From a virus (taxonomy: Duplodnaviria > Heunggongvirae > Uroviricota > Caudoviricetes): a stretch of DNA of 8,613 nt. Below are positions 1 through 8,613 of this stretch, piece by piece. Every line of letters starts with the position of its first letter. Within the stretch, counting starts at the first letter, position 1. The position numbers were made by a program, and so were the translations under genes. Where the stretch lies: IMG/VR virus record IMGVR_UViG_2563366802_000009; one strand, written 5' to 3'. The notes under the pieces are model-generated. The model was not told where the DNA came from. It saw only the letters and a list, made by a program, of their open reading frames with translations, and did no database searches.

Positions 1-561
1 CAGCACGCGGGCCAGCAGCCCCGGTCCTGCGATACCCCGCTCGATGGGCCGTGAAGGCGCGGGGGCCTGCACGATGGCATCGCACTGAGTACAGGCATGC
101 TTTTCACGTACAGTCCGGATAACCCGGAAGGCGCTGCGCATCAGCTCCAGCTGTTCGGCGGCATCCTCACCCAGATAGCTCAGCGAGCCTCCACATTCCG
201 GGCAGCATGACGCTGCCGGCAGCAGCCGTTTTTCATCGCGGGGGAGTGATTCGGGGAACGGTTTGCGGGTGCGGGTTTGACGCAGCGGGCGCTGCACGGC
301 CGGGTCGTCAACCCGACCGGTAAGGGTATCACTTTCTTTCTGAAGTGCCTTCAGGTCAGCTTCCATCTGTGCGATACGACGGGAGACTTTTTCCGAGCGG
401 CTGCCGAAGTTCATCCGGCGCAGCTTATCCAGCTGTGCCTGCAGATGGTCTATTTCGCGTTCACGCTCGTTCAGCTTTTCCTGCAGGGCACGGTTCAGCG
501 CCTCCTGTTCGGCAAGGAGACGTTTCAGTGCATTGATATCGTCAGGAAGTGAGCTGCTCAT
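1..561 (-). CDS. tnpC: IS66-family transposase TnpC, N-terminal 187 codons only (3' end lies beyond window start)
   Basis: Reverse-strand ATG at 561 opens a frame translating MSSSLPDDINALKRLLAEQEALNRALQEKLNEREREIDHLQAQLDKLRRMNFGSRSEK..., through a CxxC..CxxC segment, open to position 1. Absent from the ORF track because no stop lies inside the window. Recognised from memory as the leucine-zipper N-terminus of IS66 TnpC. Confidence 0.8.
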   Translation of the reverse strand, partial: MSSSLPDDINALKRLLAEQEALNRALQEKLNEREREIDHLQAQLDKLRRMNFGSRSEKVSRRIAQMEADLKALQKESDTLTGRVDDPAVQRPLRQTRTRKPFPESLPRDEKRLLPAASCCPECGGSLSYLGEDAAEQLELMRSAFRVIRTVREKHACTQCDAIVQAPAPSRPIERGIAGPGLLARVL

Positions 562-609
562 ACCGGGTATATTACCAGGCTCATTCAGCGTCGACCAGGA
601 TAAAGAGGC

Positions 610-957
610 TTACAACATAGTCAGGGACGTAAGCAGTCTTTTAGGCTGCCGCCAGTCGATACCTTCAAGGAGCATCGCCAGCTGTGCCGGTGTGAGGAAC
701 ACTTTGCCATCCCGGGCTGACGGCCAGGCGAAGCGGCCGCGCTCCAGCCGTTTGGTCAGCAGACACAGTCCATCGCCGGTAGACCAGAGGAGCTTTACCT
801 GACTGCCATTACGCCCACGGAAGATAAAAACGTGACCTGACATCGGATCGTCTTTCAGCGTCGTCTGCACCTTTGCCGCCAGGCCGTTGAAGCCGTTTCT
901 CATATCGGTGATGCCAGCGACCAGCCAGATCTTTGTCCCTGATGGTAATGGGATCAA
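610..957 (-). CDS. tnpB: IS66-family accessory protein TnpB (Orf2)
   Basis: 115 aa ORF (MIPLPSGTKIWLVAGITDMRNGFNGLAAKV...) typical of IS66 Orf2; sits between tnpA and tnpC. Confidence 0.9.
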   Translation of the reverse strand: MIPLPSGTKIWLVAGITDMRNGFNGLAAKVQTTLKDDPMSGHVFIFRGRNGSQVKLLWSTGDGLCLLTKRLERGRFAWPSARDGKVFLTPAQLAMLLEGIDWRQPKRLLTSLTML

Positions 958-1358
958 CGTTTGAGCTCCCGTATCAGCAGGTTCAGGATATTTTCGCTGA
1001 TGGCACCATTCAGACGGAGTGATCCGTGCCGGAACGTCACTTCACAGCTGATATTGAGTGATTCAGGTGTCGCAGCAGCTACAGGTTGTGACCGGGGGGA
1101 GGTTGTAGGGACAACATCTTCGGCATCAAGAGTTATCGGGAGCAGCTCAGGCACGTTGTTTTCTGTTGTTGAAGGAGGACGTAGTTTTCCTTCGCGCCAG
1201 TACTGGCGCCACTTGAACAGCAAATTATCGTTGATCCCATGCTCACGAGCGAGTTGCGCTACGGAGATCTCTGGTCGATGCGAGAGTTCAACCATTTTGA
1301 TTTTGAACTCAACGGGATAATTAGGGCTTTTTTTACGCACTGCGGTTAATGATTTCAT
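954..1358 (-). CDS. tnpA: IS66-family TnpA (Orf1), helix-turn-helix protein
   Basis: 134 aa ORF (MKSLTAVRKKSPNYPVEFKIKMVELSHRPEISVAQLAREHGINDNLLFKWRQ...); its stop overlaps the tnpB start by 4 bp, as is usual in IS66 elements. Confidence 0.9.
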   Translation of the reverse strand: MKSLTAVRKKSPNYPVEFKIKMVELSHRPEISVAQLAREHGINDNLLFKWRQYWREGKLRPPSTTENNVPELLPITLDAEDVVPTTSPRSQPVAAATPESLNISCEVTFRHGSLRLNGAISENILNLLIRELKR

Positions 1359-1409
1359 GGATTGCGTCCACCATATTTGGTGTCCACTATTCTCTCAGGA
1401 ATTTCAGGA

Positions 1410-1439
1410 TCTGCCAGACGGTGCTGAGACGACGCTTAC
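1410..1439. repeat. Terminal inverted repeat of the IS66-family element (the one end visible in this window)
   Basis: Plus strand CTGCCAGACGGTGCTGAGACGACGCTTAC; reverse complement begins GTAAGCG. The partner repeat lies outside the window, so the exact boundary is +/- a few bp. Confidence 0.5.
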
Positions 1440-1468
1440 GTATCAGCTGAATTTTATAACCCATATAC

Positions 1469-1494
1469 GGGCGCCAGAAATGGCGCCTTTTTTA
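1469..1494 (+). terminator. Rho-independent terminator-like hairpin directly upstream of lom
   Basis: GGCGCCA-GAAA-TGGCGCC stem-loop (1470..1487) followed by TTTTTTATT. Functional only on the plus strand. It sits 30 bp from the IS end. Confidence 0.5.
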
Positions 1495-1517
1495 TTGCAG
1501 AAAAGCGAGAGGTAATT

Positions 1518-2117
1518 ATGCGTAAAGTTTGTGCAGCCATTTTGTCCGCAGCCATCTGTCTGGCCGTATCCGGTGCGCCTGCATGGGCGTCTGAGCAGCA
1601 GGCCACACTGAGCGCAGGGTATCTTCATGCCCGTACGAACGCTCCCGGCAGCGAAAATCTGAACGGGATTAACGTGAAATACCGTTATGAATTTACGGAC
1701 ACGCTGGGGCTGGTGACGTCATTCAGTTATGCCAATGCCAAAGATGAGCAAAAAACGCATTACAGCGATACCCGCTGGCATGAAGATTCAGTGCGTAACC
1801 GCTGGTTCAGCATGATGGCGGGGCCATCTGTACGCGTGAATGAATGGTTCAGTGCTTATGCGATGGCAGGTGTGGCTTACAGCCGTGTTTCGACGTTCTC
1901 CGGGGATTATCTCCGCGTAACTGACAACAAGGGGAAAACGCACGATGTGCTGACCGGAAGTGATGACGATCGCCACAGCAACACGTCTCTGGCGTGGGGA
2001 GCTAGCGTGCAGTTTAACCCGACCGAATCCGTGGCCATTGATATTGCTTATGAAGGCTCCGGCAGTGGCGACTGGCGCACTGACGGTTTCATCGTGGGTG
2101 TCGGTTATAAATTCTGA
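1518..2117 (+). CDS. lom: Lom outer-membrane protein (Ail/Lom/PagC/OmpX family beta-barrel), a lambdoid moron
   Basis: 199 aa with a signal peptide (MRKVCAAILSAAICLAVSGAPAWA) and C-terminal ...YEGSGSGDWRTDGFIVGVGYKF, near-identical to phage lambda Lom as recalled. GAGAGG Shine-Dalgarno 5 nt upstream of the ATG. Confidence 0.9.
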   Translation: MRKVCAAILSAAICLAVSGAPAWASEQQATLSAGYLHARTNAPGSENLNGINVKYRYEFTDTLGLVTSFSYANAKDEQKTHYSDTRWHEDSVRNRWFSMMAGPSVRVNEWFSAYAMAGVAYSRVSTFSGDYLRVTDNKGKTHDVLTGSDDDRHSNTSLAWGASVQFNPTESVAIDIAYEGSGSGDWRTDGFIVGVGYKF

Positions 2118-2142
2118 TTAGCCAGGTAACACAGTGTTATGA

Positions 2143-2170
2143 CAGCCCGCCGGTTCAGGCGGGCTTTTTT
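2143..2170 (+). terminator. Rho-independent terminator downstream of lom
   Basis: AGCCCGCC-GGTTCA-GGCGGGCT hairpin followed by TTTTTT, 26 bp after the lom stop and 12 bp before the stf start. Confidence 0.6.
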
Positions 2171-2181
2171 GTGGAGTGGAT

Positions 2182-4554
2182 ATGGCAGCAGTAAAAATCT
2201 CAGGTGTGCTGAAAGATGGTGCGGGAAAACCAATACAGAACTGCACTATTCAACTGAAGGCAAAGCGTAACAGCACCACGGTACTGGTGAACACGGTGGC
2301 CTCTGAAAATCCGGATGAAGCCGGGCGTTACAGCATGGATGTTGAGTATGGCCAGTACAGCGTCATCCTGCTGGTTGAAGGTTTTCCGCCTTCACATGCC
2401 GGGACCATTACCGTCTATGAAGGTTCCAGACCAGGTACGCTGAATGATTTTCTTGGTGCCATGACGGAGGATGATGCCCGTCCGGAGGCACTGCGCCGTT
2501 TTGAACTGATGGTGGAAGAAGCAGCACGCAACGCTGAAGCCGCCTCTCAGAGCGCAGCGGCGGCAAAGAAATCCGAAACTGCAGCGGCATCATCGAAGAA
2601 CGCGGCGAAAACCTCAGAAACGAATGCAGCTAATAGTGCACAGGCGGCAGCGACCTCACAGACTGCATCAGCAAACTCCGCGACAGCAGCCAAAAAATCA
2701 GAAACCAACGCGAAAAACAGCGAGACAGCCGCAAAGACGAGCGAAACCAACGCAAAGTCCAGCCAGACGGCAGCGAAAACCAGCGAAACGAATGCCAAAG
2801 CCAGTGAAACTGCGGCAAAAAACAGCCAGGTTGCAGCAGCCCAAAGCGAGAGCGCGGCAGCCGGTTCTGCGACTTCAGCAGCTGGATCAGCAACTGCTGC
2901 GGCTAACAGCCAGAAAGCTGCGAAGACGAGTGAAACTAACGCAAAGTCCAGCCAGACGGCAGCGAAGACCAGCGAAACGAATGCCAAAGCCAGCGAAACT
3001 GCGGCGAAAAACAGCCAGGATGCAGCAGCCCAAAGCGAGAGTGCCGCAGCTGGTTCTGCAAGTGCGGCGGCTTCTTCTGCCACTGCATCAGCCAACAGTC
3101 AAAAAGCAGCAAAAACCAGTGAAACCAACACAAAGGCGAGCGAGACTGCGGCGACTAACTCGGCGAAAGCATCCGCTGCAAGCCAGATGGCTGCAAAAGC
3201 AAGTGAAGACGCAGCCAGAGAGTATGCAAGCCAGGCAGCAGAGCCGTATAAATATGTCTTACAGCCACTGCCTGATGTGTGGATACCGTTTAATGACTCG
3301 ATGGATATGATTACAGGATTTGGCCCGGGATATAAAAAAATAACAGTGCGCGATGATGTGGTCACTATACCATCCGACAAAATTGTCCCGTTTTCCCGCG
3401 CGAGTTCCGCGACCTATATCAATAAGTCCGGCGCTCTTACCATTGCAGAAATTAATGAGCCACGTTTTGAAAAAGAAGGGCTGTTAATTGAAGGGCAGAG
3501 AACAAATTACTTCACAAACTCAAACGCTCCGGAATTGTGGAATAAAAATCCAGGCCTGAAGATAAGCGAGACAAAAACCGATTCCAGGGGTTTTAAATAT
3601 GCAACGTTTACCCCAGAAAAATATTTAGATAGTTCTGGCTCATATGGAATTATATCAGGGGCAGCAGCAAATAAGATAGCGGTAGTCAAAAATGATGCAG
3701 TTACAATATCCTTTAGAGCAAAAGGGGATAATGTAAGATTTGCGGCTAGATTTGATAAAGGGGATTCGCCAGTTGCTGTAGCTGCCATTTTTATTGATAG
3801 CGCCACACTAGATACATTCACGTCTGGAGCAGATGCGTCTAATATTGCTGTGAAAAATGTTGTTCGTGACGGTGAGTGGGTTGCTGTAGAGGCTGTTTAT
3901 AAAGTAACAGACGACTCTACATATATTAACGGCGCCATTCTGATGTCAAACAAACTGGGTGCTAATTTTGATAAGACTAGTTTTATGGATGTAACCACCC
4001 CTCAAATAGAGCTAGGTTCTTGCTTATCATCATTTATTGTCACACCAGGTGTTCCTGCGACAAGGGCGAGTGATATGGTTATTTTTTCAACCAGAAATAA
4101 CATAAGTTCTGTCCCTTTAAGCTGTCTTGTTGAAATACATAAAAATTGGGACTCTACGCCAAATCAGTCCCCACGAATTTTAACCACTATTGGCGTGGCG
4201 ACTAATGATGAACAACTGGTATTTGCTTTCAGGACGCCTACAAGTCCGGATGTAGAACCTTTACCTTATGTTCAGTTTGGAGTGAGATCTGCATATCTTA
4301 GTCCATTTGTGAAGGCCGGGCGCAAAATGATTGCTGGTTTTGTCTGTAATAGCTCGACTGAATTTCGTTGCAGTTGTAATAGTTACCTGTCACCTGTTCA
4401 GACTTCGTCATGGAAGAATACCGGAGCTGCACATGAAATACGTATTGGGGGAACTTCTGCTGGAGGAGAACGTCACTTGTTTGGTCACGTTCGTAACCTG
4501 AGAATATGGCATAAAGAATTAACTGATGCGCAAATGGGGGAGAGTATTAAATGA
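2182..4554 (+). CDS. stf: Side tail fibre protein (Stf-like), mosaic: lambda-like N-terminus, repeat shaft, divergent low-GC C-terminal module
   Basis: N-terminus MAAVKISGVLKDGAGKPIQNCTIQLKAKRNSTTVLVNTVASENPDEAGRYSMDVEYGQYSVILLVEGFPPSHAGTITVYEGSRPGTLNDFLGAMTEDDARPEALRR matches lambda Stf from memory. Ala/Ser/Thr/Lys-rich 14-residue repeats follow (KTSETNAKSSQTAA...). The C-terminal ~520 aa is AT-rich and ends ...GHVRNLRIWHKELTDAQMGE, which resembles the C-terminal strand motif of concanavalin-A-like/LamG jelly-roll domains (inference). Start placed at ATG 2182 (GGAG 5 nt upstream) rather than the track's GTG at 2176. Confidence 0.85.
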   Translation: MAAVKISGVLKDGAGKPIQNCTIQLKAKRNSTTVLVNTVASENPDEAGRYSMDVEYGQYSVILLVEGFPPSHAGTITVYEGSRPGTLNDFLGAMTEDDARPEALRRFELMVEEAARNAEAASQSAAAAKKSETAAASSKNAAKTSETNAANSAQAAATSQTASANSATAAKKSETNAKNSETAAKTSETNAKSSQTAAKTSETNAKASETAAKNSQVAAAQSESAAAGSATSAAGSATAAANSQKAAKTSETNAKSSQTAAKTSETNAKASETAAKNSQDAAAQSESAAAGSASAAASSATASANSQKAAKTSETNTKASETAATNSAKASAASQMAAKASEDAAREYASQAAEPYKYVLQPLPDVWIPFNDSMDMITGFGPGYKKITVRDDVVTIPSDKIVPFSRASSATYINKSGALTIAEINEPRFEKEGLLIEGQRTNYFTNSNAPELWNKNPGLKISETKTDSRGFKYATFTPEKYLDSSGSYGIISGAAANKIAVVKNDAVTISFRAKGDNVRFAARFDKGDSPVAVAAIFIDSATLDTFTSGADASNIAVKNVVRDGEWVAVEAVYKVTDDSTYINGAILMSNKLGANFDKTSFMDVTTPQIELGSCLSSFIVTPGVPATRASDMVIFSTRNNISSVPLSCLVEIHKNWDSTPNQSPRILTTIGVATNDEQLVFAFRTPTSPDVEPLPYVQFGVRSAYLSPFVKAGRKMIAGFVCNSSTEFRCSCNSYLSPVQTSSWKNTGAAHEIRIGGTSAGGERHLFGHVRNLRIWHKELTDAQMGESIK
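2731..3059 (+). repeat. Two ~140 bp direct repeats (2731..2870 and 2920..3059) with a 189 bp period inside the stf shaft region
   Basis: By eye the copies differ at about 10 of 140 positions. The 189 bp offset is 63 codons, so both are in frame, each encoding ...KTSETNAKSSQTAAKTSETNAKASETAAKNSQ(V/D)AAAQSESAAAGSA. Confidence 0.8.
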
Positions 4555-4832
4555 AAGATTTAACACTCAAATTTGCAGACAGGGCCGACTTTTCGGCCTT
4601 TATGGAGAGCATTGGCTATTATGATGACGAGTCGATGCAGGATGATATTCTTATTGACGTGATAGGTAATGTGTACAAAGAAACCGGAGAACTGACTGAA
4701 GATGGCGAACCGGTATGTGTTAAGGAAGACGGATATTTTGTAAACGTGCGCATCATTAATGATGCAAAAAAATCGTCAATATTTGATGAATACGCGGTTG
4801 TAGTTGAACATCAACTTCGTGGCTGGATGTGA
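4551..4832 (+). CDS. Hypothetical small acidic protein (93 aa), translationally coupled to stf
   Basis: Start ATG overlaps the stf stop (ATGA at 4551..4554), with GGGGGAG upstream. About 21 Asp/Glu versus 9 Lys/Arg, net charge roughly -12. AT-rich like the stf 3' half. No family recognised. Confidence 0.55.
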   Translation: MKDLTLKFADRADFSAFMESIGYYDDESMQDDILIDVIGNVYKETGELTEDGEPVCVKEDGYFVNVRIINDAKKSSIFDEYAVVVEHQLRGWM

Positions 4833-4841
4833 GGGAGACAA

Positions 4842-5546
4842 ATGGCTACATCGACAGTAATTCCGGGAGACATCACCACGCTGAAGGGAGATGTCAGTAA
4901 AGCGAAGGAAGATATTTCCTCAATTAACGGTAAAGTGTCAATGCTTCAGACTGATATGACCAGTGCAAAGCAGGATATCAGCTCCAGATACACAAAAACT
5001 GAAGTTGATAATAAGCTGAAAAACAAAGTAGAAGTGAACGATCTGGAAAGTGGTCGTTATGGCGGAGATTTTTATCCACTGACAGGTCGTGAAGCGTTTT
5101 ATTTATGGGGATTGGGCACAACTACAGCGGCGGCAAATCTTTATCTTAATCCTGACCCTGCAATTTCGTCTGTGCTGCGGTCAACATCGTCTATCCGCTA
5201 TAAACATTCAGTAGAGACGATAGATTCAGAGCACGCCGATCTCATTTTCAGGATGCGCCCTGTATGGTACAGGTCGCAATGCGAAAATGACAGGCGTGAC
5301 TGGGGATTCTACGGATTGATTGCCGAGGAAGTAGGAGAAATTGCCCCTCAGTTTGTACACTGGCGACCAGCTAACGAGAATGATGCTCCTGAAGCTATTT
5401 CCAGCAATGGACTTGTTGCCGAAGGTGTAATGTACGAATGTCTGGTTGTTCCACTGATTCACCATATCCAGAAACTGACTGAAAGAGTTGATGAACTTGA
5501 GTCAGAATTAAAGTTGTTATTAACTTCCCGAAGCGATATTAGATAA
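4842..5546 (+). CDS. Small tail-fibre-like protein (234 aa) with a C-terminal peptidase S74-like intramolecular chaperone domain
   Basis: GAGGGAG Shine-Dalgarno 6 nt upstream. N-terminus carries two ~20-residue repeats (LKGDVSKAKEDISSINGKVS / LQTDMTSAKQDISSRYTKTE). The C-terminal half matches the S74 chaperone consensus as recalled: SSIRYK (Ser...Lys at i and i+5), LIFRMRPVWYR, GFYGLIAEEVGEIAPQFV, then YECLVVPLIHHIQKLTERVDELESEL. Confidence 0.7.
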   Translation: MATSTVIPGDITTLKGDVSKAKEDISSINGKVSMLQTDMTSAKQDISSRYTKTEVDNKLKNKVEVNDLESGRYGGDFYPLTGREAFYLWGLGTTTAAANLYLNPDPAISSVLRSTSSIRYKHSVETIDSEHADLIFRMRPVWYRSQCENDRRDWGFYGLIAEEVGEIAPQFVHWRPANENDAPEAISSNGLVAEGVMYECLVVPLIHHIQKLTERVDELESELKLLLTSRSDIR

Positions 5547-5556
5547 AGGAGGAGTA

Positions 5557-5850
5557 ATGGATATAACACCTTTTCTTCATGCGCTTTGTGCTGTGGCTGC
5601 GCAGACACTGGTTGGTCTTTTTACCGGAAACTGGGCTTATGGGGCGATAGCTGGTTGTACGTTCTTCATTGCGCGTGAACACACCCAGGCAGAATATCGC
5701 TGGATTGAAATGTTCGGGCATGGCAAGCGGATTAACATGCCGTGGTGGGGCGGTTTTGATCCGCGTGTTTGGGATGTGGCAAGCCTGATGGATTTTGCTG
5801 TGCCGGTGGTGGCGTGTCTGCTGATCTGGCTGTTGGTTAATCGTGGGTGA
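5557..5850 (+). CDS. Hypothetical small membrane protein (97 aa, 2-3 predicted transmembrane segments)
   Basis: Strong Shine-Dalgarno (AAGGAGGAG) 2-4 nt upstream of the ATG. Hydrophobic stretches at residues ~3-39 and ~71-94 flank a Trp/Gly/Arg-rich loop (RWIEMFGHGKRINMPWWGGFDPRVW). More GC-rich than the two preceding genes. No family recognised. Confidence 0.55.
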   Translation: MDITPFLHALCAVAAQTLVGLFTGNWAYGAIAGCTFFIAREHTQAEYRWIEMFGHGKRINMPWWGGFDPRVWDVASLMDFAVPVVACLLIWLLVNRG

Positions 5851-5860
5851 AAAAAGGTGA

Positions 5861-5980
5861 GCTGTATATGCAACGGAGGAAGAAACCCCGTTGCTGGAAG
5901 CCAGGAAAAAGTATCGGGTGTTGCTGAACCGTGTTGATACGTCAACTGCACAGGATATTGAATGGCCAGCACTGCCGTAG
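5861..5980 (+). pseudogene. tfa: 3' remnant (~40 codons) of a tail fibre assembly gene tfa; no start codon, 5' part missing
   Basis: Frame open 5861..5977 encodes [39 protein letters not shown], matching the conserved C-terminus of lambda-type Tfa (...[31 protein letters not shown]..., recalled). An in-frame TGA lies at 5858..5860. Confidence 0.7.
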
Positions 5981-6077
5981 GGTAAAACATATAAATTCTA
6001 TAATTAGATGTATCTTTCCATTTACGGCAAGGAAGGGGGCTTGGAAGACGTAAAGCATCTCACACCGAGATTATTTT

Positions 6078-6668
6078 TTATATGTCAGGTGTCTGAAGTT
6101 TTGCTTTGGCTCTTAAAATGGTTTGCCGCGAGGTTTTGAATTCCCGGGCAATGGCACTTATACTTACACCTGACTTAATCCGTTCGAATACCACCTGTTT
6201 CTGTTCTTCATTTAACACAGGTGGTCGACCAAAACGTTTCCCTGCGCCCCGGGCTCTTACTATCCCGGAATGAGTGCGTTCAAGTAAAAGGTCTCGTTCA
6301 AATTCAGCGACTGCTGAAATTACTTGCATCATCATTTTTCCTGTTGGACTGGTCAGGTCAATGCCCCCCAATGCTAAGCAATGCACTCTGATACCTGTTT
6401 CGGTCAGTTGTTCCACTGTTTTCCTGATATCCATTGCATTACAACCAAGGCGATCCAATTTTGTCACAATCAATTGATCACCACATTTCAGGCGAGCAAG
6501 CAACCGGTTAAAACCAGGACGCTCACTGGTTGCTGCTGAGCCGCTAATGTGTTCTTCGATTATTTGCTGAGGTTTGATTTTAAAACCTGCACTTTCGATT
6601 TCCCGGCGTTGATTTTCGGTGGTCTGATCCAGCGTTGATATCCGACAGTAAGCAAAAATTCGAGACAT
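6078..6668 (-). CDS. pinR: Serine recombinase (resolvase/invertase family), positional equivalent of Rac PinR
   Basis: 196 aa; N-terminus [20 protein letters not shown] carries the catalytic-serine motif of small serine recombinases, and the C-terminal region reads as a helix-turn-helix ([23 protein letters not shown]). Convergent with the tail-fibre operon, as pin is in Rac/Qin/e14 (recalled). Confidence 0.85.
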
Positions 6669-6984
6669 AGTGAGACTCTATACGAAATTGGTGTTCATAT
6701 CATAATGCATCTCAGAAAATAATTTTGATTATTTTTGTGCATATTTGTATGTACACGTTCGAAAATAAACGAATGCGTATGCAACCCCGTAATTTTGGTG
6801 AGACCCAAAATCGATTTTGTGAAAAATGGCTTTAACTCGGTTTGTTTTTCGAGTTCCGGGCGGACTCAAGGAAGAAGAATAGTGTTGCGTGTTATTTTAA
6901 CCAGATTTCAAGTTGTTTGGTCGTGGAAAAGTGGAGCAAAATGTTGTTAAAGTGGAAAAATGATAAAAAAGTAAGTTTATTATA

Positions 6985-7218
6985 TTACATTTTACCATTT
7001 AAATTTTGGTTGTCTTTAAGAACTGATATCGCTGTTTGTAATAATTCTTTGTTATCCAGCCATGATTTTTTCTTTATGTTTCCTTCAATGTAATCAAGCA
7101 ATGTTCTGGTATTGATAGGTCTTCCCTGTTTTGCTACTTCCACTACAGCATCCGCTAGGATAATTCTTACTTCAGGAAGCTGCGCAGGGAACCACTTTAG
7201 GGTGTCTTTTGATTTCAT
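6985..7218 (-). CDS. ynaE: YnaE/YdfK-family prophage cold-shock-induced protein (77 aa)
   Basis: MKSKDTLKWFPAQLPEVRIILADAVVEVAKQGRPINTRTLLDYIEGNIKKKSWLDNKELLQTAISVLKDNQNLNGKM matches E. coli YnaE/YdfK from memory. Start placed at ATG 7218 (AAGGAA 7 nt upstream) rather than the track's ATG at 7251, which would add 11 residues. Confidence 0.8.
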   Translation of the reverse strand: MKSKDTLKWFPAQLPEVRIILADAVVEVAKQGRPINTRTLLDYIEGNIKKKSWLDNKELLQTAISVLKDNQNLNGKM

Positions 7219-7450
7219 GAAGATATTCCTTAAAATATTATTGATTTTCATTGCGATATTGTATGTCTGATTCAGGATATGTTGACTTATACATCGGTTT
7301 TGTCTGGGTTATTGGATATGCCAATCCCTAATTTTATTAGGGCATGACTAAAAATGCTGAATATGATAAGGAGAGATGTGATTATCAGTATGCTGTTCAT
7401 ATAACCTCGAATTAGTAATGTGTTATATATGATATAGTTGACAATTTTTA
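7219..7450 (-). promoter_or_regulatory. Probable promoter and long 5' leader of ynaE (very AT-rich)
   Basis: No ORF here; composition is strongly AT-rich with TTGACA/TTGTCA and TATA-like hexamers. Long leaders are known for cold-shock genes. No individual -35/-10 pair could be assigned. Confidence 0.3.
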
Positions 7451-7790
7451 TCTTGGGTGTTCTTAAAGTTCGTAGATAAACATTGTCGTTTCAGGTATAC
7501 AGGAATGCTAACAGGTGGCAGCAAAAATCAGGCGGTTTATGGCGCAAGCTGAAGCGGCAACTGCAAACTATCTTATGCAGAGACTCTACACGGATTGGGT
7601 TTAAAAGTATACATAGATAACAGTTTTTATCTGAAGAAGAAAAATATCAAGGTGATATAGCCTATATGCCTATGATGCGGAGGAATGAATGTGATGGGAG
7701 TGATGTATCTGAATAGTTGAAAAACCGCAGTCACGTCGTATGCAAGAACGTGCTGCGGTTGGTTTGACTTTGATTGAGACGTTTTGGAAT

Positions 7791-7850
7791 TTTTTTTTGT
7801 GGCAAAAATGGGGCAAAACGCTGCAAAAGGGGCAAAAAAGGGGCAAAAAA
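7791..7850. repeat. T9 tract followed by five helically phased G(G)GCAAAA(A) A-tract repeats (predicted intrinsically curved DNA)
   Basis: TTTTTTTTT at 7791..7799, then GCAAAA beginning at 7802, 7813, 7823, 7832 and 7843 (spacings 11, 10, 9, 11 bp). Confidence 0.7.
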
Positions 7851-8140
7851 AGAGTGGATTATCGTAGTTTATTGTTCTCGCTGATGATGTTTAACACATT
7901 GAAAAATAAGTAAAACACTTATGAGTCAGATAGTTGTGATTTTTGCCCTTACTTGTTCAGGTTGTATTGTTCTTTCTTACTAATTTCTTGATTTTGCGAC
8001 ATTTAAAAGCGACTCAATTCGTTATATGGCATCAGAAGAGTATGCGTCATGCCGGAACGCCCAGCATAAGAAATCTGATATAAAAAACTGTGGCGTGTAT
8101 GGTACGGATTAGAGGGGAAAATGTCAGCACATTTGCGAAA

Positions 8141-8171
8141 TGAATCAAAAAGCCCGCAGCAATGTGCGGGC
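8141..8171 (-). terminator. Rho-independent terminator of uspF
   Basis: On the minus strand GCCCGCA-CATTGC-TGCGGGC followed by TTTTTGATT, starting 8 bp after the uspF stop. Confidence 0.6.
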
Positions 8172-8178
8172 GTTAGTG

Positions 8179-8613
<435 letters not shown>

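Follow-up and report, generated by a model that had tools for sequence, protein, structure and literature searches.

Three small genes 3′ of stf as a widespread, exchangeable tail-fibre module in E. coli phages

In lambda and in the Rac prophage of Escherichia coli K-12, the side tail fibre gene stf is followed directly by tfa. In the viral sequence IMGVR_UViG_2563366802_000009 (8,613 nucleotides; the whole stretch is hereafter referred to as the window), three small genes intervene and tfa is reduced to its 3′ end. The original prediction, made from the sequence alone, had given the K-12 order correctly (tfaR comes directly after stfR, and pinR after tfaR) and had proposed that the three-gene cassette might be an undescribed system. 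The locus raises the question of whether these genes belong to the tail fibre or are unrelated cargo. The relevant features are as follows.

2176..4554, plus strand: stf, side tail fibre, 792 aa (Pfam, NCBIfam, PDB and homologues)
4551..4832, plus strand: orf93, small acidic alpha/beta protein, 93 aa, putative partner of the lectin-type tip
4842..5546, plus strand: orf234, predicted minimal distal fibre, 234 aa (Pfam Peptidase_S74, SSIRYK motif, N-terminal peptide)
5557..5850, plus strand: orf97, predicted three-helix integral membrane protein, 97 aa (AF2, phrog_1443)
5870..5980, plus strand: tfa 3′ remnant, 36 codons and a stop codon, without a start codon (PGAP pseudogene, TfaR C-terminus)
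2535..5868, plus strand: exchanged module, distal stf with orf93, orf234 and orf97 (blastn against the DH1 Rac region)

The three ORFs 3′ of stf (93, 234 and 97 aa, plus strand) are all intact, and the strong ribosome-binding sites claimed for them could be read directly off the sequence: GGGGGAGAG 5′ of the ATG at 4551 for orf93, GAGGGAGA 5′ of 4842 for orf234 and AAGGAGGAG 5′ of 5557 for orf97. The orf93 start codon overlaps the stf stop codon as ATGA. Homologues of the cassette ORFs with 35–53% identity keep the length and 15–20 invariant residues, which rules out that these are chance ORFs. A simple consensus search of the plus strand from 2176 to 5990, including the whole stf–orf97 stretch, found no promoter-like or terminator-like sites. 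An IS66 fragment is present upstream in the window and the J gene lies outside it; the prophage may be defective.

We mapped the breakpoints by aligning the window with the K-12-type Rac region (stfR-tfaR-pinR). The blastn match to the DH1 Rac region stops at 2534, within stf as had been predicted, and restarts at 5869, from where the identity is 98.98% to the end of the window. The segment unlike K-12 Rac (2535–5868) exceeds the cassette: on the left it starts where the conserved N-terminal domain of Stf ends, and on the right it reaches the last 112 nt of tfa. The displacement of tfa was also borne out: its remnant, 37 codons including the stop and lacking a start, is in frame and its translation matches the C-terminus of K-12 TfaR, and PGAP calls it a pseudogene in ET210, BLR(DE3) and CFSAN061770. 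The claim that the cassette is AT-rich relative to its flanks held for orf93 (GC 0.404) and orf234 (0.440), but not for orf97 (0.524), which resembles the tfa remnant (0.523); the AT-rich block is 3301–5546 and comprises the C-terminal 417 codons of stf (GC 0.415), orf93 and orf234. The three genes did not arrive as one block: orf97 deviates in GC content and is retained at 94–95% identity in loci where the small protein and the distal fibre have been exchanged. The exchange is modular, one of the two modes of recombination named in the original prediction, and runs through the conserved flanks, the Stf N-terminal domain and the 3′ end of tfa. The Rac, Qin and DLP12 sites and PhiR49_1 have an identical orf97/tfa′ junction, and the three prophage sites share it as a single ancestral junction. 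In the scheme that we propose, the module took the place of the distal stf and tfa of K-12 Rac by recombining in the conserved flanks, the tfa remnant being the right-hand one.

The cassette is not rare. At least 80% of it is covered in 723 of the 5426 complete E. coli genomes, with the Qin prophage of BLR(DE3) as one example, and the intact trio also occurs in phage isolates such as PhiR49_1. Related versions are found in phage 21, in T1-like, T5-like and 9g-like siphoviruses and in rV5-like myoviruses. PGAP labels the three products 'hypothetical / tail fiber domain-containing / hypothetical', and none of the three matched any defence-system family in PADLOC-DB v2 at E values up to 1. With a published homologous locus, Gp22-Gp23-Gp24 (see below), these findings remove the candidacy as an undescribed system: the three genes are a tail-fibre module that is common among E. 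coli phages and can be exchanged, and no new defence system. As to whether the three genes always travel together, the arrangement is common, but the distal fibre gene can be swapped or absent. The arrangement is thus common and annotated, while the virion or assembly roles of its products are ones that we infer. Two of the three proteins are without earlier characterisation; searches of Pfam, PDB and the defence library gave no match for the orf93 or the orf97 family.

Residues 5–134 of Stf are a tail-attachment domain (Pfam phage_tail_N, E 2.4e-67); this conserved domain is 92% identical to K-12 StfR over residues 5–125 and would anchor the fibre to the tail tip. The shaft is rich in Ala, Ser and Thr and contains a 189-nt tandem repeat. 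Residues 437–631 resemble the head spike fibre of gene transfer agents (NCBIfam GTA_spike_fiber, 56.6 bits with the cut-off at 36; PDB entry 6tb9, the RcGTA head spike fibre, E 5e-4), and the extreme C-terminus is ConA/LamG-like (Laminin_G_3, 26.2 bits, slightly below the cut-off of 27.6). The C-terminal ~420 residues have homologues in the lateral fibres of phage 21, PeterMerian, T5_ev219, IrisVonRoten, JenP1 and naswa. A Pfam search found no S74 domain in Stf. This lectin-type tip, which would bind carbohydrate, takes the place of the Tfa-needing tip of the lambda/Rac type.

Among the closest described loci is that of the T5-like phage IrisVonRoten (Bas32), described as a proximal fibre whose C-terminal domain is galectin-like, together with a T-shaped distal fibre that includes an intramolecular chaperone (PMC11990801). 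Its genes for Gp22, Gp23 and Gp24 have the same order and the same ATGA-type coupling as stf, orf93 and orf234. Residues 133–791 of Stf are 39% identical to Gp22 over 745 aligned positions; with phage_tail_N, GTA_spike_fiber and the Laminin_G_3 match just below the cut-off, Stf has the make-up of a proximal fibre of this type. The identity of orf93 to Gp23, a 92-aa protein that goes undiscussed in that paper (PMC11990801), is 37%, and orf234 has in common with Gp24 the N-terminal docking peptide and the region of the tip and the intramolecular chaperone (IMC). The two loci differ in that the Bas32 attachment domain is of the T5 type and that of Stf lambdoid, in that orf234 lacks the ~340-residue insertion bearing the Gp12-like RBD1 of Gp24, and in that Bas32 has no orf97. 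The concept of a tail-bound proximal fibre bearing a separately encoded S74 fibre is also known from LtfA/LtfB of the T5-like phages DT57C and DT571/2 (PMC4728585, PMC10713586). There, LtfA itself ends in S74 and the N-terminus of LtfB resembles gp15 of phiEco32 (PMC4728585); this is not the arrangement of a lectin-type tip followed by orf93, and a small intervening gene is not described (PMC4728585, PMC10713586). We consider it rather probable that the locus forms the variable end of a late operon of the lambdoid type, encoding a modular and probably branched side tail fibre.

The S74-like chaperone domain noticed in the mini-fibre was supported by Pfam: residues 116–172 of orf234 match Peptidase_S74 (PF13884) with 27.3 bits against a gathering cut-off of 22. 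The S-x-x-R-x-K motif with the catalytic Ser–Lys dyad, at the start of the domain, reads SSIRYK, and S116, R119 and K121 are invariant in an alignment with three homologues. The IMC region also matches the PDB entry 8hqz_d, a 1076-aa chain described as 'L-shaped tail fiber assembly' (E 1.5e-5). The N-terminal 16 residues, M(A/V)TxT(V/I)IPxDI(T/K)xLK, are common to distal fibres of 227–574 aa, including PeterMerian gp29, the 573-aa protein of T5_ev219, Bas32 Gp24, the 351-aa protein of JenP1 and prophage variants of 346 and 227 aa. Among the E. coli prophage loci in IMG/VR, the slot of the distal fibre holds a 234-aa gene, a 346-aa gene or none. Being separately encoded, without a tail-attachment domain and with this N-terminal peptide, orf234 has the features of a distal fibre of the Bas32 type, and its sequence identifies it as a minimal one, with a predicted docking peptide (residues 1–16), a coiled coil, a small T5-like tip and an S74 chaperone.

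S74 domains are known to act in cis. The orf234 product would trimerise via its coiled coil, and the chaperone (residues 116–234, with Ser116 and Lys121) would fold the small tip and then release itself by cleavage at Ser116. The mature fibre would have ~115 residues, which is very small for a receptor-binding protein. Through the docking peptide that is also found on far larger distal fibres, this mature protein would be attached to Stf and form a second branch for receptor binding; we propose this docking from the homology to Gp22 and Gp24, whose own interaction was published as an AlphaFold-Multimer prediction (PMC11990801).

The small size of the mature part, with the chaperone domain making up more than half of orf234, would also fit a protein that trimerises or folds Stf in trans, with orf93 as a co-chaperone and neither protein in the virion. 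Stf has neither an S74 domain nor an intramolecular chaperone of its own, and the BASEL annotators labelled the PeterMerian homologue 'putative lateral tail fiber chaperone'. This explanation is nevertheless quite unlikely, considering that the cis action of S74 domains speaks against it. In phage 21 and ~20 of the IMG/VR prophage loci, a tip of this type and an orf93 homologue occur without an S74 gene; therefore, the S74 protein is dispensable for the tip. Moreover, the 16-residue N-terminus is found on 346–574-aa proteins with clear receptor-binding domains (PMC11990801).

Another explanation is decay: the genes could be inert relics of a defective Rac-type prophage, with orf234 being the cut-off 3′ end of a longer S74-type fibre gene. 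It aligns with positions 1147–1383 of the 1385 positions of the long-fibre family phrog_3299, that is, with its C-terminus; the IS66 fragment and the tfa remnant lie on either side in the window, and the stf beside the cassette in BLR(DE3) is truncated by IS3. These observations are opposed by the intactness of the three ORFs and the strength of their ribosome-binding sites, by the intact trio in isolates such as PhiR49_1 and the 231-aa homologue that the virulent phage PeterMerian keeps, and by the docking peptide, which is specific to separate distal-fibre genes. We regard decay as highly improbable and retain the reading of orf234 as a distal fibre.

The second gene, orf93, follows the tip rather than the distal fibre. 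An orf93-like gene was present 3′ of a lectin-type tip at every locus examined, in siphoviruses and myoviruses; its homologue comes immediately after the tip in phage 21, in T1-like, T5-like and 9g-like phages and in one Vequintavirus. The same order is found in a Comamonas prophage, where the orf93 homologue is a distant one (phrog_18574). Among 159 IMG/VR E. coli prophage loci, a gene of ~90 aa followed stf in every arrangement inspected, in three allelic types. In phage 21 (OL657228; CPT_21_22, 23 and 24), J is followed by stf, a 92-aa protein and a 97-aa membrane protein, and tfa is missing. The tip of its stf is of the same type as that of Stf (41% identity over residues 240–791), and the two small proteins are 53% and 94% identical to orf93 and orf97, respectively. 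It differs from the present locus in having no S74 distal fibre between them, and in having sitDCBA after the membrane protein, where the window has the tfa remnant and pin.

Like tfa of lambda and K-12 Rac, orf93 lies directly 3′ of the fibre gene in the late operon, and its presence co-varies with the type of the tip, here a lectin-type domain instead of the Tfa-dependent tip. The product has half the length of TfaR (191 aa) and shows no sequence match to Tfa families: at E values up to 1, neither orf93 nor 55 homologues matched any family in Pfam or NCBIfam, Tfa or other. We therefore do not file orf93 as a Tfa; only its position and proposed role are analogous. Judged from sequence and position, orf93 is most likely a functional replacement of Tfa, either an assembly factor or a tip subunit. 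Translationally coupled to stf, it would be the cognate partner of the lectin-type tip, serving in its folding or assembly and possibly remaining on it as a small bound subunit.

The high acidity noted for this protein was confirmed (computed pI 4.19; 21 D/E against 9 K/R), and a small, strongly acidic product could also be a DNA-mimic anti-restriction protein. In this explanation, the cassette, or orf93 and/or orf97, would be moron cargo apart from adsorption, with orf97 acting in defence or abortive infection. It is true that orf97 has cellular homologues outside prophages and a deviating GC content, and that morons are known to reside at the end of the tail-fibre region, phage 21 having sitABCD directly 3′ of its orf97 homologue. 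However, none of the three proteins matched PADLOC, the simple consensus scan showed no promoter or terminator of their own, and orf93, whose start codon overlaps the fibre gene, is tied to one type of tip in phages of several families, both temperate and strictly virulent. Cargo unrelated to adsorption is thus unlikely, though less so for orf97, and the assignment of orf93 to the fibre tip is preferred. The suggestion of an alternative receptor-binding/chaperone module fits orf93 and orf234, whereas orf97 is set apart from the fibre.

The 97-aa product was correctly recognised as a membrane protein: AF2 predicts three long helices (residues 4–23, 26–53 and 74–96) with a pLDDT of 93. It belongs to phrog_1443. 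There are 445 cluster representatives, and each of the 150 among the matches listed is 63–146 aa in length. Searches of Pfam, PDB and PADLOC with orf97 returned no match. It is 94–95% identical in all fibre variants, and homologues also lie 3′ of tailspike or gpJ-like genes. In Aeromonas, the homologue is a non-prophage chromosomal gene between the Pirin and RIO1 genes. Whatever the fibre type, orf97 makes up the constant right-hand flank of the variable locus. It would lie outside the fibre, as a small and conserved protein of the inner membrane that has a cellular ancestry and is apparently transcribed together with the fibre genes. Classic morons are autonomous insertions into a late operon that bring their own promoter and terminator; orf97 does not look like one, as the simple scan found neither.

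Receptor-linked exclusion proteins are encoded beside receptor-binding protein genes in T5 (Llp) and in phi80, N15 and T1 (Cor). Like these, orf97 is a small envelope protein encoded directly 3′ of receptor-binding genes in many phages. No sequence relation to Llp or Cor was found, and orf97 has no lipobox (L-[AS]-[GA]-C), residues 7–11 being LHALC. Unlike proteins of the Llp/Cor type, orf97 does not co-vary with the fibre type, and its chromosomal homologues in Aeromonas are core-like. Tentatively, a host-directed role seems the most likely one, for example in envelope modification or conversion, or in exclusion; for orf97, this overlaps with the moron explanation considered above.

The window is the right-hand end of a lambdoid prophage occupying the Rac site of E. 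coli. Its upstream side carries an insertion-sequence fragment and an intact lom gene with a terminator, and the region 3′ of the three-gene cassette under study contains pinR, a ydfK-type cold-shock gene and uspF, to which ompN and nifJ are added in the best-matching annotated genome. In strain 3359 (NZ_CP103739.1), the cassette is 100% identical. The window does not include the J gene, and the prophage may therefore be defective. The features that bear on the analysis are as follows.

1-1358, minus strand: IS66-family fragment (TnpB_IS66 at 610-957; HTH_Tnp_1 orfA at 954-1358), just upstream of the intact lom
2176-4554, plus strand: stf, side tail fibre gene, 792 aa
4551-4832, plus strand: orf93, first gene of the cassette
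4842-5546, plus strand: orf234, second gene
5557-5850, plus strand: orf97, third gene
5870-5980: remnant of the tail fibre assembly gene tfa
6078-6668, minus strand: pinR, intact, 196 aa, with Resolvase and HTH_7 domains

Between positions 2000 and 6800 of the window, no inverted repeats were detected that could flank an invertible fibre segment, so inversion of the cassette by Pin was rejected; pinR looks like an orphan invertase.

The original prediction described a three-gene cassette inserted where tfa should follow stf. The three genes are indeed present at the positions listed, each preceded by a strong Shine-Dalgarno sequence; the orf93 ATG and the stf stop codon overlap as ATGA. The properties ascribed to their products were also borne out: Orf93 is acidic (pI 4.19), the Peptidase_S74 domain of Orf234 scores over the Pfam cut-off, and Orf97 is predicted to form three long helices (pLDDT 93). 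The K-12 gene order is stfR-tfaR-pinR, and tfa of the window is reduced to its 3′ end, consisting of the last 36 codons and the stop codon without a start codon. The replaced segment proved to extend far beyond the cassette alone, the difference from K-12 spanning 2535-5868. AT-richness, which had been attributed to the whole cassette, applies to orf93 and orf234 but not to orf97 (GC 0.524), and the AT-rich block (3301-5546) takes in the stf tip.

The proposal that the cassette is a candidate undescribed system did not survive comparison with other genomes. At least 80% of the 1.3-kb cassette is covered in 723 of the 5426 complete E. coli genomes searched, and parts of it occur in 1904; PGAP labels the genes ‘hypothetical protein / tail fiber domain-containing protein / hypothetical protein’. 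The locus is real but ordinary: a widespread, already annotated, modular side-tail-fibre locus of a published type. Two of its small protein families, those of Orf93 and Orf97, have biochemical roles that merit a targeted experiment, but the locus is not a new system and opens no new field.

The N-terminal 130 residues of Stf constitute a prophage tail-fibre N domain, 92% identical to that of K-12 StfR. In the Ala/Ser/Thr-rich shaft, a 189-nt tandem repeat (window 2716-3154; 2.3 copies, 84% match) with nested periodicities of 21 and 42 nt could allow shaft length to vary through unequal recombination. The C-terminal ~420 residues match both the NCBIfam ‘phage head spike fiber’ domain and the solved RcGTA head spike fibre, and the extreme C-terminus matches the ConA-like Laminin_G_3 family slightly below threshold. 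Homologues of this lectin-type tip form the ends of side or lateral fibres in phage 21, PeterMerian (T1-like), T5_ev219 and IrisVonRoten (T5-like), JenP1 (9g-like) and the Vequintavirus naswa; the IrisVonRoten proximal fibre is described as having a galectin-like domain at its C-terminus (PMC11990801). PMC12309495 concerns central-fibre RBPs and has no bearing here. Because the fibre tip belongs to a different class from that served by Tfa, a different partner gene has replaced tfa. Side and lateral fibres set which O-antigen or capsule types a phage reaches, and they are the parts exchanged in retargeting phages or delivery particles derived from them.

The cassette is present at the DLP12 site as well, and BLR(DE3), an E. 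coli strain sold for protein expression, has it unannotated in its Qin prophage, as the same block of orf93, orf234, orf97 and the tfa remnant (L012 3824-7181) beside an stf truncated by IS3. We compared the junction between the orf97 stop codon and the tfa remnant (window 5851-5990; L012 7001-7191; L002 7636-7826; L003 5526-5716) and found it to be identical base for base in phage PhiR49_1 and at the three prophage sites (Rac, Qin and DLP12); the distal end of the remnant varies with the tfa allele. Since the junction is the same across sites, these alignments point to a single ancient deletion event that would have spread afterwards by recombination in conserved flanks, the left being the Stf N domain and the right the tfa 3′ end. 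The ~110-nt tfa tail thus seems to act as a conserved recombination flank.

Orf93 (phrog_1361) has no relative in Pfam, NCBIfam, PADLOC or PDB, and its profile gave no match below E 0.2 among PDB sequences. AF2 models it (pLDDT 84) as a small alpha/beta fold whose C-terminal tail is disordered and bears a conserved R-x-W motif; a Foldseek search of BFVD returned uncharacterised phage proteins only, giving no functional clue. A tblastn search matched 183 phage records, with the hit lying under or beside a tail-fibre gene in most of the matches listed, and an orf93 homologue directly follows the lectin-type tip in every locus inspected (phage 21, PeterMerian, T5_ev219, IrisVonRoten [Gp23], JenP1, naswa and E. 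ruysiae). The family ranges over lambdoid, T1-like, T5-like and 9g-like siphoviruses and rV5-like myoviruses. In a Comamonas prophage, the small protein at this position matches a sister family, phrog_18574. The small protein occurs as three allelic types across 159 IMG/VR prophage loci, and those loci seemingly lacking orf93 carry an 89-aa variant.

Orf93 is strictly syntenic with the tip, translationally coupled to stf and independent of the distal fibre. By analogy, we infer that it serves the lectin-type tip as Tfa serves lambda-type tips, either as an assembly factor or as a retained subunit, while belonging to none of the Tfa families. Neither phrog_1361 nor phrog_18574 has a Pfam family, a solved structure or a literature mention that we could find, and literature searches turned up nothing specific on the small protein, on phage 21 fibres or on accessory proteins of chimeric stf genes. 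In PMC11990801, the IrisVonRoten proximal fibre is called Gp22 in one passage and Gp23 in another; in GenBank NC_130053.1, bas32_0023 is the 92-aa orf93 homologue, a protein undiscussed in that paper. A defence or anti-defence function for Orf93 and Orf234 was rejected, as PADLOC gave no match and orf93 keeps its strict tie to fibre genes in virulent phages too. If Orf93 is an obligatory partner, engineered chimeras with a lectin-type tip would need it, as lambda-type tips need Tfa, and its co-transfer would be a practical design rule.

The S74 domain of Orf234 begins at S116 within the motif S-x-x-R-x-K, of which S116, R119 and K121 are invariant. An alignment of Orf234 with the C-terminal end of the long fibre family phrog_3299 would fit a truncated relic. 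Despite this alignment, we dismissed the relic explanation, because the N-terminus is shared with distal fibres and the slot is exchangeable. The first 16 residues, M(A/V)TxT(V/I)IPxDI(T/K)xLK, recur in PeterMerian gp29 (231 aa), a 573-aa protein of T5_ev219, IrisVonRoten Gp24 (574 aa), a 351-aa protein of JenP1 and prophage variants of 346 and 227 aa. Orf234 aligns with Gp24 over the T5-like tip and chaperone, the only part missing being the ~340-residue insertion with the Gp12-like RBD1 (PMC11990801). Prophages differ in what fills the slot after the small protein and before orf97: the 234-aa gene, a 346-aa gene (phrog_4563) or no gene at all. By these comparisons, orf234 is a true distal-fibre gene in minimal form; that its product docks on Stf is suggested by analogy with the branched-fibre literature (PMC4728585, PMC10713586, PMC11990801). 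The locus has a three-slot design. One slot is for a tip with its partner, one is either empty or taken by a distal fibre with a universal 16-residue plug, and the constant one encodes the membrane protein; this design explains how fibre specificity is exchanged among the Rac, Qin and DLP12 prophages through conserved flanks.

Orf97 (phrog_1443), the constant member, matched nothing in Pfam, PDB or PADLOC, and 67 homologues gave only sub-threshold noise against Pfam (the PhoR transmembrane region and one weak holin match). Searching 1.84 billion representatives with a profile gave 445 related cluster representatives, and all 150 of those listed are stand-alone proteins of 63-146 aa, so no domain fusion guides a functional assignment. 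Invariant or nearly invariant polar positions are H8 and Q16 in helix 1, R40-E41-H42, E46, R48, and D79 in helix 3, together with a PWWGGF loop. In E. coli prophages, Orf97 is 94-95% identical whatever small protein or distal fibre precedes it, and its GC content differs from that of those genes; it is therefore part of the constant right flank. No promoter or terminator was found between the fibre genes and orf97. Elsewhere, unrelated receptor-binding genes precede it: a podovirus tail fibre gene, a Leclercia tailspike-like gene and a Comamonas gpJ-like giant.

Homologues also occur outside prophages. In Aeromonas rivipollensis (L242 6001-6309), one lies between Pirin and RIO1-kinase genes, with two lipid A acyltransferase genes nearby; the chromosomal Aeromonas homologues (L242, L176, L179) are 56-57% identical, and the upstream Pirin gene recurs in three of the species sampled. 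Alphaproteobacterial genomes carry chromosomal copies beside ligA and other housekeeping genes. A holin function was hinted at by the adjacency of orf97 to lysis genes in podophage phiv142-3 and by three small uncharacterised genes after the homologue in the Comamonas prophage. It was rejected: Orf97 has no charged tail at its C-terminus, Aeromonas carries the gene on the chromosome outside prophages, and lambdoid phages encode lysis functions in a separate cassette. A defence or anti-defence role is a weak possibility, and we favour, with low confidence, a host-directed envelope role.

A joint reading, which we regard as possible rather than probable, is that the Orf93 family is a distinct, widespread partner class for lectin-type tips and that Orf97 is a cell-derived, envelope-altering membrane protein. 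Orf93 may then be an assembly chaperone that works independently of Tfa, or a small subunit of the tip doubling as a docking platform for exchangeable distal fibres. Orf97 may be a three-helix membrane protein of cellular origin whose transmembrane helices carry conserved His, Gln and Asp residues; phages may have inserted it time and again after RBP genes so as to change the cell envelope during infection or lysogeny.

Orf97-like sequences in a Collinsella MAG (L174, 2.8-kb contig; 93% identical) and on 877-bp Desulfovibrio piger scaffolds (L208, L210) are probably Enterobacteriaceae assembly contamination rather than real occurrences, given the very short contigs and the unrelated gut taxa. 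In phage 21 (L007 5001-8835), the orf97 homologue is directly followed, on the opposite strand, by the sitDCBA iron/manganese transporter genes, which marks this position as a cargo site.

What the first reader, a model, noticed from the sequence alone, without database searches (positions are those of the whole stretch)
4551..4832. Highly acidic 93 aa protein coupled to the stf stop and in frame with the next gene across one TGA
The ATG overlaps the stf stop (ATGA), implying coupled translation. The product is strongly acidic (net about -12), a composition typical of DNA-mimic anti-restriction proteins, immunity proteins or small chaperones. Its stop TGA (4830..4832) is followed 9 nt later by the ATG of the 234 aa gene in the same frame, so stop-codon readthrough or an ancestral fusion (330 aa) is conceivable, though the strong ribosome-binding site before 4842 argues for separate initiation.
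Basis: partly seen in the sequence, partly recalled or inferred. Interest (0 to 1): 0.45.

Follow-up and report, generated by a model that had tools for sequence, protein, structure and literature searches.

The report
Small acidic partner of tail-fibre gene
This 93-residue acidic protein is a real, very common prophage gene that across many unrelated phage groups sits directly behind a sugar-binding tail-fibre gene, so it is most likely a fibre helper protein and not an anti-restriction protein or a read-through fusion.

Summary
The ORF at 4551-4832 starts in an ATGA overlap with the stf stop, has net charge -12 (pI 4.19), and ends in TGA followed by 9 nt and the in-frame ATG of the 234-aa gene.

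Read-through or fusion is not supported:
- No fused homologue was found in any search.
- The spacer is 9, 10, 11 or about 2 nt in related phages.
- The stop is often TAA.
- In two phages the next in-frame gene is an unrelated membrane protein.

The anti-restriction idea is also not supported. The gene always lies inside late tail-fibre modules, and its confident AlphaFold model (pLDDT 88.5) resembles no DNA mimic.

orf93 belongs to PHROG 1361/18574 (function unknown). In every member examined, the ORF just upstream encodes a fibre or tail protein. That protein carries the GTA head-spike-fibre lectin domain in all nine cases scanned and is a close Stf C-terminal homologue in four more. Conversely, 58 of 111 independently sampled genes with that domain are followed within a few bases by a family member or remote relative. 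The acidity is conserved across the family.

The best reading is a co-translated accessory or assembly partner of the lectin head of Stf. This function is inferred from gene order, not shown. Interest is moderate to low.

The parts
2176..4554 (+). stf, side tail fibre (792 aa). It has an N-terminal prophage tail-fibre domain, an Ala-rich repeated shaft, a GTA head-spike-fibre domain (aa 437-631, nt 3484-4068) and a C-terminal tail of about 160 aa that resembles a laminin-G lectin domain.
   Evidence: Pfam phage_tail_N scores 2.4e-67. PHROG 1419 covers the full length. NCBIfam NF048003 GTA_spike_fiber scores 56.6 bits against a cutoff of 36. A 189-nt repeat of 2.3 copies lies at 2716-3154. The C-terminal tail is shared with other GTA-domain ORFs. 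A relative has a weak Laminin_G_3 hit.
4470..4901 (+). Block conserved at the DNA level between lambdoid phages and a Nonagvirus. It holds the last 27 codons of stf, all of orf93 and the first 20 codons of the 234-aa gene. It is probably a recombination linker between variable fibre cassettes.
   Evidence: The megablast match to phage ESCO3 covers query 171-602 at 88.7%. Tritos, 2G7b and HannyBb matches also start at query 171. The last 30 aa of the upstream fibre are 69-93% identical, against 40-66% for the rest of the C-terminal region.
4536..4544 (+). Shine-Dalgarno-like GGGGGAGAG upstream of the orf93 start.
   Evidence: Read directly from the sequence.
4551..4832 (+). orf93, the finding. 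It is a 93-aa acidic protein of PHROG 1361/18574. Conserved positions are G39, the strand G61-Y-F-V-N65-V-R67, and R90-x-W92 at the extreme C-terminus.
4833..4841 (+). 9-nt spacer GGGAGACAA holding the ribosome-binding site of the next gene.
   Evidence: Related phages have equivalent spacers such as TAAGGTTTTATAATG and TAAGGATTAATTATG, in which the stop codon abuts the Shine-Dalgarno sequence.
4842..5546 (+). 234-aa tail-fibre-domain protein. It has an N-terminal motif (aa 1-16) that recurs in related phages, a coiled coil, and a Peptidase_S74 intramolecular-chaperone domain (aa 116-172, nt 5187-5357).
   Evidence: Pfam PF13884 scores 27.3 bits against a cutoff of 22. PHROG 3299 matches C-terminal positions 1147-1383 of 1385. 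The N-terminal motif M-x-T-x-T-x-I-P-x-D-I-x-x-L-K recurs in lambdoid, T1-like, T5-like, Queuovirinae and Dhillonvirus phages. Homologues are 134-405 aa.
5557..5850 (+). 97-aa hydrophobic protein (PHROG 1443, function unknown), the last gene of the compact + strand block.
   Evidence: No promoter-like or terminator-like site lies on the + strand between 2176 and 5850. Its homologue directly follows the orf93 homologue in phages 4A7 and PhiR40_1.

Best explanation
orf93 is a small cytoplasmic accessory protein of the side tail fibre. It is made from the same late mRNA as Stf, and its translation is coupled to the end of stf.

I infer that it binds the C-terminal sugar-binding head of Stf as that head emerges. 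The head consists of the GTA head-spike-fibre domain plus a tail of about 160 aa that resembles a laminin-G lectin domain. In this reading orf93 acts as an assembly or folding helper, or as a bound partner. It would play the same positional role as Tfa behind lambda stf, but with an unrelated fold.

Shown here:
- The gene is real and conserved, and its acidity is conserved.
- It adjoins, and is coupled to, ORFs that carry the GTA_spike_fiber domain.
- It initiates independently of the downstream 234-aa gene.

Inferred only:
- Physical binding to the fibre head.
- Any helper function.
For: 1. Forward synteny.
- In every family member examined whose 5' flank is present and intact (about 30 loci; three others begin at a contig edge, and in phage 4A7 an IS has replaced stf), the ORF immediately upstream is a large fibre or tail protein. 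This holds in lambdoid, Drexlerviridae, Demerecviridae, Vequintavirinae, Dhillonvirus, Queuovirinae, P2-like, Mu-like and uncultured phages.
- All eight distant upstream proteins scanned match NCBIfam GTA_spike_fiber, five above the curated cutoff. The window's Stf also matches.
- The four enterobacterial upstream proteins compared by phmmer are close Stf C-terminal homologues. Six more are 40-50% identical in global alignment.

2. Reverse synteny.
- 111 evaluable GTA_spike_fiber ORFs were picked by a DNA motif of the domain, independently of the small gene.
- 36 are followed at once by an HMM-detectable family member. A further 22 are followed by a small acidic remote relative (hhalign probability 91.7%, E = 7.7e-7).
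- 54 of these 58 start within -20 to +15 nt of the fibre stop.

3. The downstream gene varies among relatives. It is an S74 fibre, a baseplate hub, a distal tail protein, a terminase, a scaffold or a membrane protein. The constant neighbour is therefore the upstream fibre.

4. No promoter-like or terminator-like site lies on the + strand between stf and orf97.

5. The AlphaFold model built with 18 homologues is confident (pLDDT 88.5). The conserved extreme C-terminus (R90, W92) has the lowest confidence in the model, which would fit a tail that orders on a partner.

6. In this window the usual tfa position behind stf is taken by orf93. RefSeq annotates only a tfa pseudogene fragment further downstream.
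Against: - No binding, assembly or virion data exist. I found no paper that discusses this protein. The BASEL paper models the IrisVonRoten Gp22-Gp24 fibre and, in the passages read, says nothing about Gp23, the orf93 homologue.
- About half of the GTA_spike_fiber ORFs sampled (53 of 111) have no detectable family member behind them, yet they share the same C-terminal tail domain. The RcGTA head fibre Rcc01080 is followed directly by capsule-synthesis genes, with no small partner described. The domain therefore does not generally need this protein to fold.
- orf93 sequence type does not co-vary with the Stf head. L028 has the most similar head (66% identity) but a 43%-identical small protein. 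Tritos has a 44%-identical head and a 91%-identical small protein. A classic allele-specific fibre chaperone would not be expected to behave this way.
Confidence: 0.5

Rival explanations
1. orf93 is a structural connector or hinge. It stays in the virion and joins the proximal fibre (Stf) to a distal fibre, the S74-domain protein encoded next, which would dock through its conserved N-terminal motif.
For: - In enterobacterial phages the order proximal fibre, small ORF, S74 fibre recurs in five phage groups. The distal protein's first 16 residues recur in all of them, and the last 30 residues of the proximal fibre are strongly conserved.
- A P2-like phage shows the same logic: gpH-like fibre, small ORF, second fibre, Tfa.
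- Two-part lateral fibres are proposed for IrisVonRoten (Gp22 plus Gp24) and shown genetically for DT57C.
Against: - Many family members have no distal fibre gene after them. Examples are Mu-like L004 (baseplate hub), rV5-like phages (distal tail protein), PhiR40_1 and 4A7 (membrane protein), and environmental loci (terminase, scaffold).
- In the passages read, the IrisVonRoten Gp22-Gp24 complex is described with no role given to Gp23.
- DT57C LtfA and LtfB are adjacent genes with no small ORF between them.
Confidence: 0.15
2. orf93 is a transient cap or acidic receptor mimic. It would occupy the glycan-binding site of the fibre head inside the producing cell or on debris, and leave before infection.
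For: - Strong acidity is conserved in the whole family (41 members, pI 4.05-4.58, net charge -7 to -21).
- The partner domain is a carbohydrate-binding head.
- The pairing is frequent but not obligatory, as expected for an optional regulator.
- The idea of chaperone caps on fibre tips exists in the literature.
Against: This is purely speculative, with no structural or experimental support. The published cap chaperones resemble S74 intramolecular chaperone domains, which orf93 does not. Small acidic composition is common among cytoplasmic phage proteins.
Confidence: 0.1
3. orf93 is a DNA-mimic anti-restriction or other anti-defence protein, or an immunity protein.
Against: - The gene is always embedded in late tail-fibre modules and coupled to a fibre gene, in many unrelated phage groups.
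- It has no Pfam, NCBIfam or PDB sequence match.
- Stf carries no toxin domain that would need an immunity protein.
Confidence: 0.03
4. TGA 4830-4832 is read through, or the two genes were once fused, giving a product of about 330 aa that joins orf93 to the 234-aa protein.
For: The two genes share a frame. The 9-nt spacer has no further stop, so read-through would insert X-G-R-Q. The 9-nt spacing recurs in 7 of 11 related phage loci.
Against: - No credible fused homologue was found in any search, and no orf93-family signal was found in 55 homologues of the 234-aa protein.
- The spacer is 10, 10, 11 or about 2 nt in four loci, and the genes overlap out of frame in distant loci.
- The stop is TAA in six of eleven enterobacterial loci and in 37 of 58 sampled small ORFs.
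- In 4A7 and PhiR40_1 the in-frame downstream gene is the unrelated membrane protein.
- The spacer itself is a ribosome-binding site.
Confidence: 0.02

Closest known systems
Tail fibre assembly proteins of the Tfa / Caudo_TAP type (lambda Tfa, P2 gpG, Mu gpU)
   Same: The gene lies immediately downstream of the fibre gene in the late operon, often with overlapping stop and start. The product is small and acidic. In this window orf93 takes the position that tfa holds behind stf in phage lambda, and only a tfa pseudogene fragment remains further downstream.
Two-part or branched lateral tail fibres (T5-like DT57C LtfA/LtfB; IrisVonRoten Gp22 plus Gp24)
   Same: A proximal fibre carries a lectin-like C-terminal domain, and a separately encoded distal fibre carries an S74 intramolecular chaperone. 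IrisVonRoten Gp22, Gp23 and Gp24 correspond gene for gene to stf, orf93 and orf234.
   Different: The passages read from the published descriptions give the small middle gene no role. DT57C has no such gene. The distal protein here is very short: 234 aa, and only about 115 aa if cleaved at the start of the S74 domain.
RcGTA head spike (Rcc01079 base plus Rcc01080 fibre)
   Same: The fibre domain upstream of orf93 is the NCBIfam GTA_spike_fiber domain that defines Rcc01080-type polysaccharide-binding fibres.
   Different: Rcc01080 attaches as a single subunit to a pentameric base on the capsid. Its gene is followed directly by capsule-synthesis genes, with no small partner described. Here the domain sits at the end of a tail fibre.
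Intramolecular (Peptidase_S74) and trans 'cap' chaperones of fibres and tailspikes
   Same: They are dedicated helpers encoded with the fibre. The neighbouring 234-aa gene carries an S74 domain, and its T1-like homologues are annotated as putative lateral tail fibre chaperones.
   Different: orf93 itself has no S74 similarity. Its predicted fold is a small alpha/beta fold, not the S74-like intramolecular-chaperone fold reported for the cap chaperones.
DNA-mimic anti-restriction proteins (Ocr, ArdA)
   Same: High negative charge density in a small protein.
   Different: It lies in a late structural module, not an early or leading region. It has no sequence or fold similarity to these proteins.

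Membership tests
PHROG 1361 / 18574 (phage proteins of unknown function) | Full-length profile match | tested here: met
   phrog_1361 matches at E = 7.2e-47 over residues 1-93 of 92 profile positions. phrog_18574 matches at E = 1.7e-8. Distant relatives hit both profiles.
PHROG 1361 / 18574 (phage proteins of unknown function) | Gene lies directly after an ORF with a GTA_spike_fiber domain (a feature defined in this work) | tested here: met
   The window's Stf scores 56.6 bits against a cutoff of 36. All eight distant upstream proteins scanned match the domain, five above the cutoff. In the reverse sample, 58 of 111 domain ORFs are followed by a family member or remote relative.
Tfa / Caudo_TAP tail fibre assembly proteins | Sequence homology to the Tfa family profiles | tested here: not met
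   No Pfam, PHROG or NCBIfam Tfa hit for orf93 or 17 relatives, even at E up to 1.
Tfa / Caudo_TAP tail fibre assembly proteins | Encoded immediately downstream of the fibre gene it serves | tested here: met
   ATGA overlap with the stf stop. The overlap is conserved in relatives.
Tfa / Caudo_TAP tail fibre assembly proteins | Binds the fibre tip and is required for fibre trimer folding | not testable with these tools
No multimer prediction or experiment was possible.
DNA-mimic anti-restriction proteins (Ocr, ArdA type) | Sequence or fold similarity to a known mimic | tested here: not met
DNA-mimic anti-restriction proteins (Ocr, ArdA type) | Early-expressed gene outside the structural modules | tested here: not met
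   The gene always lies between fibre and tail genes. No promoter-like site lies on the + strand within the block.
DNA-mimic anti-restriction proteins (Ocr, ArdA type) | Inhibits a restriction enzyme | not testable with these tools
   This needs an in vivo restriction-alleviation assay.
Programmed stop-codon read-through / split gene | Frame relation to the downstream gene conserved among homologues | tested here: not met
   The spacer is 9 nt in 7 loci and 10, 10, 11 and about 2 nt in 4 loci. Distant loci have out-of-frame overlaps.
Programmed stop-codon read-through / split gene | Fused homologues exist | tested here: not met
   No credible fusion was found. The 48 true relatives among the representatives are 36-150 aa, and three long repeat-like proteins score weakly in short stretches. 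All 120 listed clusters are 87-114 aa. There is no family signal in 55 homologues of the 234-aa protein.
Programmed stop-codon read-through / split gene | Leaky stop codon conserved | tested here: not met
   The stop is TAA in six of eleven enterobacterial loci. Among 58 sampled small ORFs the stops are TAA 37, TGA 14 and TAG 7.
Peptidase_S74 intramolecular chaperone proteins (for the neighbouring 234-aa gene) | Pfam PF13884 above the gathering score | tested here: met
   27.3 bits against a cutoff of 22, residues 116-172.

The most novel reading that the evidence does not exclude
The orf93 superfamily (PHROG 1361/18574 plus the remote 'HxFxGW' group) would be a previously unrecognised, widespread class of dedicated partner proteins for lectin-type receptor-binding heads of the GTA head-spike-fibre kind. 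It is unrelated to Tfa, to T4 gp38 or gp57A, and to S74 chaperones. It might act as an acidic cap or glycan mimic that keeps the sugar-binding head masked until release. If so, it would need to be co-transferred when such heads are grafted onto engineered phages.
Probability: 0.4. Interest if true: 0.6.

Novelty: new variant of a known kind. Interest (0 to 1): 0.35.

Why it matters
Receptor-binding fibres are the main target of phage host-range engineering, and chimeric lambda Stf proteins are already used for DNA delivery. Heads of the GTA head-spike-fibre type are common. The module around this gene matches 1913 of 5426 complete E. coli genomes, and the protein is found in 183 cultured phage genomes from many groups.

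About half of such heads carry this small coupled gene, which annotation calls 'hypothetical'. If the protein is needed for assembly or regulates the head's activity, then grafting these heads without it could fail, and knowing this would improve fibre design and annotation.

For this window itself the result is mostly a clarification. The gene is an ordinary, very common fibre-module gene. It is not an anti-restriction gene and not a recoding site.

Tried and rejected
- Single-sequence AlphaFold gave an unusable model (pLDDT 49). The run with 18 homologues was used instead.
- The afdb50 fold library was not available. The BFVD search returned only uncharacterised phage proteins.
- Alignment-based locus searches failed for lack of a conserved stretch. 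I used single proteins and a degenerate DNA motif instead.
- My first motif regex was wrong and found nothing. It was corrected.
- I looked for a Pin-invertible segment that might explain the cassette layout. Only 14-17 nt imperfect inverted repeats were found, and they were judged chance.
- I looked for virion proteomics that would settle whether the protein is structural. The rV5 and Septuagintavirus papers and a search for phage 9g did not resolve the homologue.
- I checked whether fibre genes with and without the small partner differ in their C-terminal tail domain. They do not.
- I checked whether orf93 type co-varies with the fibre head or with the distal fibre N-terminus. It does not.
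- The genome-collection scan, limited to the exact peptide PGWHVNLR, found only 9 loci: Cupriavidus and other Burkholderiaceae, Pseudoroseomonas, and a Flavobacteriales MAG. This shows breadth but adds little.
Full report
**Observation.**
- The window carries stf at 2176-4554 (792 aa) and a 93-codon ORF at 4551-4832.
- The ORF's ATG (4551-4553) overlaps the stf stop (4552-4554) as ATGA. A purine-rich GGGGGAGAG lies 7 nt upstream.
- The product has 12 D, 9 E, 6 K and 3 R, giving net -12 and pI 4.19.
- It stops at TGA 4830-4832. Nine bases later (GGGAGACAA, a ribosome-binding site) comes the ATG of a 234-aa gene in the same frame.
- Every factual element of the finding is therefore confirmed.

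**Setting.**
- The window is the tail-fibre end of a Rac-like lambdoid prophage of E. coli. In the closest RefSeq record the gene order is: IS66-family genes, lom, stf, orf93, the 234-aa 'tail fiber domain-containing protein', a 97-aa hypothetical protein, a tfa pseudogene fragment, pinR, ydfK, ynaM, uspF.
- The region 4300-5900 matches 1913 of 5426 complete E. coli genomes. It also matches lambdoid phages and, for the block 4470-4901 only, a Nonagvirus.
- No promoter-like or terminator-like site lies on the + strand between stf and the 97-aa gene. The four genes therefore look like one late transcription unit.

**What the neighbours are.**
- Stf has the prophage tail-fibre N-terminal domain. 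It also has a shaft with a 189-nt repeat.
- It then has the NCBIfam GTA_spike_fiber domain (aa 437-631, 56.6 bits against a cutoff of 36) and a C-terminal tail of about 160 aa.
- The 234-aa protein has a Peptidase_S74 intramolecular-chaperone domain (aa 116-172). It corresponds to the last 240 positions of a 1385-position fibre profile.

**The family.**
- orf93 has no Pfam or NCBIfam match. It is a full-length member of PHROG 1361 (E = 7e-47), with a weaker match to PHROG 18574.
- A full HMMER scan of 1.84 billion representatives found only 51 proteins. The 48 that are true relatives are 36-150 aa. Three long proteins (1797-2928 aa) score weakly in several short stretches each and look like repeat noise, though I did not inspect them.
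- tblastn finds homologues in 183 cultured phages: lambdoid phages, Drexlerviridae, Dhillonvirus, Queuovirinae, T5-like Demerecviridae and rV5-like Vequintavirinae.
- IMG/VR and genome scans add P2-like, Mu-like and environmental phages, plus prophages of Cupriavidus and others.
- Conserved positions are G39, the strand G-[YW]-[FH]-V-N-[VL]-R, and R-x-W at the extreme C-terminus.
- Acidity is a family trait: 41 members have pI 4.05-4.58 and net charge -7 to -21.

**Gene order, forward test.**
- In every member examined whose 5' flank is present and intact, the small gene starts at or within a few bases of the stop of a large upstream ORF. The overlap is most often 1 or 4 nt. In phage 4A7 an IS has replaced stf.
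- All eight distant upstream proteins scanned match the GTA_spike_fiber domain, five above the curated cutoff.
- Four enterobacterial upstream proteins are strong homologues of the window's Stf C-terminal region by phmmer. Six more are 40-50% identical in global alignment.
- The upstream protein is a lambda-type Stf, a T1- or T5-type lateral fibre, a 1479-aa rV5-type fibre, a P2 gpH-type fibre, or a protein lodged between Mu N-like and P-like baseplate genes.
- The downstream gene is not constant. It is an S74 fibre in several enterobacterial phage groups. Elsewhere it is a baseplate hub, a distal tail protein, a terminase, a scaffold protein or the 97-aa membrane protein.

**Gene order, reverse test.**
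- To avoid circularity I sampled GTA_spike_fiber ORFs by a degenerate DNA motif for the domain's C-terminal YIPTxGxxVTR.
- A local HMM confirmed 131 such ORFs, and 111 of these have at least 330 nt of downstream sequence.
- 36 are followed at once by a member detected with a family HMM.
- 22 more are followed by a small acidic ORF of a second group (N-terminal 'IYKTNF / KKYEF', C-terminal 'HxFxGW'). hhalign relates this group to the family at probability 91.7%, E = 7.7e-7 over 84 columns.
- 54 of these 58 ORFs start within -20 to +15 nt of the fibre stop.
- ORFs with and without a partner share the same C-terminal tail domain of about 158 aa.
- The pairing is therefore very strong but not obligatory.

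**Read-through or fusion.**
- No fused protein turned up among the relatives of orf93 or among 55 homologues of the 234-aa protein. None of the latter gives any signal with the family HMM.
- In eleven enterobacterial phage loci the spacer is 9 nt (same frame) in seven, and 10, 10, 11 and about 2 nt in four.
- The stop codon is TGA in five of them and TAA in six.
- In PhiR40_1 and 4A7 the in-frame gene after the spacer is the unrelated 97-aa membrane protein.
- The 9-nt spacer is a stop codon abutting a Shine-Dalgarno sequence, which is a normal coupling design. The shared frame is an inherited by-product.

**Anti-restriction or DNA mimic.**
- The family's constant place inside late structural modules, coupled to a fibre gene in unrelated phage groups, does not fit an early anti-defence gene.
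- The AlphaFold model built with 18 homologues is confident (pLDDT 88.5, pTM 0.75). It is a small beta-alpha-beta(4) fold with a less confident C-terminal tail.
- No DNA mimic and no Tfa structure appears in these lists.

**Literature.**
- I found no paper that discusses this protein.
- The BASEL 2025 paper models the IrisVonRoten lateral fibre as a proximal Gp22 with a protruding galectin-like C-terminal domain, plus a distal T-shaped Gp24 with an intramolecular chaperone. In the genome, Gp23 between them is the orf93 homologue, and the passages read give it no role.
- The T1-like homologues of the 234-aa protein are annotated 'putative lateral tail fiber chaperone'.
- In RcGTA the name-giving fibre Rcc01080 binds capsule polysaccharide as a single subunit on a pentameric base. 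Its gene is followed directly by capsule-synthesis genes.
- DT57C has a branched LtfA/LtfB fibre with no small intervening gene.

**Most likely mechanism.**
- The constant features are co-transcription, translational coupling, and adjacency to a lectin-type fibre head.
- I therefore read orf93 as a dedicated accessory protein that meets the head of Stf as it is made. It would be an assembly helper or a bound partner, and a positional analogue of Tfa with an unrelated fold (confidence 0.5).
- Gene order is shown. Binding and function are inferred.
- Three observations weigh against a strict folding-chaperone reading:
  - About half of the related heads have no such partner.
  - RcGTA has none described.
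  - orf93 type does not co-vary with the head type.
- Rivals:
  - a virion connector between the proximal and distal fibre (0.15);
  - a transient acidic cap or receptor mimic on the sugar-binding head (0.10);
  - an anti-defence or immunity protein (0.03);
  - a read-through fusion (0.02).

**Novelty and weight.**
- The gene itself is already in every database as a hypothetical protein, and it is extremely common.
- What is new is the two-way association with GTA_spike_fiber heads, the remote second group, the confident fold with no solved relative, and the clear rejection of the recoding and anti-restriction ideas.
- I rate it a new variant of a known kind (a fibre accessory protein) with moderate to low interest.

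**Limits.**
- The reverse sample depends on one DNA motif and on the sensitivity of my local HMMs.
- E-values from local searches refer to small databases.

Noticed in passing
window 4842-5546: The 234-aa S74-domain protein is very short. If it cleaves at the start of the S74 domain (aa 116), only about 115 residues of coiled coil would remain. Its first 16 residues (M-x-T-x-T-x-I-P-x-D-I-x-x-L-K) recur in lambdoid, T1-like, T5-like, Queuovirinae and Dhillonvirus phages and look like a docking motif. T1-like homologues (225-231 aa) are annotated as a trans chaperone. Whether it is a minimal distal fibre or a chaperone is open.
   Followed up: partly
window 5557-5850: A 97-aa hydrophobic protein (PHROG 1443, function unknown) closes the fibre block. 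In phages 4A7 and PhiR40_1 its homologue follows the orf93 homologue directly, with no distal fibre gene between them. The same region matches phage 21 and many lambda-like phages, and in the phage 21 record the features under the match include 'putative membrane protein'.
   Followed up: partly
window 1-1358 and about 5870-5980: IS66-family tnpA/tnpB genes lie directly upstream of lom, where tail genes such as J would be expected. RefSeq annotates a tfa pseudogene fragment after the 97-aa gene. The prophage therefore looks like a defective remnant in which an older stf-tfa cassette was replaced. In the closest genome (NZ_CP103739.1) stf is also split by IS5, whereas it is intact in the window.
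   Followed up: partly
window 2547-3310: The Ala/Ser/Thr/Lys-rich shaft of stf holds a 189-nt repeat (2.3 copies, 84% matches, 2716-3154). This repeat also produces long spurious ORFs: 182 aa on the - strand and 228 aa in another + frame.
   Followed up: yes
L046, L060, L064, L089, L104, L122, L141 (IMG/VR loci): Several uncultured phages carry two tandem GTA_spike_fiber ORFs followed by a single small family member, which sits after the second ORF only.
   Followed up: no
L048, L054, L072, L094, L099, L124 and 16 more IMG/VR loci: A second group of small acidic proteins (about 105-130 aa, with an 'HxFxGW' motif near the C-terminus) sits in the same position behind GTA_spike_fiber ORFs. The group is related to the orf93 family only at profile level (hhalign probability 91.7%).
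   Followed up: partly
L073, L101, L132 (IMG/VR loci): In some GTA_spike_fiber loci without a family member, the ORF coupled to the fibre stop is instead a small hydrophobic protein of 65-76 aa. This recalls the 97-aa membrane protein of the window.
   Followed up: no

Follow-up and report, generated by a model that had tools for sequence, protein, structure and literature searches.

The locus described here raises the question of what a phage does with a short protein, 234 residues long and ending in a peptidase S74-type chaperone domain, that is encoded by a gene of its own downstream of a side tail fibre gene (stf). The gene lies in a window of 8,613 nucleotides, by which we mean the whole stretch of DNA analysed, from the IMG/VR record IMGVR_UViG_2563366802_000009 of a Caudoviricetes virus. 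A first-pass annotation had regarded such a short S74 protein as unusual and had offered three readings of it: a minimal fibre tip, a trans-acting chaperone for the adjacent Stf that had replaced Tfa, or a decoy. The features on which the analysis bears are given in Table 1.

Table 1. Coordinates of the features of the fibre locus, numbered from the first nucleotide of the window.
Feature	Position	Strand	Basis and remarks
stf, 792-aa side tail fibre, proposed proximal fibre	2176..4554	+	Pfam phage_tail_N, NCBIfam GTA_spike_fiber
93-aa acidic protein	4551..4832	+	phrog_1361; start overlaps stf stop (ATGA)
Third gene, the ORF under study	4842..5546	+	234-aa precursor, 26.2 kDa; proposed short accessory/distal fibre subunit
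N-terminal motif, proposed attachment anchor	4842..4889	+	residues 1-16, MATSTVIPGDITTLKG; common to all third-gene alleles
Heptad-patterned helix, probable trimeric coiled-coil shaft	4872..5021	+	residues 11-60; repeats and AF2 helices
Pre-cleavage segment, proposed mature fibre tip	5022..5186	+	residues 61-115, ends at T115; homology
S74 intramolecular chaperone (auto-processing) domain	5187..5543	+	residues 116-234, 13.8 kDa; Pfam, Foldseek
Predicted Ser/Lys catalytic dyad, codons S116-K121 (SSIRYK)	5187..5204	+	invariance, LtfA alignment, T5 pb1 pattern
97-aa hydrophobic protein	5557..5850	+	phrog_1443; follows the fibre module in lambdoid loci
Tfa-type assembly gene, C-terminal remnant, 36 codons	5870..5980	+	PGAP annotation in strain ET210
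pinR-type serine recombinase	6078..6668	-	Pfam Resolvase and HTH_7; annotated pinR in ET210

The open reading frame starts with an ATG, has a Shine-Dalgarno-like GGGAG sequence 5 nt upstream, and is separated by 9 nt from the 93-aa gene, which itself stands between it and the end of stf at position 4554. With a separate start and a gene in between, the protein does have its own gene, as had been claimed, and this gene is real and intact. Public records carry three conflicting labels for it, 'tail fiber domain-containing protein', 'chaperone of endosialidase' and 'putative lateral tail fiber chaperone', the last being the annotation of the third gene in the BASEL phage records KarlJaspers and PeterMerian. 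In a PHROG search the entire ORF aligned to the C-terminal 237 positions of phrog_3299, a fibre profile of 1385 positions, and no Tfa-type family appeared among the Pfam, PHROG and NCBIfam matches of the protein. Our literature search returned no published study of a short protein of this type and no report of it in virion proteomics.

Using the Pfam profile PF13884 (Peptidase_S74), we recovered the chaperone domain proposed earlier: residues 116-172 match profile positions 1-57 of 58 with 27.3 bits (E 4.5e-6), above the gathering score of 22. An alignment of 20 stand-alone and fused homologues displayed invariant S116, R119 and K121, together with G158, I160, A161, E162 and E163 of the GLIAEEV motif and L205 of the PLIHHI motif. 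The best match among solved structures is DT57C LtfA (8hqz_d), where S959 and K964 correspond to S116 and K121, and the T-S-x4-K pattern is the one seen in T5 pb1, with its bond between T1263 and S1264 and with K1269 (PMC4690869). The putative Ser116/Lys121 dyad in SSIRYK has the spacing originally suggested and aligns with the dyads of both proteins; the scissile bond is predicted to lie between T115 and S116, and we infer from these sequence relationships that the precursor would cleave itself.

The AF2 model of the protein is a monomer with a mean pLDDT of 58, usable for the chaperone domain only, since values are mostly 65-88 over residues ~130-230 and fall below 50, and are thus unreliable, over residues 58-126. 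In this model the S74 domain ends in a long helix (residues 198-233). Foldseek placed the ICA domain of MyRF first (7dc3, E 1.4e-4, probability 1.0), followed by the chaperone domains of GA-1 (3gud) and endoNF (3gw6). Also among the PDB matches were T-cell receptor chains, an antibody and P22 gp26, all of them weak and set aside as chance or generic coiled-coil similarity. The dN/dS of the domain (residues 116-234) is 0.12.

The part ahead of the chaperone starts with a motif of 15 residues, M-[AV]-T-x-T-x-I-P-x-D-I-[TK]-x-L-K, which stands at the N-terminus of all third-gene versions. It reads MATSTVIPGDITTLK in the window protein and MVTKTVIPTDITKLK in IrisVonRoten Gp24, and with five other proteins it occurs in seven third-gene proteins of four different C-terminal architectures. 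No T5-like phage was among the matches listed in the N-terminal motif search; by BLASTP, IrisVonRoten Gp24 does begin with the motif. Of 80 IMG/VR loci for which the 93-aa gene served as anchor, 79 have a downstream ORF that begins with MATSTVIP or MAISTVIP. The two repeats of about 20 residues noticed in the first pass recur with a period of 21 (LKGDVSKAKEDISS versus LQTDMTSAKQDISS, 8 of 14 positions identical), and both fall within the heptad-patterned helix, for which AF2 gives helices at residues 11-49 and 52-60; the length of this coiled-coil region varies among homologues by 7 to ~35 residues. There follow about 55 non-helical residues between anchor and chaperone (residues 61-115) for which no Pfam domain match was found, and in which AF2 places a few short strands at an unreliable pLDDT of 31-36. 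They are 56-71% identical among the stand-alone homologues of lambdoid and T1-like phages and homologous to the part of long Stf proteins that precedes the cleavage site; dN/dS over residues 26-115 is 0.18. Being very small, and conserved and not hypervariable, this segment is unlike a typical receptor-binding domain.

Upstream, Stf consists of an N-terminal attachment domain (phage_tail_N, residues 5-134), a shaft of Ala/Ser/Thr-rich repeats and a lectin-like C-terminal region of ~430 residues, with a GTA_spike_fiber match at residues 437-631. The C-terminal ~430 residues are homologous to the KarlJaspers LTF and to IrisVonRoten Gp22, whose C-terminus has been described as galectin-like (PMC11990801). 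The 93-aa protein has neither a Pfam nor an NCBIfam match, and its AF2 model was unusable (pLDDT 41) with a shallow alignment of sequences at least 85% identical; in a homologue search only near-identical E. coli sequences were among the matches listed. Its homologues adjoin fibre genes in 181 phage records and are present even in loci that have no third gene; the analysis singles out this gene, rather than the one for the S74 protein, as the invariable companion of the lectin-tipped Stf.

The 97-aa gene downstream is found both with and without the third gene, the annotation of the lytic phage loci inspected gives no homologue of it downstream, and its product is probably not part of the fibre. 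The stretch that follows is matched in strain ET210 by what PGAP annotates as an incomplete tail fibre assembly protein; this Tfa remnant is the scar of a module replacement, which agrees with the earlier idea that the Stf module had displaced Tfa. The pinR-type gene marks the end of a Rac-type prophage. An invertible fibre segment, considered because of the adjacent pinR, was rejected: a search of 2100-6800 gave no inverted repeats, and the fibre genes all lie on one strand.

Genes of the 234-aa type are present in 746 of 5426 complete E. coli genomes (14%, about one in seven), BL21 included, and also in lytic T1-like phages; the gene is intact in at least 740 E. coli genomes and in ~50 lytic Drexlerviridae genomes. 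Across 23 distinct alleles dN/dS is ~0.15, the N-terminal part included, indicating purifying selection. Apparently complete S74 proteins of 183-242 residues occur in unrelated lineages as well, and the C-terminus of long lambdoid Stf proteins has this tip and chaperone module too, with 52-59% identity. At the family level the gene is functional, an ordinary kind of phage gene and neither a remnant nor a rarity; its presence in 14% of complete E. coli genomes and the short S74 proteins of other lineages make the premise of an unusual protein overstated. As for the copy in the window, it carries a private R200C change. Its prophage is apparently defective, with an IS66 element upstream of lom and a Rac-type end. 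On account of both, this particular copy may be out of use.

Comparison of homologous loci displayed a constant order, lectin-tipped Stf, 93-aa gene, third gene, in lambdoid, T1-like, Nonagvirus, Dhillonvirus and T5-like phages. It is kept in 79 of the 80 IMG/VR loci mentioned above and in the annotated records of seven phages (PhiR49_1, KarlJaspers, PhiR63_1, JenP2, Tritos, IrisVonRoten and L6jm); between KarlJaspers and the window, the Stf, 93-aa and third proteins are 41%, 54% and 60% identical. The third gene itself comes in lengths of 221-234, 346-348, 574-576 and 293 residues with differing C-terminal parts. The 293-aa allele has a Phage_tail_C_2 domain in place of S74, and other alleles carry 190-450 residues of fibre or receptor-binding sequence ahead of the chaperone domain. 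The 234-aa type is the commonest and pairs with all the Stf allele clusters: six C-terminal clusters of Stf are found with this same type, and one of them with both the 234-aa and the 346-aa types. When the window is set beside PhiR63_1, identity amounts to 80-100% in the 93-aa gene and to 85% over residues 1-20 of the third protein, flanked by a Stf C-terminus at 18-40% and a remainder of the third gene at no more than 30%, a mosaic that fits a conserved joint between variable parts. The gene under study is most likely the smallest common allele of this swappable third gene.

The explanation that we hold to be fairly probable is that the 234-aa protein is a separately translated short subunit of a two-part side tail fibre, with its S74 domain acting in cis. 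The genes are tightly spaced, and neither a terminator nor an internal promoter signal exceeding chance was found, which suggests that the gene would be co-transcribed with stf. By homology to K1F endoNF, T5 pb1 and MyRF, three 26-kDa precursors would associate through their C-terminal S74 domains (residues 116-234), and these would register and fold, in cis, the coiled coil at the N-terminus (residues 11-60) and the segment that follows it (residues 61-115). In a correctly folded trimer, Ser116/Lys121 would cut between T115 and S116 and the 13.8-kDa chaperone domain would leave. The mature stub, three chains of 12.4 kDa, would then be borne on the virion, its residues 1-16 docking on Stf and/or the 93-aa protein, as suggested by the motif that the alleles have in common, by the constancy of the gene order and by the AlphaFold-Multimer model published for the homologous IrisVonRoten pair Gp22/Gp24. 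There it could provide, next to the lectin domains of Stf, a second, small tip that either binds a conserved surface structure or serves as a structural end-piece; this role is the least certain step of the mechanism. Among the options first put forward, the minimal fibre tip is favoured by the place of the gene at the site of the distal fibre gene in homologous modules, by its N-terminal motif and by its dyad, kept under purifying selection, and the decoy gained no support.

A trans-acting assembly chaperone for the adjacent Stf/LTF, whose N-terminus would bind Stf and whose S74 domain would trimerise it before being cleaved, without entering the virion, would have to accommodate loci in which the third gene is missing. 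Lambda_2G7a and ev243 have the 92-aa gene and a Stf whose C-terminus is homologous throughout, but not the third gene, and the 4A7 locus has the 92-aa and 97-aa genes without it, although transposase genes lie upstream there; between Stf C-termini of loci with and without the third gene, comparison revealed no obvious docking insert. This absence beside a homologous Stf, and the independent assortment of third-gene and Stf C-terminal alleles, argue against a dedicated chaperone in trans, as do the sister alleles with the same N-terminus that are clear fibres with large domains. The invariably linked 93-aa gene is also a better candidate for a dedicated Stf assembly factor. S74 domains are not known to act as chaperones other than in cis, and nothing relevant on published tests of their action in trans was found in the literature. 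In favour of the trans-acting chaperone are that the third gene, when present, always lies downstream of the lectin-tipped type of Stf, that the locus no longer has its ancestral Tfa, that the mature part of the protein has no obvious receptor-binding domain, and that the KarlJaspers and PeterMerian records are so annotated; on balance we consider it improbable. The S74 domain could also work between molecules, as a 'split' chaperone zipped by its N-terminal motif onto three Stf chains or onto Stf-bound 93-aa protein, the fibre itself lacking a trimerisation chaperone. We judge this quite improbable, and likewise its consequence that trimerisation would be passed in trans and self-cleavage would leave a 12-kDa clamp on the finished fibre; if true, it would be the first S74 domain shown to help fold a separate polypeptide.

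Another reading, unlikely in our estimate, is that the 234-aa allele would be a structural end-piece or placeholder and not a receptor binder, filling a distal docking site whose occupancy would benefit the fibre module and adding no specificity. The conservation of its short pre-cleavage segment across lambdoid and T1-like phages would agree with this, as would its being the commonest allele, paired with every Stf cluster, and the report that LtfA is apparently unstable without LtfB in DT57C (PMC4728585). Natural phages entirely without a third gene imply, on the other hand, that occupancy is not generally required, and the dN/dS of residues 26-115 fits binding of a conserved ligand equally well. 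That the gene has lost its function, being the C-terminal end of a once longer Stf cut off by insertion of a cassette of new Stf C-terminus and 93-aa gene upstream, seems to us scarcely credible. The whole-length alignment to the end of phrog_3299, the tip and chaperone end shared with long lambdoid Stf proteins and the other recombination scars at the locus are what such a history would leave, but the gene has its own start codon, ribosome-binding site and an N-terminal motif not present in the fused versions, and it stays intact in hundreds of genomes, compact lytic phage genomes among them, at a dN/dS of 0.15. A pseudogene or remnant is rejected at the family level by this ratio and by the presence in lytic phages; origin from a fused Stf may be the evolutionary history of a gene that is now maintained.

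As parts of a two-part fibre, the three genes would make up a mobile host-recognition module. The common 15-residue motif, with at least four C-terminal architectures behind it, provides a simple annotation rule for such loci, and recognising the 234-aa gene as the short third-gene allele has practical annotation value, many T1-like laboratory phages carrying the gene. The junction at the third gene is a natural site for engineering, by which fibres of lambdoid, T1-like and T5-like phages could gain a second specificity. The working model of S74 domains is unchanged by this analysis.

With regard to known systems, the domain family is the one found in T5 pb1, K1F endosialidase (4UW8, 3GW6) and the MyRF ICA (7DC3), with which the 234-aa protein shares a Ser/Lys dyad at +5 and, in the case of T5 pb1, the Thr-Ser scissile motif. 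The domain ends polypeptides of ~1000-1400 residues in T5 pb1 and K1F endosialidase and belongs to a membrane-bound transcription factor in MyRF, whereas here the part ahead of the cleavage site is only 115 residues long and the protein is the product of a separate gene. The lambda Stf/Tfa and Mu S/U pairs share with the module its genomic position downstream of J and lom, lambda Stf has the same N-terminal domain as the window Stf, and Rac-like prophages have a fibre-plus-chaperone position upstream of a Pin-type recombinase, as in the window. They differ in that Tfa has here been replaced, leaving the 36-codon remnant, that neither the 93-aa nor the 234-aa protein matches any Tfa family model, and that the window locus has no invertible segment.

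Phages DT57C and DT571/2 have branched L-shaped fibres in which LtfB is attached to LtfA (Golomidova 2016, PMC4728585; Ayala 2023, PMC10713586), and DT57C provides a precedent for a second fibre with an S74 domain of its own that is attached through its N-terminus (PMC4728585). Like the 234-aa protein, LtfB is encoded downstream of the first fibre and ends in its own self-cleaving S74 chaperone, and a conserved segment at its N-terminus, believed to join it to the first fibre, may be likened to the third-gene motif. Similarity of the 234-aa protein to LtfA is confined to the chaperone region, apart from two weak coiled-coil matches (residues 19-72 versus LtfA 459-532; i-Evalue 7.9 and 710), and LtfB is, unlike our protein, a full-length receptor-binding fibre with a role in host range shown genetically.

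The nearest counterpart is IrisVonRoten (Bas32, T5-like), where a published model joins Gp24, a 'T-shaped' distal fibre, to Gp22 as its proximal fibre (Humolli et al. 2025, PMC11990801); this complex is an AlphaFold-Multimer prediction and not an experimental structure. The proximal fibres differ at their N-terminus, T5-type in IrisVonRoten and of the lambda Stf attachment type in the window, and Gp24, with 574 residues, has Gp12-like and T5-like receptor-binding domains between anchor and chaperone where the window protein has a coiled coil and its ~55 residues. The order Gp22-Gp23-Gp24 is that of the three genes in the window, with 39% identity over 745 aligned positions between the C-terminal region of Gp22 and the window Stf and 38% between Gp23 and the 93-aa protein, and Gp24 begins with the motif found in the window protein and likewise ends in an S74 domain (26% identity).

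The S74 gene, whose 234-aa product bears a C-terminal Peptidase_S74 chaperone domain, belongs to the right-hand end of an E. coli lambdoid prophage of Rac type, where it is the third gene of a fibre module, behind the side tail fibre gene stf and a 93-aa gene. The four plus-strand genes of this fibre region are spaced by only 0-10 nt, no terminator was found among them and promoter-like sites there do not exceed chance expectation, so that a single transcript is most likely. The proposal that the Stf module had replaced a tail fibre assembly (Tfa) protein gained support from a Tfa-type C-terminal fragment that remains downstream; judged from sequence, this remnant is the scar left when a block comprising the Stf C-terminus and the 93-aa, S74 and 97-aa genes replaced an older Stf/Tfa end beside pinR.

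Features of the right end of the prophage (window coordinates)
Feature	Position	Strand	Remark
IS66-family tnpA/tnpB	610-1358	-	upstream of lom; tnpA-like 954-1358, TnpB_IS66 610-957
lom	1518-2117		
stf	2176-4554	+	
Stf shaft repeats	2500-3300		Ala/Ser/Thr-rich, AAKTSETNAK type
93-aa gene	4551-4832	+	
234-aa S74 ORF	4842-5546	+	
97-aa hydrophobic protein gene	5557-5850	+	phrog_1443
Tfa C-terminal remnant	5870-5980		36 codons
pinR	6078-6668	-	
YnaE-like gene			between pinR and uspF
uspF	8179-8613	-	

IS66-family accessory genes (region 277-1358, minus strand) occupy the place expected for the J gene, and in the closely related locus of strain ET210 an IS3 element is found within lom instead. The prophage is probably defective and, because it has an IS66 element just upstream of lom, its copy of the S74 gene may not be in active use. 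Neither inverted repeats nor inverted fibre cassettes were detectable near pinR in window 2100-6800; pinR is therefore an orphan invertase here, and its role as a host-range switch was rejected. Long ORFs in other frames or on the minus strand over the Stf shaft (e.g. 2547-3095, minus, and 2624-3310, plus) were discarded as artefacts of repeat composition. In lambdoid prophages the 97-aa protein gene follows the fibre module with the S74 gene present or absent, and the annotations of the inspected lytic phage loci show no downstream homologue; instead of being a component of the fibre, the 97-aa protein may be a lysogen-expressed membrane protein (e.g. for exclusion or conversion). In the temperate phages Lambda_2G7a and 4A7, whose fibre module lacks the S74 gene, a sitABCD manganese/iron ABC transporter operon directly follows the module on the opposite strand and is cargo at the same hot spot.

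The stand-alone 234-aa ORF is real: it begins with ATG, preceded by a GGGAG sequence, and the Pfam Peptidase_S74 profile matched residues 116-172 with 27.3 bits (gathering score 22). In an alignment of 20 stand-alone and fused relatives, with identities down to 29%, S116, R119 and K121 are invariant, as are G158, I160, A161, E162 and E163 of the GLIAEE core. The first-pass annotation had named Ser116 and Lys121 as the putative catalytic dyad, which agrees with this invariance and with their alignment to S959 and K964 of LtfA of phage DT57C, the best-matching relative of solved structure. T115-S116....K121 repeats the pattern T1263-S1264....K1269 of T5 pb1, where the nucleophile Ser1264 departs with the chaperone domain (PMC4690869). 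Cleavage at the predicted T115|S116 site would yield a mature chain of 12.4 kDa and a chaperone domain of 13.8 kDa (computed masses). The AlphaFold2 monomer is poor overall and unusable for the mature part (pLDDT 58; mostly 65-88 over approximately residues 130-230), and a Foldseek search with it returned the MyRF ICA domain first (E 1.4e-4) and then chaperone domains of GA-1 and endoNF. The two repeats of about 20 residues noted earlier were also confirmed, with 21 residues each and 8/14 identities, inside a heptad-patterned helix. Codon 200 (5439-5441) is TGT, encoding Cys, whereas Arg stands here in 44 of the 45 234-aa-type alleles and in at least 90% of the wider alignment (MYERLVV); on these alignments, Cys200 is a private change of the window copy within the chaperone domain.

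The third-gene slot is occupied by different alleles. Downstream of the 93-aa gene the third gene starts with MATSTVIP (once MAISTVIP) in 79 of 80 IMG/VR loci anchored on the 93-aa gene, with two main size classes, 227-234 and 345-346 aa, among these ORFs. The 346-348-aa alleles (PhiR63_1, Tritos, JenP2) likewise have a C-terminal S74 domain, with the canonical motif SDRDLK, and share only their first 20-30 residues with the window protein; in the 293-aa product of a Dhillonvirus third gene this start is followed by a Phage_tail_C_2 domain, without S74. The motif M-[AV]-T-x-T-x-I-P-x-D-I-[TK]-x-L-K thus begins four different C-terminal architectures in one genomic slot, a pattern typical of proteins whose attachment end is conserved and whose distal parts can be exchanged. 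The T1-like phage KarlJaspers has the same module (lateral tail fibre, LTF; 92-aa gene; 225-aa S74 gene), with identities to the window of 41% for the Stf C-terminal region, 54% for the 93-aa protein and 60% for the S74 ORF. Between the window and PhiR63_1, identity is 76-100% over Stf residues 1-450, 18-40% over 450-750, 60% in the last 42 Stf residues, 80-100% in the 93-aa protein, 85% in the first 20 residues of the third gene and at most 30% in its remainder, and 90-96% in the 97-aa protein.

That the S74 protein is a dedicated trans-acting chaperone for Stf, as had been suggested, is argued against by five observations. Pairing between the six clusters of Stf C-termini and the three clusters of third genes in 69 loci is free: every Stf cluster includes loci with the 234-aa type, and the largest has both 234-aa and 346-aa types. 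The third gene is also optional, since in Lambda_2G7a and ev243 nothing separates the 92-aa gene, which follows stf, from the 97-aa gene, although the Stf C-termini of both phages can be aligned over their full length with those from third-gene loci (the 4A7 locus likewise has 92-aa and 97-aa genes and no third gene, with transposase genes immediately upstream and no intact Stf seen). Sister alleles with the same N-terminus bear large fibre domains, conservation of the self-cleavage dyad is strict, and the 115 residues before the cleavage site are under purifying selection: a comparison of 23 distinct 234-aa alleles gave an overall dN/dS of 0.15, with values of 0.15 in residues 1-25, 0.18 in residues 26-115 and 0.12 in the chaperone domain. 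Of 5426 complete E. coli genomes, 740 contain the gene at ≥80% coverage, BL21 among them; it is also present in temperate phages (e.g. PhiR49_1, IdasGreatGrand and PhiR55_1, 93-95% identity) and in about 50 lytic Drexlerviridae (55-60%), a distribution that together with the overall dN/dS led us to reject a relic. A fused ancestor is plausible because long lambdoid Stf proteins carry the same tip-plus-chaperone module at their C-terminal end (52-59% identity); at present the separate gene is maintained. Nor is its shortness unusual, since other lineages also have S74 proteins of only 183-242 aa whose N-termini look complete.

Taken together, the data fit an accessory or distal subunit of the fibre, encoded by a gene of its own, which would fold by means of its own cis-acting S74 domain, release this domain by self-cleavage and be carried on the proximal fibre by the N-terminal motif; cleavage, docking and presence in the virion are predictions. 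The window allele is minimal (anchor, approximately six coiled-coil heptads, some 55 further residues, chaperone domain). Of the earlier suggestions, a minimal fibre tip is the one favoured, in the form of an accessory or distal subunit. Lambdoid and T1-like versions share 56-71% identity in the ~55-residue segment, which is too conserved for a typical O-antigen-specific tip and may bind a conserved structure or only cap the fibre.

The 93-aa gene is a better candidate than the S74 gene for the Stf chaperone or assembly factor, or for an adaptor, and looks more worth studying. Its homologues adjoin fibre genes in 181 phage records, from lambdoid, T1-like, Dhillonvirus, Nonagvirus and T5-like siphoviruses to rV5-like myoviruses, and the acidic product is the constant partner of a lectin-tipped Stf or LTF, kept where the S74 gene is absent. 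It matched no family in Pfam or NCBIfam, and AlphaFold2 gave no usable model (pLDDT 41).

The S74 gene family is already annotated widely and inconsistently, and the useful outcomes are the shared N-terminal motif, the evidence against labelling the gene a 'chaperone' and the attention drawn to the 93-aa gene. The accessory-subunit reading is the same as that published for a homologue in the T5-like phage IrisVonRoten, whose Gp22-Gp23-Gp24 module has the same layout: Gp22 and the window Stf share 39% identity over 745 aligned positions, which take in the entire C-terminal region, and Gp24 (574 aa) starts with MVTKTVIPTDITKLK and ends in an S74 domain. Gp24 was presented as 'attach to proximal fibers (Gp22...)', with a galectin-like C-terminal domain in Gp22 and the Gp22/Gp24 complex predicted by AlphaFold-Multimer (PMC11990801). 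According to the first BASEL paper, lateral fibres of small siphoviruses can comprise more than one protein, with relatedness lying mainly at the extreme N-terminus (PMC8594841). A precedent with genetic support for N-terminal attachment of a second fibre that bears S74 is LtfB on LtfA of DT57C (PMC4728585). The S74 gene is a short member of this known type of two-part fibre system and involves no new mechanism.

Follow-up and report, generated by a model that had tools for sequence, protein, structure and literature searches.

Phased GGGGCA units in the P arm of the Rac prophage attachment site: likely arm-type sites for the integrase IntR

Introduction

The attP sites of phages lambda and P2 are laid out as tandem sites 10–11 bp apart with IHF-type sites between them. 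In lambda the arm-type sites (P1, P2 and P'1–P'3) are short words, distinct from the core, that lie in both arms 50–150 bp from the crossover; those of the P' arm are contiguous at about one helical turn, IHF sites stand between the arms and the core, the integrase carries an N-terminal arm-binding domain, and after integration the P arm is found at attR, away from int. The P2-type attP sites (P2, 186 and phiCTX) have direct-repeat pairs with a spacing of 10–11 bp in both arms, and P2 Int binds the pairs in each arm. Arm-type sites usually come as a single pair or as two. Closely packed, phased arrays are also characteristic of excisionase filaments, such as those that lambda Xis forms on X1-X1.5-X2, mycobacteriophage L5 Xis on its sites and P2 Cox on the Cox boxes; in these the units of the P arm follow one another head to tail at intervals of one helical turn, and the DNA is bent. 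Helically phased A4–A7 tracts with a strong predicted bend are, in addition, a property of curved DNA bound by H-NS, for example at silenced promoters.

Rac is among the best-known cryptic prophages of Escherichia coli K-12. It is the source of recET, kilR and ralR, and it still excises. We analysed the end of a Rac-type prophage in the IMG/VR record IMGVR_UViG_2563366802_000009, a stretch of 8,613 nucleotides that we refer to as the window, in which an original prediction had pointed to an array of phased A tracts between ynaE and uspF.

Set beside the systems above, the Rac attachment site shares the listed lambda features other than the IHF sites, in place of which a putative IHF-like element stands between arm and core, and its repeated words lie ~50–80 bp (P') and 100–150 bp (P) from the core. 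It differs from lambda in the N-terminal domain of its integrase (PF12167/IntBPP-1 versus PF09003), in its word, GGGGCA(AA), which is not the lambda arm-site word, in having five contiguous P-arm slots where lambda has two separated sites, in the common orientation of its units in both arms, and in A-tract tails that give it a predicted intrinsic curvature. Five contiguous units also exceed the usual number of pairs, which counts against arm-type sites. Like the P2-type sites, of which that of phiCTX uses the word CTGGGAACA, Rac has direct-repeat pairs at 10–11 bp spacing in both arms, but in Rac, in the 933W-type phages and in the related locus L118 the P-arm pair is expanded to a five-slot array, and the recombination directionality factor of Rac is XisR/DUF1233 rather than Cox. 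The array recalls excisionase filaments in its head-to-tail units, its one-turn period, its P-arm location and its predicted bend; however, the sites of such filaments lie in one arm, whereas the Rac word is present in both, follows the integrase, and lies in a fragment, AttM, that XisR leaves unbound. With H-NS-bound curved DNA it shares phased A4–A7 tracts and a strong predicted bend, but it has conserved G-rich cores and a G+C content of 46% (counted from the sequence), its bend is not conserved, and it belongs to a recombination site and not to a promoter.

Results

The array lies in the phage-derived arm of attR

In the window, the tail fibre genes, pinR, ydfK/ynaE and ynaM make up the right end of a Rac-type prophage, beyond which lies uspF. 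We searched the ynaE–uspF interval against 5426 complete E. coli genomes and aligned the junction of the window attR with the K-12 attR, three unrelated prophages in ttcA and one empty site. Positions 7252–7762 are common to the Qin ydfK/ynfT region, the sequence from ~7772–7793 rightward (query 521–542) is common to other prophages in ttcA, and 7953–8178 corresponds to the 5' end of ttcA and the ttcA–uspF spacer of prophage-free genomes. The comparison with K-12 and Rac-free genomes that the original prediction had proposed thereby placed the attachment-site junction at 7953.

The 26-bp common core, TTGTTCAGGTTGTATTGTTCTTTCTT, occupies 7953–7978 (plus strand) and is the crossover region of attL, attR, attB and attP, as seen when attR is set against the Rac-free attB and the K-12 attL; the identical 26 bp are annotated as the att site in the record of phage Rac-SA53. 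The B' side of attR is formed by ttcC (7953–8003, minus strand), the orphaned first 17 codons of bacterial ttcA, with its ATG at 8003–8001. Spanning 7772–7952 (plus strand), the P arm of attR is the half of attP that derives from the phage, and it is a block conserved among otherwise different ttcA prophages. Since the junction is at 7953 and the ttcA-prophage block reaches from ~7772 to the core, the array belongs to this phage-derived P arm. It stands 103–154 bp left of the core and occupies the outer margin of the conserved block, and in SPF_0923 the homology starts exactly at the first slot of the array. The P arm was found in 1465 of the 5426 complete E. coli genomes, 1439 of which cover at least 80% of the query.

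With ydfK/ynaE ending at 7218 and uspF at 8179, the array lies ~573 bp upstream of ynaE, against the ~580 bp given in the original prediction, and its distance from uspF is ~330 bp and not the 290 bp given there. The statement that no open reading frame of at least 60 aa is present holds across the array, which is overlapped by two shorter ORFs of 57 and 58 aa; the former, at 7740–7913, is annotated by PGAP as a 'hypothetical protein' in some strains. A promoter and terminator scan of 7250–8250 found no promoter-like site in the array, and its sole terminator was that of uspF. In an Rfam scan of 6900–8613 the array had no match, the only hit being a sub-threshold one to CssrB at 7620–7757 (27.8 bits; gathering score 76), and an RNA element was rejected.

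Five slots in helical phase are conserved among prophages in ttcA

The array consists of five units on the plus strand, located at 7799–7809 (GTGGCAAAAAT), 7810–7819 (GGGGCAAAAC), 7820–7828 (GCTGCAAAA), 7829–7839 (GGGGCAAAAAA) and 7840–7852 (GGGGCAAAAAAAG). Five GCAAAA-bearing units about 10.3 bp apart had been predicted, and they are present as stated to within one base: GCAAAA starts at 7802, 7813, 7823, 7832 and 7843, in steps of 11, 10, 9 and 11 bp, with a mean spacing of 10.25 bp. Each unit opens with a six-base slot core on the plus strand, GTGGCA in slot 1 (7799–7804), GGGGCA in slot 2 (7810–7815), the degenerate GCTGCA in slot 3 (7820–7825), and GGGGCA again in slots 4 (7829–7834) and 5 (7840–7845), and every slot core is followed by a tail of A4–A7. 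Because two of the five, slots 1 and 3, depart from GGGGCA, the count of functional sites is uncertain. Tandem Repeats Finder scores 7801–7849 as 4.8 copies of an 11-bp repeat.

Such a concentration of words is far from what the composition of the window would yield. The five GCAAAA words within 60 bp compare with at most three in all of 2000 simulations of the window under a first-order Markov model. Moreover, the longer word GGGCAAAA occurs four times in the window against 0.54 expected, a number reached in 0 of 200 shuffles.

Seven independent ttcA prophages have five units each, in the same register. Slots 4 and 5 read GGGGCA in every one of them, and so does slot 2 in six, the exception being O157 with GGGACA. 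Substitutions affect the A tails, the T run and slots 1 and 3. Variants in which whole units have been gained or lost are rare; the only two seen among the records inspected are those of strain 573 (six units) and ETEC1747 (two units). The T run that adjoins the array was part of the original prediction as a T9, and a T9 does occupy 7790–7798 (plus strand) of the window; comparison of the ttcA prophages shows, however, that it is variable and outside the conserved module, reading T7CG in K-12, T8 in strain 573 and T4–5CG in other ttcA prophages, and being missing from SPF_0923.

The word is repeated in the P' arm of an intact attP

A search of IMG/VR viral contigs with IntR returned 80 near-identical integrases on contigs that mostly end 3 bp past int, and a single one of these contigs, L048, was informative. 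It crosses the excised junction and so contains an intact attP, the order of which is hairpin, T run, five-unit array, 100 bp, core, 47 bp, the pair TGGGGCAAAT TGGGGGCAAAC, and the intR stop. The same P' pair is found in attL of K-12 and of Rac-SA53, between the intR stop and the ttcA start. The array word, which does not resemble the core sequence, is thus found in both the P and the P' arms of attP, and all units in both arms have one orientation. Phage vB_EcoS-683R6 was considered as a free phage with IntR and set aside; its record is a prophage with bacterial flanks and holds no attP.

The word follows the integrase family across genera

When phage genomes were searched by tblastn with IntR, relatives were identified in 933W-type Stx phages, in Klebsiella phage RothC and in phiCTX. 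The 933W-type attP (Int identity ~43%) has four units and a degenerate third slot, given here in brackets, in the P arm, GGGGCGCTATT GGGGCAAAGTG (TGGTTGTTT) GGGGCATATTT GGGGCAAAAAAG, and two units in the P' arm, GGGGCACGTCT GGGGCACGG. RothC (42%) has a single pair in each arm, GGGGCATGGAT GGGGCATTC in P and GGGGCATGGAT GGGGCAAAG in P'. The phiCTX attP (31%) likewise has two units in each arm, CTGGGAACACT CTGGGAACAAAC in P and TTGGGAACAAA CTGGGAACGAGG in P', built on its different word. In the intact attP of L118, the integrase of which is 60% identical to IntR, a five-slot P arm, GGGGCAAATTA GGGGCAAAACA TGATAAAAA GGGCAAAAAAA GGGCATT, is combined with two units in P'. The P arms of Rac, the 933W-type phages and L118 therefore have one design, that of a pair, a degenerate third slot and a second pair; the P arm of a further locus, L139, has a 3+2 arrangement of units.

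We also scanned one genome per species, which gave 80 loci with integrases 42–100% identical to IntR in Escherichia, Enterobacter, Hafnia, Serratia, Brenneria, Pantoea, Yersinia and other genera. An exact GGGGCA-N4-6-GGGGCA pair is located just past the end of the Int homology at 52 of these 80 loci, and a relaxed GGGGCA-like pair at −20 to +60 bp from that end at 66. Elsewhere in the 327 kb the relaxed pair has four matches on the same strand and none on the other, and three of the four are the P-arm arrays of L118 and L139. Hence the tandem GGGGCA word follows the integrase family, whatever the attB and flanks, and it is altered in the distant phiCTX.

IntR has an arm-binding domain and XisR does not shift an array-containing fragment

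IntR (411 aa) matches the full length of PF12167 (Arm-DNA-bind_2) at residues 5–69, with E = 3.9e-26, and a Phage_integrase catalytic domain follows the arm-binding domain. Among arm-binding tyrosine recombinases, PF12167 distinguishes the IntBPP-1 subgroup, whose listed members are the 'putative integrases' of BPP-1, Stx2a and Gifsy-2 phages (PMC8138268). A PDB sequence search with IntR returned relatives of the catalytic domain only, the arm-binding domain of the IntR family being without a solved structure.

XisR is a DUF1233 excisionase. In the EMSA of Liu et al. 2015, XisR shifts a 294-bp AttR fragment and does not shift a 291-bp AttM fragment (PMC4632033). We mapped the primers from the supplement of that study, which places AttR at ~7783–8076 and AttM at ~7662–7952, with lengths of 294 and 291 bp exactly as published, and the whole array is inside both. 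AttM holds the entire array and yet is unshifted, which argues that XisR alone does not bind the array, although this is one negative published EMSA and could reflect a technical failure.

In the searchable literature we found no footprint, EMSA or mutagenesis of IntR on GGGGCA units, and queries on the motif, on arm-type sites with ttcA, 933W or Stx, and on DUF3596 returned no description of these sites; the Rac attachment site appears in that literature as a 26-bp core and nothing more. The array sequence and its five-slot design thus appear to be undescribed there, both for Rac and for the PF12167 subgroup.

Predicted curvature varies among the relatives

According to a dinucleotide wedge model (Bolshoy and AA-wedge parameter sets), no other place in the 8.6-kb window is as strongly curved as the array; the values of ~25.6 degrees per turn for the array, 6.7 (sd 4.0) for the window mean and 15.0 ± 1.7 for the same 60 bp after shuffling are to be read qualitatively. 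On this qualitative scale Rac-type arrays reach 22–26 degrees per turn, L118 23 and the 933W type 19, and the arms of RothC (7), phiCTX (7.5) and L139 (11) are nearly straight.

The original prediction had called the array a classic recipe for strongly curved DNA. This holds in silico for Rac, but the bend is not conserved, amounting to 7–23 degrees per turn in relatives that keep GGGGCA words. Judged from these sequences, the conserved property is the G-rich word and not the bend. The phased A tracts would in part be a by-product of a site consensus, GGGGCAAA, that is repeated every 10–11 bp; in the Rac lineage, according to the wedge model, they probably give the arm an intrinsic curvature that eases wrapping.

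Additional elements around the core and the array

An IHF-like site, TTTCAATGTGTTA (7892–7904, minus strand), one mismatch away from WATCAANNNNTTR, lies between the array and the core, and the ttcA prophages all share the word ATTGAAAA, which is also present at the equivalent place of the 933W-type attP. A perfect IHF consensus, AATCAAGAAATTA (7981–7993, minus strand), is located right of the core within ttcC, and in the P' arm of the L048 attP AATCAACAAATTA stands at the place matching it. The window contains 12 matches to the IHF consensus against 10.7 expected, a chance-level number, and the involvement of IHF is for that reason put forward here as putative.

A single inverted copy of GGGCAAAA is found 5 bp from the core (7941–7948, minus strand). 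It is partly conserved, being mutated in STEC367 and O157, and may belong to a core-proximal site. Finally, a stable hairpin followed by U5 (7722–7761, minus strand; −20.1 kcal/mol, z = −4.5) lies ~10 bp to the left of the P-arm block, which starts at 7772. It also adjoins the array in the intact attP of L048, an arrangement in which it may terminate read-through from intR.

Discussion

We are fairly confident that the array forms the outer P arm of the Rac attachment site and provides arm-type sites for the N-terminal domain of IntR. That the array lies in attP, that its motif occurs in both arms, that IntR carries an arm-binding domain and that the motif is conserved across the family are direct observations. 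Among the possibilities named in the original prediction, an arm-type or architectural element of the prophage attachment site is the one that these data favor, the array being part of a conserved P arm, with its motif repeated in the P' arm and tracking the integrase family across genera. Its sequence, spacing, statistics and conservation, together with the intact attP, mark the five-slot array (7799–7852, plus strand) as candidate IntR sites. It would most likely be an element of an ordinary kind, the arm-type sites of a heterobivalent tyrosine integrase.

We infer the binding of IntR itself, the roles of IHF and of curvature, and the assignment of sites to reactions, and a plausible mechanism can be outlined as follows. 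IntR would recognize a word close to (T/A)GGGGCA(A)(A) presented once per helical turn, so that the domains bound to it would all sit on the same side of the helix, and the five slots would amount to the pairs 1–2 and 4–5 around the degenerate slot 3. With the IntR N-domains on the array and the core-binding and catalytic domains on the 26-bp core (7953–7978), an IHF-type bend near 7892–7904 would fold the P arm onto the core, and the P' pair, which the lysogen carries at attL in the gap from the intR stop to the ttcA start, would act likewise on the other side. Both arms would then build the intasome, for integration from attP and attB and, together with XisR, for excision from attL and attR.

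Helically phased tandem units in the arm remote from int, in the manner of the lambda Xis sites, would also suit a platform on which XisR polymerizes and bends attR for excision. XisR does bind the attR-containing fragment (PMC4632033). However, the word is paired in the P' arm beside int and is present in both arms of every intact attP from a relative, the pair at the 3' end of int tracks the integrase across the 80 loci, and AttM, which includes every unit of the array and extends through the P arm to 7952, is not shifted by XisR. Presence of the word in both arms and the negative AttM result argue against an excisionase platform, which we regard as improbable. The same low standing is given to the proposal that the array acts mainly as curved DNA recruiting H-NS, Fis or IHF (a nucleation or silencing element in the original prediction), which would silence the prophage end or modulate excision, with the GGGGCA words being incidental. 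The top predicted curvature of the window does fall on the array, and, according to the account of Hong et al. 2010 given in PMC4632033, H-NS controls the excision of Rac alone among nine K-12 prophages. Yet it is the G-rich word that is conserved across lineages and not the A tracts or the curvature, as RothC, L139 and phiCTX with 7–11 degrees per turn (qualitative values, as above) illustrate; moreover, 46% G+C is not H-NS-like, and the motif is repeated in a P' arm that is not curved. Recruitment of a nucleoid protein can, on the other hand, coexist with arm-type sites as a secondary layer.

That the repeats are a non-functional slippage expansion, or part of a small coding gene (the 57-aa ORF at 7740–7913), is very improbable. 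Unit number does change, to six in strain 573 and two in ETEC1747, and PGAP does annotate the ORF across the array in some strains. A strain-specific simple-sequence expansion missing from related prophages, however, is not what we find, given five in-register units in seven independent lineages, a P arm in 1465 of 5426 genomes, and five slots also in the 933W type and L118, whose integrases are 43–60% identical. The coding reading was rejected because the product of the ORF is of low complexity and unit changes of 11 bp and 31 bp shift its frame; in addition, its start lies inside the hairpin, which other lineages do not have. An iteron-like array, another of the options in the original prediction, describes the locus loosely, as a putative tandem protein-binding array, and as iterons of a replication origin or a partition site it is scarcely credible. 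What speaks for it is the tandem-repeat appearance only; there is no replication or partition gene nearby and no origin context, the neighbors being ydfK/ynaM, ttcC/uspF and, in the attP form, intR, and the distribution of the array follows the integrase and not a replicon.

Returning to arm-type sites for IntR, a more ambitious version would give the array two jobs, the A tails both curving the IntR platform and serving as an H-NS target so that H-NS and IntR compete on attR, and would in addition make (T/A)GGGGCA at 10–11 bp spacing the first arm-site consensus of the whole PF12167/IntBPP-1 subgroup. We consider this combination rather unlikely. If true, competition between H-NS and IntR would explain the reported H-NS control of the excision of Rac alone, for which a mechanistic explanation is lacking, and the consensus could predict the attP boundaries of PF12167/IntBPP-1 phages, the 933W type included.

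The concept of how arm-type sites work is left unchanged by the Rac array. What the phased array in the P arm provides, together with the word in the P' arm and in the relatives, is a testable map of the Rac intasome and a candidate arm-site consensus for the large and barely characterized PF12167/IntBPP-1 subgroup, which mobilizes the 933W-type Shiga-toxin phages. In practical terms, the ends of such prophages can be delimited by a GGGGCA pair at the 3' end of int and a multi-unit array at the far end, and the array also flags the 'hypothetical protein' annotated across it as spurious.

Variation in the candidate arm-site array and features of the P arm

The window carries five GGGGCA-like slots (7799–7852, plus strand), candidate arm-type sites for the Rac integrase IntR. 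Six units are present in E. coli strain 573 as the result of an 11-bp duplication, while ETEC1747 retains two, a 31-bp deletion having joined slot 2 to slot 5. These two arrays would provide natural test cases for the number of arm sites required. A 57-aa hypothetical protein (WP_001157925.1; 7740–7913, plus strand) that spans the array has been called by PGAP in SLK172 and other strains and is absent from the K-12 annotation. Its translation is of low complexity (…WQKWGKTLQKGQKRGKKRV…) and as a gene it is almost certainly spurious.

An inverted copy of GGGCAAAA lies on the minus strand at 7941–7948, only 5 bp from the core. This copy is kept in most, not all, of the prophages inserted in ttcA and is mutated in STEC367 and O157. 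It could form part of a core-proximal protein site. In the published EMSA, binding by the excisionase XisR required sequence to the right of 7952 (PMC4632033).

Outside the P-arm block, whose left edge (7772) is about 10 bp away, we found a stable minus-strand hairpin followed by U5 (7722–7761; −20.1 kcal/mol, z = −4.5). A simple terminator scan passed over this hairpin because its loop exceeds 8 nt. The hairpin is retained beside the array in an intact attP (1920–1960 of IMG/VR contig L048), and in the attP configuration it is located downstream of intR. From this placement we propose that it could be a terminator or processing site for intR read-through, similar to the role of lambda tI/sib in terminating or processing int read-through. 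An Rfam hit to CssrB, a chromosomal sRNA of Shigella, ends at the same hairpin but scores below threshold (7620–7757, plus strand; 27.8 bits, gathering score 76; E = 0.003). The sequence upstream of ynaM/ydfK may harbor an sRNA gene.

The attL side and database records of relatives

On insertion, Rac swaps the first codons and upstream region of ttcA for phage DNA (3683–3757 in L007, the K-12 attL; 7953–8003 in the window). The new ttcA start codon is 51 bp from the intR stop and has two candidate P′ arm-type units only ~20–45 bp upstream, and IntR binding at these units could affect ttcA expression.

Two genome contigs, L117 and L118, are assigned to Streptomyces sp. NPDC002677 and to Sphingomonas sp. 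NPDC019816. Both contain the 5′ end of a ttcA of enterobacterial type, together with an IntR homologue of 60% identity and identical P′ arms, and the assignments probably reflect contamination or mislabelling. Because L118 contains an intact attP, it derives from an excised or tandem form. The 'complete phage genome' of 'Salmonella phage SPF_0923' (ON032529.1) includes uspF, ompN, a nifJ-like pyruvate-flavodoxin oxidoreductase gene and sitABCD, indicating that the record is a prophage region with bacterial flanks; its arm-site array directly adjoins the sit operon.

Elsewhere in the window, the 792-aa tail-fibre ORF (2176–4554) contains nested tandem repeats at 2682–3154 with periods of 21, 42 and 189 bp, the 189-bp unit being present in at most 2.3 copies.
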